A DNA stretch of 64,000 nt, taken from Escherichia phage vB_EcoM_KWBSE43-6. The notes under the pieces were generated by a model, which searched no databases, had not been told where the DNA came from, and saw only the letters and a program-made list of their open reading frames with translations. Each line of letters starts with the position of its first letter. The first letter of the stretch is position 1. The translations under genes and the position numbers were made by a program. Positions 1 to 64,000 of the stretch are shown one piece after another. The stretch lies in sequence record NC_048186.1. The stretch is one strand, 5' to 3'.

Positions 1-2
1 TG

Positions 3-854
3 AAGATTTCGTTGCTTTCCAATGGTTACAACAAATTGGAAGTCGATCTCTCTAATCTTGTCGTGAGGACAGACACAGCGCTCCCTCAATCGCTGGCTGT
101 GTATTCACCCACAGGTGGGTCACAAATATGGTCTATGACAAGCCTGTTCAACAGTTTTTTCGCTGACACTCGTTTCAACGACTACGTGAAGGTCGTGGAA
201 TATGATTCAGATATGCTGAACATTGAAACGCAATTCACTAGCGTCAACAACCGCATAAATCTGAAACTGGATACTGCGACATATACGACGAAAATGACCA
301 GTCTGGATTCTCAGATAGCGAATTTACAATCTGGGAAAGTGGATAATACGACGTATACGGCGAAAATGACAAGCCTTGACAGTCAAATCAGCGGCCTGTC
401 TACGAATAAAGTTGACAAATCGACGTATGACACCAAAATGGCTAGTTTAGACGGTCAAATCAGTGATCTGACTACAAACAAAGTCGATGTGTCGACGTAC
501 ACTACTGATATGAACGCCTTGAATTTGGCGCTGGCGGGTTCGGTGAAATTGGCTAAAACCAACACCACCAGTGTTTCTGTCCCGGCTTCTGGTAGTGCTG
601 CGTTACCTGATTTCACTTTGGTGAATCTGTGTCAAATTTTGATTACAGCCAAATGGGGTACATTGGTTGATACGTTCTTGGTCACAATGACGTATGACGG
701 TACTCTTCAGGCAACGTCATTGACACAAAAAAGTACGGCGGGGACTTTGTCGTTCGCAGGTTCTGTTGTTTCAGGTAAACTACGCCTGACAATGACCAAT
801 GCTAATACAACAACCGCAGCATCTGTCGATTATTCACTTCGTGCTTCTTTCTAA
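3..854 (+). CDS. tail fiber-like structural protein, C-terminal fragment (5' end outside window)
   Basis: Frame is open to the window start; four in-frame 24-aa repeats (KVDxxTYTxKMxSLDxQIxxL); Thr/Ser/Ala-rich C-terminus; sits at head of tail-spike cluster. Confidence 0.5.
   Translation, partial: KISLLSNGYNKLEVDLSNLVVRTDTALPQSLAVYSPTGGSQIWSMTSLFNSFFADTRFNDYVKVVEYDSDMLNIETQFTSVNNRINLKLDTATYTTKMTSLDSQIANLQSGKVDNTTYTAKMTSLDSQISGLSTNKVDKSTYDTKMASLDGQISDLTTNKVDVSTYTTDMNALNLALAGSVKLAKTNTTSVSVPASGSAALPDFTLVNLCQILITAKWGTLVDTFLVTMTYDGTLQATSLTQKSTAGTLSFAGSVVSGKLRLTMTNANTTTAASVDYSLRASF
264..542. repeat. four tandem in-frame 72-nt degenerate repeats inside fiber-like gene
   Basis: Peptide repeats KLDTATYTTKMTSLDSQIANLQSG / KVDNTTYTAKMTSLDSQISGLSTN / KVDKSTYDTKMASLDGQISDLTTN / KVDVSTYTTDMNAL read from translation. 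Confidence 0.7.
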
Positions 855-862
855 ATCTTAAA

Positions 863-901
863 CTAAATACCCCTAGACGATTACATGTGCTAGGGGTATT
901 T
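863..901 (+). promoter_or_regulatory. late-promoter-like CTAAATA box inside a 12-bp perfect palindrome abutting the start codon
   Basis: CTAAATA 863-869; arms AAATACCCCTAG 865-876 and CTAGGGGTATTT 890-901, 13-nt loop; ATG at 906. Confidence 0.5.
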
Positions 902-905
902 TCAA

Positions 906-3900
906 ATGGCTAATAAACCCACGAAACCAAATTTTCCGCTTGGGCTTGAATCACAAGATCAATCCGTATTTCAAGAAGGTATTCTGAATAATGGTGTTGT
1001 AGAACATGGCCCAGATGCGGTAATGACTGTGCCAGAAACTCCTGACGCATCTGGGGTTCCTTCTGCTGTCCGTTATAACGAAGATGACGACCAGTTTGAA
1101 GGCTATTACAACGAAGGCGGTTGGTTGCCGCTTGGGGGTGGTAACGGTGGGCGCTGGGAACTCCTTCCGCATGCCCCCTCTTCCTTGTTACAGCTCGGTC
1201 GTGCATATCTGGTGGATAACACTGACGGTGCCTCTACGGTGGTTTTCCCTCCCCCTAAACGGGTTGGTGATAGCATCACTGTGTGTGACCTTTTTGGTAA
1301 ATTCTCAACTTATCCTCTGACTGTTGACGGTAACGGTAAATCGATCTATGGCTCTGCGGATAGCATGACGATTTCTACCGATAACGTCAGCGCGACGTTT
1401 ACGTGGACTGGTGAATCCCGTGGCTGGGTTATTACATCAGGCGTCGGTCTGGGACAAGGCCGGGTTTATAGTCGCGAAATTTACAGCCAAATTCTGTCAG
1501 CGACAACACCATCTATTACCCTGAGCACTCAACCATCTATTGTAGATGTGTATGTTGACGGAAAACGTTTGAAAGAATCCCTGTATACTCTCGACGGGTA
1601 TGAAGTTAAATTCGATCCGGCGCTGGCCTCTGGTTCTGATGTGCAGATTATTCAGTACATCCCAATTCAGCTCGGCGCGGGCGGTGGGGGTTCTGGTGGA
1701 ACTGTAATCACCTGGGAATACAACGGCGGCTCAGCTATCGGCGGAGAAACCCAAATCGTGTTGGATGTGGTCGTGGACTCAGTATCTGAGATCTACATCC
1801 GTGGTTCCCGTCAACAGATAGGGCGCGGGTTCACATTTGATCCTGCCACCAGTACGATTACCTTGGCGGATGAACTGGATGCCGGGGATGACGTTGTCGT
1901 CGTTATCAACGGTGACCCAACGGTCTACAACCAAATAGATCGCACTCCTTGGGAAGTTGCTCGGGCGTTTAACGTCTCAAATAACAGCGTCATTATGAGC
2001 AATGACAGGAATACTACCCTTGACGGGAAAACGATAGTATACGATATTAACAGTCAAAACTCTTGGGAAATTCCTGCTGGTATTCCTGTTGGCGCTAAAA
2101 TATCAAGTGTTTCTTCAGGGATTCTTGTGTACACCCCTGGTAACGTCAGTGTCACATTGACATTGTTGACGACGGGTACTACTGTTCTGAAACGCCTCGC
2201 CAATAGCAATTCTGGTAACGGCGGTGATATGGTTCTTTACAAAGCATCTTCAAATGCTGTGGAAAGAGCTATTTCTATGGCGTTGAAAGATTTTGTAAAC
2301 CTCCATGATTATTATCTGTCTTCTGATAACGGAGATTGGTATCCTGCATTTAACAGGGCTTTCCAAGATTCCCAAAATATTTTAGTTCCTTATGGTTCTC
2401 ATGTTGTCAAAACCACGGTTGTTCCACCATCCAATTCAAAAATAATTGGTCTTGGGGAAGCCAGTATCGTTAAATCACCAGATGCGATTGACGCCGCCGC
2501 CACAAACCTCGTTACCGTGTTTCGGGCTACTGGTTCAGATAATATATTGATTTCTGATATTACAATAGATGGTGGTGTTAACGAAGTCAACACCGCCAAA
2601 TCCTTTACACGAACTGTAAGGTTCATTAATTGTACCAACGTGTCGTTGCTGAGGGTTCGAGTATTAAACAACGCGGATTGGTCGACATCGTTCGAAGGCG
2701 GTCATGACTTTACGGTGAAGAATTATTACCAAAGATCGTATCGTTATCAGAACACTGCTATCAATTTGAATGGTGGACGTGATGGCCTACATTTCATGGA
2801 TTGTTATAATGTGAATGCAGACGGCCTTGACATAGAATCTGGTGATGATTGCGTGGGTATCACCACTACTGGTACAGATCTTGAAAATATCACGATTCGT
2901 AACCTGTGGGGTTCATCCAATATTGCTTCTCTCGTTATTTTTAACGAAGAAAAAGATTCTAACGATGTGTACTATTCAGCTAATGTCACTGGATTGAATA
3001 TTAGTGGTATCAGGATCAAGAAAGGCGGCAACGCTCGAAATATCGTCAGGGTTATAGGATACGGTGCCAACACCCAAATCAAAGATGTTTCAATCTTGGA
3101 TGTAAGGGGAAAAGCCTTTAACTCTTATGGTATTTGGGTGCAAGGTAGCGTTGACCATCCAGTAGACACAGTACACATAAGCAATTCAGACGTTGGTTCA
3201 CAACAGGCCCACGGCGTTCTGTTGCAGAATATAAAACGTTTGTCCGGTAACGTCTATGGTTATTATGAGGGTGTGAATTCTTCCGCTTCATTTGTTGGTG
3301 TGAACATGGTTTCGATCACTGGTGCGATGTTCACTCCAGGTTCTAGAAGTTCTTACGGGTATGGTGTACAAGTTCTGACCAGTAAAGATATCGTGCTGAC
3401 ACCTGATATCGAAAGTTGCGGCGCTGGGTTGTTCAGCTCTGCTTCTGGGGGTAATTTACGAATAGTAAACTGTGATGGTGTAACCATACCTTATGGCCGT
3501 GCCGTCGGGGACGTGGCTGTCAGCTATTGGGGTATCAACTTCGGTGGAAATACAAATTTAGACGTGGGTCTGGAATTCGTGTTTGGTGGGTTTACCAACT
3601 CGTCTCTCCCGAACTCTTATTATTTAAAAGCCCCAGCAGTTGATATCAAATGGAAAGAAGCGTCTGACGGGACTGTGACTATGAGTATCGCTCGTGGCGC
3701 CAGTATAGTCAGAAACAGCCAAGGCAATTTTACAATAACGTTCAACAATGATATGCGCAGTACATTGTTTTCTTGGCAGGCGACCGCCTATCACAATGGC
3801 GCGTTACGTTTAGTTCGTCTTGCTTCTGCTGTGGGGACTAAAACGATGACGATACAAGTAACGGATACGGCAAATGCCGCGACGTTCGCTGATTTTATAG

Positions 3901-3935
3901 AATTGAAAGCGTTTAACACTGCTACAGGATCTTAA
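906..3935 (+). CDS. tail spike protein, 1009 aa (TSP4-like), pectate-lyase-type beta-helix
   Basis: ATG 906; beta-helix signatures (NNADWSTSFEGGHDF, GRDGLHFMDCYNVNADGLDIESGDDCVGITTTG); N-terminal Ig-like modules as in gp10-like attachment domains; late-promoter hairpin upstream. Confidence 0.75.
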   Translation: MANKPTKPNFPLGLESQDQSVFQEGILNNGVVEHGPDAVMTVPETPDASGVPSAVRYNEDDDQFEGYYNEGGWLPLGGGNGGRWELLPHAPSSLLQLGRAYLVDNTDGASTVVFPPPKRVGDSITVCDLFGKFSTYPLTVDGNGKSIYGSADSMTISTDNVSATFTWTGESRGWVITSGVGLGQGRVYSREIYSQILSATTPSITLSTQPSIVDVYVDGKRLKESLYTLDGYEVKFDPALASGSDVQIIQYIPIQLGAGGGGSGGTVITWEYNGGSAIGGETQIVLDVVVDSVSEIYIRGSRQQIGRGFTFDPATSTITLADELDAGDDVVVVINGDPTVYNQIDRTPWEVARAFNVSNNSVIMSNDRNTTLDGKTIVYDINSQNSWEIPAGIPVGAKISSVSSGILVYTPGNVSVTLTLLTTGTTVLKRLANSNSGNGGDMVLYKASSNAVERAISMALKDFVNLHDYYLSSDNGDWYPAFNRAFQDSQNILVPYGSHVVKTTVVPPSNSKIIGLGEASIVKSPDAIDAAATNLVTVFRATGSDNILISDITIDGGVNEVNTAKSFTRTVRFINCTNVSLLRVRVLNNADWSTSFEGGHDFTVKNYYQRSYRYQNTAINLNGGRDGLHFMDCYNVNADGLDIESGDDCVGITTTGTDLENITIRNLWGSSNIASLVIFNEEKDSNDVYYSANVTGLNISGIRIKKGGNARNIVRVIGYGANTQIKDVSILDVRGKAFNSYGIWVQGSVDHPVDTVHISNSDVGSQQAHGVLLQNIKRLSGNVYGYYEGVNSSASFVGVNMVSITGAMFTPGSRSSYGYGVQVLTSKDIVLTPDIESCGAGLFSSASGGNLRIVNCDGVTIPYGRAVGDVAVSYWGINFGGNTNLDVGLEFVFGGFTNSSLPNSYYLKAPAVDIKWKEASDGTVTMSIARGASIVRNSQGNFTITFNNDMRSTLFSWQATAYHNGALRLVRLASAVGTKTMTIQVTDTANAATFADFIELKAFNTATGS

Positions 3936-3936
3936 C

Positions 3937-4173
3937 ATGAATATAAATTGTGTTTTTGTGAAAGACGAAATTCCCCTTGAGAAACAAGATGACTTTTTGA
4001 AATTATTTTTGGAAAGAATATCATTGGAATTCTCTGATGTCGTGATAACGGCAGAATGGGGAGACGATGAAACTGCTGTCGTTTCAGAGGATTGTTCTGA
4101 TTACGTCAAAGCAAATTATCAAAGATTTGTAGACGGTCTTAAACAAGACCTCATTATTTTCGATTATTTCTAA
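3937..4173 (+). CDS. hypothetical protein, 78 aa, acidic
   Basis: ATG 3937 two nt after upstream stop; AT-rich small ORF between tail-spike genes. Confidence 0.5.
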   Translation: MNINCVFVKDEIPLEKQDDFLKLFLERISLEFSDVVITAEWGDDETAVVSEDCSDYVKANYQRFVDGLKQDLIIFDYF

Positions 4174-4174
4174 A

Positions 4175-4212
4175 CTAAATACCCCATATTGGTAACGCCT
4201 TATGGGGTATTT
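4175..4212 (+). promoter_or_regulatory. late-promoter-like CTAAATA box inside a 12-bp perfect palindrome abutting the start codon
   Basis: CTAAATA 4175-4181; arms AAATACCCCATA 4177-4188 and TATGGGGTATTT 4201-4212; ATG at 4216. Confidence 0.5.
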
Positions 4213-4215
4213 CAA

Positions 4216-6795
4216 ATGGCCAGAAACATAGAAGAAATTTTCGGTGGGGTAGTCGTAGCACCACACCAGATCCCGTTCACGTACACTTCAACAAACGGTG
4301 GGGAAACTTTTATATCTCTGCCATTTTATCCCATCACCGGGTTCGTTACTATCAACGGTGGTGTACAGGTCCCTCTTGACAATTTCGAAATAGACGGAAA
4401 CACATTAAATCTTGGTCGAGAACTGGATCCAAGTGATGTTGTGTTCTGTTTGTTCGATAAAATCATGTCACCTCAAGATGCCAGTAACAACGCAGTTCGA
4501 GTTTATAAATTCATCTCTGTTGGAGGAGAAACGGAATTCACTCCAGATTTTACGGCGTATGGTGTCCAATCTCTTTATATCAATGGGAAATACCAAATAG
4601 CTGGTGAGGATTACACATATTCTAAGACAGATGGGAAAGTTTCTTTTACTACCCCATTAGTTACTGGAGTATGGGTTGCAGCTGAGATGAACATAAAGCA
4701 AAATATCCCCGCTTTAGCTGGCAATAATGGCGCATCACAAATCGGAACAGAATCAGGGCAAAATGTTCAATTAGAACTCGATTCATTCCGTAATTTGTTC
4801 GGGGAATATGGGTTTAGCATGATAGGGCAAACCACATATCAAGGATTGAGGAATTATAACGGCAATTCCAATTATATGATGATATATGGTAGATCCTATC
4901 TTCTAGATGGTGGTCATGGTATATTTGATTTAGTTCCTGGCGGTAATGCCATGACAACCCCTGACGATGATTGTGTGCATATTCGAGATACGTTGGGGCG
5001 GTTATGGCGTCGTAGATTTGAAGACAATGTCATAAGAATGAGCTGGGCGGGTGCTAAAAACCAATTAGAAACATCATCACCACAAGATGATGCTTTCAGG
5101 AACTGCCTGCTTGCGGCCAAATCGTTGTCTCCTACTGGTTATCCACAATCAATCATTAAAGGATTAGACCGTGGTGTAGTTTATCTTGCAGAGCGGCATT
5201 ATATCCGTTGTGGTAATTTCCCTGAATATATGGCGTGGAAATTGCCACCTACTGGTGGTGGTGACCGTTTTGGGCTGGATCTGCTGTGTGCATTGGGAGA
5301 AGGGGCGGGGTTCTTTATCGTCCAAGCTAATAACCCATTGTTGCGCGTCCGGGTAGACAACACTGGTATCCCATTCAATGTTTCGAATTATACTGATGCC
5401 CAACTTGTGAGTATAGTTGAGAACAATTATATCTTACGTTTGGAATCAATGGTGAACGCTCCGGAATTCGACGTTCATCCAGGTAATTATCCCGGTACTG
5501 TTCTTTACAGCACGGGTAAAAAGGATTATTCTGCAGTAACTGCACAATGGCCTGATTTGGTCCAAGTCTTACCGTCTATACAGAACGTCGGTAACGCGGT
5601 GTTTAACATAAAAAACTGTGGTCGAGATTTTATGTTAACCAATACTGGGGCTGGGTTGGGTCATTTTCATTCCGTTTGGTCACAAAATAACCGACTCCCT
5701 GGTTATATATCGAACTGCTATGATTTAACGATGACATATGAAGATTATGTCCCACACAACGAAACATCTGGTGGATTGATATTTAGTGAATGTGGCACTC
5801 TTTCTTTAGAAAATATTTTGATTGGCGCAGGTGGGGTAGGACATTTGTGTATATGGGATTGCCGTAACGTCCATATGAACCGTCATATCTCTATATGTGG
5901 TAATACCACTTGGGCTGCATCTAACCAAGTAGATGATCTTTATGCTTTAGAAATTTGTAACTCCGAAGTTCATATGAGCGGCGTGCATGCTCAAAACTCT
6001 GGTAAATTCGCACGTGTAGGATTCAATTCACAATTAACGGTTGATCACCTTACTGCATGGGATGTTTCAAAATTATTCTTGATGACGAATGATTTGACTA
6101 AATTGAAATATCGTGGGCAGCGGCAGGCTGTTACAGGGGACCCGAGCCGGATTTATGTGACATCAGGATTCGCTCAAAACCTTAACGCATCTCAGTTCGG
6201 TTGGGCTTGTGCTCCTGTAATAGAAATCGACAGCACAGTTAACGGTGATTTCAAATTTTATTGGAATTGCTGGACCAATAACGTTCATGCAGGGTATGGA
6301 TCTGAATCTGAAGCAAATCTTGCTATTATTAGCGTGGCTTCTACAAGTTCTACAGGATCTGTGTCATTCGGCGAAGACGCTAAATTGGAAGGTAATACGA
6401 CGAACTACGTCCTTCGTCTTGCAAACAAAAACCAATTGGGGAAAGTGCGCACTCGTCAAACATCTTTCTGTCGTGTACGTTATACCAATGACAACTCACA
6501 GTCATCTTTTGCAATGCGCGAAGCTGCTCATGACAATGGAACTACTGTGATCCCTATTGACGGAACAACATACAGCTATCCGTACCGCAGACCTGCTAAA
6601 TATTTCGTATCTTTAAACGTCCCTGCTGGTGGTGGTTCATGCTCAGTGACATTAAACGGTATGACGATTTTCCAAACTACGGTAGTCGGGACACATGGTA
6701 TAGTTATTGAAATGAAATACCAAGAAACCGTCGTGTTTACGTCATCCAACGTTACTGTATCGAATGCGCAGTGGCGTTATATTTTGGAGGAATAA
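4216..6795 (+). CDS. tail spike protein, 859 aa (TSP2-like), beta-helix
   Basis: ATG 4216 (track start 4189 is TTG inside the hairpin); same upstream architecture and tttcaaATGGC start context as 906 gene; beta-helix-like repeats in C-terminal half. Confidence 0.7.
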   Translation: MARNIEEIFGGVVVAPHQIPFTYTSTNGGETFISLPFYPITGFVTINGGVQVPLDNFEIDGNTLNLGRELDPSDVVFCLFDKIMSPQDASNNAVRVYKFISVGGETEFTPDFTAYGVQSLYINGKYQIAGEDYTYSKTDGKVSFTTPLVTGVWVAAEMNIKQNIPALAGNNGASQIGTESGQNVQLELDSFRNLFGEYGFSMIGQTTYQGLRNYNGNSNYMMIYGRSYLLDGGHGIFDLVPGGNAMTTPDDDCVHIRDTLGRLWRRRFEDNVIRMSWAGAKNQLETSSPQDDAFRNCLLAAKSLSPTGYPQSIIKGLDRGVVYLAERHYIRCGNFPEYMAWKLPPTGGGDRFGLDLLCALGEGAGFFIVQANNPLLRVRVDNTGIPFNVSNYTDAQLVSIVENNYILRLESMVNAPEFDVHPGNYPGTVLYSTGKKDYSAVTAQWPDLVQVLPSIQNVGNAVFNIKNCGRDFMLTNTGAGLGHFHSVWSQNNRLPGYISNCYDLTMTYEDYVPHNETSGGLIFSECGTLSLENILIGAGGVGHLCIWDCRNVHMNRHISICGNTTWAASNQVDDLYALEICNSEVHMSGVHAQNSGKFARVGFNSQLTVDHLTAWDVSKLFLMTNDLTKLKYRGQRQAVTGDPSRIYVTSGFAQNLNASQFGWACAPVIEIDSTVNGDFKFYWNCWTNNVHAGYGSESEANLAIISVASTSSTGSVSFGEDAKLEGNTTNYVLRLANKNQLGKVRTRQTSFCRVRYTNDNSQSSFAMREAAHDNGTTVIPIDGTTYSYPYRRPAKYFVSLNVPAGGGSCSVTLNGMTIFQTTVVGTHGIVIEMKYQETVVFTSSNVTVSNAQWRYILEE

Positions 6796-6797
6796 TA

Positions 6798-7097
6798 ATG
6801 ATTAAAGCAATCAAAGGGGATTTCACTGCTGTAACTTCAGTAGGAGAAATTTCATATCAATACGCTACTGTCCAGACTTTTCGGGGAGATGCAACGAGCG
6901 TGACCGTAGATGTATTTCTTTCCGATCGCTGGATTATCCAACGGGACGGGATCAATGTGGTAGATGATACTGCGCCTGGATTTTTCAAATCTGTACAGTT
7001 TGCTCCTGATTGGCAGAGCAGTTTGAATATCATAGATCAGGCTTATGAATATTTGAAAAGTCTTCCAGAGTTTTCAAATTCTACTGATGTTGTATAA
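6798..7097 (+). CDS. hypothetical protein, 99 aa
   Basis: ATG 6798 with GGAGG 8 nt upstream; overlaps end of preceding tail-spike gene. Confidence 0.5.
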   Translation: MIKAIKGDFTAVTSVGEISYQYATVQTFRGDATSVTVDVFLSDRWIIQRDGINVVDDTAPGFFKSVQFAPDWQSSLNIIDQAYEYLKSLPEFSNSTDVV

Positions 7098-7130
7098 AGT
7101 TAAGGGGGCTAGACCCCCTTAACTTATTTT
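7097..7130. terminator. bidirectional rho-independent terminator
   Basis: 12-bp perfect stem AAGTTAAGGGGG / CCCCCTTAACTT, loop ctaga, T-tract after; A-tract before serves the minus strand. Confidence 0.6.
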
Positions 7131-7372
7131 TCTATTTGTACAACAATCCCGTTTTCTTTTAAAACAGCTTCCAATTGCTCAATATGTAGCCTTAAATTTG
7201 AGTAGACGGTCGCTGCGATCAAAATTTCTTCACTTAATTTAACAGGTGAGTGAAGTGCGTCTATGTTAAAATTTCCTCCTGACGCAATAACTTTTCCATC
7301 TTCGTTAAATGTGTAGATGCAAGGATCTGGTTTATTTTTCTTAATCTTTATCAGTATTTCTTGTTTCCCCAT
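7124..7372 (-). CDS. hypothetical protein, 82 aa, opposite orientation inside tail-spike cluster
   Basis: ATG (minus) at 7370-7372 with GGAGA 9 nt upstream; stop lies in bidirectional terminator. Confidence 0.45.
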   Translation of the reverse strand: MGKQEILIKIKKNKPDPCIYTFNEDGKVIASGGNFNIDALHSPVKLSEEILIAATVYSNLRLHIEQLEAVLKENGIVVQIEK

Positions 7373-7442
7373 GATACATATCTCCAGCTGACTATGATTT
7401 GTACAAACATTGTACCCGAAACCGTTCGTTTGGAATAATACA

Positions 7443-7449
7443 CTAAATA
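7443..7449 (+). promoter_or_regulatory. late-promoter-like box CTAAATA
   Basis: CACTAAATACAAG 39 nt upstream of ATG 7488; same 13-mer context upstream of 9822 gene. Confidence 0.4.
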
Positions 7450-7487
7450 CAAGAATCAAGCCACAGAAAAACAACAGGAGATTCATC

Positions 7488-9491
7488 ATGAATCCGCAAT
7501 TTAGTCAGCCCGGTGGTTCCGTCTCTAAAGACGTGAACAAACAATCTATCGCACGTGTATTCTCTAAGAAAAAGAGTGATATATCATATTTGAAAGTTGG
7601 TTCTAGCGTTAATGGTTATGCTGTGCTATTCGAGCCGACAACCCAAACGTGTTGGTTTAGAGGGACTGCAACAGGTAATACAGTTTCTTGGACTATCAAC
7701 AATGATATCATGACTTTAGTGACTTCGGGTGGTTCCTTCACTCTGAACAAAGCCCAAGTTTGGGATTCTGTTACACTTTCCGGTGGAAATGCGACGAGTT
7801 TGATCGGAACACCTTCTGGTGGAACGTTAGCTAATCTGTTATTACGGACTGTGTCTCCTGCTGAATTCGGATTAGAAAACGATCCAACAGGAGTCAAAGC
7901 AGATAAAAATACCATGGCTGTTCAAAAGGCTATTCGTTACCTGAATTCTTTGGGTGGTGGACGTCTCTTGTTCCCTACTGGGCAATACACATTTTGCTAT
8001 GGAATTTGGTTGTTTGACAACATTCTGATCGATCTGAACGGTAGCATCTGTACTTTCAAAAACGCAACTTTTCCATTACGCAGTCGGGCATGTTTTGTTA
8101 TGGGTTCTTCTTATGAAGTCAACCGTGACAAGGCTATGAGTTTTTATGATGACGGCACCTACATCAACAACCCAAACCCGACCAATACAGCATATGTGAA
8201 TTTGCCGTTGGGAACGTTTTTGCGTGACAATGTCAATAAAGCGGAAATCAAAAACGCGCATATAATGAATGGGCATATCAAAGCCACGTTTGATTCCCCT
8301 ACTGCAAACGGTGCTTATGCAATAAATATGGCAAATGCGATGTATTGCACAGCACATGATTTATTCTTTACTGGATTCACAGAAGCCATAAACATGGGTT
8401 CGGATACTGGTTCTGAAACTCCGTCTTGCCATGGTTGTCTGGCTCATGATCTTTATATCGTTCAGCCTGACCAAAATAAAACTTATTATTCAATTGGTTT
8501 TATTTCAAACTCCACCAACTGTTCCATTCAACGGGCGATACAATATCTGCCTTGCGCCGCCGGGACAGAGAACGGGTCGGGTGTGGCTACTAACGTCGTT
8601 GAAGATTGTATTATAGAGGACATATTCATACCTTCTTTGGGTATTACGCAATCTTCTGAAGGGGTTCTTTTAAACAACGCAAAAGGATGTGTTGTGAGGA
8701 ACATTTGTGTCCGAAACTGTAAAGTGGTGGTGGCTGTTTATTATGTCAGCACCAGCTATATCAGTGCTGACAAATGGAATCATATTTCTGGCATAACTGG
8801 CCAAGGCACAGTTGCATTGATCGCAGTGCGCGGAAAATATACCACATTTACCGGATTCGCTGCGGATTCAACGACGCCGTATGAAATATATTTCGGGACT
8901 ACAAACGGATCTAACAACCGTATTGAACAAGAACCGGCTAGTATGTATTTCACAGAGACATCAACGGTCAAACAATATTGGTATTGCAATAACAACTACA
9001 TCAAAGGATGGGTCGTCAAATATCTGTATTTGCGGCCAATGAATACACTGGTGAATGACAAATCTGTTGCATTCAACTGGAACATGAACAAATCCGTGTC
9101 AGCCAACGATGACACCACGTTGTATTTCTTATGGGAAGTTCCTCCGTCCGTGAAGGCTATAAAGGCGGTCAAACTTTTCGCATATTACAATACCAACGCA
9201 GTGGCTAAAGGAAGTAATATCAAAATAGAAGTTCGTAGGATGATAGCGTTTGATGGTAACGCTAACACGTTGCCGTACATAGAACCTGCCATTGGTGCAA
9301 CTTCTACAGCAACGGTGGATCAACAGAATATAGCCATGAGCGCGGTTCATTCCGATACGGTTAGTCCCGGCATGGTAGTAACTGGCGATACTACGAATGG
9401 CCTGTCGAATAGTGTTGACATTTTGGTTACGTTTGCCAACACGTCCAAAAACTCTTTAATGAAAGAAATGGAAATTACATACCTGGGGTGA
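7488..9491 (+). CDS. tail spike protein, 667 aa, conserved N-terminal anchor module
   Basis: ATG 7488; N-terminus MNPQFSQPGGSVSKDVNKQSIARVF... shared with 9822 gene and resembling Ackermannviridae tail-spike N-termini; beta-helix-like C-terminal region. Confidence 0.75.
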   Translation: MNPQFSQPGGSVSKDVNKQSIARVFSKKKSDISYLKVGSSVNGYAVLFEPTTQTCWFRGTATGNTVSWTINNDIMTLVTSGGSFTLNKAQVWDSVTLSGGNATSLIGTPSGGTLANLLLRTVSPAEFGLENDPTGVKADKNTMAVQKAIRYLNSLGGGRLLFPTGQYTFCYGIWLFDNILIDLNGSICTFKNATFPLRSRACFVMGSSYEVNRDKAMSFYDDGTYINNPNPTNTAYVNLPLGTFLRDNVNKAEIKNAHIMNGHIKATFDSPTANGAYAINMANAMYCTAHDLFFTGFTEAINMGSDTGSETPSCHGCLAHDLYIVQPDQNKTYYSIGFISNSTNCSIQRAIQYLPCAAGTENGSGVATNVVEDCIIEDIFIPSLGITQSSEGVLLNNAKGCVVRNICVRNCKVVVAVYYVSTSYISADKWNHISGITGQGTVALIAVRGKYTTFTGFAADSTTPYEIYFGTTNGSNNRIEQEPASMYFTETSTVKQYWYCNNNYIKGWVVKYLYLRPMNTLVNDKSVAFNWNMNKSVSANDDTTLYFLWEVPPSVKAIKAVKLFAYYNTNAVAKGSNIKIEVRRMIAFDGNANTLPYIEPAIGATSTATVDQQNIAMSAVHSDTVSPGMVVTGDTTNGLSNSVDILVTFANTSKNSLMKEMEITYLG

Positions 9492-9494
9492 TTT

Positions 9495-9740
9495 ATGCAA
9501 AATTCGGCTATGCGTGATGCGTTATCTCTATTTTATGCTTTATACGACTATTTGGTAAACAAAGTGGAATTGACAGAAACAGAAGAATCTGTCAAATCTA
9601 AAATAGAACAAGATATGGGGATACGTTGTGATGATTCATTGGATGAGCAAATCCTACAACTGCAATCAGAACTAAACCAAGCAGTTGAAGAGGGAGAACG
9701 TCACCAAATCTTAGATAATGTGGTTGAACTTTTGAAATAA
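9495..9740 (+). CDS. hypothetical protein, 81 aa, acidic
   Basis: ATG 9495 four nt after upstream stop; terminator follows. Confidence 0.5.
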   Translation: MQNSAMRDALSLFYALYDYLVNKVELTETEESVKSKIEQDMGIRCDDSLDEQILQLQSELNQAVEEGERHQILDNVVELLK

Positions 9741-9742
9741 CA

Positions 9743-9767
9743 AAGCCCCTTCGGGGGCTTTTCTTTT
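9743..9767 (+). terminator. rho-independent terminator
   Basis: AAGCCCC ttcg GGGGCTT followed by TTCTTTT. Confidence 0.6.
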
Positions 9768-9774
9768 GAACAAA

Positions 9775-9781
9775 CTAAATA
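9775..9781 (+). promoter_or_regulatory. late-promoter-like box CTAAATA
   Basis: AACTAAATACAAGGAG 41 nt upstream of ATG 9822. Confidence 0.4.
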
Positions 9782-9821
9782 CAAGGAGACATTGTTAGAA
9801 AAACAACATGAGGAACCACCC

Positions 9822-12098
9822 ATGAAAACGCAATTTAACCAATCACAAGGCTCAACTTCACGTGAGACGAATAAAGAAGCGATTGCTCGCATCTTTGGTC
9901 TCAAGAAGTCTCAAGTCGGATATCTGTCAACAACCACTCCAATTGATTCGTATGTCATATTGTTTGACAAAGAAACTCAGACGTGTTGGTATCGAGGTAC
10001 AGCAACAGGTACTCCAATTTCTTGGAATGTCAATGGTGAATCATTATCTTTGACAACTAATTCTGGAACTTCTATATTAACTAAATCTAAACCATGGGAT
10101 GAATTGAATCAAAAACTATCATCACCACAAGGATTTGGTGCGATAGGCAAATTTTCTTCTTTGATTAATTTAAGAAATCATGAACCCACATACCCTGGCG
10201 AATCTGTGATTTTAGAAAGAATAGCGTCTGGGAAACCGACAGTTAACGTAGTGCTAAGGCATGATCCTACTGATACCACGTCTGTGGATGACGACATAAG
10301 CATATTTGTTACACCTGGTGGTGCTCGTTGGAAATTGGATATTAGTGATGGTTATGATATGAGACTGGCAGGGGTTAATGTTGATGGTACAAACTTTTCC
10401 TCTGCTTTAAATAAAATAGTCAGTGTCATTATTTCAAAAATAGTAGCTAATGGGCGGGTAAATAATGTTGCTCGTCGCATAAAAGTTGTCCCGACAAATT
10501 TTTTATGTCAATTCTTTTTAACTGATCCTGTTGATTTACCATCAATCGTGTCATGTTCTTTTTATGGGTCACCATTCATAGAATCACAAAACATGACGGG
10601 ACTCTATTCTTTCAGAATAGCCAACCAACCGTTCAGCACGTTGACCAAGGCTATGATGCAAGCAGAAACTTCGTGGCCTAATGGCCCGTTAAACCAAGTT
10701 ATCGGGAATAAAGTTATAAATTCAGGGGATGGCGGGAGAATAACTTTAAGGGGACCCGGATTTTCAGATGGTGTCCCAAGGATAGGTGTTATATTAGGTA
10801 ATGATGTGACCACAGATAAAGACGTGAGGGATTGTAGCGTAGAAGATATGAATATCTTCGGCTTCGACGCTTCTCATACGTTGGGTGGCTATTTTACCTT
10901 TATGGCAGGCTTCCGGAATTGTAACTTCTCGCGTTGTAATGTTGGTATGCGATTACCAAATATCACTGGAAACGCTGGGGAAAGAATGTGGTATGATTCT
11001 TGCACTTTTGGTAACATGACAAGCCATGCATTACACGTATTTGGGGCTGGTACGTATAGCTTGGTCAACACTTCCATAGACTTCATAGGCGGGGATATGT
11101 TCCATTATGGATCTGATTCTTCTGTGTCTATAGAATTTATTTCAGGCCATATAGAAGGTATACAAGGGTATGATGCCGCGAAAGATACTCCGACGAACTA
11201 TTCTCAGGCCAGGGTTCATATCCATTCTGCCGTTCTGAGAGATCCGAGACAAGGAAGCGGCCAATACAGGGGTATAAGGCAACGTTGGTCTTGCCCTTCT
11301 TCTTCATTTGGGCAAGGACTTTCCGTAATAGACGAATCTATTTCCCCCGGAATGGAGAATACAAAACCGAACACTGCATATCCGTGCTTTATGGGTAGTC
11401 CAAGTAATACTGGTGTTTACATAGAAACCCCGCGAACTGCTAACCGGGGAACGCCGTGGTTGAACAGCTATAGTGATTCTTGTTCCAAGAGAATAAATCC
11501 GACATATTTCTTTATAACTTCGGCGGGTACTGGGGAGTTAGGTCAGAGTCAATTAGTGTTGGATTATAACTTTTCATACACCAAAACTGGGGATGGAATA
11601 GTAGAATATGGTGTAGTCGGTGACGCGGATGCAGATGGATTTATACCGTTCAAGATTACTTGTAATGATGTCAATACAGTCATTAATTTGTTCTGTAATA
11701 ACCGATCTAAAGCCACCAACGGAAACAAGCCTTTATGGGGAGCTTGCTCAGTTAAATTGGCGAATTCCGTGGGTGATGTCATGATCGCTCCACTTAGGGC
11801 AACATATTTAGGTTCTACTATCACGTCGATATATAATGACACCACGAAGACGGTAACAAGTACGTTAAATCCTGTTCTTCGTTCAACAAACGTGGGAGTT
11901 GCTCTTAACCTTAGAGATCTGTTGAACGGAAGCGGACTAACAACTAATGACTATCAGGCGACTTATCCTCGATATGTTACTGGTTACTACCAGGGCAATG
12001 ATTTCTTTGTCCCCGGTTTCCGCCTTTGGAATTTCACAGGAACCATATATTTGAAATTGCCTATTTGGTGGTTCGAAGGTGATAACTTTGGAGCATAA
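9822..12098 (+). CDS. tail spike protein, 758 aa, conserved N-terminal anchor module
   Basis: ATG 9822 (GAGGA 8 nt upstream); N-terminus MKTQFNQSQGSTSRETNKEAIARIFG... homologous to 7488 gene; divergent C-terminal receptor-binding/depolymerase region. Confidence 0.75.
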   Translation: MKTQFNQSQGSTSRETNKEAIARIFGLKKSQVGYLSTTTPIDSYVILFDKETQTCWYRGTATGTPISWNVNGESLSLTTNSGTSILTKSKPWDELNQKLSSPQGFGAIGKFSSLINLRNHEPTYPGESVILERIASGKPTVNVVLRHDPTDTTSVDDDISIFVTPGGARWKLDISDGYDMRLAGVNVDGTNFSSALNKIVSVIISKIVANGRVNNVARRIKVVPTNFLCQFFLTDPVDLPSIVSCSFYGSPFIESQNMTGLYSFRIANQPFSTLTKAMMQAETSWPNGPLNQVIGNKVINSGDGGRITLRGPGFSDGVPRIGVILGNDVTTDKDVRDCSVEDMNIFGFDASHTLGGYFTFMAGFRNCNFSRCNVGMRLPNITGNAGERMWYDSCTFGNMTSHALHVFGAGTYSLVNTSIDFIGGDMFHYGSDSSVSIEFISGHIEGIQGYDAAKDTPTNYSQARVHIHSAVLRDPRQGSGQYRGIRQRWSCPSSSFGQGLSVIDESISPGMENTKPNTAYPCFMGSPSNTGVYIETPRTANRGTPWLNSYSDSCSKRINPTYFFITSAGTGELGQSQLVLDYNFSYTKTGDGIVEYGVVGDADADGFIPFKITCNDVNTVINLFCNNRSKATNGNKPLWGACSVKLANSVGDVMIAPLRATYLGSTITSIYNDTTKTVTSTLNPVLRSTNVGVALNLRDLLNGSGLTTNDYQATYPRYVTGYYQGNDFFVPGFRLWNFTGTIYLKLPIWWFEGDNFGA

Positions 12099-12099
12099 T

Positions 12100-12354
12100 A
12101 TGTATACCATACATAAAATTCCTTGTGACATAGTCTACAATTCTTTGTTAGAGCATCATAAGTTTTTCATATCTTTAAAGAAAGATTTGGCAAAGCGTAT
12201 TAAGAATTCTACGTCAGGATTCAAATATGAAAATTTCAAATTTTGTTATGACAAAGATGATGTAAATCAATATTATCTAAAATTAGATTCAAAATGTCGT
12301 GACTTTGAAACCCAATTAAACGAAATTTGGTTTCATTCAGTACACCAACAATGA
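12100..12354 (+). CDS. hypothetical protein, 84 aa
   Basis: ATG 12100 immediately after tail-spike stop; AT-rich. Confidence 0.45.
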   Translation: MYTIHKIPCDIVYNSLLEHHKFFISLKKDLAKRIKNSTSGFKYENFKFCYDKDDVNQYYLKLDSKCRDFETQLNEIWFHSVHQQ

Positions 12355-12364
12355 GGATTATGGT

Positions 12365-12625
12365 ATGAAATTTAGTATAATTGAAACAGAAGTTAACCCA
12401 GGTTCTGAACTAAGGAATTTCTTAGTCGTTCCTGCAGGAAGTGAAAAAGAAACCGAAGACAATTGGATTCTTTCTTTCAAACATGATTCTGTCGATACTT
12501 TGCAAGAAACCGCTTCTCGTTATCTCATCGCATTCGGTGTCTTGTCCTCGTTGTCACTCAGTTTAGACAACACTGCTATTGTTGAATTGGTGAAAACTTT
12601 AGATAACACTTCAGTTTCAAGTTGA
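12365..12625 (+). CDS. hypothetical protein, 86 aa
   Basis: ATG 12365 with GAGGA 7 nt upstream; terminator follows. Confidence 0.5.
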   Translation: MKFSIIETEVNPGSELRNFLVVPAGSEKETEDNWILSFKHDSVDTLQETASRYLIAFGVLSSLSLSLDNTAIVELVKTLDNTSVSS

Positions 12626-12632
12626 TGCAATT

Positions 12633-12656
12633 AGCCCCCTCGGGGGCTTTATTCTT
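12633..12656 (+). terminator. rho-independent terminator
   Basis: AGCCCCC tc GGGGGCT followed by TTATTCTT. Confidence 0.6.
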
Positions 12657-12679
12657 CATACGATGGGTTGTGTGGTATA

Positions 12680-12686
12680 CTAAATA
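12680..12686 (+). promoter_or_regulatory. late-promoter-like box CTAAATA
   Basis: TACTAAATAATTCC about 35 nt upstream of ATG 12721. Confidence 0.4.
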
Positions 12687-12720
12687 ATTCCAAGACAAAA
12701 CTCTATAGATGGAGTACAAA

Positions 12721-15700
12721 ATGCAACAATTGAATCTTAACCGCCGCCCTTATTGGGACGACTGGAATCCAGAGAAGCGTTTCAGCCGCATCCTGTTCCG
12801 CCCAAATCCAATCAAAGTACAGACTCGTGAGCTGAACCAGCTGCAGACTATCCTACAGGATCAAATTGAGAAGATCGGTAATCATCTTTTCAAAGACGGT
12901 TCCATGGTAATCCCAGGCGGTTTGACTATTACCAATTCGGCTGTATCCATGAAGTTCCAGCTGGCGGGTGGGAGCGAATTCACCGACCTGGAAGGCATTC
13001 AAGAACTGTACGTGATTGGCAAAGACAACAACGCCAAGGCCCGTGTATTGTCTCTGGAACGCTACACCAGCGAACCGGATATGATGTTCTGTATCCTGGA
13101 AATGACCGAGTCCGGCACTGCCGATGGATTCAGCCCGAACGATAATCTATACTTCAACACTTATGATGTGAATGATAACTTCATCCGTATCGGTTATGGT
13201 GTTGCACAGACTGTCGGTGGCTCTATTGTTGCTCGGATGACCAAAGGCGTCTATTTCGTTCGTGGGTTCTTCCTCGACGTTGACGATGATATGTTGGTTG
13301 TCAACAAATATGCAAATAACACCAGCCATCGCGTCGGGTTCAAAGTTACTGAAGAAATCGTGACTGAAGAGCAAGATAGTAGTCTGTTCTCCAATGCCCA
13401 GGGTACACCGAACACCAAAGCGCCGGGCGCTCATCGCCTTCGTTTGGATCTGAGTCTTCAGGCGTTTGATTATGACGCAGAAGTCGAAGATTTCGTTGAG
13501 CTGGCGAAGATCAAAGACGGTAAAATCCAGTCTATGGTCACCCAATCGACGTACAATATCCTCGAAGACACTATGGCCCAGCGCACCTATGAGCAAGCTG
13601 GTGACTACAACGTGTCTACTCACCAGATCGACCTTCGCGAACACCTGAAAGAAAACAACAATGGTGGGGTATATACTCCGGCCGAAGGTGGCGATGAAAG
13701 CAAACTGGTTGCGGTAATGAAGCCGGGCATTTCTTATGTCCGTGGTCGTCGTATTGAGAACGTCGGGGAAGAACTCGTCGTCATTGATAAGGCGCGTGAT
13801 ACAGACCTCCTGAACAACACGCCAGTTGCTGTAGCGACAGGTAATTTCCTGACGACCAAGAACTCTAAAGGTGTTCCTGTTATCAGCCGTAGTATTCGCT
13901 ACAAATTGCTGAATGCTTCTGGTGTTACCCAAGCGACTGCCCTGTGTATCTCCGCCGACCGTACCGGGACGGAATTCCGTCTGTATATGCGTGACCTGGT
14001 CGTCACTGGTGATATGAGCACGGTCACCAAAGTCGCTTACGAAGAAAGCGGGACCACGATGTTCTCGGCAGCGTTGGAAACTAATCAGTTCTCACAAAGT
14101 TCATCTATGGATCTCATATTTGAACTGCCTGTCTTTGGCGTGAAAACTTTGGCTCCGACCGGAACGATTGATATCAACTACACCGTCTTGCGTTCTTACA
14201 AAATTACGCTGGATGCGTCAGGTAACGGTTCTATATCTGCACCGCTGGGATACAGTTTTTCTCCGGAATTCTCACTCTACTCCGGAGCGAAATCTGACGG
14301 AACCGCCGCCCAGATCGATATCTCCAGCAGCCTGTCTCTGACCGGGACACCAGTTGGGTCGGCTCTGCAGATTTCCCTCGGTTCCGGTAATGCTCTGCAA
14401 TCTATCAACCTGTTGGCGCTGATGGTACGCACCACTGCTATCATCAAAACCAAAACTGTTACGACTGCTACTGAGACTGTGATCTTCACCAACCAGGCCA
14501 GCATCCAGCTTGCGAACCATGACGGCTACAAATTGACTTCCGTCAAAAATGCCAATGGTGCTGACGTGACCTCTAACTTCACTCTGGATGGCGGGCAGCG
14601 TGATGCGGCGTACTACAAGTCCAGTCTGATATCGGCCACTGGAGCCATTTCAGGCGCGTATACCGTGGAATACACGTATTTCGCTCACAGTACTGGTGAC
14701 TTCTTTACCGCTGATTCGTATACTTCTATTGATTACAAATCAATCCCGAATTATACGTCGAGCACGTCGGGTACAGTGTATGGTCTGGCCGACAGTATAG
14801 ACTTCCGCCCTAAAATCACCAATGGTGCGTCTGATACTGATATGGTGCGGCCTAACACGGCGATCATCATGGACGTTGAATATTATCTGCCTCGCATTGA
14901 TGCTGTGTACCTGGCAGACAACGGCGTTTTCAACGTTGCTCGTGGTATCAGTTCGAACAACCTGGCGGCTCCGGCTATTCCAGCAAACGCCATGCGTTTG
15001 TACGAACTGTTGATTCCCCCATATACTCCGGATATTGACGATATTCAGATCCGTACTATCGACAACCGCCGCTACACAATGCGGGATATCGGTAAGCTGG
15101 ACACCCGTATATCGAACGTCGAGTATTACACAACACTGTCTCAGCTGGAATCTTCGGCTATGACTCAGCAAGTATTCGACCCGGTAACAGGCAACCCACG
15201 TTACAAAAATGGTATCGCTGCTGATCCGTTCAAAGACTTTCGTCTGATTGATGATCTGTCTTCCGACTGGATGGGTTCCGTAGACACCGACAATGGTCGC
15301 CTGCGTCCGTTTGTACAACAAAACGCGATTGACCTGGTTCCGGATGGGTGGGACAAGGTTATGGACGGTATGGTCGTGTGCAAATACACACCGGAAATTT
15401 CTGTTAATCAGGAATATGCGACGACGACGATCAACGTCAACCCATATGCTGTGTTTAACTGGACGGGGTTCCTCAAACTCAATCCGACAACAGATTACTG
15501 GTTTGAAAACTACTACGTTGCCCCTCGTGTTATCAACGAGACGATCAATACCCGTGGTGCTGTCCAAGAAGGTACGGTTTATGGTACATGGCGGACTGTG
15601 TCTGTATCTGAGCGGGTATGGGAACCGCACGGCGCGGGCGGCGTATGGTGGGGATATCGTTATAGAACCACTGTGTCTACACGTGATGTTTCGACTTACA

Positions 15701-17559
15701 CGTACACGGATACAACCACCACTTCACTTTCTGGCGAACAGATTGTTGAAACTCAGGTTATTCCGTACATGCGTTCAATCGAAATCAACTTTGACGCCAG
15801 CGGCCTGCGCCCGTTCACCAGAATGTATGCATTCTTCTCTGGTCGGGATGTGAATCTGTACTGCAAACCGAACGGCGGGGCATATGGTGCACCGTTGACG
15901 ACGGACGCCAACGGTAATCTGAAAGGTGTATTCAAAGTTCCGCAGAATAACACCATTAAATTCAATACTGGTGACAACGTCTTCCGGTTAACTGACAGCC
16001 CGACTGATAGCAAGTCTGCTGATGATACTCTGACGAATGCCGAGATTGTTCATAAGTCCTTTGGTAAGAAACAAGGTATCCAGAAGACCTATGTTAACAC
16101 ACGTGTCCTGGGTTATACTGTATCGACTAAATCTGAAACAACTTCGTCTGAAGCCGTTGTTGGTCAGTGGCGTGATCCTATCGCACAATCTTTCATGGTG
16201 GCGACCAGCATCGGTGGTGAATACATTGAAGGTGTGGAAGTGTTCTTCTCAAGCAAATCACGTGATGTTCCAGTAACTCTGGAAATCCGTGAGATGAGCA
16301 ATGGCCTTCCGGCAAGTACTGTTATCACCCGGAAAACTTTGAACCCGTCTGACGTCAAAGTATCGAATGACTCTTCCCTCGGGACGAAATTCACTTTCGA
16401 TTATCCAGTATATCTGCAGGCTGGCACAGAGTTTGCTATCGTTCTTCTGGCTAACACCCAGGATTACAATGCTTACATTGCAGAAATGGGTAAAAAGAAT
16501 TTGCTGTCGAACGAATATATCGCCAAACAACCGTATACTGGCGTGTTCTTCACCTCGTCAAACGGTTCAACCTGGTCTCCAAACCAAATGGCGGATATGA
16601 AATTCCGTGTGTATCGCTGTAATTTTGCTGCTGCCGACAACGTGGTGACATTTACTCCGAACGCCGGGCCTAAAATCCGTCCTCTTGGTCTGAACGTGTT
16701 GAACTGCGTCAACGGTTCTACTGTGGTCACAGTTTACGCACCGGGCCATGGTCTTGTTGCGGGCAACTCTGTGACGTTGTCAGAACTGACGGGCGGCTGC
16801 GGCTTTACCGCAGAGCAACTGAATAAAGTTCACACTGTCACGGATGCGAGCTATACTTCATTCAAGATTGATGTTGGCGCAGCTGCGGACAGCGATGGAC
16901 AGATTGGTGGTGAAGACGGTTCTTTCTTGGGCAATTACCTGGTAGATATGTTCTATGCCAGCGTGACCAATTCAGCCCTGGAAGGTTCTATATTGAAACT
17001 GGAATACCGTTATCGTGATTCTACTTCCAATTCTATGTCTGATTGGGCTGAGTTTGAATCTGATACTGATGTTCCTTTGCCAACAGAAGGTATTTATCGT
17101 CAGGCTGGGGATTTCCAGGTAAGAGCCACCATGACTCGCAGCGCGAGCAATGCGTACACGGCACCAATGATTGATGGTGATGACTTAACCGTGGTTCTCA
17201 ACTCGCATGGCGTAGATCCTTTCGAGGACGTTTTCCGCTATGTGACCAAGGACGTAAGTTTTGACAACCCGTGTACAACTTTGAAAATGTACTTCGGCGC
17301 GATGTTGCCTTCTCAGTCCACCATGACTGTACAGGTCAAACTTCTGCGCCCAGGGCAAGAAATGGATTCGATCGAATGGGAAACGGTTACGCCGAATTCT
17401 CCTCTGGTCAACGATGGTTCCGCATTCTTTGAATATGAATACGATAAGACCGTCGACAGCAGCAGTCCATTTTCAGCCCTGAAAGTCAGAGCATTAATTC
17501 GCGGAAGCCGGATAGCCCCACCTTCCTGCAAAGATTTCCGCTTGATTGCTCTGGCATAA
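12721..17559 (+). CDS. large virion structural protein, 1612 aa (baseplate or fiber component, function unassigned)
   Basis: 4.8 kb uninterrupted ORF; ATG 12721 preferred over 12709 because GGAG lies 6 nt upstream; between tail-spike cluster and neck genes. Confidence 0.6.
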   Translation: MQQLNLNRRPYWDDWNPEKRFSRILFRPNPIKVQTRELNQLQTILQDQIEKIGNHLFKDGSMVIPGGLTITNSAVSMKFQLAGGSEFTDLEGIQELYVIGKDNNAKARVLSLERYTSEPDMMFCILEMTESGTADGFSPNDNLYFNTYDVNDNFIRIGYGVAQTVGGSIVARMTKGVYFVRGFFLDVDDDMLVVNKYANNTSHRVGFKVTEEIVTEEQDSSLFSNAQGTPNTKAPGAHRLRLDLSLQAFDYDAEVEDFVELAKIKDGKIQSMVTQSTYNILEDTMAQRTYEQAGDYNVSTHQIDLREHLKENNNGGVYTPAEGGDESKLVAVMKPGISYVRGRRIENVGEELVVIDKARDTDLLNNTPVAVATGNFLTTKNSKGVPVISRSIRYKLLNASGVTQATALCISADRTGTEFRLYMRDLVVTGDMSTVTKVAYEESGTTMFSAALETNQFSQSSSMDLIFELPVFGVKTLAPTGTIDINYTVLRSYKITLDASGNGSISAPLGYSFSPEFSLYSGAKSDGTAAQIDISSSLSLTGTPVGSALQISLGSGNALQSINLLALMVRTTAIIKTKTVTTATETVIFTNQASIQLANHDGYKLTSVKNANGADVTSNFTLDGGQRDAAYYKSSLISATGAISGAYTVEYTYFAHSTGDFFTADSYTSIDYKSIPNYTSSTSGTVYGLADSIDFRPKITNGASDTDMVRPNTAIIMDVEYYLPRIDAVYLADNGVFNVARGISSNNLAAPAIPANAMRLYELLIPPYTPDIDDIQIRTIDNRRYTMRDIGKLDTRISNVEYYTTLSQLESSAMTQQVFDPVTGNPRYKNGIAADPFKDFRLIDDLSSDWMGSVDTDNGRLRPFVQQNAIDLVPDGWDKVMDGMVVCKYTPEISVNQEYATTTINVNPYAVFNWTGFLKLNPTTDYWFENYYVAPRVINETINTRGAVQEGTVYGTWRTVSVSERVWEPHGAGGVWWGYRYRTTVSTRDVSTYTYTDTTTTSLSGEQIVETQVIPYMRSIEINFDASGLRPFTRMYAFFSGRDVNLYCKPNGGAYGAPLTTDANGNLKGVFKVPQNNTIKFNTGDNVFRLTDSPTDSKSADDTLTNAEIVHKSFGKKQGIQKTYVNTRVLGYTVSTKSETTSSEAVVGQWRDPIAQSFMVATSIGGEYIEGVEVFFSSKSRDVPVTLEIREMSNGLPASTVITRKTLNPSDVKVSNDSSLGTKFTFDYPVYLQAGTEFAIVLLANTQDYNAYIAEMGKKNLLSNEYIAKQPYTGVFFTSSNGSTWSPNQMADMKFRVYRCNFAAADNVVTFTPNAGPKIRPLGLNVLNCVNGSTVVTVYAPGHGLVAGNSVTLSELTGGCGFTAEQLNKVHTVTDASYTSFKIDVGAAADSDGQIGGEDGSFLGNYLVDMFYASVTNSALEGSILKLEYRYRDSTSNSMSDWAEFESDTDVPLPTEGIYRQAGDFQVRATMTRSASNAYTAPMIDGDDLTVVLNSHGVDPFEDVFRYVTKDVSFDNPCTTLKMYFGAMLPSQSTMTVQVKLLRPGQEMDSIEWETVTPNSPLVNDGSAFFEYEYDKTVDSSSPFSALKVRALIRGSRIAPPSCKDFRLIALA

Positions 17560-17572
17560 ATAAAATTGAAAT

Positions 17573-17591
17573 GGCGGGGGATTCCCCCGCC
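17573..17591 (+). other. GC-rich hairpin after large structural gene
   Basis: GGCGGGGG att CCCCCGCC; no clear T-tract so terminator function uncertain. Confidence 0.35.
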
Positions 17592-17604
17592 CTCTTGAGA
17601 GGAT

Positions 17605-17859
17605 ATGTGTATGCGTGGAATGAAAGTACAGGGGCACGCATCAATGGTACGCAGTAGCTCTTGCCCCGGAGCAATCATCTGCACTGACCATGTTGCTGGA
17701 ATGGCGGCGCTTCGGTCTCGCCAAGATACTGAACAAAGAGAGGCTAAGATTGCTGCGCAATCGGCCCAAATTGATCAGCTTGAAGCAACCGTTAAAATGT
17801 TGGCAGAAAAACTCGGGATTACAATCCCGGACGGGGGCGAAAATGACAACGCAGAATAA
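17605..17859 (+). CDS. hypothetical protein, 84 aa, coiled-coil C-terminus
   Basis: ATG 17605 after GAGAGG; overlaps next gene in another frame; start uncertain. Confidence 0.3.
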   Translation: MCMRGMKVQGHASMVRSSSCPGAIICTDHVAGMAALRSRQDTEQREAKIAAQSAQIDQLEATVKMLAEKLGITIPDGGENDNAE

Positions 17860-18181
17860 CAGCTTGTTTAATGTTAAGGAAATCTTGACTGCTGCCGTTG
17901 CATCTCTATTGGTCTCTTCTGCGACATTCGTATGGTTTATGGGTGGATTAGAAAACCGTGTGAATGTTCTGGAAAAAGACTCTGGGAAAGTTGACCAGAT
18001 TTTGATAAAGGTTAATGATCTCAGCGAAAGAATGGCTGTCATGAACAACGATATATCCTACGTTAAACAAAACATGACTGAATTGAAATTAAACAGCAGC
18101 AGCCTTTCTGACGACGTTAGAACATTGCGCCTGACTGTTTCAGATCTACAGCGCAAGGAGGGTGATAATGGCCGTCAATAA
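17843..18181 (+). CDS. membrane-anchored coiled-coil protein, 112 aa
   Basis: ATG 17843; N-terminal hydrophobic helix ILTAAVASLLVSSATFVWFMGG followed by coiled-coil-like region. Confidence 0.45.
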   Translation: MTTQNNSLFNVKEILTAAVASLLVSSATFVWFMGGLENRVNVLEKDSGKVDQILIKVNDLSERMAVMNNDISYVKQNMTELKLNSSSLSDDVRTLRLTVSDLQRKEGDNGRQ

Positions 18182-18920
18182 GATTCGGGACAAAGATTCA
18201 TTTATGAATTATGTCCTTCGTAAATTGGGTGCGCCTGTCATCCAAATCAACCTCGACAAAACACAAGTTGAAGACGCGGTTGATGATGCTTTACAGAAGT
18301 TTTGGGAGTACCATCGCGACGGTAGCCAAGATGCATTCTTCCTTTACCAGGTGAAGCAGGAAGACATCGATAAAGGATATATCACCTTTCCAGAAGATAT
18401 CGATGACGTTGTCGAAGTTATCCAAGGGCCACCAATTGAATCTATCGGTAACTGGGCAACCCCCCAGTGGCAGATGGCTCAGGCGATGTTAGTGCCCAAA
18501 GCTGCTTTGGTATCTATCCGTCTTATCGATTATGTCTCTATGCAGCAGCGCCTTTCCGATATCACCAGCGTCCTCAATGTCCGCAGGGCATTCGTCTACA
18601 AGAAATTCCAGCGCCGTCTGTACCCTCAATTCTCAGCTGTTATCGACGAAGTCCTGGCGTTCAAGTGCTACCAGAACATCGACCCCACAGCGGAAGAGAA
18701 CACAGAAGCATGGAATGACATGTGGCTGAAGGCTTATGCGACCGCATTGGTAAAACGCCGCTGGGCGGAAGTGCTCAAAAAGGCCCGAGGCATCCGTCTC
18801 CCTGGCGGGATAGAACTGGATGGCGATAGTATGTTCAGCGAGGCCGAGGCCGAGATCGAGCGCCTGGAAGAAGAACTGCGTACTGGTCAGCAGTATCCCA
18901 TCGACTTCTTTATGGGATAA
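18168..18920 (+). CDS. gp13: neck protein gp13
   Basis: ATG 18168 with AAGGAGG upstream; VLRKLGAPVIQINLDK...EYHRDG and C-terminal LPGGIELDG match T4 gp13 as remembered. Confidence 0.85.
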   Translation: MAVNKIRDKDSFMNYVLRKLGAPVIQINLDKTQVEDAVDDALQKFWEYHRDGSQDAFFLYQVKQEDIDKGYITFPEDIDDVVEVIQGPPIESIGNWATPQWQMAQAMLVPKAALVSIRLIDYVSMQQRLSDITSVLNVRRAFVYKKFQRRLYPQFSAVIDEVLAFKCYQNIDPTAEENTEAWNDMWLKAYATALVKRRWAEVLKKARGIRLPGGIELDGDSMFSEAEAEIERLEEELRTGQQYPIDFFMG

Positions 18921-18924
18921 CAAA

Positions 18925-18950
18925 AAGCCGGGGTTTCCCGGCTTTCTTTT
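18925..18950. terminator. rho-independent terminator (bidirectional)
   Basis: AAGCCGGG gttt CCCGGCTT then TCTTTT; stop of minus ORF lies at its 3' edge. Confidence 0.6.
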
Positions 18951-19161
18951 AGAGTTTGATATCCCGAGGGCCGGGTAGCGCAGTCGCCTGAATATACCCA
19001 TCATGGACGTTATTACTGTCCCACCATTCAATGAAGTCATTCCCGTCAGATTGTTTTACCAAACCGACGATATCATAATCACCACCTGCAATTTTAGCAT
19101 CCACACAGATGATTCTTACTCGACTTCCATCACGAGTTTCTTTGATATCTTCTACTTGCAT
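18949..19161 (-). CDS. hypothetical protein, 70 aa, opposite orientation between neck genes
   Basis: ATG (minus) 19159-19161 with GAGGA 8 nt upstream. Confidence 0.4.
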   Translation of the reverse strand: MQVEDIKETRDGSRVRIICVDAKIAGGDYDIVGLVKQSDGNDFIEWWDSNNVHDGYIQATALPGPRDIKL

Positions 19162-19192
19162 TCATCAATTCCTCAATAGAATTAAACATCGA

Positions 19193-19199
19193 CTAAATA
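19193..19199 (+). promoter_or_regulatory. late-promoter-like box CTAAATA
   Basis: CGACTAAATACC 30 nt upstream of ATG 19223. Confidence 0.4.
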
Positions 19200-19222
19200 C
19201 CTTCAAAATTGAGGGTATAGTC

Positions 19223-19864
19223 ATGGCCACTTCAAAATATTTCAACTACACGAACCACCAAGGCACGCAGAAGTTAATTGATGACCTCGTGGTGGAGATG
19301 ATACAATTACGTGGGATCGACGTCAAGTATATTCCACGCGCCATTTATGAAAAATACCCAATTTTAAACGAAGCCGAACATCGTTTCGACCAGGCGTTTG
19401 ATATTGAGGTCTATATGCAGGATTATCAGGGCTTCAACACCCAAATGTGGGAGAAGTTCGGTGGTATCCAGCTACAAGATGAGGTGACATTTACTATCGC
19501 CCGTCGCCGCTTTGCGGAAGTTATTGGTAACGGACCAGGACTGGATCAACAACCTCAGGAAGGGGATCTCATTTATCTTCCGATGGCGAATAAAATATTC
19601 AAGGTCAATAACCCGAATAATGACGAAGACTTCATGCAATTCGGTAAATGGTACACGTATTCATTACCATGTACCTTGTTCCAGTATGGCAACGAAGACT
19701 TCGATACTGGTGTCCCTGAAATTGATGATATTGATAAACGTCTTCAAGATCTTGAAGGTGATGGGGTTTACCAGGATGCTACTCTCCAAACAGACAACCA
19801 GTTTGCTGATGAGATCGAAGAAGATCTGGCCCCCAATAATGTCAAAATAGATTTTGGAGAATAA
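19223..19864 (+). CDS. gp14: neck protein gp14-like
   Basis: ATG 19223 after GAGGG; position between gp13 and gp15 homologs; size and acidic C-terminus consistent. Confidence 0.65.
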   Translation: MATSKYFNYTNHQGTQKLIDDLVVEMIQLRGIDVKYIPRAIYEKYPILNEAEHRFDQAFDIEVYMQDYQGFNTQMWEKFGGIQLQDEVTFTIARRRFAEVIGNGPGLDQQPQEGDLIYLPMANKIFKVNNPNNDEDFMQFGKWYTYSLPCTLFQYGNEDFDTGVPEIDDIDKRLQDLEGDGVYQDATLQTDNQFADEIEEDLAPNNVKIDFGE

Positions 19865-19866
19865 CC

Positions 19867-20565
19867 ATGAGACCTTTTCAGAATTATTTTTACCATGGTT
19901 CACTCCTGAAATATATCCATGTGTTCAACGCTATTATGTCTGACGTTCAGGTGAAAACTGAGCGCGGTCTTATGAAAGTCCCGTTACACATGGCTATTGG
20001 TCGTCGTAATGACCTGAACCGAAATGTCCCAGCGAATGCATTACCATTTGCGACGATGTCTTTCGGTCAATTTGAAATCAATAAACAGGTAACGAATTCG
20101 TATCACAACAAATTGGCGACTAATACTGCGACGTCTAAGCAACGAATTCCAATCATCATCGACTTTGAATACAATGTGCGTACAAAGAAGATGAATGAAA
20201 TGCTTCAGATCCTCGAACAGATTTATTCTGTTTACACTCCTTCAATAGATTGCCAGATAAAGGACAACGAAACGCTCAAGCAGGATCAGGTTGTGAAGAT
20301 CCAATTGATGAGCCATACGATGTCAGATAACTGGGAAGGGGATGCTGCTGAATCTCCTCATGTCGATTGTAATTTCATGTTTCAGCTTCATGGTGCTATC
20401 TATGGCTGGGATTATTGGGTTGATGACGGTTCCGGTACTGGTGATCCAAACGTTATCAAGGAAATAATTATCGAAATGTCTACTGATTTGAATACACCGT
20501 GGACGGAATTGCCTCTTTGGTTTACTGTTGACAAAGACGGCGTCCACCATCCAGAGGATGATTGA
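19867..20565 (+). CDS. gp15: tail sheath stabilizer / tail completion protein gp15
   Basis: N-terminus FYHGSLLKYIHVFNAIMSDVQVKTERG...KVPL matches T4 gp15 pattern as remembered; synteny. Confidence 0.8.
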   Translation: MRPFQNYFYHGSLLKYIHVFNAIMSDVQVKTERGLMKVPLHMAIGRRNDLNRNVPANALPFATMSFGQFEINKQVTNSYHNKLATNTATSKQRIPIIIDFEYNVRTKKMNEMLQILEQIYSVYTPSIDCQIKDNETLKQDQVVKIQLMSHTMSDNWEGDAAESPHVDCNFMFQLHGAIYGWDYWVDDGSGTGDPNVIKEIIIEMSTDLNTPWTELPLWFTVDKDGVHHPEDD

Positions 20566-20567
20566 TT

Positions 20568-21254
20568 ATGTCTAATATGTCGGAACGTTTGTTACAGACC
20601 TTAGATGCTGTCTCAGCACGAGATGAGGTTGCTCAAGATGCGATGAAGAAAACCGCATTGAAGCCCGGTGTTGATTATGATGAAGAAACGGGGGAGTGGT
20701 TAGGTGATCCCCCGGAAGGGTATCAAGGATTCGAGATGCCACCATCATTGTCTGAAGTCGCATCAAAAGAATCAAAAGTTCCTGAATACGAGGACACTGA
20801 CGCCACGACTGACTACAAACGTATTCGTGACACCACATATGCTATGCAAGAAGCCACGATGTTCATGATGGGCAAGGCCGCTGAACTCGCCGCTTCTACA
20901 GAGGCTCCTCGTGCATTCAGCGTCTTCCGCGAGCTGGGTGAACTCATGCGTGGTCTCAATAAAGACTTGATGGAAAACCAGAAAACCATCAAGGATGTTA
21001 CTCGCGACAAAGAACCGCCGGGACAGACCACCGTTGAGGTTTCTGAAGATGAAAATGGAACGACTACAGTCAAAGTCGGTAAGACTGCTCGTTCGTCCAG
21101 AGATCTTCTCCAGATGATTGAGAAAGTTCGACGTGATGCCGAAGCCAATCGAAATTCTCGCGTCAACCCCGATGAAGAAGTAATTGACGTCGCGGAAGAA
21201 CCAAAACAGGAAGATAAGTCAGAGGGCGAGGACAATGGCGTATCCGAAGCGTGA
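20568..21254 (+). CDS. gp16: terminase small subunit gp16
   Basis: ATG 20568; central region MFMMGKAAELAASTEAPRAFSVFRELGELMRGLNKDLMENQKTIKDVT resembles T4 gp16; directly upstream of large terminase. Confidence 0.75.
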   Translation: MSNMSERLLQTLDAVSARDEVAQDAMKKTALKPGVDYDEETGEWLGDPPEGYQGFEMPPSLSEVASKESKVPEYEDTDATTDYKRIRDTTYAMQEATMFMMGKAAELAASTEAPRAFSVFRELGELMRGLNKDLMENQKTIKDVTRDKEPPGQTTVEVSEDENGTTTVKVGKTARSSRDLLQMIEKVRRDAEANRNSRVNPDEEVIDVAEEPKQEDKSEGEDNGVSEA

Positions 21255-23445
21255 AGTCGAATATGCCCCGGTCAAGACGGGGTTTAAAATTGAAGACGTC
21301 AAATTGCGTATGGACCAAACGTTCATGCGCAAGCCGACTGTGCGTGCTCCTCGTGTTGAATTAGTCCTTACTGATGAGCAAGAAGATGAATATGTCAAGT
21401 GTGCCATGGACGCACACTATTTCGCTGCGAACTATTACAAGATCACCACTATCGACCACGGCTTCATCTTGTTCGATATGCATGATTATCAGAAGCAATT
21501 GTTCCATGATTTCCAGGATCATCGATTCAATGCTGTCGTACAGGCTCGTCAGTCTGGTAAATGTGTTCGGGGCGACTCTGAAGTTTATGTTTACGATACT
21601 CTCAGCCAGGAAGAGTTCTCTATCACCATAGAGGAGCTTCACAGCCGCTTCGAGGACGTTAACCATGCAGAGCCGTTGAATACCATTGGCAAACACAATA
21701 AGTTCGTAGATAGCCGCTTCGGCAAACGATACTTTGTGAAGTCTGATAGTGGTTGGGTTCCTGTAATAGCAGCACACAAGACAAAAGAATATGCAGAATA
21801 TGTGGTAAAAACTGAAAGTGGTCGGACGATTCATGTCGCGGACGAACATCTATTCTTTAATGAATATAATAGTGAGGTTTTCGCCAAAGATCTGGAAGCC
21901 GGGGATGCCATCATGACGCAAGATGGCCTTGAATGTATTTCTGAAATTTGGGAAACCGGCGAATCTCACCACATGTTTGACCTCCAGGTGAAATCATCTG
22001 AGCAGCGTTATTACACCAATGGGTTCCTGAGCCATAATACGACAGTGGTGGCGGCATTTCTCCTCTGGTACGCGATGTTCAACTCTGACAAAGAGATCGC
22101 GGTTCTTGCGAACAAAGAGAAACAGGCTATTGAAATCCTGGATCGTATTCGTAAAGCATATCAGGACATGCCATTCTTCGTCCAGCAAGGTTGTGAGAAA
22201 TTTGGTTCAACCCTGATTGAATTCGAGAACGGTTCGAAGATCTTTGCATACGCGACTTCCTCGGACTCCATCCGTGGTCGTTCTGTATCTCTCCTGTATG
22301 TGGACGAAGTCGCATTCATCGAAAACGACTTTGAATTCTGGGAATCAACTTTCCCGGCGATCGCCCAGGCAGAGACTTCGAAGTGTATCCTCACCAGTAC
22401 ACCAAAAGGTCAGCGCGGGCTGTTTTACGACATCGTCACGAAGGCGAACCCAGAACATCCTCAATACAACGACTTCAATCTTACGGAAGTTCCTTGGTAC
22501 AGGGTTCCGGCGTACACCAAAGACCCGAATTGGGAATCCAAACAACGTGCCAAACTTGGCGACGCTCGTTTCGATCAGGAATTCGGTATCAAGTTCCGTG
22601 GTTCTGTCGGTTCATTAATACCGTCGAAATGTCTGGACAAGATGACATCCAAGTTGTATCAGGAGCCGAATGAGTTCACCAAAATCTACAAACCCTTTGA
22701 CAAAACCAGAACATATTTTGGTATTGCGGATACAGGCAAAGGGGTTGAGGGGGACTACTCTGTGCTGACCATATTGGACATCACGGAATATCCTCATACG
22801 ATTGCAGCCAAATACCGGAACAACACGATACCGCCGATGATGTATGCATACACGATTGCCGATATGTGTACTCAATACGGTGAATGCCCTGTGCTTGTAG
22901 AGACCAACAATGATGTTGGTGGCCAGGTGATCACAATCCTGTATCAAGAAATTGAATATCCGGAAATCGTGTTTACATCAACGGACAATAAGGGTACTGG
23001 TAAGAAGATCGGCGGTCGTCGTCCTGAACCAGGGATCAACACCAACAAGAAAGTTCGCTCTATCGGTTGTGCTAACCTGAAAGCACTTATCGAAAGAGAG
23101 ATGTTGGTAATCGAAGACCAGGATACGATTGATGAACTGAGTACGTTCGTGTTTACTGGGACCCGCTATGAGGCCGATCAGGGTTGTCATGACGACTGCG
23201 TTATGCCACTTGTTTTATATTCATGGGCTGTAAAACAGGAATGGTTCAGTGATTTAACTGATACCAGCATTTCTCGAGATATGCGCGGTCGTATGAATGC
23301 GATGGAGCAACACCAAGTCCTCCCGTTTGGGGGCAAATTTACTGGTGATACCCCTCATGAAGTACAGCATATGCCGGGCTTTGGGGGTGTGAATGTATTT
23401 GATGAACGTTCTGGGATGTCAATGGAAGAGTGGTTCAAGAACTGA
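21235..23445 (+). CDS. gp17: terminase large subunit gp17, intein-containing precursor
   Basis: ATG 21235; extein sequence reconstitutes Walker A QARQSGK-TTVVAAFLL (T4: SRQLGKTTVVAIF); downstream ATPase and nuclease regions match T4 gp17. Confidence 0.9.
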   Translation: MAYPKREVEYAPVKTGFKIEDVKLRMDQTFMRKPTVRAPRVELVLTDEQEDEYVKCAMDAHYFAANYYKITTIDHGFILFDMHDYQKQLFHDFQDHRFNAVVQARQSGKCVRGDSEVYVYDTLSQEEFSITIEELHSRFEDVNHAEPLNTIGKHNKFVDSRFGKRYFVKSDSGWVPVIAAHKTKEYAEYVVKTESGRTIHVADEHLFFNEYNSEVFAKDLEAGDAIMTQDGLECISEIWETGESHHMFDLQVKSSEQRYYTNGFLSHNTTVVAAFLLWYAMFNSDKEIAVLANKEKQAIEILDRIRKAYQDMPFFVQQGCEKFGSTLIEFENGSKIFAYATSSDSIRGRSVSLLYVDEVAFIENDFEFWESTFPAIAQAETSKCILTSTPKGQRGLFYDIVTKANPEHPQYNDFNLTEVPWYRVPAYTKDPNWESKQRAKLGDARFDQEFGIKFRGSVGSLIPSKCLDKMTSKLYQEPNEFTKIYKPFDKTRTYFGIADTGKGVEGDYSVLTILDITEYPHTIAAKYRNNTIPPMMYAYTIADMCTQYGECPVLVETNNDVGGQVITILYQEIEYPEIVFTSTDNKGTGKKIGGRRPEPGINTNKKVRSIGCANLKALIEREMLVIEDQDTIDELSTFVFTGTRYEADQGCHDDCVMPLVLYSWAVKQEWFSDLTDTSISRDMRGRMNAMEQHQVLPFGGKFTGDTPHEVQHMPGFGGVNVFDERSGMSMEEWFKN
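21562..22038 (+). mobile_element. mini-intein (159 aa) inserted in terminase Walker A P-loop
   Basis: Begins Cys (TGT 21562), ends His-Asn (AAT 22036-22038), +1 residue Thr; block A CVRGDSEVYV and block F/G FDLQV...NGFLSHN recognisable; no homing endonuclease domain. Confidence 0.8.
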
Positions 23446-23448
23446 TCA

Positions 23449-23455
23449 CTAAATA
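23449..23455 (+). promoter_or_regulatory. late-promoter-like box CTAAATA
   Basis: CACTAAATATC 43 nt upstream of ATG 23498. Confidence 0.4.
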
Positions 23456-23497
23456 TCTTTCAAATTGAGCGAAACTCTACCGAGAAGGAATAATATT

Positions 23498-25393
23498 ATG
23501 GCAACTACAAGCTTCAGCGTTGCGCCGTCTGTACAGTGGACCGAGCGCGATGCCACGCTTCAGACATCTCCGTCCGTTGTTGTTCAGGGCGCGTCTGCTG
23601 GTAAATTCCAATGGGGTGAAGTAGAATTGCCCGTGTTGGTTACTAGCGGTGAGACTGGTCTGGTGAAGAAATTCTTCAAACCGAATGATGATACTGCAAT
23701 CGACTTTCTGGTCATCGCTGACTTTTTGTCGTACAGTTCTGCTGCATGGGTGACCCGTATCGTCGGCCCTACTGCCAAGAACGCCGTGACTAAAGGTCAG
23801 AGCGCTATCCTCATCAAAAACAAACTGGACTTTGAGACCGCAAGTCCTTCGGCTTCTATCACGTGGACTGGTCGTTATCCCGGTTCCCTGGGCAACGATA
23901 TTGCCGTTAACATCTGTGATGCAGCGTCATTCCCAACCTGGGAATTCCGTAACAACTTCGCCTATGCTCCTCAGGCTGGTGAATTCCACGTTGTTGTTGT
24001 GGATAAAGTTGGCCGTATCACCGATTCTTCCGGCGCTGTCGGTCAGGTTGATCGTATTTCTATTTCTGGTACTGCTACCGCCGCTGGCGCCATCACAGTA
24101 GCAGGTGAATCTGTTGCGTACCTGCAGACGGATACCCCAGCAACTCTGGCGGCTAAAATCGGCCTGGAGATGGAAGCACTGACTGATGTTTATTCGAGCG
24201 TTGTTGTGAAATCGAATACCGTCATTCTGACCCACAAAGCTATCGGCCCGCAGCCTGTTACCACCGTGGTTCCTGATGCCAATGGTCTGACTGGGACTGC
24301 GATCATCACCACTGTTGGCGCATCCGGTACGATCATTGAGAAATATGAACTGATGCAGAATACCCAGGGTTCTAAAAAATCCGACGGCGCGAACGCATAT
24401 TTCAAAGATGTTATCAACAATACTTCGAATTGGGTTTACACCTTCACTAATGCCCTGGCGGCAGGTGTAGTTGAACTCGAAGGTGGTGTTGATGATTACG
24501 ACGTCAACCGTGTCGCTGCTATCGAAGCCCTGAACAACGCCGAAGCATACGATGCCAAACCTGTGTTTGCATACTGCGAAGAGCTGATTGAACAGCAGGC
24601 GATCATCGATCTGTCGACTAACCGTAAAGACACAGTGTCCTTCGTGTCGCCGCTGCGTGATGTTGTAGTCGGCAACCGTGGTCGTGAAATGGATGATGTT
24701 GTGGCTTGGCGTGAAAGCCTGGTGCGCGATTCTTCCTATTTCTTTATGGATGACAACTGGGCATACGTTTACGACAAGTACAACGACAAAATGCGCTGGA
24801 TCCCGGCGTGTGGTGGTACTGCAGGTCTGTGGGCGCGTACTATTGAGATTGCTGGTATCTATAAGTCCCCGGCGTTCCATAACCGTGGCAAATACAACAA
24901 CTACAATCGTATGGCATGGTCCGCGTCTTCTGATGAACGTGCTGTGCTGTATCGCAACCAGATCAACAGCATCGTCACCTTCTCCACAGAAGGCATCGTG
25001 CTGTACGGTGATAAGACTGGCCTGACCCGCCCGTCAGCGTTCGATCGCATTAACGTGCGCGGCCTGTTCATCATGGCTGAACAAAACATCGCTGCCATCG
25101 CCAAATACTATCTTGGTGAAAACAACGATGCGTTCACTCGCAGCCTGTTTAGCAACGCCGTTCGTCCTTATATTCGCCAGCTGGCCAACATGGGCGCGAT
25201 TTATGACGGTAAAGTGAAGTGCGACGAAGACAATAACCCGGCTGAAGTTATTGCTGCCAACCAGATGGTTGCTGGTATCTGGCTGAAACCAGAATACAGC
25301 ATTAACTGGATTTATTTGGATTTTGCTGCCGTTCGTCCGGACATGGAATTCTCGGAAATCGAATCCGGCGGCGGTATTGTCGCAGCGTCATAA
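23498..25393 (+). CDS. gp18: tail sheath protein gp18
   Basis: ATG 23498; GKFQWG motif and overall similarity to T4 gp18. Confidence 0.9.
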   Translation: MATTSFSVAPSVQWTERDATLQTSPSVVVQGASAGKFQWGEVELPVLVTSGETGLVKKFFKPNDDTAIDFLVIADFLSYSSAAWVTRIVGPTAKNAVTKGQSAILIKNKLDFETASPSASITWTGRYPGSLGNDIAVNICDAASFPTWEFRNNFAYAPQAGEFHVVVVDKVGRITDSSGAVGQVDRISISGTATAAGAITVAGESVAYLQTDTPATLAAKIGLEMEALTDVYSSVVVKSNTVILTHKAIGPQPVTTVVPDANGLTGTAIITTVGASGTIIEKYELMQNTQGSKKSDGANAYFKDVINNTSNWVYTFTNALAAGVVELEGGVDDYDVNRVAAIEALNNAEAYDAKPVFAYCEELIEQQAIIDLSTNRKDTVSFVSPLRDVVVGNRGREMDDVVAWRESLVRDSSYFFMDDNWAYVYDKYNDKMRWIPACGGTAGLWARTIEIAGIYKSPAFHNRGKYNNYNRMAWSASSDERAVLYRNQINSIVTFSTEGIVLYGDKTGLTRPSAFDRINVRGLFIMAEQNIAAIAKYYLGENNDAFTRSLFSNAVRPYIRQLANMGAIYDGKVKCDEDNNPAEVIAANQMVAGIWLKPEYSINWIYLDFAAVRPDMEFSEIESGGGIVAAS

Positions 25394-25399
25394 GACACC

Positions 25400-25423
25400 A
25401 AACCCCGCTTCGGCGGGGTTTTA
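25400..25423 (+). terminator. rho-independent terminator
   Basis: AAACCCCGC ttcg GCGGGGTTT. Confidence 0.6.
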
Positions 25424-25461
25424 CTTCGGGGTAAATAATATCGGCAACCCGGAGATTTGAA

Positions 25462-25917
25462 ATGATATTTGCATACAAAATTGAAATGATATCTAACAAC
25501 AAGGTCTACATCGGTGTGACCAATGATCCGCAAAGGCGATATGAGCAACATTTGGCCAATGCATTTCAATATAATGTTGAAAGTGAATTGTATGATGCCA
25601 TGCGCAAATATGGGGCTTCCGCTTTTACTTTCGTGATTATTGCTCAAACCGATGAAGTCCACAAATGGGAATTGGAAAAGCAATTAATTGCTCAATACGA
25701 TTCTTATGAATTGGGCTACAACATGAATAAAGGCGGTAACGATGGAAGTCATCTGGTTGGTAAAGCTGCTGCTAAATTGACCTCCACTGGAGAACATATT
25801 GGTATGGTCTCATTAATTGATCCACGTTGGGATCTCTGTGAGATTGAACCAGTACGGAACAATGTTGATCATGGCTTTGATCTCAGTAAATTGACGATCA
25901 AAAGATTAACAGACTAA
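25462..25917 (+). CDS. GIY-YIG endonuclease (free-standing homing endonuclease-like), 151 aa
   Basis: YKIEMISNNKVYIGVTNDPQRRYEQH aligns with I-TevI GIY-YIG catalytic core; conserved R, E and N (GYNMNKGG) present; inserted between sheath and tube genes. Confidence 0.8.
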   Translation: MIFAYKIEMISNNKVYIGVTNDPQRRYEQHLANAFQYNVESELYDAMRKYGASAFTFVIIAQTDEVHKWELEKQLIAQYDSYELGYNMNKGGNDGSHLVGKAAAKLTSTGEHIGMVSLIDPRWDLCEIEPVRNNVDHGFDLSKLTIKRLTD

Positions 25918-25951
25918 TTAGAATTGTGTAACTCTTTTTGGAGAATGTATA

Positions 25952-26485
25952 ATGGCTACAGTAAATGAATTTCGCGCGGCCATGTCACGTGGGGGCGGCG
26001 TTCAACGTCAGCACCGCTGGCGTGTGACTGTAAACTTCCCGGCATTCGTAGCGGGTTCTGACACCATTCGTGACGTATCTCTGTTGGCTGTAACAACCAA
26101 CACCCCGACAGGCCAGCTGGGTGAGATTCTCGTTCCGTGGGGTGGCCGTGAACTGCCGTTCCCTGGCGACCGTCGTTTTGAGGCTCTGCCTGTAACGTTT
26201 ATCAACGTTGTGGACAACGCCCCGTACAACGCATTTGAAATCTGGCAGCAGTATATCAACGGCAGCAACAACAACCGTGCGTCTGCTAACGCAGATGATT
26301 ATTTCCGTGACATCATCATGGAACTGCTGGATGCTAACGACAACGTCACCAAGACCTGGACGCTGCAGGGCGGCTGGCCTCAGAACCTCGGTCAGCTGGA
26401 ACTGGATATGTCTGCTATGGACTCCTATACTCAGTTCACTGTTGACCTGCGTTACTTCCAGGCCATTTCGGACAAGTCTCTCTAA
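25952..26485 (+). CDS. gp19: tail tube protein gp19
   Basis: C-terminus WTLQGGWPQNLGQLELDMSAMDSYTQFTVDLRYF matches T4 gp19 as remembered. Confidence 0.85.
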   Translation: MATVNEFRAAMSRGGGVQRQHRWRVTVNFPAFVAGSDTIRDVSLLAVTTNTPTGQLGEILVPWGGRELPFPGDRRFEALPVTFINVVDNAPYNAFEIWQQYINGSNNNRASANADDYFRDIIMELLDANDNVTKTWTLQGGWPQNLGQLELDMSAMDSYTQFTVDLRYFQAISDKSL

Positions 26486-26553
26486 CGTTACACGTGGTGG
26501 GGGAATTTATTTCCCCCTCACTAATTACAAGAAAACGTTGAGGACATATAATC

Positions 26554-28236
26554 ATGGCATACGGCAAAGGTTTCTTTGGTCTGTTCAGCGGCGGCGGTTT
26601 AGTTGACGCCAAAGTTGACACGGACAAATATGTCCAGAGTCAAGAAGAGAAGCTGCTTTCAAAAGCGACTGTTGTAGCTCTGGACGACGCTCAGGATGGT
26701 TCAGTCATCCTCCAGGGCGGGGCCAACACTTACAATTATGTTGGTGTTGAGAGCGAGCTGCTTAATGTCAAACAGCTTGTTGAAGAATATCAGTCCATGG
26801 CTCAGCAGCCTGAAATCCGCAAAGCGGTGGACATCATTATTAACGACGTTGTCACCTGCGAAGAAGATGAAACGCCGGTTACTATCAATCTCGATAAAGT
26901 TGAAGGCATCAGTGAAGATTTGAAAGAACAAATCACAGAATGCTTCAAAGAGATTATGAATTTGCTGGACTTTGACGACACTGCGTATCAGAAGATGCGT
27001 AAATGGTATGTTGAAGGCCGTCAGGCATATCATGTTGTAACTGACCCGACCAAGCCAGGTAACGGCATTCAGAAGCTGGTCATGCTTGATTCTCGTTGCA
27101 TCCGTCCAGTATACGTCGTTGAGAAAACGATGCGAGAAGGCGGCATCGAGGCAATCGAAAAGGTCACTCTCAAGTATTACTACAATCCGAACTACAACCG
27201 CAACCAATTCACTGGTCAATCTGGGACATCTCAGAACTTCCAGCCGTCTCAACAGGAACTGGTATTTGACGAAGAAAGTATCGTCTATGTTGATAGCGGT
27301 GAAGATCCTTTGGCAAATGGTGTTGTTCCCGGTCTGCTGAACCCTGCTATCCGCCCGCTCAACAACCTGGTTACGGTTGAGGATGCGACGGTAATTTACG
27401 CCATCACCCGTGCTCCAGAAAAACGTGCATTCTATCTGGACGTCGGTACTCTCGGTAAGAAATCTGCCGAAGAATACATGACTATGATGATGGGTAAATT
27501 CAAAAACCGTCTGGCGTTTGACCGCAGTACTGGTAAGATTACGGGCAACAGCCATCTGATGGGGATAGCTGAGGACTATTGGTTGCCTCGTCGTGAAGGT
27601 CAGAACGCCACTGAGATTTCAACAGTCGGTGGTGGCGACCAATTAGGACAGATGGACCACGTCAATTACTTCCTTGAAAAACTGTATAGCTCTCTGTTTA
27701 TTCCAAAGAGTCGTATCCAGGAAGAAGGGAGCATCAATATTGGCGGTTCTAATTTGGCTGAGATCACCCAGGAAGAACTGCGGTTCAACAAATTCTGCGC
27801 AGGTTTGCGCCGTCGTTATTCTAAATTCTTCTCTGAATTTTTACGTCGTCAGTTAATTTTGAAAAAGATTACTGACGAACAAGATTGGGTTGAAAAAATT
27901 CAACCGTTCGTTACGTTTGAATTCACCTCAGACAGTTTTATCCGTGAACAGCAAGAAAATGAAATGCTTGCTGGTCGTCTGAGCGCCCTGACCGGGATTG
28001 AGCCTTATATCGGAACATTCTTCTCAATTGATTACGCGATGCGGAACATTATGCGTATGTCTGATGAAGAAATTAAGGCCCAGCAAGAGAAGATCAAAGA
28101 AGAAAAAGATAAAGGAATGTATCCGAAGGTTCAGGCTGATGAGAGTGGTGGATTTAGTGGACAAGATGTTAGCCCGCTGAAATGGCGACCTGAAGTTATC
28201 CCTTTCCAGGGTACACCCGGCGGAGTAGAAGAGTAA
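26554..28236 (+). CDS. gp20: portal vertex protein gp20
   Basis: AVVIYAITRAPEKRAFYLDVG...EDYWLPRREGQ matches T4 gp20. Confidence 0.9.
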   Translation: MAYGKGFFGLFSGGGLVDAKVDTDKYVQSQEEKLLSKATVVALDDAQDGSVILQGGANTYNYVGVESELLNVKQLVEEYQSMAQQPEIRKAVDIIINDVVTCEEDETPVTINLDKVEGISEDLKEQITECFKEIMNLLDFDDTAYQKMRKWYVEGRQAYHVVTDPTKPGNGIQKLVMLDSRCIRPVYVVEKTMREGGIEAIEKVTLKYYYNPNYNRNQFTGQSGTSQNFQPSQQELVFDEESIVYVDSGEDPLANGVVPGLLNPAIRPLNNLVTVEDATVIYAITRAPEKRAFYLDVGTLGKKSAEEYMTMMMGKFKNRLAFDRSTGKITGNSHLMGIAEDYWLPRREGQNATEISTVGGGDQLGQMDHVNYFLEKLYSSLFIPKSRIQEEGSINIGGSNLAEITQEELRFNKFCAGLRRRYSKFFSEFLRRQLILKKITDEQDWVEKIQPFVTFEFTSDSFIREQQENEMLAGRLSALTGIEPYIGTFFSIDYAMRNIMRMSDEEIKAQQEKIKEEKDKGMYPKVQADESGGFSGQDVSPLKWRPEVIPFQGTPGGVEE

Positions 28237-28248
28237 AAATTTTATCAA

Positions 28249-28255
28249 CTAAATA
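28249..28255 (+). promoter_or_regulatory. late-promoter-like box CTAAATA
   Basis: CAACTAAATATAG 28 nt upstream of ATG 28283. Confidence 0.4.
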
Positions 28256-28282
28256 TAGAAAATTAACTTCGGAGATACAATC

Positions 28283-28447
28283 ATGAGCGCGATCGATATT
28301 GTTCGAGCCGTACTGGATGGTGACATCGAAAATGCCACGGCAGAATGTGGTATGGAACTTGATGCCCGCCGTGAAGAACTGATTGCTCAGGGTACAGAAT
28401 ACGTTCTGAATTCCCTGGGTGACGATCTCAGCACTGGCGCGGAATAG
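28283..28447 (+). CDS. small protein, 54 aa (possible gp67-like prohead core protein)
   Basis: ATG 28283 with GGAGA upstream; not in ORF track (<60 aa); position between portal and protease as T4 gene 67. Confidence 0.4.
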   Translation: MSAIDIVRAVLDGDIENATAECGMELDARREELIAQGTEYVLNSLGDDLSTGAE

Positions 28448-28456
28448 GTGATTAAT

Positions 28457-28765
28457 ATGGAAATCAAAGAAATTGCCACGTTCGCTGATTTCCTGGCTTC
28501 CCGCATGGACGAACAGAAAGTCATCGATAAAGTGAACGCAAAAGGTAAACGCCGTCGTCGTTTAAAATGCGCTCCTGGATTCAAACTTTCCGCTGATGGT
28601 TCTCGTTGTGAAGTCATGAACGCCAGCGAGCGTCGTACCCGTAAACTGGGCAACCGGAAAGCCATACGCGCTAAAAAACGTATGGGCCTGGGGTATGAAC
28701 GCAAAGTGGAGCGGCGTAAAAAGAAAGCCATGAAGTTCCGTAAAATGATGGGACTGAGCAAGTAA
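28457..28765 (+). CDS. basic protein, 102 aa (possible gp68-like prohead core / internal protein)
   Basis: ATG 28457; Arg/Lys-rich; synteny with T4 gene 68. Confidence 0.5.
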   Translation: MEIKEIATFADFLASRMDEQKVIDKVNAKGKRRRRLKCAPGFKLSADGSRCEVMNASERRTRKLGNRKAIRAKKRMGLGYERKVERRKKKAMKFRKMMGLSK

Positions 28766-28772
28766 GGAGCAA

Positions 28773-29441
28773 ATGATGAAACTGTTGCGTGAGATCACGG
28801 CGATAGGAAAGGAACTTCAGATCGGGGAAGCGCAAACTTCCACTGGTGGGAAGGCCATGTTCATCGAAGGTCCGTTTGTGATGTGTAACCAGGTTAACCG
28901 CAACGGGCGCAACTACGACCTTGAAAAAGTCGGTCGCCCTGCTGTGGAAGCATATGACCGGGAATACATTCAAGATCGTCGCGCAATCGGTGAACTCAAG
29001 CATCCTGACTATCCATTTCCTGATATCGAACATGCCGCCCTCAAAACCGAGTCACTCGTGTGGCAAGGCAACAATGCAATCGGGCGGGCGCGTATTTTAA
29101 ACACCCCCAAAGGTCAGATCATCCGTGCTCTGGCTGATGCGGACTTCAACCTGGCTGTCTCTACACGTGGCCTGGGTGAGACAGTAGAAGTTAACGGCTA
29201 TGATGACGTCAAGCCGGGCTTCATGCTTACCGCTGTTGATGCTGTCGACCGTCCTTCTGGACAAGTTTGTTATGTAAAAGCGGTTCACGAATCTGTAGAC
29301 TGGCAACTTGATGAATCCTCTGGTATCTGGATGCCTCGGGACATCAAAGGTCAGGTTGTAGACAATCTGGTTAAACACAATAGCCAGCTTGAAGACGACT
29401 TCCTGCGCCGTCTTGATTTAGCTCTTAAAAAATTGGGTTGA
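28773..29441 (+). CDS. gp21: prohead core protease gp21
   Basis: GELKHP, GRARI, STRGLG and TAVDAV motifs parallel T4 gp21. Confidence 0.85.
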   Translation: MMKLLREITAIGKELQIGEAQTSTGGKAMFIEGPFVMCNQVNRNGRNYDLEKVGRPAVEAYDREYIQDRRAIGELKHPDYPFPDIEHAALKTESLVWQGNNAIGRARILNTPKGQIIRALADADFNLAVSTRGLGETVEVNGYDDVKPGFMLTAVDAVDRPSGQVCYVKAVHESVDWQLDESSGIWMPRDIKGQVVDNLVKHNSQLEDDFLRRLDLALKKLG

Positions 29442-29451
29442 TTTCAGCTCA

Positions 29452-29458
29452 CTAAATA
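29452..29458 (+). promoter_or_regulatory. late-promoter-like box CTAAATA
   Basis: CACTAAATACTG 29 nt upstream of ATG 29487. Confidence 0.4.
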
Positions 29459-29486
29459 CTGAAAAATCGTTCAGAAGGAAATTATC

Positions 29487-30347
29487 ATGAAACCTGAATT
29501 ACAAAAACTGTTTGAGGGCGTTAATGGCCTCAGCACCGAGTTCCTGGACAAAGTGAGCGGTCTGATGGAGGCTAAAGTCGGCGAAGCCCGTCTTCAGGCT
29601 ATCCAAGAGACTGAACATGTTGCCCACCAGGAACGTCTGAAACTGGTGGAAGCGCATCAGCAAGAAATCGCTAACCTGAAAGAAACTCATATTCAGGAAG
29701 TGGCGACCAAAGTTGATGCATTCCTGAATGCCGTGGTTGAAGAATGGGCGAACAAAAATGCTCCGGCTATTGACGCTACCATCAAAACCGAAGCGGCTGA
29801 AAAATTCCTGTCTGGTATGGTCAACGTGCTGAAAGAAGCCAACGTTGAATTTACTGTAGACACCGACGGCCAGATCGCGGCCCTGACTCATCGTCTGGCG
29901 GAAGCAGAAAAACGTGCAAACGTTTCTGAATCCGAGCTGAAACAGATCCGTGAACAAGAAAGTGTCCGCCAGCGCAATAACGTCATTGACGAAATTTGCG
30001 AAGGCATGGTCAGTACCAAAAAAGAAGTCGTTGTTGGCCTTCTGGAAGGTATTCAATTTTCTGACGCCTCTTCCTTCGGCGCTCGCGTTCGCACCTTCCG
30101 CAACCTGGTAGAAGGTAACAAAGACGACTTTACTGACAAAGTCGGTAAAGACAACGAAGGCGGTAAATCTTCTGATGATCAGGAAAAAGACATCAAAGAA
30201 GGCAAAAAACAGAAAAAAGAAGGCGACGATGACGATGATGACGACAACGACAACGACGATGACCCTGATGAAACCGACAAAGAACTGAAAGAGTCGGTCA
30301 GCCGTCAGCTGGAAGAATACCGTCGTATGCGTGGTCTGAAAGGCTAA
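29487..30347 (+). CDS. gp22: prohead scaffold protein gp22
   Basis: Coiled-coil, highly acidic C-terminal tract DDDDDDDNDNDDDPDE; between protease and capsid genes. Confidence 0.8.
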   Translation: MKPELQKLFEGVNGLSTEFLDKVSGLMEAKVGEARLQAIQETEHVAHQERLKLVEAHQQEIANLKETHIQEVATKVDAFLNAVVEEWANKNAPAIDATIKTEAAEKFLSGMVNVLKEANVEFTVDTDGQIAALTHRLAEAEKRANVSESELKQIREQESVRQRNNVIDEICEGMVSTKKEVVVGLLEGIQFSDASSFGARVRTFRNLVEGNKDDFTDKVGKDNEGGKSSDDQEKDIKEGKKQKKEGDDDDDDDNDNDDDPDETDKELKESVSRQLEEYRRMRGLKG

Positions 30348-30361
30348 ATTTTGCAGCCACA

Positions 30362-30389
30362 GCCCTCTATAAAAGGGGGCTTGATTTTG
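30362..30389 (+). terminator. terminator-like hairpin
   Basis: GCCCTCT ataaaa GGGGGC (one G-U pair) followed by TTGATTTTG. Confidence 0.45.
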
Positions 30390-30394
30390 AACGA

Positions 30395-30401
30395 CTAAGT
30401 A
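30395..30401 (+). promoter_or_regulatory. late-promoter-like box variant CTAAGTA
   Basis: One mismatch to CTAAATA, 41 nt upstream of ATG 30442. Confidence 0.3.
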
Positions 30402-30441
30402 ATTTCAACTTAACTGAATATCAATGTAAGGAATGAGCATC

Positions 30442-31764
30442 ATGGCTAAGAAACTTGTTACTGAACAAATGCGCGAAACGTGGCTGCCGGTTCTGAATGA
30501 AGAATCCAAATCTATTCAGCCGCTGTCTGCCGAAAACGTCGCGGTTCGCCTGCTGCAGAACCAGGCCGAATGGAACGCCAAAAACCTGGGCGAATCCGAA
30601 GCGCCGGGTTCTCTGAACACCACTGTCGGTAAATGGCAACCGGTTCTGATCGATATGGCAAAACGTCTGGCGCCGATCAACATCGCGATGGACTTCTTCG
30701 GCGTTCAGCCGCTGTCTGGTCCGGACGGTCAGATCTTCGCACTGCGTGCTCGCCAGGGCGTTGCTGACGGTTCTAACACCCAGCAGTCCCGTAAAGAACT
30801 GTTCATGCAGGAAGCCGATTCCGGTTATTCTGGTGACGGTACTGTACAGGCTGGCGACCCGTCTGGCTTCACCCAGGCTGAGATCGAAGGTTCCGGCGCT
30901 GGCACCACCACCATCGGTAAAGGTATGCCGTCGACCGACGCTGAACTGCTGGGCTCTCCGTCCAATCCGTGGGCGCGTGTTGGTATCACCGTTCAAAAAG
31001 CGACCGTTACTGCGAAATCTCGCGGCCTGTACGCTGATTACAGCCACGAACTGCGCCAGGATATGATGGCGATCCACGGCGAAGACGTGGACAACATTCT
31101 GTCCGACGTGATGGTAACTGAAATTCAGGCGGAAATGAACCGCGAATTCATCCGCACCATGAACTTCAGCGCAGTGCGTTTCAAAAAATTCGGCACCAAC
31201 GGTATCGTAGACATCGCTCAAGACATCTCCGGTCGTTGGGCGCTGGAAAAATGGAAATTCCTGACCTTCATCCTGGAAGTTGAAGCGAACGGTATCGGCG
31301 TCGACACCCGTCGTGGTAAAGGCAACCGTGTTCTGTGTTCCCCGAACGTAGCGTCCGCGCTGGCAATGTCCGGCATGCTGGATTACGCTCCAGTTCTGCA
31401 GGAAAACACCAAGCTGGCGGTTGACCCGACTGGTCAGACCTTTGCGGGCGTTCTGTCCAACGGTATGCGCGTCTATATCGACCCGTATGCAGTAGCAGAA
31501 TATATCACCCTGGCGTACAAAGGCGCAACTGCGCTGGATGCTGGTATCTTCTTCGCACCTTACGTGCCGCTGGAAATGTACCGTACCCAGGGTGAAAGCA
31601 CCTTCGCACCGCGTATGGCGTTCAAAACCCGTTACGGTATCTGCGCGAACCCGTTCGTACAGATCCCGGCGAACCAAGACCCGCAGGTATACGTTACTGC
31701 CGATGGCATCGCCCAAGACAGCAACCCGTACTTCCGTAAAGGTCTCATCAAATCTCTGTTCTAA
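30442..31764 (+). CDS. gp23: major capsid protein gp23
   Basis: ATG 30442 preferred (ATG 30433 abuts the SD); FFGVQPLSGPDGQIFALRA and KSRGLYADYSHELRQDMMAIHG match T4 gp23. Confidence 0.9.
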   Translation: MAKKLVTEQMRETWLPVLNEESKSIQPLSAENVAVRLLQNQAEWNAKNLGESEAPGSLNTTVGKWQPVLIDMAKRLAPINIAMDFFGVQPLSGPDGQIFALRARQGVADGSNTQQSRKELFMQEADSGYSGDGTVQAGDPSGFTQAEIEGSGAGTTTIGKGMPSTDAELLGSPSNPWARVGITVQKATVTAKSRGLYADYSHELRQDMMAIHGEDVDNILSDVMVTEIQAEMNREFIRTMNFSAVRFKKFGTNGIVDIAQDISGRWALEKWKFLTFILEVEANGIGVDTRRGKGNRVLCSPNVASALAMSGMLDYAPVLQENTKLAVDPTGQTFAGVLSNGMRVYIDPYAVAEYITLAYKGATALDAGIFFAPYVPLEMYRTQGESTFAPRMAFKTRYGICANPFVQIPANQDPQVYVTADGIAQDSNPYFRKGLIKSLF

Positions 31765-31784
31765 TCGGACAGCTGATCTGAATC

Positions 31785-31812
31785 AAACCCCGCCATGTGC
31801 GGGGTTTTTCTT
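31785..31812 (+). terminator. rho-independent terminator (sequence repeated at 49594)
   Basis: AAACCCCGC catgt GCGGGGTTT TTCTTT. Confidence 0.65.
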
Positions 31813-31863
31813 TATACACCCTCAGTGTTATTATATTATGGTCTATCACTGAGGAAACAAAAC

Positions 31864-32109
31864 ATGAATCTGTCAGGAGCAGCAATTGATGTTCTATACC
31901 AACTTTTCTGGTTTGGGCCAAGAGAAGCTGGTGAAATTCCGTCTAAATCTGGTGAGTTGGAATTGTTGTCTAAAGGGTTGTGCGAAAGATTAGATCTGGT
32001 TTCTACACCCAAAGGCAAAGATACTCATCTCTGCGTTTTGACTCCAAATGGTTACATCCAATCCCGCGCTCTTTTCTTCCATTCCAACAAACAGGAAATC
32101 AAATCATGA
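31864..32109 (+). CDS. hypothetical protein, 81 aa
   Basis: ATG 31864 after GAGGA; SD lies in right arm of inverted repeat CCTCAGTG/CACTGAGG. Confidence 0.5.
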   Translation: MNLSGAAIDVLYQLFWFGPREAGEIPSKSGELELLSKGLCERLDLVSTPKGKDTHLCVLTPNGYIQSRALFFHSNKQEIKS

Positions 32110-32426
32110 GTATTCAATTAACCATTTCTTCCCTGATCCCAGCGTTCGGCAGCAATCTGGAACAAATCACTTACATCCGTAATCGGCTGGAAGATGTGGC
32201 GTTCCAATTGGGGTATGTGGAACCTCCTCGGGAAGTAAAAGAAGCGGAGGATGCTGCGGCACCTTCCAACCTCATCGATGCGTATGATGAAATCGGGCGT
32301 AAAACGAACGTTGTCATACAGCAAATTTTTGAATATATCGGGTTTATAGAAAACGCGCTGGGGAATTCTTACCACCCCCAGTCTGATTCGGTTAAGGAAA
32401 TTGTTCCAACATCTAATGGTATTTAA
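32106..32426 (+). CDS. hypothetical protein, 106 aa
   Basis: ATGA overlap with upstream stop. Confidence 0.55.
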   Translation: MSIQLTISSLIPAFGSNLEQITYIRNRLEDVAFQLGYVEPPREVKEAEDAAAPSNLIDAYDEIGRKTNVVIQQIFEYIGFIENALGNSYHPQSDSVKEIVPTSNGI

Positions 32427-32464
32427 AGAGAGGGCGCAGTCGCGCCCTTTTATTTGGGGGTTTT

Positions 32465-32713
32465 ATGTACTCAAATATTTCAAACTCTGAAGCCCTGTCT
32501 TTGGCTAAACGATACCATTGCTTCAAGTCCCGCGCCGGGCATTCCTGGGATAAAAAGGCGTGGATCAAGCAATTACAGATACAAATAGAGATAATGGAAT
32601 CTCTATCCACTCAGTGCGGAAATAACCCATTCGCTGCCCGTTGTCTTGAACAAGAGTATGCAACTCTTAAAATGCAACTGAACACTGCGATGTCACACGT
32701 TTTGCACTCTTAA
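32465..32713 (+). CDS. hypothetical protein, 82 aa
   Basis: ATG 32465 after hairpin GGGCGC agtc GCGCCC. Confidence 0.5.
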   Translation: MYSNISNSEALSLAKRYHCFKSRAGHSWDKKAWIKQLQIQIEIMESLSTQCGNNPFAARCLEQEYATLKMQLNTAMSHVLHS

Positions 32714-32742
32714 CTTTTCAATAAACAGATTTCAATTATTAT
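32714..32742 (+). promoter_or_regulatory. early-promoter-like element (-35 CTTTTC, 17 bp, -10 TATTAT)
   Basis: -35 immediately followed by AATAAAC; 30 nt upstream of ATG 32772. Confidence 0.35.
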
Positions 32743-32771
32743 TCACCCACAATCTAAACGAGGAACAACTG

Positions 32772-32978
32772 ATGGCCCGCGAAGACAATTCACAGATTTC
32801 TACCAACGCCAACTCAACCTTCAATGAGTGGCACAACACCCTTGAGCGCGTAGCACGTTCTCAAGGTGGTTCAGCTGCTGACGCCGATGCCTGGCGTGAA
32901 GATTATGACAATGGCAAGACTCCGCGCCAGGCATGGGAAGACGAATGGGGATGGGAAGATGCAGACACTAATTCGTAA
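32772..32978 (+). CDS. hypothetical protein, 68 aa
   Basis: ATG 32772 with GAGGAA upstream. Confidence 0.45.
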   Translation: MAREDNSQISTNANSTFNEWHNTLERVARSQGGSAADADAWREDYDNGKTPRQAWEDEWGWEDADTNS

Positions 32979-33189
32979 AATCTTTCTGGATAAAAAGGGG
33001 ATGGAATCAAAGGTCGAAATCATCACGACTCAAAAATTGTTTGAGAAAGGTGAAACTCGATACTATCTTAATGTGTTCCTTTACCTTCCAGAATGCAGCC
33101 TGAACCGCGATATTACCCAACCGGATGGAACTGTGGTCCGTTGGGAAATAGCCAAACAGGAAGATGTTGAAAAAGACATATCACTTTGA
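32959..33189 (+). CDS. hypothetical protein, 76 aa
   Basis: First in-frame ATG giving minimal overlap with upstream gene. Confidence 0.4.
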   Translation: MQTLIRKIFLDKKGMESKVEIITTQKLFEKGETRYYLNVFLYLPECSLNRDITQPDGTVVRWEIAKQEDVEKDISL

Positions 33190-33204
33190 AGCGAGATCTA
33201 TATC

Positions 33205-33642
33205 ATGACAAATAAATTCATTTTTCTGGACGTTCGCGGTAAACGATTCTTCAAAACCGATCTGGACGAAAAGACAGAAGGGTTCCAGGGGCGATTATCA
33301 TATTTGTTGCCGACAGGCGATATCGACACCCAAAGATATGTGGCGGATGTACGGGATCTCCTGGATTGTGGTTGGGTTGAAATTCCTAACCCCCAGGTGT
33401 TGACCGTCAACCTGTATTACATGAAGGAAAGTGGGAAGTATTATTCCAATGGAGAACTCCACCTCCTTCGTTCTGAAGTCACTGCCGATCCAGCCAAGAG
33501 TTGGTACAATGCTAGAGAAACCGTCCGGAAGATGGTTGATGAAGGCAATTTGCCTGGCCTGGTATCCGGTTCTCGTTACGATGTGTTCATGTCCTGTGAA
33601 GAGCACCCGTGTTATGTGCCCACTTTGGTGAAGGTGAAATGA
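33205..33642 (+). CDS. hypothetical protein, 145 aa
   Basis: ATG 33205. Confidence 0.55.
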   Translation: MTNKFIFLDVRGKRFFKTDLDEKTEGFQGRLSYLLPTGDIDTQRYVADVRDLLDCGWVEIPNPQVLTVNLYYMKESGKYYSNGELHLLRSEVTADPAKSWYNARETVRKMVDEGNLPGLVSGSRYDVFMSCEEHPCYVPTLVKVK

Positions 33643-34022
33643 TGGAACTCTTAACTGTTGGTGACGTTTTCGAATTGACGCCGGATATGAAAATCGGCAC
33701 AAATGTCCCTAATCATTTCCTGTATTCAAATCGAGTAGGTGATTGGACGCTTTCTCATGGGAGCGTATATCCAGAAGGCGTGTTTGATTATATGCTTGGG
33801 AATTATGTGGTCACCAAAACTGCCAAAGACGGCGGTGGTACTGGTCATGGCCCAGGCGACGTCTATCCCGACGGGCATCACGTTTGGGCGCAGAATGTGG
33901 ACAACGAGAATATCGTAATTGATTTCTATCAGACTGGTTGTTTCACTAATATGCATCGTAATGTGTCCGTCATCGGAAAAGCAAAGGCTCAGAAATGGTC
34001 TTGGGAACGTTTAGATGGGTAG
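33639..34022 (+). CDS. hypothetical protein, 127 aa
   Basis: ATGA overlap with upstream stop. Confidence 0.55.
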   Translation: MMELLTVGDVFELTPDMKIGTNVPNHFLYSNRVGDWTLSHGSVYPEGVFDYMLGNYVVTKTAKDGGGTGHGPGDVYPDGHHVWAQNVDNENIVIDFYQTGCFTNMHRNVSVIGKAKAQKWSWERLDG

Positions 34023-34179
34023 ATCCCTCGTTTCTCATCATTACCGTGACCTCATAAAGCGTCTGGAGCGCAAAGGTATCTTTGAGGGAATGGATAAAGA
34101 AAAGGTGAAGGTCTTGAAAGAAGAAATTCATGAAGCCATTAAAGACACTTCTCGTTCCACATATTTCAAAACTTTATAG
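34015..34179 (+). CDS. small protein, 54 aa
   Basis: ATG 34015 overlapping upstream stop; not in ORF track; weak SD. Confidence 0.3.
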   Translation: MGRSLVSHHYRDLIKRLERKGIFEGMDKEKVKVLKEEIHEAIKDTSRSTYFKTL

Positions 34180-34189
34180 GCTATAACAA

Positions 34190-34630
34190 ATGAAAACTCT
34201 CGAACAAATTTTAGAAGGTCATAAAACAGGAACTTTGTCAGCGGCTTTAGACGGTCGTGACCTGGTTCGCCTGTCTCAGTTTTTGACAGTTGAGCAAATT
34301 GAAAGTCTGGGATTGTCTTTCGAATCTTCTGAAAAACGTGAATCCCATGTCCCGGTTGAATTCACCAAAGAAAATATCCTGAAACAACTGGAAAAGGACG
34401 TCGCCTTTGGGTTTGAAAAGGCTCTGAATCGTCGTGGGATTAGTTCTAGCCTTATGTACGAAGTCGTACAAATGTGGAACTGTATCCTTGAAGAAGGTCT
34501 CGAAGATTTTGATTCGTATGCGATGTACGGCCTTCCTCTGTTTAAAGCAACTGCTGTCAAATACGGGTTTGACAACCCAATCGGTGATGACACAGGTGCC
34601 GAAGATCATTATGAAGAGCAGGGCTATTAA
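34190..34630 (+). CDS. hypothetical protein, 146 aa
   Basis: ATG 34190. Confidence 0.55.
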   Translation: MKTLEQILEGHKTGTLSAALDGRDLVRLSQFLTVEQIESLGLSFESSEKRESHVPVEFTKENILKQLEKDVAFGFEKALNRRGISSSLMYEVVQMWNCILEEGLEDFDSYAMYGLPLFKATAVKYGFDNPIGDDTGAEDHYEEQGY

Positions 34631-34631
34631 T

Positions 34632-34868
34632 ATGCGTATCAAAAAGATCGGATCCAGCCCGCTGACTGGTACTATCTTCTACGGCACCCTGGAAACCAAA
34701 ACCAGCATGTGGGTAGGGGATAAAATTGATGTCACCGAAGAGTGTGTCGCAGCGACGGCTGAGCATATGCGTCATATCAAGAAAGACTACTGCTACAAAA
34801 CGCCTGATGGAAAATATCTGGTGTTGTCTGCTGAAGTCCACGATACTCTTCCGGACAGATTCAAATAA
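34632..34868 (+). CDS. hypothetical protein, 78 aa
   Basis: ATG 34632 two nt after upstream stop. Confidence 0.5.
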   Translation: MRIKKIGSSPLTGTIFYGTLETKTSMWVGDKIDVTEECVAATAEHMRHIKKDYCYKTPDGKYLVLSAEVHDTLPDRFK

Positions 34869-34891
34869 TTTAAAAATATTCAATAAACGGG

Positions 34892-34920
34892 GTTTACTTC
34901 TTCAATAAACCCCGTATACT
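34892..34920 (+). promoter_or_regulatory. early-promoter-like element (-35 GTTTAC, 17 bp, -10 TATACT)
   Basis: Matches T4 early promoter pattern as remembered; contains 17-mer TTTACTTCTTCAATAAA also found at 52830. Confidence 0.4.
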
Positions 34921-34969
34921 TCATTTCATAAGCAGTACGACACCAACTCTGAAATGAAGGAACTATATC

Positions 34970-35392
34970 ATGATCACTCCCAACATCACCGCCTATGCGT
35001 TTGACGACTTCGCCAATTTTGATTCATTCATCAAGAAATTTGGTGTGAATTCCGTCGAAGCCAAGCAATTGTATGGTTCCGATCGTCTGAGCAAAACCGC
35101 CCAGATCAAAGCTACGTTGGAAGAACTGATTGAGTCCTTGGGTGAATCCTTCCGCGCCAAAATCTATAAGAAGGACGGTGGCCTGCGCCAACTGAAAGGC
35201 AAGACTGTCATTCATGAGGCTGATCAATTTACCGTATCTATGCATTTCACGTTCAAGCCTGAATATGAACTTTTTTCCAACGGCGAGGATTCCACCCATT
35301 ACGTCATAGCCAAAGGTAGCAATCGCCCAGTATTTGAATCCGGTGATATCATGGCAGCAATCAATGAAATGGAACGCCTGAATAAAGCATAA
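34970..35392 (+). CDS. hypothetical protein, 140 aa
   Basis: ATG 34970 with GAAGGA upstream. Confidence 0.55.
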   Translation: MITPNITAYAFDDFANFDSFIKKFGVNSVEAKQLYGSDRLSKTAQIKATLEELIESLGESFRAKIYKKDGGLRQLKGKTVIHEADQFTVSMHFTFKPEYELFSNGEDSTHYVIAKGSNRPVFESGDIMAAINEMERLNKA

Positions 35393-35421
35393 CTATTCAA
35401 TAGTCACTATCGGGGTATGAT
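35393..35421 (+). promoter_or_regulatory. early-promoter-like element (-35 CTATTC, 17 bp, -10 TATGAT)
   Basis: TTCAATA-N9-GGGGTATGAT shared with 47033 and 53390. Confidence 0.35.
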
Positions 35422-35461
35422 AAACTTCGTACCCTACACAAATTGATGAGGTCTATATATC

Positions 35462-35722
35462 ATGGCTTGTGCGTCATCTATTCCGAAAATGCTTATCCTG
35501 AAATGGTATGAGCACAGTATTTATGCTCGCATCAAATCAGCTGCGAAAGAGGGTCGAAAAACGATCGAATTATTCCGTCCTTGCGCATCCTCCAAAGCGC
35601 ATCGCGATACATTCGTCTTACTGCGTGAATTGGAACGACTCGGCATCAAAATCGAACCTATGCCATGCAGTAACCCGATGGTCAATCTCTTCGTTCTGAG
35701 CAATTTTGAGAATTTGGAATGA
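35462..35722 (+). CDS. hypothetical protein, 86 aa
   Basis: ATG 35462. Confidence 0.5.
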   Translation: MACASSIPKMLILKWYEHSIYARIKSAAKEGRKTIELFRPCASSKAHRDTFVLLRELERLGIKIEPMPCSNPMVNLFVLSNFENLE

Positions 35723-36162
35723 ATACGATTATCCTCATAACTGGTTCGCGTTCTATTACGGAGCGCGACAAAATCTTTGAAAAGTTAGACGAACTTTCTC
35801 ATACAGATTCCGTTTGTAATCTGTATCATCCGTGCGATACCCTATTGATCGCTGGGGAGGCTGTCGGCGTCGATACGATCTGCAAAGATTGGGCTGAATC
35901 CAGAGGGGTGACTTATCTCGGGATGCCTATCCCCGATGAATACTTCGCTACATATGGGAAAGGGGCTGGAAACAAACGCAACCAGGACATGTTAGACAAG
36001 GCGTTGGAGTTATCACAGAAATACAAGGCGGAGATACTGCCTCTGGCTTTCTGGGACGGTTCATCGACTGGTACGCAGGATATGATCAAACGAATCAACA
36101 AAGCAGGGTTGCATTGTAAGGTCATGCTCTTGGGTAAGCCAAAAACCAAACGCCTTCTGTAA
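35719..36162 (+). CDS. SLOG-like (YpsA/DUF2493-type) Rossmann-fold protein, 147 aa
   Basis: N-terminal ILITGSRS strand-loop, central IAGEAVGVD glycine loop, C-terminal WDGSSTGT; pattern recalled from SLOG family. Confidence 0.45.
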   Translation: MNTIILITGSRSITERDKIFEKLDELSHTDSVCNLYHPCDTLLIAGEAVGVDTICKDWAESRGVTYLGMPIPDEYFATYGKGAGNKRNQDMLDKALELSQKYKAEILPLAFWDGSSTGTQDMIKRINKAGLHCKVMLLGKPKTKRLL

Positions 36163-36185
36163 TTTGTTAACACTGGAGACGTCCC

Positions 36186-36353
36186 ATGATCATTTTTCAA
36201 CTGTTTTGCTATTTGTTCACTCTGTACTTTCTGGTTGCTGTCGGTTATGAAACCTTCCGTGACCTGGCATCGAGCCAGTATGCGTCCAAACTGGTTTATG
36301 CTAAGAAATTTGCTGTCCGCTTCTGGAGCAATTTTCTGTATCGCCTCCCCTGA
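36186..36353 (+). CDS. small membrane protein, 55 aa
   Basis: ATG 36186 with GGAGA upstream; N-terminal hydrophobic helix; not in ORF track. Confidence 0.35.
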   Translation: MIIFQLFCYLFTLYFLVAVGYETFRDLASSQYASKLVYAKKFAVRFWSNFLYRLP

Positions 36354-36354
36354 T

Positions 36355-36383
36355 TTAAATACCCCCATCAATTGGGGGTATTT
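36355..36383 (+). promoter_or_regulatory. late-promoter-like box TTAAATA inside an 11-bp palindrome abutting the start codon
   Basis: Arms AAATACCCCCA 36357-36367 and TGGGGGTATTT 36373-36383, 5-nt loop; ATG 36388. Confidence 0.5.
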
Positions 36384-36387
36384 TCTT

Positions 36388-37116
36388 ATGAACGCACAAA
36401 TTTATGACGCCCTTGAACAAGGCAATGCATTTAACAATCCTCTCCCGGGATTCTCTGCTACTTCTCAGACGTTAATCACCAGTGGCCAACAAAGTATAGC
36501 TGGTATTACAAGCATCCCGGATACGTCCGTTCAGGCGGCGATAACCGCTGGTGGTTTGACTCCTGCTAAACTCAATACAATGAACACCATGTACGGGACT
36601 GCCAACACCGGGATCGGGACTCTGAATTCTTATGGTGACCAGACCGTTAATGAGGCATACAATAGGATCGGAACTTCAGTATCCTATAAATCCGGCCTCA
36701 AAAGTATTGAACGAGAACCCACCAACTGTGATTTGATTAACAACGCATTCGGTGTTGTACAGACACTTGGTCGTCAATGGTTGACTGCAATGGAGGATGC
36801 CTTATCTCCAATAACAGACAAAGTTCAAGAACTGTATGATCTGGCCAAACAAGGCGCGGCGGCGGGGCTGGCCAAAATACAGGCATTAGCCTCACAGGTC
36901 AACGGATTAATCAATGACGCTGTAGCAAAGGTGAATGGTGTTATTCAGAACATCACTGATGGGATAGCTGCTGAGTTAGCTCATATTGAAGATATGGTGA
37001 AGAAGTGTCTTAATTTCTCCTTTGCTAATGTTCTTGGCGAATGGGCAAAAGATCTTTGCGCAGGCGGTGTCATCAACAATATCGGTTCTAATGATCTGAA
37101 AAATGCCCTGAAATAA
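36388..37116 (+). CDS. hypothetical late protein, 242 aa, coiled-coil-rich (possible virion component)
   Basis: ATG 36388; same palindromic late element as two tail-spike genes. Confidence 0.6.
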   Translation: MNAQIYDALEQGNAFNNPLPGFSATSQTLITSGQQSIAGITSIPDTSVQAAITAGGLTPAKLNTMNTMYGTANTGIGTLNSYGDQTVNEAYNRIGTSVSYKSGLKSIEREPTNCDLINNAFGVVQTLGRQWLTAMEDALSPITDKVQELYDLAKQGAAAGLAKIQALASQVNGLINDAVAKVNGVIQNITDGIAAELAHIEDMVKKCLNFSFANVLGEWAKDLCAGGVINNIGSNDLKNALK

Positions 37117-37767
37117 TCAGGGCACAGTCCTTGCTGGCAGAACTCCCACTGGCTCAATACCTTCCACCAGGAGGGAGTTCACGCCTACATCGCTCAACCT
37201 AATCCATATCTTCCCACCAGGCTTAATTTCAAAAACGTTCATTTCATTTCCAACCGCTTCATTATTCACAAATACACCTTGTGTTGCGATCCTGATAGGC
37301 TTCTTCGTGTTGTTTGTGATTTGAAATGTAACAGTTATATCCGTGGTCAGATTAACTCCCTGTTTCATGGTGTAGCGTTTTATTTTGTCGTAGAATGATG
37401 GATTGAATGTGATGATGATGCTGTTGTTCTGTGAGTAATAAATACTTGCTGACAAGTAAGGAATTTTGCCTTCTTCCCCTTTGCGTAAAAGAGGGATGGT
37501 GGTTTTCCAGTATGGTCGCAAAGTGTCTTTATTGTCATCAAAACAACCGACAGGCTGGAGATTTTGGAAACTTTGAAACAAAATAGTGGCCTCATCCAGC
37601 ATGGATTTTTCACATTTGTTGCTGTCTGTTGAAATGGTTACTGGTACAACACGGACATCAGTATCCCAGAGGTCACTAACGGAAATGATGGGCGTGACGA
37701 AAATACGGCAACTTGTCAATACAAGTACCATAAAAATCATCACAATCCATCTTCTGATTCCGCGCAT
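37117..37767 (-). CDS. predicted lipoprotein, 216 aa
   Basis: Minus ATG at 37765-37767; signal peptide MRGIRRWIVMIFMVLVLTSC with lipobox LTSC; stop abuts stop of converging plus gene. Confidence 0.6.
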   Translation of the reverse strand: MRGIRRWIVMIFMVLVLTSCRIFVTPIISVSDLWDTDVRVVPVTISTDSNKCEKSMLDEATILFQSFQNLQPVGCFDDNKDTLRPYWKTTIPLLRKGEEGKIPYLSASIYYSQNNSIIITFNPSFYDKIKRYTMKQGVNLTTDITVTFQITNNTKKPIRIATQGVFVNNEAVGNEMNVFEIKPGGKIWIRLSDVGVNSLLVEGIEPVGVLPARTVP

Positions 37768-37805
37768 CAGGGACACAATTAATCTCCACAGCAAAGGTGC
37801 TAACA

Positions 37806-38306
37806 ATGTCTACTTCAGTCCAATTCAAACATGACAACCCAAATTATGCAGCATCCGATAAGTGGCGCTTAACTATCGGTGATCTGATATTGTTATCCCG
37901 CTCTGTACACGATTTTAGCATACCAGGCGTGTATTCCGAGGGCATCGATGGGCCTTCGCCCGGTTCAGTGCTCAACACGATCCCTTCTGAACGTTTAACA
38001 TATGATCCCATCGTATTTACGTTCGTTATCGATGAGGATTGGGTAAACTGGGAAACCATCTACAACTGGATAGCCAGCAACGCCGCCGCTGATATGGCTG
38101 TTAGTAAAGACATCACCATAGAATTACTCAACAACATGAACCGCCCGGTTGGCCTGCAACTTCTGTTGGAAGAAGCACGTCCAACTGCACTGGACAACGT
38201 TCTTGTTGATGTGGACGCTTCTGTTCCCCAATTAGTTACAACGGTGACTTTCAAGTATCTGAAACTGACACCGACCCGTGTCGTACGTGAAATTGATAAA
38301 GAATGA
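37806..38306 (+). CDS. hypothetical protein, 166 aa
   Basis: ATG 37806; diverges from lipoprotein gene across a 38-bp spacer. Confidence 0.55.
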   Translation: MSTSVQFKHDNPNYAASDKWRLTIGDLILLSRSVHDFSIPGVYSEGIDGPSPGSVLNTIPSERLTYDPIVFTFVIDEDWVNWETIYNWIASNAAADMAVSKDITIELLNNMNRPVGLQLLLEEARPTALDNVLVDVDASVPQLVTTVTFKYLKLTPTRVVREIDKE

Positions 38307-38343
38307 GTTATAATAGAGAGAGTTGAAAAGGTGGGAATATTTT

Positions 38344-38805
38344 ATGGAAGTTAACAACACTCAATATCAAACGATGTCTATAGAGGACATCATGGCTGAA
38401 CTGGATCCACTGATTACGGTTGATCCAGCTGATCGTAATTTAGATCAGATTTCGTTGAAGATCGGACGTTCCTTTATGACAGTGCAGCGGCATTACATTC
38501 GTGAAGGGCGTTATCTGGAATATCTGACTGGGCGGTTTAAACAGATTGATGTTTATCTGCGGAGATATTATGCCGGGGAATTACCTGCGCAATCGTACCG
38601 AGATCGTCCTCTCAACAACAAACCACTGAAAACTGATCTGCCTCTATGGGTCCAGGCTGATGACATGTATGTTGAGATGTCCGGGCTGCTCCAAGAGCAG
38701 AGAGCAAAAGTGAAATTCATCGAAAGTTGTTTGGATCGTTTGAACAAGCTGGGTTATGAAGTCAAAAACGCCATAGATTGGCGAAAATACATGGACGGTA
38801 TGTAG
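38344..38805 (+). CDS. possible recombination mediator UvsY-like protein, 153 aa
   Basis: C-terminal half aligns loosely with remembered T4 UvsY; adjacent to nuclease and UvsW. Confidence 0.4.
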   Translation: MEVNNTQYQTMSIEDIMAELDPLITVDPADRNLDQISLKIGRSFMTVQRHYIREGRYLEYLTGRFKQIDVYLRRYYAGELPAQSYRDRPLNNKPLKTDLPLWVQADDMYVEMSGLLQEQRAKVKFIESCLDRLNKLGYEVKNAIDWRKYMDGM

Positions 38806-38807
38806 CG

Positions 38808-39554
38808 ATGAGTCGACTCCAGGCACTCAAGAAGATCAACAATATTGAGGAACGTCAATATACATTTCAGCAGTACGAATTACCGTACAAGGAGCTGACT
38901 TGTGTAACGAACGAGAATGGACGCCATTACGTTTCCCCAACAGGAGTAAAGTTGACCTCTGTGACAACCATGTTGGGGCGTACCAGTGATCATACATGGT
39001 TGGATGCCTGGGTCGAAAGGCTTGGAGTTGAAGAAGCAGCAATTGAAACACAAAGGTGCGCTGATAGGGGAGAGGCAGTGCATCTTGCTTGTGAGTTATA
39101 TCTGAAGAATGCCCCAATGAAAGATGTTGTGGCCGCCGCCGGACAATATCTGTTCATGTTCATGCAGTTGTTTCCCTATCTGAACCGCATGACAAAGATA
39201 TATGCTCAGGAAATACCTCTATATAGCGAAGTATTGGGCTTGGCCGGGCGTGTGGATTTAATTGGGGTGTACAACGGAACCCCAGCAATTATCGACTTCA
39301 AGACTTCGAACACCCTGAAAACCAGAGACATGATCGAGGATTACAGCATCCAATTGTGTCTGTATTCAGTTATGTTTCAACAGATGTTTAATGTCAAAAT
39401 CGAGCGTCTCATCAACATCATATCCAATGAGAATGGTTTACTGCCGACAGTAATAGAATTCGACAGAAAGGATATTCTCCCAAAAATGTTCGAGCGCGTC
39501 CGTTTATATCACCGTATGGACAAGGAACAGAATGGAATCTGGGCAGACCGCTAA
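38808..39554 (+). CDS. PD-(D/E)xK family nuclease (RecB/Cas4-like exonuclease fold), 248 aa
   Basis: Motifs GEAVH, GRVDL, IIDFKTS, QLCLY in canonical order. Confidence 0.65.
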   Translation: MSRLQALKKINNIEERQYTFQQYELPYKELTCVTNENGRHYVSPTGVKLTSVTTMLGRTSDHTWLDAWVERLGVEEAAIETQRCADRGEAVHLACELYLKNAPMKDVVAAAGQYLFMFMQLFPYLNRMTKIYAQEIPLYSEVLGLAGRVDLIGVYNGTPAIIDFKTSNTLKTRDMIEDYSIQLCLYSVMFQQMFNVKIERLINIISNENGLLPTVIEFDRKDILPKMFERVRLYHRMDKEQNGIWADR

Positions 39555-39557
39555 ATA
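39551..39557 (+). promoter_or_regulatory. late-promoter-like box CTAAATA
   Basis: GCTAAATACTCC 25 nt upstream of ATG 39582. Confidence 0.35.
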
Positions 39558-39581
39558 CTCCATATAATTGGGAGGATTGGT

Positions 39582-41099
39582 ATGGCCGACATTTCTGTGA
39601 CCAAAGTGAACGAAGTCCGTATGCGTGTGCATGCTGACGCAGGGATCTATGAAGAACTAAATGATTATTTCAAATTTGAAGATCCCAACTTTCAGCCTAA
39701 TCCTTTCAGCAAATGGGATGGCGTCGTCCGTTTATTCACCAAATCTTCCGGGTTGATCGACATCGGTCTTCTGTTTGAACTCTTCAAATTTTGTAAGACC
39801 AACGGTTATTCACTTGACGTAGATCCTGCATTGAAATATATCCAGGACATCCCTGATAATGAAATTCATGATTTCTGTAATAATTTGAAAACACAAATTC
39901 GCACAGAATCTGGGGAATACATTGATGCTGAAGTTCGACAGTATCAATTCGATTCCATCGCCACTGCCATGAGGCAATCTCGCTGCGTCCTCGAGCTGGC
40001 TACAAGTGCCGGTAAATCCTTTATTCTTTATGTGATGGCCCGTTACTACAGGGAAAGACGAGAAGCGCTCGAAAGTAATCTGAGGACGCTTATCGTTGTT
40101 CCTTCTGTGCATCTTGTCAGACAATTGTACGAGAACTTCGAAGAATACAGTCATGGACAATCCTGGAACCCGTTCTACCAGGTACAGACCATATGCGAAG
40201 GTGCAACCCGCAATATTGATAAACCCATCACAATTTCCACATGGCAAGGCATACAAGACCAGCCAAAGGATTGGTTTCATCAGTTTGGTGATATCATTGT
40301 TGACGAAGTTCATACCTCAAAGTCGGATAAACTTTCATATATCCTCAACAACTGCATAAATGCTGACCAGCGCCTTGGGGTGACTGGTACTTTGGCGAAC
40401 ACTAAAGTTGCTGGTCTGCAGGTGGTATCCCACTTTGGTGCCTATCACAAGATCATCACGGCTCGAGAACTGATCAGTATGGGATATGCAGCTGACATTA
40501 AAATCCGGATGATAGAATTGAAACACAGATTGGCCGACGCTATTGATATGCATGGCGCCGATTACCAGAAAGAAATGGAATATTTGATATCGAACGAAGT
40601 TAGAAACCGGCTTATCGCCAAGATGGCTTTAACATTGAAGGGTAACGTCGCCATCATGTTCGAACGTATTGATGCCCATATGATGATCGTGTATGATATC
40701 CTCAAAGAAATAAAGCCCAACGTATTTGTCATCAACGGGGAAGTCAAATCAGCAGACCGCATGCAAATCCAAAGGGCGATAGAAGAAGGTGAGGATATTA
40801 CTCTGTTGGCATCTTATGGAACGATGCAACAAGGGGTTTCTATAAAGAAACTTCACCATCTGGTATTGGCACACCCAAGCAAATCATATATTCGTGTTAT
40901 CCAGACTCTGGGAAGATTGATGCGTCAGCACTCAACAAAAGACGTGGCACTCATATGGGATTTGGTAGACAATTTGAGTTATAATGGGAGTTACAATCAT
41001 GCGTTGCGTCACTCTCACGAGCGATACAAATTTTATTTGACAGAACGCCACCCTGTCGAATTGAAAAGAGTGGCGCTGGAAGATTATTTGGGGTCTTGA
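39582..41099 (+). CDS. uvsW: UvsW-like SF2 DNA helicase
   Basis: ATSAGKSFILYVMARYY (Walker A), DEVH box, TWQGIQDQPKDWFHQFG match T4 UvsW. Confidence 0.85.
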   Translation: MADISVTKVNEVRMRVHADAGIYEELNDYFKFEDPNFQPNPFSKWDGVVRLFTKSSGLIDIGLLFELFKFCKTNGYSLDVDPALKYIQDIPDNEIHDFCNNLKTQIRTESGEYIDAEVRQYQFDSIATAMRQSRCVLELATSAGKSFILYVMARYYRERREALESNLRTLIVVPSVHLVRQLYENFEEYSHGQSWNPFYQVQTICEGATRNIDKPITISTWQGIQDQPKDWFHQFGDIIVDEVHTSKSDKLSYILNNCINADQRLGVTGTLANTKVAGLQVVSHFGAYHKIITARELISMGYAADIKIRMIELKHRLADAIDMHGADYQKEMEYLISNEVRNRLIAKMALTLKGNVAIMFERIDAHMMIVYDILKEIKPNVFVINGEVKSADRMQIQRAIEEGEDITLLASYGTMQQGVSIKKLHHLVLAHPSKSYIRVIQTLGRLMRQHSTKDVALIWDLVDNLSYNGSYNHALRHSHERYKFYLTERHPVELKRVALEDYLGS

Positions 41100-41476
41100 T
41101 CCACATAGGCGGGCGTTGGCTCGCCTTCTTCACTGTCGTCAACCAAACCCAGGAATGCGTCAATACTATCACAACAACGTTGTAACAGTTCCGGTTTGAT
41201 GGTTTTGTTGATGATCGCCTGATTTTTGTTGACCAGAGGGAACACTCTTAATTCGCCGAAGTTGCTCATATTGACGATCGCAACATAAAGCCCTGGCTTG
41301 GTATTACCAGACAGAAATGAGAATGGGACTTCTTTGGCAGAGTCGGATTTTGTTTCATCAACTAAAACCTTCAAAAGAGTAGTTGTTGATGTCTCACTAC
41401 CCAATTTCCGGCTTGCCATATCTCCGTGGCTGTACCCTACGGCATAGATTGCTACTAATTGTTTCATTCTATTCAT
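41084..41476 (-). CDS. hypothetical protein, 130 aa, opposite orientation
   Basis: Minus ATG 41474-41476; 3' end overlaps uvsW by 16 nt. Confidence 0.45.
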   Translation of the reverse strand: MNRMKQLVAIYAVGYSHGDMASRKLGSETSTTTLLKVLVDETKSDSAKEVPFSFLSGNTKPGLYVAIVNMSNFGELRVFPLVNKNQAIINKTIKPELLQRCCDSIDAFLGLVDDSEEGEPTPAYVDQDPK

Positions 41477-41790
41477 CTCGTGTTGTTTACATCCTTATAT
41501 AATAGTCTCATGTTATGTTTAGACCAATTTAAAATAATTTGCCTTTCGGATTAAAAAGTCCTTTCTTGTTGAACAACTCCGTCGTACTATACGAGTTGTG
41601 AGCTTTGCGAGCAACGAGTATTAGGGGTTTACGAGCGAAGCGAGTTGATTAATATAAATTAATAGATTAATCTATTTCGTTAATAATTTGCGCGCGAAGA
41701 GATTTAACACTTGTTCTATATCCCCAAATGGGCGATACTAAATTGCGTCAACAACATGACTTGACTTCACTATATCTTGAGGATACATAA
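41477..41790. promoter_or_regulatory. 314-bp AT-rich divergent intergenic region with direct repeats upstream of clamp gene
   Basis: Repeated ACGAG/GCGAG (ACGAGTTG 41591, GCGAGTTG 41636), clustered ATTAAT/TTAATA 41648-41690; TTGACT and MotA-box-like TTGCGTCA near gene 45 start. Confidence 0.4.
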
Positions 41791-42459
41791 ATGCAAGAAA
41801 TTACTCTGTCGGAACGCACTCTGCAACTTCTGGCTAACTTTGAAACCATCTGCCCGTCTATCGTCCTGACTCCTGGCAAAAAGCTGCGTACCGTAAATGA
41901 CGCATCGACGGTTATCGCCATCGCCGATATCGACGAAGACTTCCCGTTCGAATTCCCGATCCTCGATCTAACCAAGCTGCTGGCCATCCAGCGCCTGCCG
42001 AGTTTCAAGAGCGGTAAGATCGAAATGTACGAAGATCACGTGCTGCTCAAAGGCGAAAACTCTCAACTGCAATTCTGGCGCTCGGCCAAAGAACTGACGA
42101 CTGTTCCGGCTGATACCATTGATCTGCCGTCGGTTGATTTCGAAGCAACTGTGTCGCCGGAAAAAATGAAAGAGCTGATCCGCGCGTGTTCTACCCTGGG
42201 CCACAAAACTGTCCGTATGGTCGCCAGCGGCGGCAAAACCCGTCTGGTGGGTACTACTCCGGCAATCGACAATTCCAACGATTACACCGTTGAATTGGGC
42301 GAAACTGCGCTGGGTGATTTCTCCATGCCGATCGACGTTGTCAACCTGAAAATGATCGAAGGCAACTATACTATCCGCGCCTGCACTGAAATGCAGCTGG
42401 TCAATTTCCAATCGGTCGACGGCACCATCAACTATTACGTCGGCATGCAGCTGGAATAA
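41791..42459 (+). CDS. gp45: sliding clamp gp45
   Basis: N-terminus TLQLLANFETICPSIVLTPGK parallels T4 gp45; followed by clamp loader genes. Confidence 0.8.
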   Translation: MQEITLSERTLQLLANFETICPSIVLTPGKKLRTVNDASTVIAIADIDEDFPFEFPILDLTKLLAIQRLPSFKSGKIEMYEDHVLLKGENSQLQFWRSAKELTTVPADTIDLPSVDFEATVSPEKMKELIRACSTLGHKTVRMVASGGKTRLVGTTPAIDNSNDYTVELGETALGDFSMPIDVVNLKMIEGNYTIRACTEMQLVNFQSVDGTINYYVGMQLE

Positions 42460-42492
42460 TCTTCAATATCTGCCTGTTGCTTTAATATCGTT

Positions 42493-42518
42493 GCAGGGGC
42501 TTTGTGCCCCTGTATTTT
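42493..42518 (+). terminator. terminator-like hairpin
   Basis: GCAGGGGC tttgt GCCCCTGT then ATTTTG. Confidence 0.45.
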
Positions 42519-42544
42519 GAAACGCATCATCTAAAGAGGCTGTA

Positions 42545-43534
42545 ATGTCTAATATCACAATCGTTGGTGACCAATACGCATGGGAAAACAAATATCGCCC
42601 GGACAATCTGGACGAAATCGTTCTCCCCCAGGACGTCCGTGCCAAGATCCATGGCTATATCACTGGTGGCAATGGCAACATCCCGTCAATGCTGTTCTAC
42701 TCACCGAAACCGGGTACTGGTAAGACCACGACTGCTCTGGCGGTTTGTAATGAAATCGGCTGCGTCAAGCCGCTGATGATCAACGCATCCCTGGACAACA
42801 ACATCGACACCATCCGCGACAAAGTTATCCAGTATTCGACTGGCGTCAGCGTATATGGCGGACGGAAAGTCGTTATCCTGGATGAAGCCGAGCGCCTGTC
42901 TATGGCCGCTCAGGAATCGTTGAAAGGTATTATCGAGAAGGTGAGCAAAAACTGCTCGTTTATCCTCACCACCAACTCGAAATCCCGTCTGAACGAACCG
43001 CTGGTTTCCCGCTGCCGTGAAATCGACTTCATCTGGACCGACAAAGAAGCACATGAAGTGCAGCTACAGTTCATGCGGCGCTGTGCTGAAATCCTTGCTG
43101 CTGAAAACGTCGAAGTCGATCTGAAAGTCCTCGGCCGGATCATTCCTCAGTTCTTCCCGGACAACCGTAAGATCATGGGCATCTTGCAAGACAATGCCTC
43201 CACCTACGGAAAAATTGATGAACGCGCTTTGGCCGTCGTCAACGCAGGCGGTATGCGCCAGCTGGTTGAAGAGATGAAGAAAAACAACTGGGACGGCGTT
43301 CGCCAATGGGTGACTGATAATCAGAACTACATCGGCGATGATTTCTATTCCCGTTTCTTCCATTTCTGTGTGCCGCAGGATAAGGACAAGCCACGGGCTA
43401 TCGAAACGACTAGCATCGTCGATATGGTCGCTCTCTGCGGTCAGGCGCAGATTGAACACAGACAGGCTGGTGACGTTTGGCTGCATGCGGTTTATTTCCT
43501 GACCAACGTCATGCTCAACATTAAGTGGAGCTGA
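42545..43534 (+). CDS. gp44: clamp loader large subunit gp44 (AAA+)
   Basis: WENKYRP, Walker A SPKPGTGKTT, Walker B ILDEAER, sensor SRCREIDF; matches T4 gp44. Confidence 0.9.
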   Translation: MSNITIVGDQYAWENKYRPDNLDEIVLPQDVRAKIHGYITGGNGNIPSMLFYSPKPGTGKTTTALAVCNEIGCVKPLMINASLDNNIDTIRDKVIQYSTGVSVYGGRKVVILDEAERLSMAAQESLKGIIEKVSKNCSFILTTNSKSRLNEPLVSRCREIDFIWTDKEAHEVQLQFMRRCAEILAAENVEVDLKVLGRIIPQFFPDNRKIMGILQDNASTYGKIDERALAVVNAGGMRQLVEEMKKNNWDGVRQWVTDNQNYIGDDFYSRFFHFCVPQDKDKPRAIETTSIVDMVALCGQAQIEHRQAGDVWLHAVYFLTNVMLNIKWS

Positions 43535-43536
43535 TT

Positions 43537-43959
43537 ATGGCCGCTCCGTCTTTGTTCGATTTCCTGGGTGCGTTGAACAACACCAAAGAGAACCTCTTGC
43601 AAACGGACGACCCTGATGTTCGTAAGGCTTTTGATCCGTTTATGACCCGGCGCGGGCTGGCACAGAACAAAGATACTCTTGTCATCGCCCAGCGAATGAA
43701 TTTGCTTCACAAGGTCACGCCGTGGATGCAATGGAATATGGCATTCCATTCTATCCCGGCGCGTAAGCGGTATGGGAAGTGGGCCAAAAAAGGTCCGCTC
43801 GACCCTGATATTCAGATGTTGTCTGAGTATTATTACATCAGCCATGAAAAGGCATCAGAGTATCTCAAATTTCTTCCAAAAGAAGCACTGGCCGAGATCA
43901 GGAAGAAAGTTGAGTTGTCTAACAGCAACGAGAAAGCGAAGCCGCGCAAGGCTAAGTAG
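43537..43959 (+). CDS. gp62: clamp loader small subunit gp62-like
   Basis: RYGKWAK motif and position directly after gp44. Confidence 0.7.
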   Translation: MAAPSLFDFLGALNNTKENLLQTDDPDVRKAFDPFMTRRGLAQNKDTLVIAQRMNLLHKVTPWMQWNMAFHSIPARKRYGKWAKKGPLDPDIQMLSEYYYISHEKASEYLKFLPKEALAEIRKKVELSNSNEKAKPRKAK

Positions 43960-43987
43960 TTAAAATCATTAATGAAGGAGTTTGGTC

Positions 43988-44452
43988 ATGGCGCGCAATA
44001 CGCTCGACATCTTAAAACTGACTGCGGTCGACGATGAGGCCAGCATCGTCGATTGTATGGTCGAAGTTGAACTGAACCAAGATAAACCGGGAATTTTCCT
44101 GGGTATCAAGGAAACACTGAGCCGAATCGGGGTTAATACTCGCCAAGAGCCTGAAACCCTGTATCAGACCTGCCATATCCTCCACAAATCTGGCAAGTAT
44201 TTTATCGTCCATTTCAAGCATCTGTTTATGCTGGATGGGCATTACAACGGCTTTCAGCGTGAAGATGTCCTGCGTATGAATCGCATCATTCGTCTTCTGG
44301 AGCAGTGGAAGATGATTAAGGTTCTGCATCCGGAACAAGTAACCGAATGCGCCGACATGTCCCGTATCAAAGTTGTGAAACACGATCAGATCGCTGATTG
44401 GAAACTGGTTCCCAAATATATCATTCGCCCATCTCGGGCCAAAAGCGAATAA
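43988..44452 (+). CDS. regA: translational repressor RegA
   Basis: LYQTCHILHKSGKYFIVHFKHLFMLDG and DWKLVPKYIIR match T4 RegA; AAGGAG SD. Confidence 0.75.
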   Translation: MARNTLDILKLTAVDDEASIVDCMVEVELNQDKPGIFLGIKETLSRIGVNTRQEPETLYQTCHILHKSGKYFIVHFKHLFMLDGHYNGFQREDVLRMNRIIRLLEQWKMIKVLHPEQVTECADMSRIKVVKHDQIADWKLVPKYIIRPSRAKSE

Positions 44453-44468
44453 CTGGAGTCGCTATATT

Positions 44469-45335
44469 ATGACAACTACATTTAGTAAGAACGTGAGACT
44501 GAATCTGGCTTTTGGTAATGCTAAAGGGGACGTAACCGCCCCCGACTTTAGCAAAATTCGCAATCAGGCGAAACTCGTTCTGGAAGAAACCCGCGAACTC
44601 CTGGAAGCGGCGTATTTCGATCATCAAGTAGTTCTGACATTGGAACTTAATCCTCGGGAAAGTGAAACGCCGACCACTACCGAAGATCTGATGAAAGCCA
44701 TCATGGATGCGCAGGGTGATATCACCACAGTCAACGACGGCGTAGCTCATATTGCCGGTTTCGACGGTGATGAATGCCTGCAACGTGTCTTTGCTTCCAA
44801 CATGAGCAAGTTCATCCGTTCTGAAGATGAAGTCGGCCCGGCGCTGGACTACTACTATTCCCGTGGTTTCCCGGAAGGCCAGCTGCGCGTTGAAGGCGAA
44901 TTCCCCCAGGCATGCATCAAGGTTAATGAAACCGTGATGTGGAAAGGTAAAGAATATCCGGCTGGCAAATTCCTGAAGAACATGGCGGTCTTCCAGGAAC
45001 CGGATTTCAGTGACATGTTGACGGATAGCCCCAAACAACAGATCAAAACCATCATCGCTACCCAAGCGGTTGAAGAAGGTAAATTACATGTTGATCATAC
45101 AAACGGCGTCGCGTATTTCCATTTGAAAGATTTTCAGGCATTCCTTTTAGCCCAATCTGAAACTTTTTCGCACAGCGTTGTTGCAAACAAAGGCCATATC
45201 GAAAGTTATGTCCCTGTCTTTCAAGTCGTGGACGAAGAACATCCGCCACTGAAAGGCGTTTGGGCAGCGAATGTCCGTATGTTTGTGTACTCCCCGTACA
45301 ATCCGGAAATTACACAGCTGACCCGAATCGATTAA
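44469..45335 (+). CDS. MazG-like all-alpha NTP pyrophosphohydrolase domain protein, 288 aa
   Basis: EExxELxEA (LVLEETRELLEAA) and downstream EDL...DAQGD acidic motif in N-terminal 110 aa; C-terminal 170 aa unassigned. Confidence 0.55.
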   Translation: MTTTFSKNVRLNLAFGNAKGDVTAPDFSKIRNQAKLVLEETRELLEAAYFDHQVVLTLELNPRESETPTTTEDLMKAIMDAQGDITTVNDGVAHIAGFDGDECLQRVFASNMSKFIRSEDEVGPALDYYYSRGFPEGQLRVEGEFPQACIKVNETVMWKGKEYPAGKFLKNMAVFQEPDFSDMLTDSPKQQIKTIIATQAVEEGKLHVDHTNGVAYFHLKDFQAFLLAQSETFSHSVVANKGHIESYVPVFQVVDEEHPPLKGVWAANVRMFVYSPYNPEITQLTRID

Positions 45336-45359
45336 GGCTATCAGGGTTTCAATATACAG

Positions 45360-45386
45360 CAGAGGCTATAATGGCCTCTGTTTTTG
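45360..45386 (+). terminator. rho-independent terminator
   Basis: CAGAGGC tataatg GCCTCTG TTTTT. Confidence 0.6.
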
Positions 45387-45406
45387 TATTCTAAGAAGAG
45401 GATACC

Positions 45407-46624
45407 ATGAAAGATAAACAGTCAGACATCCAATATTGCGGTGTCCGTGAAGATAAAATCAAATCAGCTGAACCAATTCTCAGTCCTTTCCATCGTAAGC
45501 TGTCCTATGATTGGATGGATGAACGTTACAAAATCCACGTGAGAAAGGACGTCCAGCGCCTTCCTTCTCCCTGGACAGAAAACGAGATACTACGGCAGGT
45601 CAAGTTCTGTAACGTCCGGAGAGAGCACGACAGGCAGTCTCAGCATCTTATCCGCAATATTGTCGAGAACAACAACCTGTCTCTGGCCGACAAGATGTTC
45701 AACTGCCTTCTGTTTCGTATGTTCAACATGTGGGATCCTATCGAACATGTTCTAGAAGGCCCGGTCTCCATCAATGATTTCCGTAATATCAATTTGGATC
45801 GAACTCGTGAACGGTTTGCGGACTTTGATAAAAAAGGCGGCGTGACATTCACCAATGCTTTCAACACAGGCGGTCTAAAGCAATGTTTGGCCTTCCCTGA
45901 ACTGGCAGTGACTGGAAAGCCCGCCAGCCCCAGCAAAATGATGGTGAAAGTCTTCGAGAACGAAGGACCGATGAAGTTTTATGTCGGTGAAATGAAATAC
46001 AAAGATGCCAAGTCTTTGGCGGAAGATAATCCAGGGTCAGTAACAATCGAAGGGTGGGAACCGCATATGGGGATGCGTGTTGTCCGGTTCCTGAAATCGT
46101 TTGTTACCCATAACCCTCATTTCTTCCATTCATTGTTGGGGTTCAATTCACCGCTATCTGTTTATGAAGAACTCCTTAACAAAGTTGAAGGCCTCGGACC
46201 ATTCTTGGCATATCAGGTTTGGGTTGACTTCACGTACAACCCGGATTATCCGTTTAGTGAAAACCATTTCACTATCGCCGGGCCGGGGTGCCGCGCCGGG
46301 ATTGATCTGTTGTTCCTGGATAAAGACGGGATGACACATGAAGAATGTATCTTCTGGCTGCGTGACAATCAGGATGATGTGTATCGGCAATATGGTTATG
46401 AACGTGATGCGTTTTGGTCAGCAGAAGAGCCGTATGACCGTTGTATGAACGTCATGCAGCTGGAAAACATGTTCTGCGAGCTGAGCAAATACACCCGTTG
46501 TGTTGAGGCTGTCATGCGCGGCGAGAAACCTCGAGGCAAGGTTGGATACAATGGCGGGGAAGTGTATACCGCTCCTAAGACCCAAGTCCGCTCTATCAAC
46601 CTCCTAGAAAGGATGAAGAAATGA
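45407..46624 (+). CDS. hypothetical protein, 405 aa
   Basis: ATG 45407 with GAGGA upstream; no motif recognised by eye. Confidence 0.6.
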   Translation: MKDKQSDIQYCGVREDKIKSAEPILSPFHRKLSYDWMDERYKIHVRKDVQRLPSPWTENEILRQVKFCNVRREHDRQSQHLIRNIVENNNLSLADKMFNCLLFRMFNMWDPIEHVLEGPVSINDFRNINLDRTRERFADFDKKGGVTFTNAFNTGGLKQCLAFPELAVTGKPASPSKMMVKVFENEGPMKFYVGEMKYKDAKSLAEDNPGSVTIEGWEPHMGMRVVRFLKSFVTHNPHFFHSLLGFNSPLSVYEELLNKVEGLGPFLAYQVWVDFTYNPDYPFSENHFTIAGPGCRAGIDLLFLDKDGMTHEECIFWLRDNQDDVYRQYGYERDAFWSAEEPYDRCMNVMQLENMFCELSKYTRCVEAVMRGEKPRGKVGYNGGEVYTAPKTQVRSINLLERMKK

Positions 46625-47028
46625 AACCTGTGAAGTGCCACCGTTCTTGGAAAGTATGCCCGGCATGTTCAAGCCGGGCCACAAAGATGATTGAATTTGA
46701 GACTGGCTTGTATCGTTGTCAGATCTGCTTTCATCGTTATTCGGATCCAGCTGGTCGTTCTTTGGTTGATAAGAAGTACAAATTCAAAATATTGTTGGGG
46801 ACTTCTGAACAATATGAATACACTGTGGTGGGCGACTCTCTTTCTCAGATTAATCTTCATGTCCTGGAAAAGATTTCCCATTATGATAAAAATTGTGAAC
46901 GTCCTGTGCGAGTTGTCAAAACTCCAAAGGGATACCCGGAAGGCACTCGCAGTGTTGTCGTGGCTGGATACACAAGATTTGACGGTAAGAGATTCAGAAG
47001 TATCCGAATTAATATGATCCCGGTTTAA
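46621..47028 (+). CDS. zinc-ribbon protein, 135 aa
   Basis: ATGA overlap with upstream gene; CPAC-x17-CQIC cysteine pairs near N-terminus. Confidence 0.55.
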   Translation: MKPVKCHRSWKVCPACSSRATKMIEFETGLYRCQICFHRYSDPAGRSLVDKKYKFKILLGTSEQYEYTVVGDSLSQINLHVLEKISHYDKNCERPVRVVKTPKGYPEGTRSVVVAGYTRFDGKRFRSIRINMIPV

Positions 47029-47029
47029 A

Positions 47030-47058
47030 GTTTTCAATAACTGTAATCGGGGTATATT
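47030..47058 (+). promoter_or_regulatory. early-promoter-like element (-35 GTTTTC, 17 bp, -10 TATATT)
   Basis: TTCAATA-N9-GGGGTATATT; 66 nt upstream of ATG 47124. Confidence 0.35.
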
Positions 47059-47123
47059 GACCTCACTTTAACGAAGCGCCTCAACCGGGGCGCACATTTG
47101 AACTGAAACAGGAAGACTATATC

Positions 47124-49160
47124 ATGTCAGATTTTAAACCCTTCGCAGTTGCTGTAAAGAATCAAATCACCGCGATGTCCAGCAATGGCCTGTACATGAC
47201 TTCGGTTGACAAAGACGCCCTGTGGGATCTGTACCTGTCATCTTTCCCGGAAGGCACGAACAACATCTACCGCGAGCGCACTGAGCACGATTGCACCTGC
47301 TGCAAGCAATTCATCCGTAACATCGGCGGCGTCGTATCGATTGACGCTGATCTGAACCTGGTTACTGTGTGGGACAGCGTCAATCTGGGTAACGAATACG
47401 AAGTGGTGGCGGCAGCGCTGGCCAAATATGTCAAGCAGCACAACATCGTCGGCGTTTACTTCAACGATTCAGCTAAGGTGAGCGTAGAAAGCAACCACGA
47501 AATGGGTGAAAACGGTAAAGTCCGCACCTACGACCATTTCCACGCCGTTCTGAACAATAAATTCGTCCTGCGCGGCGAAGATATCGCCTCCACCAAAGGC
47601 GAAATTTCCCAATCCATTGAAGTATTTGAGCGCAGCATGCGTGAGCTGACTATGGAATCGGCTGAAATCGTCCTGGAACTGATCGATCAGAATTCTCTGT
47701 ATCGCGGCGAAGAGCATCGTTCGGCTGTACAAAGTTTTGTGCAGAGCAAAACCGAATACATGAAAATTCGCTCCGATCTGAAACAACTTTGGGCCTGGCG
47801 AACTGGTTGGTTGTCTAAAAACCATAAGCCGTTCGGCATCCGCAATACTGTCATCGGCACCCTGCTGACCGATCTTTCTGACGGCGTTGAAATGGAAAAG
47901 GCGGTGAAATCCTTTGAAACCAAAGTCGCTCCGACCAACTACCGCCGCCCGACTGCCCTGGTCACCAAAGGTATGATCGAAAAGGCGCAGAAAACGGTTG
48001 CCGAACTCGGCCTGACTGAATCTTTGGGTCGCCGCTATGCGAAGTATGAAGACCTGACGATCAACAACGTGCTGTTCGCCGATATCGATGCGCGGAAAGC
48101 TATGGATCCGTTCGATCAATTGGCGCAGGAAGTCAAAGTGACTGAAAAGTCGCTGGGTAAAATTGAAGAGATCAGCGTCGATGATTTCATCAAAAACGTT
48201 ATCCCGAAAGCGCGTTCCATGGAAGTGATGTTTGAAGGACGTCATACCGCCAACCTGATGTCTCTGGTCGCACCGGAAACTCAAGGCGCTCCGAACCTGT
48301 TCAAATGGGGTAATAATTTCTCCTGGTCCTACAACGGTGAAGTTGCTGATTCCATCAAAGAGCGCGTGAAAGCCGCTGGTGGTAACGTTGATTCATTCCT
48401 GCGCATTTCGCTGGCCTGGTTCAACAATGACGACCTGGACCTGCACATGTACACTCCGACGAACGAACACATTTATTTCTCTCGCGGTTGCCGCCGTTCT
48501 TACCATACTGGTGGTGAGTTGGATATTGACATGAACGGTATGGATGGGATCAACAAAGAGCGTAAACCGGTTGAGAACATCTTCTTCAAAGACAAGAACA
48601 TGCTGCGTGATGGCGTGTACCGTTTCATCGTCGACAACTATGCCCAGCGTGAAACCATCGACACCGGGTTCATCGTTGAGGTGGAATATGAAGGCGACCT
48701 GAAACGTTTCTCCTGTGAAAAAGGTCTGAAGAATAAACAGCAGATGACCGTCATTGAACTGCGCGTCAAAGACAAAAAGGTTGTTGAAATTCAGTCTTCC
48801 CTGGTGCCGACAACTGGCGTGGAAACTGAAATTTGGGGTATCCGTACCCAGAATTTCCAGAAGGTGCAACTGGTCCTGAATTCTCCTAACCACTGGGACG
48901 GTGAACAGACCGGAAACCGACATCTGTTCTTTATCCTGGAAGGTTGTATCAACCCGGCCAGCACTCGCGGCTTCTACAATGAATATCTGAAGCCGGAATT
49001 GGCACCGCATGGCAAGGTTTTTGAAATGTTGGGCGCTAAAATGAGAGCAGAACCGAGTGATAAGCAACTCAGCGGCCTGGGCTTCTCTTCCACTCAGCGC
49101 AATTATGTCCTGGTGAAGGTAAGCGGTTCATTTAATCGTGTAGTCAAAGTCGTTTTTTAA
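47124..49160 (+). CDS. hypothetical protein, 678 aa
   Basis: Long ORF with good start context; HDCTCCKQF cysteine cluster near N-terminus; no Walker motifs. Confidence 0.6.
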   Translation: MSDFKPFAVAVKNQITAMSSNGLYMTSVDKDALWDLYLSSFPEGTNNIYRERTEHDCTCCKQFIRNIGGVVSIDADLNLVTVWDSVNLGNEYEVVAAALAKYVKQHNIVGVYFNDSAKVSVESNHEMGENGKVRTYDHFHAVLNNKFVLRGEDIASTKGEISQSIEVFERSMRELTMESAEIVLELIDQNSLYRGEEHRSAVQSFVQSKTEYMKIRSDLKQLWAWRTGWLSKNHKPFGIRNTVIGTLLTDLSDGVEMEKAVKSFETKVAPTNYRRPTALVTKGMIEKAQKTVAELGLTESLGRRYAKYEDLTINNVLFADIDARKAMDPFDQLAQEVKVTEKSLGKIEEISVDDFIKNVIPKARSMEVMFEGRHTANLMSLVAPETQGAPNLFKWGNNFSWSYNGEVADSIKERVKAAGGNVDSFLRISLAWFNNDDLDLHMYTPTNEHIYFSRGCRRSYHTGGELDIDMNGMDGINKERKPVENIFFKDKNMLRDGVYRFIVDNYAQRETIDTGFIVEVEYEGDLKRFSCEKGLKNKQQMTVIELRVKDKKVVEIQSSLVPTTGVETEIWGIRTQNFQKVQLVLNSPNHWDGEQTGNRHLFFILEGCINPASTRGFYNEYLKPELAPHGKVFEMLGAKMRAEPSDKQLSGLGFSSTQRNYVLVKVSGSFNRVVKVVF

Positions 49161-49196
49161 GTTAAAATATAACCGAATTCAATTGAGGATACAAAA

Positions 49197-49568
49197 ATGT
49201 TTGATAAAGCAACCCGTCTGAAACTGCGTTTCAACTCCAACAAAGGACAGCTGTCCGTTGAGCAGGTGTGGGATCTGAGCCTGACTGCTCTGAACGAAAT
49301 GGCGAAAGGTCTGAGCCGCGAACTGAAAGCTGCTGCGGTCGACGATGAAGATTTCATCGGCAACAATACATCCGTCGACTCTCAGCTGCAACTGCGCTTT
49401 GACATCGTCAAAAGCATCATCAGCACCAAGCTGAAAGAGCGCGATGACAGCCTGTCCGCTGCAGAAAAACGTGAGCACAACCAGGCCATCCTGGAACTCA
49501 TCAAGAAGAAACAGCAGGAAGAGCTGGCGGGTAAATCTGTTGAAGAACTGCAAGCCCTGCTGAAATAA
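49197..49568 (+). CDS. hypothetical protein, 123 aa
   Basis: ATG 49197 after GAGGA. Confidence 0.5.
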   Translation: MFDKATRLKLRFNSNKGQLSVEQVWDLSLTALNEMAKGLSRELKAAAVDDEDFIGNNTSVDSQLQLRFDIVKSIISTKLKERDDSLSAAEKREHNQAILELIKKKQQEELAGKSVEELQALLK

Positions 49569-49593
49569 ATCCGCTGCCTTTGGCGCGATAATG

Positions 49594-49620
49594 AACCCCG
49601 CCATGTGCGGGGTTTGTTGT
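49594..49620 (+). terminator. rho-independent terminator (same hairpin as 31785)
   Basis: ACCCCGCCATGTGCGGGGTTT identical to 31786-31806. Confidence 0.6.
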
Positions 49621-49694
49621 ATCCATCAGCAATAAAGCCTCATTCAATATACGTGGGCATATAATATCCTAGTGTTAAACAGTGGAGAAGATTT

Positions 49695-50051
49695 ATGTCG
49701 GTCAAAATGAAAGGTGCCGAGTTTAAAGCATACTACGATGACTCAGAGTATTGGGTTCAGGATGCTTGGCATGATTATCACAACATAAAGGTTAATGGCG
49801 AATATATCGACGATATTGAAACTGAGAATATTCCCGACGAGGCTGATGTGGTTATTGAGTCGGGGATAGTTTATATTCCCATCAGAAGTGAATCCGGTTA
49901 TGAAGAAAAAGAAGTCCAACTGGTCACTCACATCAAGAACTGGCGCAAACAGCAGAAATTTTCTACTATTGTCGTGGTAGTTGAAAAAGACAAAGCTGAA
50001 GAAATTATAGCCTCAATTAAAACGATACCTGGCGTCAATACCGTCAAGTGA
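49695..50051 (+). CDS. hypothetical protein, 118 aa
   Basis: ATG 49695 after GGAGAAG; perfect TATAAT at 49660. Confidence 0.5.
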   Translation: MSVKMKGAEFKAYYDDSEYWVQDAWHDYHNIKVNGEYIDDIETENIPDEADVVIESGIVYIPIRSESGYEEKEVQLVTHIKNWRKQQKFSTIVVVVEKDKAEEIIASIKTIPGVNTVK

Positions 50052-50058
50052 GGCGATA

Positions 50059-50202
50059 ATGGATTCCTGTCTATTAGATCCCGAGAACGTTCTTGTGGTT
50101 GAAATTGAAAACAACAAGCCGTTCATTTTGAAAATGTTGGAGAAGGATAATAATCCTGAAACCAATCCTAAACTATCCCAAAAGGGGAATAACGATGATT
50201 GA
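50059..50202 (+). CDS. small protein, 47 aa
   Basis: ATG 50059 after GAGG; not in ORF track; overlaps next gene start. Confidence 0.3.
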   Translation: MDSCLLDPENVLVVEIENNKPFILKMLEKDNNPETNPKLSQKGNNDD

Positions 50203-52448
50203 ATCATTAGAATTTAAGAATGCCACACAGACGGTCGCTCCTTCCAATCACGTCATCGTCGTTGACATTTCTTATTCCATGTGTTATGCGCTGCCGAAAC
50301 TGCGCCAGCACCTGAAAGAAAACCTGCCCTCCCTGGTTAAGCCGGAAGACACCGTCAGTATTCTGTACTTCTCTTCTCGTGGCGACTTCGGTACTGTGTT
50401 CGCTGGGCGCCAGGTCACCAACGCATCTGACCTGAGTGAGCTGGGTAAACTGATCGATCGCTTCCTGCAACCAACTGGCTGCACCGGATTTGTTGAGCCG
50501 CTCAAGCTGGCTATCGAAACCGCCAACGATCTGAAAAAGTCCGGCGTCATCAATTCCCTGGTGTTCATGACCGACGGTTATGACAACTGCTGGCGTTCCA
50601 GTGAAATTCTCGCGGTCGCAGAGCAGCTGCCAAAGGCGTACGACAACATCACGCTGATCGAATACGGCTGGAACTGCAACCGGGAACTGCTGCAGAAAAT
50701 GGCAGAGTGCTCTGGTGCCACCCATGTATTCGCCGAAGGCCAGGAAGAATATCAGATCGAACTGGAAACAGCGATGGTTTCTGTCGCTCCGCGCGTTCGC
50801 GTTGATTTCAGTATCATCTATTCCTATGCCGTTTATATCGAAAACGGGATTCCGACCATCCTGGCCGCCCAGTCTGATGAAGACCATCCTATCAATTACG
50901 TCAACATCCCTGAGAGCGTCTCTAAGCTGTGGGTTGTTGATCCTGATATGATCGACCAACTGGATAACCTGGCGGACGTTGAAGCGGCATATGTGCTGGC
51001 TCTCTTTGGCGTGCATACTATGGATGCCGACCTGGTGTGGGCCGCGCTGAAAAAGACTGGCGATGTGCGCTTCATTAAACAGTACACCAACTGCTTCACC
51101 AAGCAGGATTATTCCAACATCAAAACTGACATCACAGCAGCGATTGTAGACCCGGCGCTGCGCGGTGTGGACGGTATCGATTACAATCTGGTGCCGCCGG
51201 AAGACGCAACTACTGTTGTTGATGTTCTGACTTACCTGGCGGGAGCAGATGCACAACTGGTTGTTGACCATCCCCTGTTCTCTTACAAGCGGATCGGTCG
51301 CGGTACGGTACAAAAAGCCGACGATACCGAAGACAAGCTGGCGGCAGAAATTGCCGAAGCCAAATCTAAAGAAGAGCGTAAAGCGCTGGCCCTGAAACTG
51401 GCTGAGCACGAAGACTGGACTCCTGTGTTTGAGCCGGTGAAAGGCGCGGGCGTTCCCATCAGCAATCTGGTTTACAACTCGGCCCGCCCGAACATCAGTC
51501 TGCAGACTGTGCAAAACGGGACCGTCATCATCCCGAAGTTCGCACAAAAGAAATACGATCTGCCTGAATCTATTGATACGTGGCAGTGGAAGAACTACAC
51601 CAAAGAAATACGATCTGCCTGAATCTATTGATACGTGGCAGTGGAAGAACTACACCATCGTCAAAGACGGTATCATCCATATGAAGACCCTTCCTGTGGT
51701 CTGCTCGGTGGAAACCGTATCTGAACTGGTTAGCAAAGGCGTTGAAGTTTACGGCGGGCCGGAAGTGTTCATCGTAAATCTGGGCAGCGTTCCTCTGGTT
51801 AACCGCGCGATGGTTAAGAACATCAGCGCCGCGCAGTTCTTTGCTGACCACGTCCGTCTGGAATCCCTGAAAGCCAAGCAGAAGGTTCTCAAATATTTCC
51901 GTGACGAACTGGTTGGGAAAGGTAATGCCGTGGGCCTGGCAGGCAAATACGGCTTTGAAGCGGCTGAGTTTTTGTCTGCGAATGGCATCCGCGATTACGG
52001 CTTCTCTCCGAAGACCGCTTCGGTTGAGTCTACTGATTTCTACATGAGCCGCGAACTCAATGTGAAGATCAAAGGCGCTTCCTCGCTGCCGTCAATTGCC
52101 GCCGTTCTGAAGAAACAGGCCGACAACAAAAAACTGAACGCAGCTGATCAGCTGATCGCTAATGCGCTGGCAGAATACAACGCCTTTGTCAAATCTCCGG
52201 CGGTGACTGCAGTTCCGGAAGCAACGCAGGCCAAGATCATTGAATCTTGGATCAGTGATGCTGCCAAGGCTGCTATCACCCAAGTCCGTGAGCTGAACAA
52301 GACCCTGTCCAAATCTCTGTATGCCATCGTTGCAGGCCATGGCTGGTTCACCGACCTGGATCTGGAAGAGTCCACCATGGAAGTGGAAGTTGATGGCGTC
52401 AAATACACCGTCAGTGCAGTCCTGGAAGAGAAAGAGATCAAAATCTAA
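50195..52448 (+). pseudogene. vWA-domain protein gene split into two ORFs (50195-51622, 51573-52448) by a 55-bp tandem duplication
   Basis: N-terminal vWA/MIDAS motifs (VVVDISYSM, FMTDG); removing one repeat copy restores a single ORF of about 732 aa with KKYDLPESIDTWQWKNYT read once. Confidence 0.6.
51547..51656. repeat. perfect 55-bp direct tandem duplication (2 copies)
   Basis: AAAGAAATACGATCTGCCTGAATCTATTGATACGTGGCAGTGGAAGAACTACACC at 51547-51601 and 51602-51656; 55 is not a multiple of 3. Confidence 0.9.
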
Positions 52449-52456
52449 TCAACTGT

Positions 52457-52478
52457 GCCGGGGAAACCCGGCCTTTTC
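52457..52478 (+). terminator. rho-independent terminator
   Basis: GCCGGG gaaa CCCGGC CTTTTC. Confidence 0.55.
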
Positions 52479-52492
52479 ATAAGGTATCCCAA

Positions 52493-52816
52493 ATGTCTAA
52501 GAATGTGTCTTATATCGATGTCATGCGCTTCCTTGTCCAGTATGCAAGTGACAATCTGAATATGGAACTGTGGCGTGAGAAGAAACACTCCGTAACAATA
52601 CAATCCGCGATTGACAAAATCGAAGATCAGCTGGAATCCCTGGCTCCTCTGCGCGTCAAAGAACATCTGGGTGGCGATGAACTTGACGCGATAGAGATCA
52701 TCATGGACCTGGAAGAAGAATATGATGTAGAGATCACGGATTATTGGGTCGGTTCTCATAAAGACGACCCAACCCTGGGTGAATTGGCAGAGCATGTGGT
52801 GCATCTTTTAAAATAA
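52493..52816 (+). CDS. acyl carrier protein-like protein lacking the phosphopantetheine-attachment serine, 107 aa
   Basis: EHLGGDELDAIEIIMDLEEEYDVEITD aligns with ACP [26 protein letters not shown]; canonical DSL is DEL. Confidence 0.65.
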   Translation: MSKNVSYIDVMRFLVQYASDNLNMELWREKKHSVTIQSAIDKIEDQLESLAPLRVKEHLGGDELDAIEIIMDLEEEYDVEITDYWVGSHKDDPTLGELAEHVVHLLK

Positions 52817-52828
52817 TTTTGAAGTTGG

Positions 52829-52857
52829 CTTTACTTCTTCAATAAATGATTTAATAT
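52829..52857 (+). promoter_or_regulatory. early-promoter-like element (-35 CTTTAC, 17 bp, -10 TAATAT)
   Basis: Contains 17-mer TTTACTTCTTCAATAAA identical to 34893-34909. Confidence 0.35.
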
Positions 52858-52909
52858 TAATTTTGTAGGGCGGGAACGGCTCCCGCCTGATTGAAGAAGG
52901 CACTATATT

Positions 52910-53155
52910 ATGGAACAACTACTCCCCGAATCCGTATGCACATACGTGCGCCTCGCAGGTGAAGGCCACGATGTAGCAACTCAACTTACCGACCTCATTC
53001 TGAGCTACGGTATCAAGAAAGTTAATTCCGTTGACAACTCTGGTGTGAAAGGCGACTATATCGTTCTGAACCACCGCGGTCTGAAGACCAATCCGGTATT
53101 TTTCGTCGGCGTTCATAAGAAAGATGGCCAGGAAGTCGTGGAGATCGTATCGTGA
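52910..53155 (+). CDS. hypothetical protein, 81 aa
   Basis: ATG 52910 after GAAGAAGG and hairpin GGGCGGG...CCCGCC. Confidence 0.5.
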   Translation: MEQLLPESVCTYVRLAGEGHDVATQLTDLILSYGIKKVNSVDNSGVKGDYIVLNHRGLKTNPVFFVGVHKKDGQEVVEIVS

Positions 53156-53388
53156 GTAATAAGAAAGTCGAAACCACGGTTGAAATTGAAAAGAATTGGG
53201 GTTTCCTGCGTGCTAAAGGTTTCCGCCGTGTGTATGCTGCGAAGGAAGTCTATGTCCAGCGTAAGGACGTTATCATTAGCAAGAAAGGTAAGTCCTGGGT
53301 GGCAGAAGAAGTAGACGAAGACGGCATCGTAGGCAAGATTAAGGCCAAGGCCGAAATCCTCTTCGCTCTTCTGAAGCAAATTAACTAA
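53152..53388 (+). CDS. hypothetical protein, 78 aa, basic
   Basis: GTG start overlapping upstream stop, GGAGA 7 nt upstream. Confidence 0.45.
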   Translation: MSNKKVETTVEIEKNWGFLRAKGFRRVYAAKEVYVQRKDVIISKKGKSWVAEEVDEDGIVGKIKAKAEILFALLKQIN

Positions 53389-53414
53389 AATCAATAACAC
53401 GGACGGGGTATGAT
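53386..53414 (+). promoter_or_regulatory. early-promoter-like element (-10 TATGAT in GGGGTATGAT context)
   Basis: ATCAATA-N8-GGGGTATGAT; overlaps hairpin GACGGGG...CCCCGTC so the two roles conflict. Confidence 0.3.
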
Positions 53415-53447
53415 TGCCCCGTCTATTTGAAATGCAGGAACTATACC

Positions 53448-53918
53448 ATGACCCGTATTAATGTCATTCCCGTTGAATCTCTGTGTGATCAGCATTTGCT
53501 CGCTGAATATACCGAACTGGCGCCTGTTGTCCTTAATGTTGTGAATGGAAAACGTCGCAATCTCAAAGGCGCTCCAAAACATTACAAACTCAACGAAGGT
53601 CATGTGTTATTTTTCCGGGACAAACTGATTTATCTGATTGAGCGCTATGACCAACTTGTCACTGAACTGATATCTCGCGGGTATACCGTGAATTATCCTT
53701 CTCTTCGAAATCAGATAACTCATGAGAACAAACAGGAACTCCGGATTTATCTAAATGATTATCAACCGACTCAAGCTGCAGTCCAAGAAAATGTGGAACG
53801 CATAGTCGAAAGGTTGAAGGGTATGGGCAAAATAACGTATAACAGAAAGCCCGTAGATCCTTCTTATATGGTTGGCGTCATGAAACAGAATTTCGAATTT
53901 GGTGAGGTGGCATTATGA
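53448..53918 (+). CDS. denV: endonuclease V (pyrimidine dimer DNA glycosylase) DenV
   Basis: MTRINVIPVESLCDQHLLAEYTELAPV...GHVLFFRDKL matches T4 DenV N-terminus. Confidence 0.8.
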   Translation: MTRINVIPVESLCDQHLLAEYTELAPVVLNVVNGKRRNLKGAPKHYKLNEGHVLFFRDKLIYLIERYDQLVTELISRGYTVNYPSLRNQITHENKQELRIYLNDYQPTQAAVQENVERIVERLKGMGKITYNRKPVDPSYMVGVMKQNFEFGEVAL

Positions 53919-54223
53919 CAGATTTTATAGTCCCTCCAGCCTCATTCCTTCGCGTGAAAAATGAAGTGAAGGAAATCACGGGCTGTACTCACAAAGAATC
54001 TACGACTATCACCATGATGCTGGAAGCAAAAATGTTGGTAGATTCAGAGGATACAAAAGCGGCACTGAATTCTCTGTTGGCTCTTATTATCCGAGCGTAC
54101 CGAATCCCTGCTATTTCAGATGCGGACGATTTGGTTAAACTCCTCAACACTGGAGGGAAAGAATATGATTCCCTCCGCATCTTTATGACCGGTATACAAG
54201 AAGGTGGTTGGTATGAATCTTAA
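53915..54223 (+). CDS. hypothetical protein, 102 aa
   Basis: ATGA overlap with denV stop. Confidence 0.5.
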   Translation: MTDFIVPPASFLRVKNEVKEITGCTHKESTTITMMLEAKMLVDSEDTKAALNSLLALIIRAYRIPAISDADDLVKLLNTGGKEYDSLRIFMTGIQEGGWYES

Positions 54224-54389
54224 TTGGGAATTAATGGGTTGGATCCTTTGCTCCATTTTTGGCGTATTGGGTATTCTGTGGATTATTGTTGGTATCTGGT
54301 TCTATCGGGTTATTACACAATATGAAGCGCGTAAAGCGGAGCGCCAGGTACGCCAGGAAGAAATTCGCAATCGCCGGGAGAACTGGTGA
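54213..54389 (+). CDS. small membrane protein, 58 aa
   Basis: ATG 54213; hydrophobic helix WILCSIFGVLGILWIIVGIWFY then basic tail. Confidence 0.4.
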   Translation: MNLNWELMGWILCSIFGVLGILWIIVGIWFYRVITQYEARKAERQVRQEEIRNRRENW

Positions 54390-54502
54390 TGGAAGAAAAT
54401 ATCTGGCATGTCATCGGCGGCAATCTGTTGGGTATTCTGATCGTCTGGTTCTGTTATTGGTTCGGTGGCAAGCTGGCTAAATTTTTCCACGGACGTGACT
54501 AA
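54389..54502 (+). CDS. small membrane protein, 37 aa
   Basis: ATG overlapping upstream stop; single hydrophobic helix; not in ORF track. Confidence 0.25.
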   Translation: MEENIWHVIGGNLLGILIVWFCYWFGGKLAKFFHGRD

Positions 54503-54534
54503 CTAAGGGATAACTCCATATCCCGAGGTGTGCC

Positions 54535-54984
54535 ATGTTCTTGACTTCCTTTATCGACTGGTTGAATATCATCAACGGCCTGAGGATTCCTGTGGGAAAC
54601 CTCGGGCTTTCTCGTTCTTCTATGCCACAAATTGACGCTGATAAACAGCAAGACTTCCATGATTATCTGGAGGCGAATGGCGTGACCATAGATGCATCTC
54701 AAGTCCCGATCCGAACATTGCGGCTGACTCAGAACGAGATCAACAAAATGAAGGTCTGGAAGATCATGAAGCAGATCAGGAACAAGAAGCCGATGGGCCG
54801 GGTTTGGGTATCTTCAGACAATTACGTCGTGGATGGTTCCCATCGGTTTGTGGCCGCTCTGAATATGGACGGCAAGCAACGAATGAAGGTTTACAAAGTA
54901 GATTTGCCTGCCATGGAATTTGTCAAATTAGCTCGAAAATTCAATGGGGTGCGTTATCGTACTGTTTCTGATGCACGTTTCTGA
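54535..54984 (+). CDS. ParB/sulfiredoxin-like nuclease domain protein, 149 aa
   Basis: IRTLRLTQNEI and VVDGSHRFVAA resemble ParB N-terminal domain motifs (DGHHR-type). Confidence 0.5.
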   Translation: MFLTSFIDWLNIINGLRIPVGNLGLSRSSMPQIDADKQQDFHDYLEANGVTIDASQVPIRTLRLTQNEINKMKVWKIMKQIRNKKPMGRVWVSSDNYVVDGSHRFVAALNMDGKQRMKVYKVDLPAMEFVKLARKFNGVRYRTVSDARF

Positions 54985-55005
54985 ATAAAGAATATTATTG
55001 AAATC

Positions 55006-55035
55006 CTTTACTCAATAAACCTTCCGAACTACTAT
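55006..55035 (+). promoter_or_regulatory. early-promoter-like element (-35 CTTTAC, 18 bp, -10 TACTAT)
   Basis: CTTTAC followed by TCAATAAAC; 28 nt upstream of ATG 55063. Confidence 0.35.
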
Positions 55036-55062
55036 TTCCTCAATGAACAAGAGGGAATCACC

Positions 55063-55749
55063 ATGAAACGTTTAATCCTTGGGGTGCTGCTGGCTGGGCT
55101 GGCGCTCCCCGCCGCTGCCAAACTGAACTCTACAGGTGAGAAACTGTGGGGAGATCTTTCTTACTGTGCTGGATGGTCTCAGGCTGTCGCCATAGACAAG
55201 ACTGGTTCTATCGAGAACTTTTCTGAATTGTGGAACACAGGCAACGTATCTGACGCTGTTGTCAACGCCGGAATTGAATTTAATCGATACAAACAAGGAG
55301 CCTATAATCTCAAAGGCTATCTGAATGACGATAAATTCAACAAAGGTGGGATGGATGCCTCAGATTTGATCATGACCGGGCGTATGGGGACGGCAGGGAG
55401 GATTCAGGTTAGACAATGCCGTTCGCTTCCCATCCCGGCGCTTCAGAAAGGTGTCAACATCGGGCGTCGCCATCTTGATCTCATTAATGATGGGAACCAG
55501 TGCGTCAAAGTATTTGAATACAGTGCCGATCAGATCAATGATCCTAAATTAAAGAAAGAATGGCGGACTCGTGCTCTTGGGCTTCGGGCCTGGTTGGTAG
55601 AGAATGACCATTATTACCAGGACAGGGTTGATTCAGGCCTCAAAGATTTATCGACCAACTTGTCTGTAAATCTGGATGACCCAAGACTTTCCCGGGAACT
55701 TCAACAGACACGTATTGATTGTGACAACATGATGAAGGAGAACGAATGA
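55063..55749 (+). CDS. secreted / periplasmic protein, 228 aa
   Basis: Signal peptide MKRLILGVLLAGLALPAAA. Confidence 0.6.
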   Translation: MKRLILGVLLAGLALPAAAKLNSTGEKLWGDLSYCAGWSQAVAIDKTGSIENFSELWNTGNVSDAVVNAGIEFNRYKQGAYNLKGYLNDDKFNKGGMDASDLIMTGRMGTAGRIQVRQCRSLPIPALQKGVNIGRRHLDLINDGNQCVKVFEYSADQINDPKLKKEWRTRALGLRAWLVENDHYYQDRVDSGLKDLSTNLSVNLDDPRLSRELQQTRIDCDNMMKENE

Positions 55750-56093
55750 TGCGTGCGAAAAAGTCGACTATCATTATCGTCTACCTGATTTTGGTCTCTG
55801 TCTTTGGTTTATGGGCAAACCATGCATTGGCGGTCCCGGCCAACAATCTGAACAAATGTGCTGCATGGTTGTCTACTTATCAACAATTTCATCCTGACGA
55901 TAAAGATACTTCCATTTTGCTTTCCGATTTTGAAGGTGAAATGAAACGTTTGGACCAGTACAGTACTGACCAGATTGAGAATGCTCTGGATTTACCGATG
56001 ATGGATTCCGCAGCAGATAACAGTCACCAAACTGCCGTAGACCTGTCATATTGCCGTGAGATTGCGATTAACTTTACCCGTAATCAAAAATAA
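55746..56093 (+). CDS. secreted or membrane-anchored protein, 115 aa
   Basis: ATGA overlap; N-terminal KKSTIIIVYLILVSVFGLWANHALA signal/anchor. Confidence 0.55.
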   Translation: MMRAKKSTIIIVYLILVSVFGLWANHALAVPANNLNKCAAWLSTYQQFHPDDKDTSILLSDFEGEMKRLDQYSTDQIENALDLPMMDSAADNSHQTAVDLSYCREIAINFTRNQK

Positions 56094-56142
56094 AATCGGG
56101 TTAAAATTTAGGCTCTAATTGAAAATGACCGGAGTACTTTAA

Positions 56143-56883
56143 ATGACCGATAACGAAATTGCCCAGATCATTAAGCAGCATTCCCGTTTTGCTCCGAATG
56201 CTGCTAATGTCATCATAGTACACAAAGACGGACGTGTATTCTTTGCTGAAAAGTTTGAGCAAGGGAGCCAGTTCTGGGATGCGAGCACGATGCTTCCACG
56301 TACCTTACAAGGTATCATCTACTCCTGTTCTCTGGTGGCGAAGCGGAGCGATGCCGGTCATTGGGTTGGCGTTAATGATCTCGGTGGCATTATGGGTGGG
56401 AAAGAATATCCGACCAAACGCTCCCCGCCGCCTTATGTCAAAGAACAGATGTCCAAGATTACCAATCGTCCAAGGCCGACCCCGAAAGAACCGAAAGTCG
56501 AAGTCGTTCCTGCAACGGCGGTAGAAACAAAACCAGCCAAAAAGGATACTGATTGGCGTTCTGGATTTATCGGGGTTAAAGAATTGGATCGCGAACGTAA
56601 TCCTCGCAATCATCCATTGTTCGTGTCAATACGGACTGATGGTAAAATCATCCTGAGCAAAGGTCTTCTGGATAAAATCGATGGTAATTTTGATTTTCTG
56701 GTGTCTAAGGATCGGAAGGTCATTGCCCTGGTGAAAAACGGTTCTATGTATAATATGAACAAATCGGGGAATTACTCTCACAAAGGTCTGCCCAAGTATC
56801 TCAAGTTCCCAGAAGATTCCGGCACAGTTCGAATCTATATGGATTGGGACCAAGAAAAGAACGCATTTATCGGCAGTCTATAA
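56143..56883 (+). CDS. hypothetical protein, 246 aa, two domains joined by Pro/Lys-rich linker
   Basis: ATG 56143 after CCGGAG; internal linker PPPYVKEQMSKITNRPRPTPKEPKVEVVP. Confidence 0.55.
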   Translation: MTDNEIAQIIKQHSRFAPNAANVIIVHKDGRVFFAEKFEQGSQFWDASTMLPRTLQGIIYSCSLVAKRSDAGHWVGVNDLGGIMGGKEYPTKRSPPPYVKEQMSKITNRPRPTPKEPKVEVVPATAVETKPAKKDTDWRSGFIGVKELDRERNPRNHPLFVSIRTDGKIILSKGLLDKIDGNFDFLVSKDRKVIALVKNGSMYNMNKSGNYSHKGLPKYLKFPEDSGTVRIYMDWDQEKNAFIGSL

Positions 56884-56930
56884 TATCGGGGCGGTTATAA
56901 TGACCGCCTCTTTGATTTGAAGGAATTATT

Positions 56931-57641
56931 ATGCACAATGTAACAAAACTCTATCCGATCATTATCGGGGCCGATCAAGGGCACCTGCATTTATCTGAAC
57001 CCTCATATATCGCCTACGCCCGCGCCGGGGGATCTCGGTATGTATATTGTGAACATGACCATGGGCGTGGTACAGGCATCCTTCACTATACGGTGAACGA
57101 CACTACAATGGTCCCTCTGGCCCCAGAAGACGTTGTGTTGGCCCGGCGCATTTACATTGAATTTAATGCCATGCACAACAACGAAATAGACGCTCGTTAT
57201 CATGCCATGCGTTCTATGGAGGGGCGAGACTGTATTTATCGTATTGATCATTTTTCTGAATTTAGCCAGTCTATAGATTGGTTCATTTCTGACAAGATCT
57301 TGGGTGAAAGGATCATCACAACTCCTTGGGCGCATGCCGAACAACTTCGTGTCTCCACAGACGCATACAAAGAAGTTGATACCCTGTGCAACAAATTCCG
57401 CATTTCTGTAACCTGCAACCAGGACCTGGGTGAAGAGATACAATGGAAAGCGCAGTCCCCACATTTTAGTGATATGGAAATGTGGGCTGAAACCCGTTCC
57501 CGTGCTGTTGTTCAATTAGTTCTGTGGGCATTCTACCAGCGCACCCCATTCTCTTACATGGGACAGAAAACGATTGGTGAAATTCTGAAATCTCATAAAG
57601 TAGAGATTGTTGAAGATTTAATGGGTTGGAGCACATTATGA
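56931..57641 (+). CDS. hypothetical protein, 236 aa
   Basis: ATG 56931 after GAAGGA. Confidence 0.55.
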   Translation: MHNVTKLYPIIIGADQGHLHLSEPSYIAYARAGGSRYVYCEHDHGRGTGILHYTVNDTTMVPLAPEDVVLARRIYIEFNAMHNNEIDARYHAMRSMEGRDCIYRIDHFSEFSQSIDWFISDKILGERIITTPWAHAEQLRVSTDAYKEVDTLCNKFRISVTCNQDLGEEIQWKAQSPHFSDMEMWAETRSRAVVQLVLWAFYQRTPFSYMGQKTIGEILKSHKVEIVEDLMGWSTL

Positions 57642-57871
57642 GCATGCTATTTGATGTCTATTTGGTCCATTTCGTTGCCAGTCAATCCCAAACAACTTTC
57701 CTAGTTTTGTTGCCTTCTGGCAAAGGTATGAGCCTTGATGACATATCCACTTTAGAAAATCAATTCTACGAACGTTGTCATGATCTTGGGTATTTGGTTA
57801 ATTTCAATAAATTGACGGACGAGATCACTGCCGAAGAACATGACCAACTCCATCTTTTTTTCCAATTTTGA
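57638..57871 (+). CDS. hypothetical protein, 77 aa
   Basis: ATGA overlap with upstream stop. Confidence 0.45.
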   Translation: MSMLFDVYLVHFVASQSQTTFLVLLPSGKGMSLDDISTLENQFYERCHDLGYLVNFNKLTDEITAEEHDQLHLFFQF

Positions 57872-57894
57872 ATTACAACAGATTAGAGGCAAAC

Positions 57895-58221
57895 ATGAGC
57901 AGCCGTATTTTTGATCTAAAATTCCGCGTTTGGCACGTTCCTCAGGTGCCGGGGAAAATGTTTACAGTTGAAGTCCCGACGTATGCTGAAGCTGAACGTT
58001 TGAAATCGTCGCTGGCTGATTATGATCTGTTCCAGTATGAGAACAACATCAAACCCGATTATTGCAATGCCAGCGGTATTCAGATTTATCAACACGACCT
58101 ATGTGACGCCGAGTTGATCGAAATGGGCCTTGAAGATCGTTGGGTGGATATCGAGGATGACCAAGATCTACAGGATTATCTGGATCATATTCGTTCTACT
58201 GGTTGGGAAATAAAATCATGA
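57895..58221 (+). CDS. hypothetical protein, 108 aa, acidic
   Basis: ATG 57895 after AGAGG. Confidence 0.5.
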   Translation: MSSRIFDLKFRVWHVPQVPGKMFTVEVPTYAEAERLKSSLADYDLFQYENNIKPDYCNASGIQIYQHDLCDAELIEMGLEDRWVDIEDDQDLQDYLDHIRSTGWEIKS

Positions 58222-58532
58222 CCATGATCAGTTCTTATATCGTTCAAAAAGGTGATACCCTTATGGGGATCTGTATGAAATTTTATTCAGATCCCTATAT
58301 GTATTCAGATATAGCGAAGTACAACAATATCATTGATCCGAACAAAATTTGCGTCGGCCAGCTGATTAAATTCCCCCGGCCTGTCAATGACCCACAAACA
58401 GTCGTTATCCCGGTAGAACCCACTCAGAAATGTTTGGATGCTATTGCAGGCTTATTCCAGGAAGGATTTTGTGATGGTCGTATAGAAAGAGATATTTATG
58501 CCGTCATAGTGAGTTCGGCTCTGAACCAATAA
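58218..58532 (+). CDS. LysM domain protein, 104 aa
   Basis: YIVQKGDTLMGICMKFYSDPYMYSDIAKYNNIIDPNKICVGQLIKFP fits LysM consensus. Confidence 0.6.
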   Translation: MTMISSYIVQKGDTLMGICMKFYSDPYMYSDIAKYNNIIDPNKICVGQLIKFPRPVNDPQTVVIPVEPTQKCLDAIAGLFQEGFCDGRIERDIYAVIVSSALNQ

Positions 58533-58648
58533 TTTATTGGGAATCGGCAAATAAGTGCTTTATTCAATAATTTTTGTTAGGTAAGCTGTAATCCTCTTGT
58601 AGTGAACACAGAAGTAAACATTAACATAAACCAACTGGAGTAATCCGA

Positions 58649-58927
58649 ATGAATCGTCAAGATTTTATCGCACATATCGCCCAAACTCAGGGTGTGACCA
58701 AAACCGAAGCTGAAAAAACTGTCGCGTCCTTTATCGCTGGTATCAACTCTGCCGTCGCTGCTGGCCAATCCGTTCAACTCGTCGGATTCGGCACCTTCGA
58801 AGTGAAACATCAGGAAGCCCGCGCTGGCCGCAACCCGCTGACCGGGGCTGCGCTGACCATCGAAGCGAAAAATGTCGTCAAATTCAAGGTCGGCGAAACT
58901 CTGAAAAACGTCGCCAACGGCAAATAA
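58649..58927 (+). CDS. HU/IHF-family DNA-binding protein
   Basis: GFGTFEVKHQEARAGRNPLTGAALTIEAKNVVKFKVGETLK matches HU beta-arm signature. Confidence 0.8.
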   Translation: MNRQDFIAHIAQTQGVTKTEAEKTVASFIAGINSAVAAGQSVQLVGFGTFEVKHQEARAGRNPLTGAALTIEAKNVVKFKVGETLKNVANGK

Positions 58928-58976
58928 AACAAATTCGGCCAGTACCAGGCGCACTGCGCAGGCAGGTACAAAGAGG

Positions 58977-59003
58977 AAGCCGGGGATTACCCCGGCTTTT
59001 TCG
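58977..59003 (+). terminator. rho-independent terminator
   Basis: AAGCCGGGG atta CCCCGGCTT TTTCGTTCTT. Confidence 0.65.
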
Positions 59004-59052
59004 TTCTTGGGATTCGGGTAAACTATACTGACACCCCCAAAGGAGAAATCAA

Positions 59053-60774
59053 GTGACAGCATTTAACCAGCATGCCAAAGCGCTGGATACTCTTCGCAGA
59101 GAAATACCTATAGAAGAAATCCAGAAATTGGCCGAACAATATTTTCCATATGACCACGCCAACCCCGGCCAAATGGAATGTATTGTTGAAGCCATAGATG
59201 CGTTGGCCAATAAGAAATTCAAACACGTGATTATCGAAGCTCCTACCGGAGTCGGTAAATCCCTCATCGGCACAACTATCCATCAGGTGTTGCGCCATCT
59301 TGTGCTTGAAGCAAACCCTTATGGCCAATTCCGTACATCCATTTCCACGCCGACCAAAGGTCTACAAGATCAATATGCGGCTGAAAAAGCTGTTGCTATC
59401 GATATCCTGAAAGGCAAGAAGAATTATCGCTGCCATATGCATCCGGATATCTATTACAACGCAGTGCAATGCCGTATCGCTTGCCGGGATGGGCATTGTA
59501 GTAAGAGGCGTTGCCCCTATGTCCAGGCCCGTAATCTCTGGACCAACATCTCTTCATTACGCTGCACAAACGCAGCCATGATGATAGAAATGTGCACCAC
59601 CATTTGTATGAAGCCAGAAAACCGGGCCGACATGCTTATTTTGGATGAGTGCCATAAAATGCCCTCTACACTCCTAGACCATACGATCATGGAATACAAT
59701 ACGAAGGTATTGGAAGGACTGAGATCGTTGCCTCAGGGGAAGGATATCGTCCAGGCAGTGGTTGAGATCGTTTCCCATTGCAAAGACTATGAATTGGGCA
59801 AGCTGTATTCCCTTGATGGTTATCTGTTCGACCGTTTTGTAGACTTGTTAGGAAAGGTGGAAGCCATTTTAACAGAACTGCATGAACTCGTCGAAGATGA
59901 CCGCCTGACCGAAGCCCAGGTAATGAAGCTGGCCGATATTATCGACATCCTCCACAACCTATCTGACTATTGTGGTATCATGTCACAGACCCAGGCGAGT
60001 ACATTCATTGTACAGGAGAAAGGAGAAGAATTCATCCGCTTCAAACCTGTTATGGCATCGGATGTGTCTGAATTCGGGCTTTTCCGCAAAGCCGATTATC
60101 ACGTACATATGTCTGCAACCATCTGTGGAATTGATGCGTATGCTCGCTCCTTGGGTATTCGTCCTGGGCAGTACCATAAGATACAGATAGGAAACCCAAT
60201 CCCGATTGAGAATCGCAAAGTCAATTACATGCCGGTTATGAAAATGACCAACAATATGGGTGACTATGAGATGCGTCAGCTGGCCGGGTTTGTTGACGAG
60301 ATCATACAATTCCATCAAGGCCAGTCTGGCATCATTCATACGGTGAGTTATGACCGGGCGCTGGCGATACAGAAGTTCAGCAAATATCGGAACATCATCC
60401 ACGTACCCAGGACCCGTAAGGCTCTGATGGAACTGATGGATAATGCTTTCCGTACGAAGACGCCGTGCATCATCGCCAGCCCGGCTATGGAAGAAGGATA
60501 TGACTTCAAAGGGGATTATAGTCGTTTCCAGATTCTTATCAAGGTGCCATATGATTACCTTGGTGACCCATTAGTTGCGCATATCAACTCTGTGGATCCA
60601 TCGGCGTATTTCCGGAATGCCATACTGCGTATCATACAAATGTGTGGGCGTTCGGTCAGGGGCGTGAACGACTGGGCCGCGACATACATCCTGGATTCTT
60701 CCTTTGAATCCTTGATGATGCGCAACCCAGAGTTCTTTCCAACTTGGTTTACCGAGGCAGTATTTGAAGTTTAA
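59053..60774 (+). CDS. DinG/Rad3(XPD)-family helicase, 573 aa
   Basis: GTG start with AAAGGAGA SD; Walker A EAPTGVGKSL, DECH box, Cys cluster CRIACRDGHCSKRRCPY. Confidence 0.8.
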   Translation: MTAFNQHAKALDTLRREIPIEEIQKLAEQYFPYDHANPGQMECIVEAIDALANKKFKHVIIEAPTGVGKSLIGTTIHQVLRHLVLEANPYGQFRTSISTPTKGLQDQYAAEKAVAIDILKGKKNYRCHMHPDIYYNAVQCRIACRDGHCSKRRCPYVQARNLWTNISSLRCTNAAMMIEMCTTICMKPENRADMLILDECHKMPSTLLDHTIMEYNTKVLEGLRSLPQGKDIVQAVVEIVSHCKDYELGKLYSLDGYLFDRFVDLLGKVEAILTELHELVEDDRLTEAQVMKLADIIDILHNLSDYCGIMSQTQASTFIVQEKGEEFIRFKPVMASDVSEFGLFRKADYHVHMSATICGIDAYARSLGIRPGQYHKIQIGNPIPIENRKVNYMPVMKMTNNMGDYEMRQLAGFVDEIIQFHQGQSGIIHTVSYDRALAIQKFSKYRNIIHVPRTRKALMELMDNAFRTKTPCIIASPAMEEGYDFKGDYSRFQILIKVPYDYLGDPLVAHINSVDPSAYFRNAILRIIQMCGRSVRGVNDWAATYILDSSFESLMMRNPEFFPTWFTEAVFEV

Positions 60775-61538
60775 TAACCAGCAATAAATGACAGGCGACA
60801 TTTGAGATTCGGTGCCAGGGATGTCAGGGATATGATCATATCATCGCTGTCCATACTGTACTCAATTGTCGCCAGTTGCTGGGTTTGAACATTGTTGTAT
60901 TCACTGTAGATCAAGTCCTCACCACGGAAACCGATTTTTCCATCTGTATCTTGCCAATGACCTTGTGTTTTGTCATAAACATGGACACGGAATTCTACCA
61001 TATGGAAAAGCGCTTTCGGTATACTTTTCAATATACTGGTGCCGACGACTGGGATCTCAATATTGGCATCATTGGCCCCGCCTTCATAAACTGGCGCCCA
61101 ATTGAATATAGGATCACCACCAGCGACCGGAGTCCTTTTCCAATATTGGAATTCCGGGTTCCCTGAATCGTTTTTCTGCAACAATATGACTTCACCACCT
61201 GTAAAATTGGTGGTATCAATATCGTCTCGTGCCAAGATATCTGCCGGGGAACCGATAAATTTCCAGCCATCACGATCCAATAATGACTTATAATAGTCTG
61301 TGAAAACGTTGCTGTCGCCAGCATTGTTGATTGCGTCTTTGAGACCTTCTCCTGTGACCATCTCATTGACTTTCAACCACATGTTTTTGACCGCAGACGC
61401 TGCCGCAACCTGGCCTGGTGTACCGCCTGCAGCGTAGTCATAGATGATGTCTACATTCTGTATTGCGGTCTGTATGGACAGGAGAAGTCGTTCAATTTCA
61501 GCTGCGGTTAAACTGAAACGATAAGAACGTTCAGCCAT
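60771..61538 (-). CDS. hypothetical protein, 255 aa, opposite orientation
   Basis: Minus ATG 61536-61538 with GAGGA 8 nt upstream; stop overlaps helicase stop by 4 nt. Confidence 0.5.
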   Translation of the reverse strand: MAERSYRFSLTAAEIERLLLSIQTAIQNVDIIYDYAAGGTPGQVAAASAVKNMWLKVNEMVTGEGLKDAINNAGDSNVFTDYYKSLLDRDGWKFIGSPADILARDDIDTTNFTGGEVILLQKNDSGNPEFQYWKRTPVAGGDPIFNWAPVYEGGANDANIEIPVVGTSILKSIPKALFHMVEFRVHVYDKTQGHWQDTDGKIGFRGEDLIYSEYNNVQTQQLATIEYSMDSDDMIISLTSLAPNLKCRLSFIAGY

Positions 61539-61579
61539 AATAATGTCCTCATGATAAACAAGTTTGGAGTATTTATATC

Positions 61580-62119
61580 GTGATTGAAATTTACACTGAC
61601 GGCGCTTCATCGCCACAGACCACACAAGCGGCGGGATGGGCCTTTGCAGTCAGCCCGATTTCTGGCGGGGCACAATGGAACGTATTCTATGGTTATTTGC
61701 CACCGCCTTCCACAAATAATATAGCAGAACTCTTGGGCGTTATTAATGCTCTGAAACTCCTTTGGAAATTTTCGGGTTGTGGTGAGCGTAATATTCCCAA
61801 AGCGACGATTATATCCGACAGCCAGTATGTCATCAATAGTGCCACCAAATGGCGTTCGAAATGGGAATATGAGGGTATGCCTCCCAAAAATACTGAATTG
61901 CTTCTTGATTTGTTCAATATGTATGACAAAGTTTGTTCAATTTGTGAACTTGAACTAAAATGGGTCAAAGGTCATGCGGGTACAATCGGCAACGAAATTG
62001 CGGATCAGTGGAGTGTCCGGGCCAAAGAAAATAGCAGTATGGTCCTGGAAAACGAACGATTTCGCGTCAAGAAAGTAGTCGGTTCATTCAATCAATTTAT
62101 CGGTATCTCTGAGGGTTAG
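61580..62119 (+). CDS. ribonuclease HI (RNase H type 1)
   Basis: IEIYTDGAS, TNNIAELLG, ISDSQYV, WVKGHAGTIGNEIADQ reproduce the D-E-D-H-D catalytic pattern of E. coli RNase HI. Confidence 0.8.
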   Translation: MIEIYTDGASSPQTTQAAGWAFAVSPISGGAQWNVFYGYLPPPSTNNIAELLGVINALKLLWKFSGCGERNIPKATIISDSQYVINSATKWRSKWEYEGMPPKNTELLLDLFNMYDKVCSICELELKWVKGHAGTIGNEIADQWSVRAKENSSMVLENERFRVKKVVGSFNQFIGISEG

Positions 62120-62122
62120 ATC

Positions 62123-62893
62123 ATGGGCATGAATTTCGTAGACAGAGGGGAAAACGTCACCAAATATTTCACTGACGAAGACAATGAGCGTGTCATCGCA
62201 ATATTACGTGACTGGATACCCGGAAGGAAAAAGGCGATAGCCGAAGGGAAGCCCCTACCCAAGATTCCGAATTATGTGGCCGCCAAAGTTCATATGATCA
62301 TCCACAAAATGAGTACCCGCTACAACTACAGAGATTATCCTTTCCGTGAAGATATGGTGAGCGATGCCGTCGCCAATATCCTTCGATATTTGCATACCTT
62401 CGATGTCAGCCATGTTGGAAAGAAAGGGAAGATCAATTTCTTCTCTTGGGTGACCATGTGTGCTGACCGTTCATTCGCCCGCAAATTGACCATCGAAGAA
62501 GAACACACATATATCAAATTGCGTTCGTTCGAAGACGCGGGCGGATTTGCTGCGTTCAGTGATGATCCAGACTTCCAGCCTCAGACATTTGTTGACAACA
62601 CTGGGATCACAATGGATTTTCGTGAGCGGATAGGTCACTTCGAAAATAAGAAAGAATCCCAGCGTGAAAAGGAAAGACAAAAACAAGCCGACCTCAAAGA
62701 AGACGAAAAGAATAAAAAGATTCCAAAAGGTATACTTCAATGTCTCCGTGGACCGCAAAATAATGCTACCGCACAGGCCGAAGATGATTCAGAACAAGAC
62801 TTCGGCAAAACCCAATTCAGCCTTGAAGAAATAATGGATAGCCCTACACTGCTATCCGAATTATCAGGAGAAAAGAATAATGGCGATTGCTAA
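62123..62893 (+). CDS. gp55: late-transcription sigma factor gp55-like, with long acidic/basic C-terminal extension
   Basis: N-terminal 130 aa resemble remembered T4 gp55; immediately upstream of gp47 as in T4. Confidence 0.6.
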   Translation: MGMNFVDRGENVTKYFTDEDNERVIAILRDWIPGRKKAIAEGKPLPKIPNYVAAKVHMIIHKMSTRYNYRDYPFREDMVSDAVANILRYLHTFDVSHVGKKGKINFFSWVTMCADRSFARKLTIEEEHTYIKLRSFEDAGGFAAFSDDPDFQPQTFVDNTGITMDFRERIGHFENKKESQREKERQKQADLKEDEKNKKIPKGILQCLRGPQNNATAQAEDDSEQDFGKTQFSLEEIMDSPTLLSELSGEKNNGDC

Positions 62894-63998
62894 GATCGGC
62901 GATTTACACATCGGGAGCCGTAATGGATCTCGTTATGTTCGTGACTTCATTAAGAATTATCTCATCAACTATTTCATTCCTGAACTCGTTGATGCCGATA
63001 TCAAAGAAGTCTGGCAATTCGGCGACACATTTGACGTCCGTAAATTCATGTATGGGCGCGACAAAGATTGGCTAAAAGATGAGTTGGCCCCGGCTCTGCG
63101 TGCTGCTGGTATCAAGTGGAACGGTCTTGTCGGCAACCATGACATCACTCTGGAAGAATCTAACCGCATCAACTGGCCTTCTTACCTTGTCGATATGGCC
63201 CCGGATGTGTTCACCTATTACTCCGAACCGACGGAAGTTATGGTCGAGGGCAAAAAAGTCCTGGTGCTTCCGTGGATCAACAAAGAGAATTACAATGCAT
63301 CTATTAAAGCATTACAAGATACAGACGCCAAGTACTGTTTTGCGCATCTGGAGTTGGCAGGGTTCAAAATGTACCAATCATCTGTTTGTGATCACGGTCA
63401 GATCGACGTTGCATTGCTTTCCAAATTTAACCGGGTCGACACGGGGCATTTTCATACCCGTTCGATGGAAGGTAACATTCAGTATCTGGGAACGCCATAC
63501 CATCTGACATGGGAAGACCACAAAGACGGGGATAACCGTGGATTCTACGTGGACGACCTGACTGAAGGTGGTGAGCTGTTCATCCCCAACAACGCCAGCC
63601 AAACTCTATTCCGGTATGTGGAATATGATTACACCAAACTGTCATCTGATGACGAAGGTAATTGGATCGATCCGGAATGGCTAAACACCAAGTTGGGTAT
63701 TGAAGGACAGATCGTTAAGATTATCGTAACCAATCGTGATAATTCTAAGCATTACGAGAAGTTCTGTGATGCGATGAAGCGCTGTAAATGTATTGACTAC
63801 AACTTCATCGATAAGACCGTGACTGTTTCGGCTGAAAAGGTTGAAGTCACCGAAGAAATGATCGCGACCGATGCTGTGGAAGTTCTGAAGAATGATATCC
63901 GCGCTGCTGACAATATCCAGCGCCCAGAATCGGTCTGTAAACTGGCCGAAGCATTCTATACAGCCGCCCAACAACGTCTTAATACTCTGGATGCATAA
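62880..63998 (+). CDS. gp47: recombination endonuclease subunit gp47 (Mre11/SbcD-like metallophosphoesterase)
   Basis: GDLHIG, GDTFD, GNHD phosphoesterase motifs; overlaps gp55 end by 14 nt. Confidence 0.8.
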   Translation: MAIAKIGDLHIGSRNGSRYVRDFIKNYLINYFIPELVDADIKEVWQFGDTFDVRKFMYGRDKDWLKDELAPALRAAGIKWNGLVGNHDITLEESNRINWPSYLVDMAPDVFTYYSEPTEVMVEGKKVLVLPWINKENYNASIKALQDTDAKYCFAHLELAGFKMYQSSVCDHGQIDVALLSKFNRVDTGHFHTRSMEGNIQYLGTPYHLTWEDHKDGDNRGFYVDDLTEGGELFIPNNASQTLFRYVEYDYTKLSSDDEGNWIDPEWLNTKLGIEGQIVKIIVTNRDNSKHYEKFCDAMKRCKCIDYNFIDKTVTVSAEKVEVTEEMIATDAVEVLKNDIRAADNIQRPESVCKLAEAFYTAAQQRLNTLDA

Positions 63999-64000
63999 CG

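Follow-up and report, generated by a model that had tools for sequence, protein, structure and literature searches.

A gene at positions 52493–52816 (+ strand) of the Escherichia phage vB_EcoM_KWBSE43-6 sequence raises the question of what a phage might do with an acyl carrier protein (ACP) that lacks the serine to which 4'-phosphopantetheine is attached. The gene lies in a stretch of 64,000 nucleotides of record NC_048186.1, which was analysed as a whole and is referred to here as the window. The ORF, whose span includes the stop codon, is present on the + strand and encodes the 107-aa protein quoted in the first-pass annotation. The window comes from an Ackermannviridae (Taipeivirus-like) phage, and its region from 51.5 to 54.5 kb is 94–97% identical to the Klebsiella phages phi1_175010, 0507-KN2-1 and UPM 2146. 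In public collections, the identical protein is named 'acyl carrier protein' (Escherichia phage vB_EcoM_KWBSE43-6 and phi1_175010), and several hundred database entries use this name or 'auxiliary metabolic gene', both of which imply lipid carriage.

RESULTS

A PP-binding superfamily protein with a predicted ACP fold

We compared the phage protein with profiles and sequences of known carrier proteins. The Pfam PP-binding profile (PF00550; gathering cut-off 20.8 bits) matched residues 58–102 with a score of 27.1, and BLASTP aligned residues 57–83 with residues 31–57 of E. coli AcpP (16 identities in 27 positions, E = 3e-9). A profile built from the phage family matched only ACPs among PDB sequences (best E ~3e-8), and the profile of PHROG 4154, 'acyl carrier protein', matched the protein over residues 1–107 (profile positions 1–108, E = 1.1e-53). 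Structure prediction, which the first-pass annotation had named as a check on the homology that it claimed, gave the ACP four-helix bundle. The AlphaFold2 model, computed from an alignment of 19 sequences, had a mean pLDDT of 76.6, with values of ~90 at residues 71–107 and of 53–56 at residues 21–40, and in this model, read together with the sequence alignment, the protein is an ACP bundle throughout. By sequence and by fold, the protein is thus a member of the PP-binding superfamily, in agreement with the ACP homology originally claimed.

The alignment and the model also allowed us to delimit the parts of the protein (all coordinates on the + strand). Residues 7–21 (52511–52555) form an N-terminal helix equivalent to ACP helix I, placed by alignment with ACP-sized relatives and E. 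coli AcpP, by the helix modelled at these residues, and by conservation, Y7 and V10 being nearly invariant. Residues 22–50 (52556–52642) are a family-specific insertion in loop 1, variable in sequence and modelled with low confidence. Residues 59–83 (52667–52741; LGGDELDAIEIIMDLEEEYDVEITD) contain the former attachment motif, helix II as the recognition helix, and the first part of helix III, as identified by alignment, BLASTP and conservation. They are followed by the loop Y-W-x-G-x-x-x-D-D-P-T-x-G between helices III and IV (residues 84–96; 52742–52780), in which P93 is invariant and W85, D91 and T/S94 are nearly so, and by helix IV of the modelled bundle (residues 97–107; 52781–52813). According to the alignment, the extra length relative to ACP consists of the loop 1 insertion of ~28 residues and the longer W85...D91-D92-P93-T94 loop before helix IV. 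The 60 C-terminal residues had been described as matching ACP nearly residue for residue; this is correct for ~27 of them, and the remainder resembles ACP at the level of the fold only.

An acidic residue replaces the attachment serine across the family

In the alignment, Glu63 (codon GAA, 52679–52681, + strand), within the motif LGGD-E-LD, occupies the column of Ser36, the residue that is phosphopantetheinylated in AcpP. The loss of the serine had been noticed in this one protein, and we found the replacement to be family-wide. Because every Ser codon is at least two base changes away from Glu and Asp in the genetic code, Glu63 is no single-base sequencing error. The close and mid-range homologs had E or D at the Ser column in 18 of 18 cases. 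When we searched 1.84 billion cluster representatives exhaustively with a profile, we recovered nine full-length members of the family as representatives at 50% identity, five of which had E and four D at this column. All family representatives whose contigs we examined came from Ackermannviridae-like contigs. Over 13 divergent representatives, the column read EEDEEDEDEDEED, that is, Glu or Asp only; Ala, Gly, Asn and Thr did not occur at this position in any of the 13. The presence of Glu and Asp alone suggests selection on the negative charge itself.

Searches with tblastn detected the gene in 269 phage records, all of them Ackermannviridae-like, which represent phages (~150–160 kb) of Salmonella, Klebsiella, Escherichia, Dickeya, Shigella, Serratia, Enterobacter and Yersinia. 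No AcpS-like gene was found in any Ackermannviridae record with an E. coli AcpS query, a search that covers AcpS-type phosphopantetheinyl transferases at the sensitivity of tblastn, and no fatty-acid, polyketide (FAS/PKS), acyl-activating or condensing genes were found near the ACP-like gene. The protein also fell short of the cut-offs of the NCBIfam AcpP equivalog models (33.7 versus 106 bits for NF002149 and 29.5 versus 70.45 bits for TIGR00517). Because the attachment Ser is absent and the equivalog cut-offs are not reached, the protein should not be classed among the functional acyl carrier proteins; the substitution at the Ser column indicates that it almost certainly cannot perform a lipid-carrying function.

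The docking surface is conserved in a rapidly changing protein

Helix II, which the first-pass annotation had described as the recognition surface of ACP, is the best-conserved segment of the phage protein: the mean pairwise identity was highest at residues 59–77 (58%) and lowest in the loop 1 insertion (17.7%). In an alignment that included E. coli AcpP, the residues D62, L64, E68, M71 and E74 (AcpP D35, L37, E41, M44 and E47) were invariant and D65, I81 and D83 (AcpP D38, I54 and D56) nearly invariant, and the position of E75 (AcpP E48) was mostly acidic in the family. The residues D35, E41 and E47/E48 of AcpP are required by AcpS (bioRxiv 10.1101/2025.01.28.635281). Since helix II residues are also structurally important, their conservation alone does not prove that partner docking has been retained.

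Outside this surface, the protein changes rapidly. It is 32–42% identical between phages, compared with 73–87% for neighbouring genes, although the gene is always retained in the family. Retention in 269 records combined with fast evolution is a pattern typical of host-interaction proteins.

The same replacement occurs in other phage-borne ACPs

We scanned IMG/VR viral contigs and obtained 80 ACP loci. After hand correction, 73 of these had Ser, 6 Glu and 1 Asp at the attachment position, frequencies that are biased in that, of the two patterns used for the scan, one admitted no residue other than Glu and Ser there. Two of the seven acidic loci belonged to Ackermannviridae. The other five (L073, L077, L078, L092 and L094) encode AcpP-like proteins of ordinary length that lack the DDPT loop and have Glu or Asp in place of the Ser. 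All five resemble Ser-bearing ACPs (45–58% identity to E. coli AcpP) more closely than they resemble one another or the window protein, which suggests several independent Ser-to-Glu/Asp events. The genes next to these loci were phage genes, including those for dUTPase, YqaJ recombinase and Lsr2, with no lipid or polyketide enzymes among them. The most economical reading of these sequences seems to be that the Ser-to-Glu/Asp change arose repeatedly in phage-borne ACPs.

ACP-sized proteins with D-E-L-D (P0050, P0051, P0052 and P0186) were also present on phage-like contigs, Ser-less D[DE]LD proteins being encoded on L003, L004, L014 and L017. Among the best 150 representatives, 35 proteins had no Ser-bearing domain, and 38 of 50 non-Ser domains had Asp or Glu, a proportion that is biased by the Glu/Asp of the query profile itself at this column. 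The other Ser-less clusters are metagenomic proteins.

Small ACP homologs amid genes of unknown function are likewise found in Ralstonia phage RSL1 (ORF083), Xanthomonas phage phiXF1 (gp111) and Yersinia phage fHe-Yen9-04 (g153). These three keep the normal DSL site and could in principle be loaded by host AcpS, whereas the Ackermannviridae family never has Ser. One Vibrio phage ACP has Asn at the Ser position. We dropped the acpP of 'Acinetobacter phage MD-2021a' as a phage example, since it belongs to a bacterial fab operon on a phage-labelled record.

A candidate mimic of host AcpP

ACP serves the synthesis of fatty acids, lipid A, phospholipids, biotin and lipoate, binds SpoT, IscS and MukB, and is among the most connected bacterial proteins. 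Given the features described above, the phage protein most likely imitates host ACP rather than carrying fatty acids. Arguing from its sequence and from the behaviour of cofactor-less ACP, we tentatively propose, at somewhat less than an even chance, that it mimics host AcpP in a form that cannot be acylated and would compete for those ACP binders that do not depend on the cofactor. Such a pseudo-ACP would accept no 4'-phosphopantetheine, Ser being Glu or Asp, but would keep the ACP fold and the docking helix II. During infection, it would occupy the ACP-binding site on one or more host proteins in competition with host AcpP, and the activity of the occupied protein would be blocked or redirected. 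The acidic residue at the Ser site may imitate the phosphodiester charge of holo-ACP, or it may stabilise the N-terminus of helix II.

Three host proteins for which binding of ACP without its cofactor is on record are candidate targets. One would be PlsB, the glycerol-3-phosphate acyltransferase, which is inhibited by apo-ACP; apo-ACP is reported to be a potent inhibitor that arrests the growth of E. coli by acting on this acyltransferase (PMC3896788, citing Keating, Carey and Cronan 1995). Another would be AcpS, for which apo-ACP is the natural substrate and the mimic might be a dead-end substrate analogue. A further candidate is the condensin MukB, whose ATPase apo- and holo-AcpP stimulate to the same degree (PMC8602292); MukBEF is also a documented phage target, namely that of T7 gp5.9 (PMC7617805). 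The idea of a decoy is plausible and fits the conservation pattern, the recurrent and seemingly independent Ser-to-Glu/Asp changes, the toxicity of apo-ACP and the existence of cofactor-independent AcpP clients such as MukB. Any binding of a host protein, the identity of that protein and an inhibitory effect are inferred.

The behaviour proposed here for the phage protein is that of apo-AcpP as a growth inhibitor, in which an ACP without cofactor still binds its clients and blocks glycerol-3-phosphate acyltransferase (PMC3896788). However, the apo form is a state that the host's own protein adopts experimentally or physiologically, whereas the phage version is genetically fixed and always has an acidic residue. 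Compared with AcpP of the bacterial type II fatty acid synthases (E. coli and Klebsiella), the phage protein is 59% identical over loop 1 and helix II, has the docking residues in common and is similarly acidic, but it differs in the Glu or Asp in place of Ser36, in the ~28-residue loop 1 insertion and in the extended W..DDPT loop, and its gene does not lie beside fab genes. The insertion and the DDPT loop, both absent from host AcpP, could shift the specificity of the phage protein away from host ACP clients. Moreover, few proteins of the cell are as abundant as host AcpP, and to compete with it the phage protein would have to be highly expressed or to bind with higher affinity.

We also considered a more general form of the mimicry proposal, in which phages of different lineages would have converged repeatedly on the change of Ser36 to an acidic residue as a strategy: a captured ACP, in Ackermannviridae a core gene, would become a permanently phosphomimetic, non-acylatable pseudo-ACP that takes over or shuts down an AcpP-dependent host hub, for example membrane lipid synthesis through PlsB and AcpS or chromosome organisation through MukBEF. 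In our judgement, this generalisation is less likely than not.

The upstream VWA gene and other roles of the ACP fold

A gene for a VWA-domain protein of ~732–735 aa with an intact MIDAS (phrog_2426) lies directly upstream (50195–52448, + strand); in the window, it is split into two ORFs by a 55-nt duplication. All Ackermannviridae-like genomes and contigs that we looked at, even the most divergent, have it immediately before the ACP-like gene. On the 3' side, the ACP-like gene is followed by a run of small uncharacterised ORFs and then by a denV-like pyrimidine-dimer glycosylase. The MIDAS motif of the VWA protein (D24-x-S26-x-S28, T97 and D127) is complete and invariant. The VWA protein sequence gave no match against PDB, its phi1_175010 copy gave none against Pfam at E <= 0.01, and the VWA region matched NCBIfam below threshold only. 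In the virion proteome of a Vi01-like phage, the ACP-like and VWA proteins were detected once each at trace level (PMC10892097), and both therefore appear to be non-structural.

Between the upstream stop codon and the start of the ACP-like gene, there is a terminator-like GC-rich hairpin followed by CTTTT (52457–52472, + strand), with weak support from folding (z = –1.8). A weak RBS-like AGG is the sole such signal between this hairpin and the ATG. To place the expression of the ACP-like gene in time, we scanned for sigma-70 promoters and terminators, looked for the T4 late promoter TATAAATA and folded the RNA of the two flanks, none of which was decisive.

In VWA and integrin I-domains, an Asp or Glu of the ligand completes the metal site of the MIDAS. 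The constant VWA neighbour offers an alternative, phage-internal partner, and this counts against mimicry of host AcpP. The ACP-like protein could be a partner or regulator of the VWA protein, with the acidic tip of helix II (or the D62-E63-x-D65 cluster) completing the metal coordination. The constant gene order, the complete and invariant MIDAS motif and the apparently non-structural nature of both trace-level proteins agree with such a pairing, as does a bacterial-looking contig (L016) on which an ACP-like gene with DELD lies two genes after a VWA protein. Synteny is conserved across Ackermannviridae, however, and the adjacency therefore carries little weight. Full-length VWA orthologs (45–47% identity) occur in Slopekvirus and in Shewanella phage Thanatos-1, with a farther one in Bacillus phage Goe21, and an unfiltered HMM search found no ACP-like gene beside any of them; overall, 502 records contain the VWA gene, compared with 269 for the ACP-like gene. 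The VWA protein is 73–76% identical where the ACP-like protein is 32–42% identical, which fits tight co-evolution poorly, and the Ser-to-acidic ACPs of other phage lineages have no VWA neighbour. We consequently regard a partnership with the VWA protein as distinctly improbable; if it were true, it would give a first handle on a widespread VWA/MIDAS phage protein.

ACP-like subunits are also found in the respiratory complexes of mitochondria and in intermediates of ribosome assembly. The phage protein could similarly use the ACP fold purely as a scaffold and serve, without catalysis, in the structure or assembly of another complex of the phage or of the host, and we give this a slim chance. 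Its conserved family-specific elements (Y7 and V10, and the W85...DDPT loop) are unneeded for mimicry of AcpP and would be accounted for in this way. On the other hand, conservation is strictest at the docking residues common to AcpP in general rather than at the family-specific ones, the Ser-to-acidic change recurs in phage ACPs without the family-specific elements, and virions hold trace amounts of the protein only. The nearest parallels, the 'acyl carrier-like subunit' of Tetrahymena complex IV and trypanosome mt-SAF32, use the ACP fold for protein association and not for acyl shuttling; they are eukaryotic and are stable parts of large complexes.

The acidity of the protein (pI 4.5, net charge ~–14) suggests a different kind of decoy, a DNA mimic or anti-defence protein comparable to Ocr and gp5.9 that is built on an ACP scaffold and directed against host nucleic-acid-binding defence or repair proteins. 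Its fast evolution with constant retention, the position of its gene within a block of small accessory genes, and the acidic phage mimics with several targets that are on record (PMC7617805) would suit such a role. Host AcpP is equally acidic, however, which means that the charge was inherited and is no new feature; the hydrophobic docking residues L64 and M71 are invariant beside the acidic ones; and the PADLOC defence models gave no meaningful match (PbeC, E = 0.0023, 14.6 bits). We think that there is little likelihood of this explanation. T7 gp5.9 and Ocr are likewise phage proteins of small size and strong acidity, which block host machinery by imitating a ligand that is abundant in the host, and MukBEF, the target of gp5.9, is AcpP-dependent as well. 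They differ in that they mimic DNA with unrelated folds, whereas the ACP-like protein is a homolog of the molecule that it would imitate.

Finally, it is very improbable that the protein is a true carrier modified at a non-canonical residue or by another chemistry: conserved candidate residues exist (T/S94 and K56), but T94 is common to relatives with a Ser-bearing DSL site and sits at the N-cap position of ACP helix IV, neither a phage AcpS-like gene nor nearby acyl-activating or condensing enzymes were found in the searches described above, and known phosphopantetheinyl transferases act on Ser at the N-terminus of helix II. We had tried T94 as a substitute attachment site and rejected it as unlikely, since the DDPT loop is also present in some Ser-bearing ACP relatives.

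DISCUSSION

The first-pass annotation had singled out this gene as the most novel-looking in the window. As a gene it is not new, since PHROGs and many phage entries in GenBank already annotate it as 'acyl carrier protein'; the absence of the Ser and its consistent replacement by an acidic residue are apparently unreported. Published genome papers give the gene no more than the label 'acyl carrier protein / PP-binding family' (PMC3220722). Our literature search returned annotation tables only, with no functional study of the gene and no paper noting the missing Ser, and the gene goes unmentioned in a review of the biology of Ackermannviridae from 2024. The strict family-wide replacement of Ser by Glu or Asp, its recurrence in other phages and the mimic function that it implies thus appear to be new.

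If the proposed mimicry of host AcpP is true, a non-loadable ACP mimic in a phage family with therapeutic candidates against Klebsiella, Salmonella, E. coli O157 and Dickeya would represent a new route of host takeover. Such a protein would also be a tool for finding cofactor-independent interactions of ACP, and would provide a lead toward inhibitors of ACP docking sites. If, in addition, the replacement is a recurrent strategy of phages, these proteins would form a new class of host-takeover proteins that are homologous to the cofactor protein they imitate.

VWA gene upstream of the ACP-like gene

The gene located directly upstream of the ACP-like gene (positions 50195-52448) encodes a VWA protein of phrog_2426, a family of approximately 732 aa in which the MIDAS motif, the metal site of the VWA domain, is invariant and identity is 73-76% throughout the Ackermannviridae. 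Besides the window, the loci compared were those in L002 (positions 9758-11956), L024, L025 and L026. Bacillus phage Goe21, Shewanella phage Thanatos-1 and the T4-like phages of Slopekvirus encode full-length orthologs. A search of PDB sequences with the VWA protein yielded no relative. Although several records label the protein as a 'tail protein', it was detected only once in the virion proteome of a Vi01-like phage (PMC10892097).

Within this conserved gene, the window carries a tandem duplication of 55 nt (positions 51543-51652), the copies of which are in perfect register and 98% identical. The duplication shifts the frame, and the 732-aa ORF of relatives is thereby split into ORFs of 475 and 291 aa, both of which contain the peptide KKYDLPESIDTWQWKNYT. 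The duplication was observed in none of the 47 relatives spanning the region (446 nt in the records, compared with 501 nt in the query). It represents a mutation private to this sequence or, alternatively, an artefact of assembly.

Hairpins and downstream region

The ACP-like gene has a GC-rich hairpin on either side. The hairpin on the upstream side (GCCGGG-GAAA-CCCGGC, with CTTTT directly after it; positions 52457-52472) lies after the stop codon of the VWA gene and before the putative ribosome-binding site of the ACP-like gene, and that on the downstream side (GGGCGGGAACGGCTCCCGCC; positions about 52868-52888) lies within an AT-rich spacer of 93 nt. Their folding z-scores were modest (–1.8 and –2.2, respectively).

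Further downstream, at positions 53427-53918, an ORF encodes a denV-like pyrimidine-dimer DNA glycosylase (Pfam Pyr_excise, E = 6e-13) of 163 aa, whereas the annotated CDS at the matching place in phi1_175010 comprises 122 aa. The closest genomes covered just 84% of positions 51500-54500, in three pieces, and this block is therefore partly different from its counterpart in the nearest relatives.

ACP-like proteins with and without the Ser

The nearest Ser-bearing relative having the DDPT loop was P0059, whose gene immediately follows one encoding a fusion of DAHP synthase and chorismate mutase on metagenomic phage contigs with a terminase (L010-L012); a PRTRC-like ThiF / E2 / ubiquitin-like module is also close to it in a phage-like element. 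A sequence deposited as 'Acinetobacter phage MD-2021a' (CAKLQH020000007.1) contains an rpmF-fabD-fabG-acpP operon of the normal bacterial type, flanked by housekeeping genes, and looks like bacterial sequence mislabelled as phage.

The absence of the Ser is shared by other ACP-like proteins. Vibrio phage 277E43-1 (OX241464.1; L018, positions 2980-3513) encodes a 177-aa variant in which an N-terminal ACP-like domain (LGFD-N-LD) is fused to a C-terminal extension of approximately 100 residues; both this and the window protein lack the Ser, which is replaced by Asn in the former and by Glu in the latter. Four metagenomic proteins of 228-425 aa (P0073, P0090, P0109 and P0122) each contain two or three tandem ACP-like domains, and the Ser site is occupied by Asp, Glu or Gly in every domain. 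On a bacterial-looking contig (JGI 3300009320; L016), genes for an ECF sigma factor, a YfbK-like VWA protein and a 543-aa unknown protein are followed by that for a 138-aa ACP-like protein with LGADELD (positions 6930-7346). This contig is a second, unrelated instance of a Ser-less acidic ACP-like gene close to a VWA gene.

What the first reader, a model, noticed from the sequence alone, without database searches (positions are those of the whole stretch)
53448..54984. DenV followed by small membrane proteins and a ParB-like nuclease domain protein
A clear DenV homolog is followed by a 102-aa unknown, two very small single-helix membrane proteins (58 and 37 aa, overlapping start/stop) and a 149-aa protein with a ParB/sulfiredoxin-type motif (VVDGSHRFVAA). 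The small ParB-like protein may be a nuclease or NTP-binding regulator rather than a partition protein. The membrane peptides are candidates for lysis-inhibition or exclusion functions.
Basis: inference. Interest (0 to 1): 0.4.

Follow-up and report, generated by a model that had tools for sequence, protein, structure and literature searches.

The report
DenV, small genes, virion ParB-like protein
A stretch of a Vi1-like (Ackermannviridae) phage genome carries an ordinary UV-repair gene, three small accessory genes, and a conserved 149-residue protein with a ParB/sulfiredoxin fold whose close relatives were found in purified phage particles and whose function is untested.

Summary
Five co-directional genes lie at 53448-54984: denV, a 102-aa acidic protein, two single-helix membrane proteins (58 and 37 aa, overlapping start/stop codons), and a 149-aa protein carrying VVDGSHRFVAA.

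DenV is a clear T4 endonuclease V homologue.

- Orthologues were detected by mass spectrometry in purified virions of LIMEstone1 and Sajous1.
- The domain belongs to a large family without a Pfam model (about 4,900 clusters). It is often embedded in giant multi-domain phage proteins.
- The gene is a conserved backbone gene between regA and a DinG-type helicase. denV and the small genes sit in a variable island and come and go between relatives.

My best reading is a basic, nucleotide-binding ParB/Srx enzyme packaged with the DNA. Its substrate is unknown. The functions of the membrane peptides cannot be decided here. The five genes show no sign of forming one functional system. Interest is moderate.

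The parts
53402..53423 (+). G+C-rich hairpin (GACGGGG-tatgatt-GCCCCGTC) just upstream of denV. It is the likely terminator of the upstream transcription unit.
   Evidence: Terminator-like site, where it is listed on the - strand of this palindromic stem. LIMEstone1 has an annotated 'putative factor-independent terminator' at the equivalent position.
53448..53918 (+). denV, a pyrimidine-dimer DNA glycosylase/AP lyase (T4 endonuclease V family), 156 aa.
   Evidence: Pfam PF03013 E=5.6e-13, 49.5 bits. phrog_1183 E=2.6e-44. PDB 2END E=5.3e-15 with Thr2, Arg3 and Glu23 aligned. 90-92% protein identity to annotated DenV of Vi01, EspM4VN and LIMEstone1.
53915..54223 (+). orf102, an acidic (pI 4.9), predicted all-helical protein of unknown function. 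It belongs to a fast-evolving family across Ackermannviridae with a conserved DDLxKLLNT motif.
   Evidence: phrog_4458 E=4.8e-32. Positional homologues in Vi01 (92 aa), EspM4VN (95 aa), Sajous1 (87 aa), Magnus (99 aa) and LIMEstone1 (84 aa). The AF2 model has low confidence (pLDDT 60).
54213..54389 (+). orf58, a single-pass membrane protein with a short N-terminus, one transmembrane helix and an Arg/Glu-rich C-terminal tail. The charge distribution suggests N-out/C-in topology.
   Evidence: phrog_14464 'membrane protein' E=3e-24. Conserved in phi1_146041, Magnus and IME250 with dN/dS 0.11-0.17. 52-aa proteins of the same architecture occupy this position in EspM4VN and Sajous1, but not in Vi01.
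54389..54502 (+). orf37, a single-pass membrane peptide translationally coupled to orf58 (TGATG overlap).
   Evidence: phrog_23957 E=7e-29. Present in phi1_146041, Magnus and IME250 with dN/dS 0.035-0.14. Not annotated at this position in Vi01, EspM4VN, Sajous1 or LIMEstone1.
54535..54984 (+). orf149, a basic (pI 10.1) single-domain ParB/sulfiredoxin-fold protein. Orthologues are virion-associated. The family signature is RxxMPQ ... TQxE/DxNxxK ... SxDxYxxDG(H/S)HRxxA.

Best explanation
The interval is not one system. It joins an accessory-gene island to one conserved backbone gene in an Ackermannviridae phage. The window's 149-aa protein is 100% identical to Escherichia phage vB_EcoM_KWBSE43-6 gp146.

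(1) denV encodes a T4-endonuclease-V-type pyrimidine-dimer glycosylase that repairs UV damage in phage DNA. It is an optional gene in this family.

(2) orf102, orf58 and orf37 are small, fast-evolving accessory genes that are translationally coupled to denV. The two membrane peptides are real genes, but they are dispensable and restricted to certain lineages.

(3) orf149 is a core gene that lies between regA and a DinG-type helicase across a wide group of T4-related phages. It encodes a basic single-domain ParB/Srx-fold protein with an intact DG(S/H)HR motif, which I take (inferred) to form the superfamily's phosphate-binding pocket. My reading is that it binds a nucleoside triphosphate and either hydrolyses it or transfers its phosphate, as other members of the superfamily do. 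I also read it as associating with phage DNA, being packaged into the particle, and entering the cell with the genome to act early in infection.

Shown here: the fold, the conserved residues, the family's size and fusions, and the synteny. Taken from published proteomes: detection of orthologues in virion preparations. Inferred: nucleotide binding or catalysis, DNA association, ejection into the host, and any target.
For: denV:
- establish the homology.

Accessory character of denV and the small genes:
- The closest relatives (Klebsiella phages, 94-99% identical in the flanks) carry a 122-aa secreted-protein gene exactly in place of denV. The breakpoints are window 53432 and 53910.
- EspM4VN and LIMEstone1 carry both genes in tandem.
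- No Klebsiella or Serratia phage record contains denV DNA.
- Vi01 has only one ORF between denV and the ParB-like gene.

Small genes are real:
- dN/dS is well below 1 and each has a PHROG family.

orf149 fold:

orf149 conservation:
- dN/dS is about 0.05.
- Q66, D100, G101 and H103 are invariant, and R104 is 91% conserved, across 150 diverse representatives.

Virion association:
- LIMEstone1: 'unknown structural protein', 17.31 kDa, 35.6% coverage, 5 unique peptides (PMC3296691). It is matched to the orthologue by position and by mass.
- Sajous1 gp192: 11 spectra from CsCl-purified particles (PMC10892097; position).
- The LIMEstone paper states that all its unknown structural proteins have particle-associated counterparts in ViI.

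The same domain occurs inside giant multi-domain proteins:
- In Ralstonia phage Gervaise it lies in a protein of about 4,500 aa (from the CDS coordinates). The 3,187 residues scanned carry SLT transglycosylase, Eco57I-type methylase and helicase domains.
- In Pseudomonas phage Itty13 gp03 it is joined to PBECR1.
- Other members are fused to Zeta-toxin-type kinase, AAA ATPase or cytidylyltransferase domains.
- 87 of the 150 best representatives are longer than 180 aa.
- This matches the 'polyvalent protein' pattern of packaged early effectors described in PMC5512222.

Backbone position:
-.
Against: - No biochemical or genetic data exist for any member of the family. Nucleotide binding, catalysis and ejection are all inferred.
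- The virion preparations also contained a few clearly non-structural proteins: DNA ligase, gp44 and PhoH at under 5% coverage in LIMEstone1, and RegB and SSB in Sajous1. A basic DNA-binding protein could therefore co-purify without being a designed cargo.
- The gene sits among replication genes, not structural genes, in every lineage examined.
- No late promoter is recognisable upstream. T4's TATAAATA occurs only once in the window, elsewhere.
- The residue that aligns with the catalytic Glu30 of free serine kinase is an invariant Gln. A kinase mechanism of that exact type is therefore unlikely.
Confidence: 0.55

Rival explanations
1. orf149 is a replication or repair accessory factor. In this reading the ParB/Srx protein binds DNA and works in the infected cell with the neighbouring DinG-type helicase and replication proteins, for example as an NTP-gated DNA clamp or a nicking enzyme. 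Its presence in virion preparations would be incidental carry-over on packaged DNA.
For: - In Vibrio phage K444 and in two metagenomic contigs the gene lies directly between the clamp-loader/RegA genes and the helicase.
- In the window the same order is kept, with insertions.
- PhiW-14 gp75 lies five genes downstream of the orthologous helicase, gp70.
- The protein is basic, pI 10.1.
- ParB, Noc and KorB are NTP-gated DNA clamps and appear among the structural matches.
Against: - The protein has no HTH or other recognisable DNA-binding domain. It consists of the ParB/Srx core plus a family-specific N-terminal extension.
- Peptide recovery was 35.6% coverage in LIMEstone1 and 11 spectra in Sajous1. 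This is far above that of bona fide replication proteins in the same preparations, which gave 1 peptide, under 5% coverage, or 1-5 spectra (PMC3296691, PMC10892097).
- In Ackermannviridae about 4 kb of unrelated genes separate it from the helicase.
- The domain is also found in giant proteins with an SLT lytic transglycosylase domain.
Confidence: 0.22
2. orf149 is a ParB-type DNase, the first reader's 'nuclease' option. It would be a metal-dependent, sequence-non-specific nicking or degrading enzyme that attacks host or competitor DNA.
For: - Several ParB/Srx proteins are reported to have DNase or nicking activity, for example Osa and ParB-methylase fusions, as reviewed in PMC5512222.
- The pNOB8 ParB N-domain, deposited as 'ParB domain protein nuclease', is the top structural hit.
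- Distant family members give weak matches to Pfam ParBc_2, 'putative ParB-like nuclease'.
Against: - The conserved residues (Q66, E/D68, D100, G101, H103, R104) are the motif positions I take (inferred) to form the superfamily's nucleotide-phosphate pocket, not a dedicated nuclease site.
- The phage's own DNA would need protection. This is possible through thymidine hypermodification, but it was not tested.
- PMC5512222 itself argues that nucleotide sensing or hydrolysis is more likely than DNase activity for ParB modules in packaged multi-domain proteins.
Confidence: 0.13
3. orf58 and orf37 are lysis-timing or superinfection-exclusion peptides (holin, antiholin or exclusion).
For: - Both are single-pass membrane peptides. 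orf58 has a highly charged C-terminal tail, a feature typical of holins.
- The CBA120 paper (PMC3184105) notes that no holin had been identified in ViI-like phages although lysis inhibition is observed.
- A gene annotated as an Rz-like spanin lies about 1.3 kb downstream.
Against: - The genes are not adjacent to a muralytic enzyme.
- An orf58-type gene is absent from Vi01, and orf37 is absent outside Taipeivirus-like phages, so neither can be the essential family holin.
- There are no hits in Pfam, NCBIfam or PADLOC.
- The PHROG category 'moron/host takeover' rests on no experiment.
Confidence: 0.2

Closest known systems
T4 endonuclease V (DenV; Pfam PF03013 Pyr_excise; PDB 2END, 1VAS)
   Same: - Homologous over residues 1-123 (E=5e-15).
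- The N-terminal Thr2, Arg3 and Glu23 are conserved.
- The gene is annotated as DenV in about 100 Ackermannviridae genomes.
   Different: - Arg22 and Arg26 of T4 are Thr and Pro here.
- The C-terminus is about 18 residues longer. Its last residues differ from those of other Ackermannviridae DenV proteins.
- denV is absent from the closest Klebsiella-phage relatives.
DdrB-like ParB domains of phage 'polyvalent proteins' (Iyer et al. 2017, PMC5512222; Pfam PF18763)
   Same: - Both are ParB/Srx-fold domains encoded by phages.
- Both occur in solo form and inside giant multi-domain proteins.
- The prototype is packaged in the phage head, and neither has a ParA partner.
   Different: - There is no detectable sequence relationship. 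The window protein has no PF18763 hit; only 1 of 23 relatives reaches E=0.073.
- hhalign of the family profile against P1 DdrB gives probability 0.1%.
- This family has its own N-terminal RxxMPQ extension.
- In myoviruses its genes sit among replication genes rather than late structural genes.
Free serine kinase SerK / SbnI and P. furiosus 1VK1 (Pfam PF08857 ParBc_2)
   Same: - This is the closest solved relative by sequence profile, though below threshold (E 0.09-0.2). It shares the D-x-Y-x-x-D-G-H-H-R-W block.
- Some distant family members give weak ParBc_2 hits.
   Different: - The matches are below threshold.
- The position of SerK's Glu30 holds an invariant Gln here. Glu30 is the residue mutated in the PDB entries titled E30A and E30Q.
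- The solved SerK/SbnI-type chains are about 240-250 residues and the match covers only the shared N-terminal core; orf149 has no counterpart to the rest.
- orf149 has an extra N-terminal segment.
Chromosome and plasmid ParB, Noc and KorB CTP-dependent DNA clamps; also the ParB activators of phage thymine dioxygenases (PMC13229309)
   Same: - The N-terminal nucleotide-binding fold is the same.
- The phage dioxygenase activators show that phage ParB homologues can have non-partition roles.
   Different: - orf149 has no HTH DNA-binding domain and no C-terminal dimerisation domain.
- There is no ParA or parS in the context.
- No gene near orf149 in the part of the window examined was identified as a 5-methylpyrimidine dioxygenase. 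Ackermannviridae are described as making 5-hmdU-derived bases by a different route (PMC11721090, PMC5889632).

Membership tests
T4 endonuclease V / pyrimidine dimer glycosylase (PF03013) | Significant match to the family model across the catalytic N-terminal region | tested here: met
   Pfam 49.5 bits against a cutoff of 23. phrog_1183 E=2.6e-44. PDB 2END E=5.3e-15 over residues 1-123.
T4 endonuclease V / pyrimidine dimer glycosylase (PF03013) | N-terminal Thr2 (alpha-amino nucleophile) and Glu23. Their catalytic roles are established knowledge of T4 endoV. | tested here: met
   MTRIN... and AEYtEL align with T4 MTRIN... and AEYRELP.
T4 endonuclease V / pyrimidine dimer glycosylase (PF03013) | DNA-contact arginines Arg22 and Arg26 of T4 | tested here: not met
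   These positions are Thr22 and Pro26 in the window protein. Vi01 has Lys22. The consequence for activity is unknown.
T4 endonuclease V / pyrimidine dimer glycosylase (PF03013) | Cyclobutane-dimer glycosylase/AP-lyase activity | not testable with these tools
   This needs an enzyme assay or a UV-survival test of a knockout.
ParB/sulfiredoxin (ParB/Srx) superfamily | The alpha/beta ParB/Srx core fold | tested here: met
ParB/sulfiredoxin (ParB/Srx) superfamily | Conserved Gly-x-x-Arg type phosphate-binding motif at the start of the core helix (GERRxR in ParB, GCHR in Srx, DGHHR in SerK) | tested here: met
   D100-G101-S102-H103-R104. D, G and H are invariant and R is 91% conserved in 150 diverse representatives.
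ParB/sulfiredoxin (ParB/Srx) superfamily | Nucleotide binding, hydrolysis or phosphotransfer | not testable with these tools
   This needs binding and activity assays.
Partition ParB (ParABS systems) | HTH DNA-binding domain, C-terminal dimerisation domain, ParA partner and parS sites | tested here: not met
   The protein is 149 aa and a single domain. It does not match the classical ParBc model PF02195. No flanking ORF in window 52493-56093 that was scanned against Pfam or PHROGs matched a ParA-type ATPase, and none is annotated in the equivalent regions of related phages. parS sites were not searched for.
DdrB-like ParB of polyvalent proteins (PF18763) | Sequence membership in the family model, or similarity to P1 DdrB | tested here: not met
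   The window protein has no hit, and 1 of 23 relatives reaches only E=0.073. hhalign against P1 DdrB gives probability 0.1%.
Polyvalent-protein module (Iyer et al. 2017 concept) | The same domain recurs inside large multi-domain phage proteins alongside effector or enzyme domains | tested here: met
   Gervaise giant protein with SLT, Eco57I methylase and helicase domains; Itty13 gp03 with PBECR1. Fusions to Zeta-toxin kinase, AAA and cytidylyltransferase domains. 87 of 150 representatives are longer than 180 aa. The window protein itself is a solo form.
Polyvalent-protein module (Iyer et al. 2017 concept) | Packaged in the virion and delivered into the host | tested here: inconclusive
   Packaging is supported for orthologues by published mass spectrometry (PMC3296691, PMC10892097; mapping). 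Delivery has not been tested anywhere.
Free serine kinase SerK / SbnI (PF08857 ParBc_2) | Family-model match and the catalytic Glu (Glu30 of T. kodakarensis SerK) | tested here: not met
   Only sub-threshold matches, E 0.09-0.2, and no Pfam hit for the window protein. The aligned position is an invariant Gln66. orf149 (149 aa) matches only the N-terminal core of the roughly 240-residue SerK chains.
Holin/antiholin (for orf58 and orf37) | Small membrane protein with a charged C-terminus, encoded next to the endolysin and required for lysis | tested here: inconclusive
   The membrane helix and charged tail are present. The genes are not next to a muralytic gene, orf58 is absent from Vi01, and there is no family match. 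Function is not testable here.

The most novel reading that the evidence does not exclude
orf149 represents a very large family of ParB/Srx enzymes with no Pfam model and no characterised member that I could find (about 4,900 clusters at 50% identity). In this reading, phages package these enzymes with their DNA, either solo or as modules of giant injected proteins. The enzymes would use a nucleotide (NTP hydrolysis or phosphotransfer through the Q66 / D100-G-H-H-R104 pocket plus the family-specific RxxMPQ element) to act on the incoming genome or on a host target in the first moments of infection. That would make them a new class of ejected enzymatic effector. In Ackermannviridae it would be a core gene.
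Probability: 0.25. Interest if true: 0.65.

Novelty: new member of a known kind. Interest (0 to 1): 0.38.

Why it matters
DenV and the small accessory genes are ordinary. The ParB/Srx protein is the part worth attention, for four reasons:
- It is a core gene of a phage family that is widely isolated for therapy and biocontrol.
- It was detected in purified particles in two published studies, and a third phage (ViI) is reported to have a particle-associated counterpart.
- It belongs to a family of thousands of clusters that has no Pfam or NCBIfam model and no member I could find characterised experimentally.
- It recurs in the giant multi-domain proteins thought to be injected to counter host defences.

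Identifying its ligand and target would assign a function to a widespread phage domain. It would also show what Ackermannviridae deliver into cells besides DNA. The locus is in addition a clean example of gene-for-gene cassette variation (denV versus a secreted 122-aa protein) inside a variable region bounded by conserved replication genes.

Tried and rejected
- Sequence searches of orf149 found nothing significant. This covers Pfam, NCBIfam, PADLOC and PDB, using both the single sequence and a close-homologue profile. The top PDB 'hits' (von Willebrand factor, protein A) are chance matches.
- I tested a link to thymidine hypermodification and rejected it. The idea arose because homologues occur in PhiW-14 and ViI-like phages. 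The PNAS 2018 paper does not list the gene. PhiW-14 gp72 (aG/PT-PPlase1) is near gp75, but its window homologue lies 9 kb away. No partner gene is conserved next to orf149 across all the lineages compared.
- I considered the ParB-dependent thymine dioxygenase system (PMC13229309). Those ParBs keep a C-terminal dimerisation domain and pair with a dioxygenase. Neither feature was seen here.
- I tested membership of the DdrB-like ParB family with hhalign against P1 DdrB. The result was negative.
- Structure prediction of orf102 gave pLDDT 60 from a 4-sequence alignment. That is too poor for a fold search.
- Word-indexed homology searches for orf102 and orf58 returned only 3 and 5 relatives.
- The T4 late-promoter motif TATAAATA is not informative in this phage: there is 1 hit, elsewhere in the window. 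Sigma-70-like sites are no more frequent than chance.
- The AFDB50 fold library was unavailable.
- I considered recent horizontal acquisition of denV and judged it unlikely. Its DNA identity to Kuttervirus, Agtrevirus and related phages (76-81%) equals that of the flanking genes.
Full report
**What is there**

The window comes from an Ackermannviridae phage. Over 53000-56000, the closest records are Klebsiella Taipeivirus-like phages, 94-99% identical over 80-84% of the query. The 149-aa protein is 100% identical to gp146 of Escherichia phage vB_EcoM_KWBSE43-6.

Five co-directional genes occupy 53448-54984:
- denV, 53448-53918.
- orf102, 53915-54223, joined to denV by an ATGA overlap.
- orf58, 54213-54389, overlapping orf102 by 11 nt.
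- orf37, 54389-54502, overlapping orf58 by 1 nt.
- orf149, 54535-54984, after a 32-nt gap.

Each gene is preceded by a Shine-Dalgarno-like sequence. A G+C-rich hairpin lies just upstream at 53402-53423. LIMEstone1 has a terminator annotated at the same place.

**DenV**

- Pfam Pyr_excise scores 49.5 bits against a cutoff of 23. phrog_1183 gives E=2.6e-44.
- The protein aligns with T4 endonuclease V structures (2END, 1VAS) at E=5e-15 over residues 1-123.
- Thr2, Arg3 and Glu23 are conserved. T4 Arg22 and Arg26 are Thr and Pro here.
- It is 90-92% identical to the annotated DenV of Vi01, EspM4VN and LIMEstone1.

This is a known gene.

**An accessory island**

The nearest relatives match the window up to 53431 and again from 53911. 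In between they carry a 122-aa signal-peptide protein gene instead of denV. EspM4VN and LIMEstone1 carry both genes in tandem.

- denV DNA is found in 98 phage records. None is from Klebsiella or Serratia phages, and the best identity is 81%.
- That matches the divergence of the flanking genes, 76-79%.
- Differential loss from a two-gene ancestor is therefore the simplest account. Recent transfer is unlikely.

The genes downstream of denV also vary:
- orf102 has positional homologues of 84-99 aa across the family, sharing a DDLxKLLNT motif (phrog_4458). Its structure prediction was too poor to use (pLDDT 60).
- orf58-type single-pass peptides (52-58 aa, with a charged tail) occur in Taipeivirus, Agtrevirus and some Kuttervirus phages, but not in Vi01.
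- orf37 occurs only in Taipeivirus-like phages.
- Both small genes are under purifying selection, with dN/dS of 0.11-0.17 and 0.035-0.14. They are real genes but dispensable.
- No library gives either of them a function.

**The ParB-like protein: fold**

orf149 has no Pfam, NCBIfam, PADLOC or PDB sequence match. It shows only a weak PHROG ParB hit (E=1.4e-3) beside its own phrog_2859.

- An AlphaFold model built from 23 homologues has pLDDT 84.7 and pTM 0.80.
- The first 42 Foldseek PDB matches are all from the same superfamily.
- Foldseek against viral models finds many 'ParB/Sulfiredoxin domain' phage proteins.

The fold assignment therefore holds. The protein is a single domain of 149 aa with no HTH, no dimerisation domain and no ParA nearby. 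It is not a partition ParB.

**The ParB-like protein: family**

A full HMMER scan of 1.84 billion representatives found 4,946 proteins at E<=1e-3 and 2,440 at E<=1e-10. Among the best 150 representatives:
- 63 are solo proteins of 180 aa or fewer.
- 45 are 181-400 aa.
- 42 are longer than 400 aa, up to 2,359 aa, and some carry two copies of the domain.

Fusion partners include:
- SLT transglycosylase, Eco57I-type methylase and helicase domains in the giant protein of Ralstonia phage Gervaise, about 4,500 aa by its CDS coordinates.
- PBECR1 in Pseudomonas phage Itty13 gp03.
- Zeta-toxin-type kinase, AAA ATPase and cytidylyltransferase domains.

This is the architecture that Iyer et al. (PMC5512222) call polyvalent proteins, which they describe as packaged early effectors. 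The family is nevertheless distinct from their DdrB-like ParB domain. There is no PF18763 hit, and hhalign against P1 DdrB gives probability 0.1%.

The family-wide signature is R27-x-x-M-P-Q32, T-Q66-x-(E/D)-x-N-x-x-K73, and S93-x-D-x-Y-x-x-D100-G-(H/S)-H-R104-x-x-A107. Q66, D100, G101 and H103 are invariant.

A diverse profile reaches free serine kinase and 1VK1 only below threshold (E 0.09-0.2). It shares the DxYxxDGHHRW block with them. The invariant Gln aligns with the position that is mutated in the PDB entries titled E30Q and E30A.

**The ParB-like protein: virion association**

- In LIMEstone1 the syntenic orthologue is annotated 'unknown structural protein; confirmed structural protein'.
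- Table 2 of the paper lists a 17.31-kDa unknown structural protein with 35.6% coverage and 5 unique peptides (PMC3296691). The calculated mass of the orthologue is 17.30 kDa, and it shares 126 of 149 residues with the window protein. The paper and the GenBank record differ by one in ORF number.
- In Sajous1 the syntenic gp192 gave 11 spectra from CsCl-purified particles (PMC10892097).
- The LIMEstone paper also states that all its unknown structural proteins have particle-associated counterparts in ViI.
- Known replication proteins in the same preparations gave far fewer peptides.

**The ParB-like protein: genomic position**

The window keeps a conserved backbone order:
- clamp (41.8 kb), clamp loader (42.5-43.9 kb) and regA (44.1 kb);
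- about 10 kb of variable genes, including denV and the small ORFs;
- orf149;
- about 4 kb of other genes;
- a DinG-type helicase (59053-60774), RNase H and gp55.

In Vibrio phage K444 and two metagenomic contigs, the ParB-like gene sits directly next to the helicase. orf149 is therefore a core backbone gene, with dN/dS about 0.05. The genes upstream of it in the finding are island cargo.

**Interpretation**

The five genes are not one system.

- I rate highest a basic ParB/Srx nucleotide-binding enzyme that is packaged with the DNA and acts early in infection. The fold, the conserved pocket residues, the family's fusions and the synteny are shown here; detection in virions comes from published proteomes. 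Catalysis, DNA binding and ejection are inferred.
- The main rival is an intracellular replication or repair accessory factor whose virion signal is carry-over on DNA.
- A plain DNase role is a weaker rival.

**Novelty and score**

- DenV is already known.
- The ParB/Srx assignment already appears in UniProt names and in the Sajous1 paper.
- Virion association was published, but it had not been connected to the fold or to the wider family.

The item is a new, uncharacterised member of a known kind: phage ParB/Srx modules. It is of moderate interest because the family is so large and untested.

Noticed in passing
window 53432-53910, compared with L001 3433-3804: There is an exact gene-for-gene replacement. 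This phage has denV where its closest Klebsiella-phage relatives have a 122-aa signal-peptide protein gene. EspM4VN and LIMEstone1 carry both in tandem. The last residues of this DenV (…NFEFGEVAL) differ from the …SFQF end seen in other Ackermannviridae DenV proteins, which would fit a deletion that fused the gene ends.
   Followed up: yes
window 41800-62650: The conserved T4-like backbone runs clamp, gp44, gp62, regA, ParB-like, DinG-type helicase, RNase H, gp55. It is interrupted by two variable insertions of about 10 kb (44.4-54.5 kb) and about 4 kb (55.0-59.0 kb). In marine relatives (Vibrio phage K444, L013, L015) these genes are nearly contiguous.
   Followed up: partly
window 45542-45742: There is weak protein similarity (31% over 67 aa, E=9e-6) to PhiW-14 gp72. 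The 2018 PNAS paper lists gp72 as aG/PT-PPlase1 of the thymidine hypermodification pathway. This suggests that the hypermodification genes lie in this window.
   Followed up: partly
window 58203-58532: In related records the gene at this position is annotated 'endolysin'. It encodes only about 104-109 aa and looks like a LysM-type peptidoglycan-binding motif (…YIVQKGDTLMGICMKF…IDPNKICVGQLIKFP…), with no obvious catalytic domain. The annotation may be wrong. I read this by eye and did not scan it.
   Followed up: no
window 55063-56093: orf228 has a signal peptide but no lipobox Cys. It overlaps orf115, which carries an N-terminal membrane helix and is called 'Rz-like spanin' by PHROG 3843. No partner outer-membrane lipoprotein spanin was seen. 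The CBA120 paper notes that holin and lysin genes were unidentified in ViI-like phages.
   Followed up: no
window 52493-52816: A phage-encoded acyl carrier protein (Pfam PP-binding E=5e-6; phrog_4154) lies just downstream of a large vWA-domain protein. That vWA protein is a confirmed virion protein in LIMEstone1.
   Followed up: no
L011 3896-4345 (LIMEstone1) and PMC3296691 Table 2: The ORF numbers differ by one between the LIMEstone1 paper (ORF102, 17.31 kDa) and the GenBank/RefSeq record (ORF101). I matched them by calculated mass (17.30 kDa). The record's ORF102 is only 9.45 kDa.
   Followed up: yes
L003 2703-5615 (Pseudomonas phage Itty13 gp03): In the reverse-complemented locus table, the CDS strands were shown as '-' although the coding frame is on the + strand of the locus. 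The antisense 'ORF' is a high-GC artefact. Strand columns of reversed loci should be read with care.
   Followed up: yes

Follow-up and report, generated by a model that had tools for sequence, protein, structure and literature searches.

Genes A and B (Table 1) lie next to each other on the plus strand of the 64,000-nucleotide stretch of Escherichia phage vB_EcoM_KWBSE43-6 (NC_048186.1) that was analyzed here as a whole (hereafter, the window). The preliminary description presented them as two adjacent, translationally coupled genes with an ATGA overlap, and the open reading frame coordinates and the overlap agree with that account, as do the N-terminal sequences that it quoted for the two products; each gene also has an SD-like site of its own. 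The start codon of B (55746-55748) overlaps the TGA stop codon of A (55747-55749), with a further in-frame ATG at 55749, and the opposite strand of the locus contains no rival open reading frame longer than 74 aa. The phage belongs to the Ackermannviridae (it is a Vi01-like Klebsiella phage) and represents the genus Taipeivirus or a very close relative; over 3 kb, the window shares 98% identity with PP889490.1, and its identity to Menlow, Magnus and 0507-KN2-1 is 92-96%. Both genes are already catalogued in databases.

Table 1. Features of the A/B locus, in window coordinates (the arrow marks the predicted cleavage site)
Feature	Position	Strand	Remarks
Promoter-like element TCAATA-N12-TACTAT	55012-55035	+	28 bp 5' of the A start; pre-late class, assigned from the motif
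SD-like site of A, GAGGG	55051-55055	+	from sequence; spacer of 7 nt to the ATG at 55063
Gene A	55063-55749	+	228 aa
Signal peptide of A, residues 1-19, MKRLILGVLLAGLALPAAA	55063-55119	+	predicted SPase I cut AAA↓KLN
Mature A (plus stop codon)	55120-55749	+	209 aa, ~23.6 kDa, pI 6.2
SD-like site of B, AAGGAG	55735-55740	+	inside the 3' end of A; spacer of 5 nt to the ATG at 55746
Gene B	55746-56093	+	115 aa
ATGA start/stop overlap of A and B	55746-55749	+	from sequence; 4 bp; predicted translational coupling
Signal peptide, possibly signal anchor, of B, residues 1-29	55746-55832	+	predicted cut ALA↓VP
Mature B (plus stop codon)	55833-56093	+	86 aa, ~9.8 kDa, pI 4.4, predicted all-helical
Intrinsic-terminator-like hairpin	56888-56910	+	10-bp stem, 6 of the pairs being GC; then a T-run

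The two genes are embedded in a long plus-strand block that also includes genes for a clamp loader, a regA-like repressor, MazG, denV, a ParB-N-like protein of 149 aa, a P22 gp17-like protein, a LysM protein, a helicase, RNase H, gp55 and gp46/47. The promoter-like element upstream of A belongs to a class (TCAATA-N11-14-TAnnnT) that is represented by 12 copies in the window compared with 2.67±1.5 expected, all of them on the plus strand and nearly all intergenic; members of this class precede the clamp-loader gene, denV and several unknown genes, not virion genes. Kuttervirus (TCAACA-N12-TATCAT) and phiMAM1 (TTCAATA-N12-TATGAT, a near-perfect copy) have an element of this class in the equivalent position 5' of A, and the position is thus conserved across three genera. 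The CTAAATA motif (late class) occurs in 13 copies in the window against 6.5 expected and precedes the genes for the tail spikes and fibers, the tail sheath and the scaffold, with CTAAGTA in front of the major head gene. No CTAAATA copy lies in the interval between 39.6 and 64 kb, and the two motif classes are cleanly separated within the window. The T4 late promoter TATAAATA (1 match vs 2 expected) was not used, and a scan with the sigma-70 consensus revealed no enrichment (15 matches vs 13.3 expected). The terminator-like hairpin is located directly downstream of a 246-aa gene (56143-56883) and probably ends a transcription unit that consists of A, B and this gene. Assignment of the pair to the early region, as originally described, is thus upheld indirectly, by the neighboring genes and by an upstream element of the replication-gene promoter class, and we infer that expression of A and B either precedes late transcription or does not depend on it. 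Our literature search found no transcriptomic or functional reports on these genes. In Taipeivirus, two small single-TMD proteins are encoded just upstream of A and B (54204-54502); the Kuttervirus records examined contain A and B at this locus but not these two proteins.

Both predicted proteins start with regions that resemble signal peptides. In A, the n-region MKR is followed by a 12-residue h-region, LILGVLLAGLAL, and by the c-region PAAA, which precedes KLN and combines Pro at -4 with an A-x-A end, without a lipobox; in B, the n-region MMRAKK is followed by a 17-residue h-core, TIIIVYLILVSVFGLWA, and by the c-region NHALA, which precedes VP. No further hydrophobic segment was detected in the mature part of either protein (maximum KD19 of 0.42 and -0.01 for A and B, respectively). 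By prediction, both proteins have the n-h-c layout, obey the -3/-1 rule and lack an extra TMD, as is characteristic of the general class of Sec/SPase I-exported proteins. A hydrophobic N-terminus is present in only 5 of the 67 genes in the window, 4 of which cluster at 54.2-56.1 kb, and among these five genes, A and B alone show the n-h-c layout; the signal-like N-termini of the pair reflect more than chance. The annotators of the LIMEstone1 genome independently noted a 'putative signal peptide' for both genes and, for B, also a 'signal peptide and transmembrane domain'.

Family-wide comparison points in the same direction. Distant homologs of A have unrelated h-regions and yet retain A-x-A-type ends (SAWS↓E, HASA↓A, ANA↓G and VHA↓R). 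In the B family, column identity is 0.35-0.41 over residues 1-30 compared with 0.77-0.99 in the mature part: the mature proteins share long invariant runs, whereas the first ~30 residues differ in both sequence and length. The members of the B family that were examined contain small residues at -3/-1 (ALA, VLA, VMA, AYA, VHA, AQA, VNA, ARA and others), and the cleavage-type end usually precedes x-Pro. This is the pattern classically expected of a cleaved signal peptide; the A family has diverged less. The long, 17-residue h-core of B in the Taipeivirus clade could possibly function as an uncleaved signal anchor in the window phage, in which cleavage of this region is uncertain. The claim that the two proteins begin with signal peptides or anchors is therefore consistent with the n-h-c layout of both and its retention in homologs with unrelated signal sequences. 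The further claim that the products are exported gains from the family-wide occurrence of this layout, the hypervariable N-terminus of B compared with its mature part and the retention of cysteine pairs. On this sequence-level evidence, we consider it highly probable that A and B are an exported, co-made periplasmic pair.

The A-then-B gene order, the 1-4 bp overlap, the A-x-A sites and the cysteine pairs in the mature parts are retained in eight divergent lineages, namely, six named genera (Taipeivirus, Kuttervirus, Limestonevirus, Agtrevirus, Miltonvirus and Nezavisimistyvirus) and two metagenomic contigs; the sampled members include Mansal, dinky and CBA120 from Kuttervirus, phiMAM1 from Miltonvirus and Bue1 from Nezavisimistyvirus. 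The proteins of the two metagenomic lineages, the gene context of which comes from exact-protein look-ups, are 33-35% (A) and ~28-33% (B) identical to those in the window; scans of IMG/VR and JGI metagenomes for the context of distant A homologs gave no matches. The architecture of A ranges from 126 aa in phiMAM1, where it consists of the N-domain alone, through 165 aa in Bue1 to 228-250 aa in the other phages, that of B being constant, and the gene order and overlap persist even where A comprises the N-domain only. An exhaustive profile search with A across 1.84 billion representatives retrieved 10 A-family matches. The homologs of B come from 280 phage records and from Ackermannviridae-type contigs, with the single exception of a cluster that carries an NCBI 'Salmonella enterica' label. 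No bacterial homologs of either family were found in the profile and homolog searches, and A and B appear to be narrow families that are limited to Ackermannviridae-like phages. The published core genome of Vi01-like phages includes both genes (PMC10892097), and neither protein appears in the examined portion of the Sajous1 virion mass spectrometry table from the same source.

The mature part of A seems to consist of an N-domain (approximately residues 20-130, with Cys35 and Cys119) and a helical C-domain (approximately residues 140-228, with Cys147 and Cys220). Within the A family, the first pair of cysteines is invariant and the second one nearly so, and the motifs SYCAGF/W and GGMxAxDLIMTG are conserved. 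In B, residues C38, W41, Y45, H49, K67, A89, T96 and C103 are invariant among sequences that share 28-70% identity with the protein in the window. A contains four cysteines, one pair per domain, and B contains two, located close to the two ends of its mature chain; no CxxC pattern is present in either protein, and the wide spacing of the conserved pairs fits periplasmic disulfides rather than metal sites. The location of cysteines near both ends of the domains suggests that they serve as intramolecular staples. The AF2 model of B consists of five helices (pLDDT 59), and that of A is poor (pLDDT 40), with only residues 144-190 reaching 54-81; fold searches with these low-confidence models retrieved generic helical bundles only. 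Searches of Pfam, NCBIfam and PADLOC and sequence-profile searches of the PDB found no relatives of A or B; among the PHROGs, B belongs to PHROG 3843 (E=7e-53). Paralogy of A and B, or an A protein built from tandemly repeated B-like domains, was also considered. The BLASTP comparison was not significant, and hhalign aligned the signal peptide and a C-x-[AG]-[WFY] motif only (probability 12-29%), so that paralogy was not established.

The explanation that we favor is that A and B form a conserved two-gene module of Ackermannviridae phages that would be expressed from a pre-late promoter alongside the genes for replication and repair, with coupled translation of the two proteins. Both products would be exported via Sec and most likely cleaved by SPase I; oxidation in the periplasm would yield the disulfide C38-C103 in B and the disulfides C35-C119 and C147-C220 in A. 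The soluble proteins, probably in the form of an A:B complex, would then act in the envelope of the infected cell before progeny is made, most likely altering the envelope or guarding it against outside events. One option for this role is superinfection exclusion aimed at the conserved penetration machinery of the phage family itself, by analogy with the action of Spackle on the gp5 lysozyme; a related option is superinfection sensing that would lead to lysis delay. The gene structure, the coupling, the export-type N-termini, the conservation, the narrow distribution and the promoter class constitute the computed support for this scheme, in which cleavage, the disulfides and complex formation are steps that we infer. 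Exclusion or control of lysis timing as the actual function is speculative. The explanation taken as a whole, from the module and its export through the disulfides to the exclusion or lysis-timing role, is tentative, with a probability that we put a little short of even; for a specific protective or timing role, which is suggested by analogy, the balance leans against.

The setting appears suitable for such a role. A gp5-like baseplate hub/lysozyme gene is present in the closest genome (PP889490.1, 62693-64303); given that the phages of this family carry a lysozyme in the baseplate hub and that CBA120 displays T4-like lysis inhibition at high MOI (PMC3184105), periplasmic targets and processes of a suitable kind exist, although this is an argument by analogy. 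Direct comparison did not connect the families: hhalign matched the profiles of A and B to T4 Spackle in the signal peptide only, Spackle was not found in PDB profile searches with A and B, and there were no matches to defense or exclusion families in Pfam, PHROG, NCBIfam and PADLOC. More generally, no link of A or B to characterized exclusion, lysozyme-inhibitor or antiholin families was found. Furthermore, the conserved design, with two proteins encoded by overlapping genes, resembles spanins more than it does a protective system, and core status is no less compatible with an essential role, in lysis for example, than with an accessory role. To our knowledge, exclusion proteins of the Spackle type act alone. 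The role in superinfection exclusion or injection blocking that the preliminary description suggested is plausible, but the computed results speak neither for nor against it.

Some other periplasmic role in host takeover that has nothing to do with exclusion or lysis, such as inhibition of a conserved periplasmic enzyme of the host or of an envelope-stress pathway, or a change in the export of capsule or LPS, is unlikely; in this reading, an uncleaved signal anchor might hold B of the window phage at the inner membrane. High conservation of the pair across phages that infect Salmonella, E. coli, Klebsiella, Dickeya, Serratia and Erwinia suggests that the target is itself conserved, and W41, Y45 and H49 of B together with the GGMxxxDxxMxG loop of A look like binding surfaces. 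The 17-residue h-core of B in Taipeivirus is of borderline length for an anchor, and the LIMEstone1 annotation of this protein is compatible with tethering. Nevertheless, no specific host target is positively indicated, and the families have no detected bacterial homologs.

The main rival reading, and the existing annotation of A and B in databases, which the preliminary description missed, is that A is an inner-membrane i-spanin and B is an outer-membrane o-spanin; together, they would span the periplasm and, as the last step of lysis, bring about fusion or disruption of the outer membrane. SpaninDB lists the Marshall orthologs as a 'separated' i-/o-spanin pair, with an o-spanin of 108 aa (PMC6139136). 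The labels i-spanin and o-spanin are also attached to the pair in the CPT record for Mansal and in several Kuttervirus records, PHROG 3843 is named 'Rz-like spanin', UniRef has 'I-spanin', and RefSeq and several GenBank records are annotated likewise. The gene order is that of separated spanins, in which the larger gene likewise comes first, and the overlap of 1-4 bp agrees with them as well; an adjacent, overlapping pair with the gene in the i-spanin position first is, however, not specific to spanins. Both proteins contain predicted periplasmic cysteines, one clade of B has a lipobox (IAGC/MAGC), and the two genes are part of the family core. Lipobox scans of the window and of the rest of the closest genome yielded no other spanin candidate. 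The only protein recovered in these scans was a DUF7292 lipoprotein, which is encoded next to an NT5C-like gene, lacks a C-terminal TMD and is not spanin-like.

The defining anchors are where this reading falters. The lipobox of an o-spanin (tested as [LVI][ASTVI][GAS]C at the end of the signal peptide) is missing in the B protein of the window, which has no Cys before C38 and a signal that ends in NHALA↓VP. It is also missing in 33 of the 40 B clusters, the remaining 7 being one Kuttervirus/Agtrevirus-type clade and one other sequence. Only one of the nine sampled phages, which represent six genera, has a lipobox, and neither of the two distant lineages does; the B protein of Mansal, despite its annotation as 'o-spanin', lacks one as well. 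Proteins at least 90% identical to the lipobox-type B are encoded in only ~39 of the 280 phage records, and some of these differ at the N-terminus. The mature domain of B is strongly conserved with or without the lipobox, so that the shared function cannot depend on lipid anchoring. As for A, the 12-residue h-region followed by PAAA looks like a short, cleavable-type signal rather than a 20-residue transmembrane anchor, and the retention of A-x-A-type ends in distant homologs despite their unrelated h-regions suggests selection for cleavage. For the Marshall 'i-spanin', the SpaninDB entry itself records a periplasmic domain of 206 residues, which is an outlier, and lists no coiled coil (PMC6139136), and the C-domain of A is dispensable in Miltonvirus and Bue1. 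Moreover, the genes are located behind a promoter-like element of the pre-late rather than the late class, and neither protein matches the spanin families in Pfam. A crude heptad-based coiled-coil score did not separate A and B from lambda Rz and was dropped.

Spanins were judged by CPT to be not reliably identifiable in Menlow and Mutine. For T4 PseT.3/PseT.2, spanin function was assayed by complementation of the lysis defect of lambda Rz-am/Rz1-am (PMC6139136); our literature search found no report of a functional test of A and B as spanins, by lambda Rz/Rz1 complementation or by knockout. In the window phage, the pair lacks what would make B an o-spanin, the i-spanin status of A is doubtful, and the 'spanin' annotation is not supported. 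The label goes back to one lipobox-bearing clade of B, and we regard a spanin function of the pair as distinctly unlikely.

Another possibility is that A, B or both are RI-like antiholins, that is, superinfection sensors that would bind the periplasmic part of an as yet unseen holin and delay lysis; T4 RI, too, is small, helical and periplasmic, and it is expressed before lysis. Lysis inhibition in CBA120 (PMC3184105) occurs in a family in which no holin or antiholin has been identified (PMC3184105, PMC6486244), homologs of rIIA and rIIB are present, A is preceded by the promoter-like element of the pre-late class, and two small single-TMD proteins are encoded next to the pair in Taipeivirus. 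However, B shows no sequence similarity to RI (hhalign probability of 0.3%; only B was compared), the signal-anchor-release N-terminus of RI differs from the classical A-x-A signals of A and B, no holin partner is known in Ackermannviridae, and the neighboring membrane proteins do not accompany A and B in the Kuttervirus records examined. This possibility appears quite improbable. We assign a similarly low probability to a further reading, in which A and B work in the periplasm as a two-protein system without anchors and carry out or control the envelope step of lysis in a family that has no recognizable holin, antiholin or spanin; the pair could then be a soluble, outer-membrane-disrupting substitute for spanins or a superinfection sensor for lysis inhibition, with the lipobox of one clade as an optional add-on.

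The Vi01-like phages of the family Ackermannviridae are common candidates for therapy and biocontrol, yet little of the machinery with which they lyse cells and exclude other phages has been defined: lysis inhibition is observed, but no holin or antiholin is known from them, and no spanin has been identified reliably. A and B are among the very few conserved, envelope-targeted core products of the family and, as such, provide an entry point for experiments. They also exemplify an annotation problem, in that the 'spanin' label, seeded by a single lipobox clade in SpaninDB, was spread by PHROGs/pharokka and RefSeq and is now attached to hundreds of genomes the proteins of which lack the defining anchors. 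If A and B turn out to be a Spackle-like exclusion factor, this would bear on the design of phage cocktails from Ackermannviridae; if they are an unanchored lysis component, this would amount to a new way to breach the outer membrane.

Among the known systems, lambda Rz/Rz1 and T4 PseT.3/PseT.2 resemble A and B in being overlapping, envelope-targeted pairs (by prediction, in the case of A and B) with periplasmic cysteines, and the T4 spanin genes are located away from the endolysin gene, as are A and B (in PP889490.1, the endolysin gene occupies 55566-56360). In contrast, two-component spanins are membrane-tethered, whereas A and B, in the window phage and in most of its relatives, have neither predicted tether. 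The exclusion lipoproteins Llp of T5, which is made early, and Cor of phi80 and N15 would be comparable with the lipobox-containing clade of B only (Marshall/Agtrevirus type); B in the window is not a lipoprotein. T4 RI differs from A and B in that its signal-anchor-release domain is uncleaved and in the layout of its cysteines, two of which are adjacent. T4 Spackle (gp61.3), the periplasmic inhibitor of the gp5 tail lysozyme that is responsible for superinfection exclusion, is an acidic, all-helical protein that is made early; like B, it is small and possesses a cleavable-type signal peptide and one cysteine near each end of the mature chain, and the promoter-like element of the pre-late class upstream of B can be counted as a further similarity.

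The spanin labels carried by homologues of gene B, the second gene of the overlapping pair A/B predicted to be exported, are annotation drift: RefSeq and pharokka place 'Rz-like spanin', an i-spanin name, on the gene that SpaninDB lists as the o-spanin, and the 'o-spanin' annotated in Salmonella phage Mansal (3124-3444 of the stretch examined; MRNIIFLLFFSMLASFQVVATP...) lacks a lipobox. The annotation of gene A in Shigella phage Gloob (449-1201 of the stretch examined) adds 22 codons at the N-terminus, beginning at a TTG codon (LKPFTQHGEPP...); such an extension would bury the signal peptide and is therefore probably a start-codon mis-call.

Just ahead of the ParB-like gene, itself followed by the A/B pair, lie two tiny genes for single-TMD proteins, one of 61 aa with a highly charged C-terminal tail and the other of 38 aa, that match PHROG 14464 ('membrane protein') and PHROG 23957. 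This gene pair is found in Taipeivirus; none was seen at the corresponding locus among the Kuttervirus records examined. The two proteins are holin- or antiholin-like in shape, in a family without an identified holin. The annotations of the ParB-like gene itself conflict: pharokka assigns a 'cytidyltransferase', PHROG suggests a ParB-like family, and the LIMEstone1 record describes the counterpart as a 'confirmed structural protein'. A protein with a ParB N-terminal domain is reported from Sajous1 virions with 11 spectra (PMC10892097), and the product may be a virion-packaged ParB/nuclease-like protein.

Downstream of gene B, the label 'RNA polymerase sigma factor' looks unsupported: the 246-aa protein has no match in Pfam or NCBIfam, and its PHROG family has no assigned function. 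The P22 gp17-like protein, labelled 'superinfection exclusion', lacks a signal peptide. The gene that follows carries the label 'endolysin', but its 109-aa product has only a LysM domain; the muramidase that is the genuine endolysin is encoded at another locus. The DUF7292 protein, the only convincing lipoprotein in the remainder of the genome outside the window (as represented by PP889490.1), was rejected as a u-spanin because it has no C-terminal TMD; its gene overlaps the downstream NT5C-like gene by 4 bp.

Features in and around the A/B region and promoter-like motifs (window coordinates unless an accession is given)
Feature	Coordinates	Remarks
Single-TMD gene	54204-54389	overlaps next gene
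Single-TMD gene	54386-54502	
ParB-like gene	54535-54984	149 aa; part-match to large ParB-like PHROG
246-aa gene	56143-56883	sigma factor label in PP889490.1
Terminator-like hairpin	56888-56910	follows 246-aa gene; strongest such hairpin of region
P22 gp17-like gene	57868-58221	PHROG 1510
LysM-domain gene	58203-58532	109 aa
Muramidase endolysin	PP889490.1 55566-56360	
DUF7292 lipoprotein	PP889490.1 120133-120483	minus strand; outside window; 116 aa; lipobox LSAC; Pfam DUF7292
CTAAATA	863, 4175, 9775, 12680, 23449, 29452	upstream of virion genes
TCAATA-N11-14-TAnnnT	32718, 35397, 42463, 45349, 47034, 49644, 52839, 53391, 55012	replication/repair class

A motif scan of the window identified two separate promoter-like classes. 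The CTAAATA motif, placed upstream of virion genes, looks like the late class; the form of the second class that precedes replication and repair genes is TCAATA-N12-13-TAnnAT. In ViI-like phages, both the late and the early/middle signals were unidentified as of Kutter et al. 2011. In the TCAATA class the two elements stand too close together for the first to be a sigma-70 -35 box; the arrangement is similar to that of the T4 middle promoters, in which the box lies at about -30.
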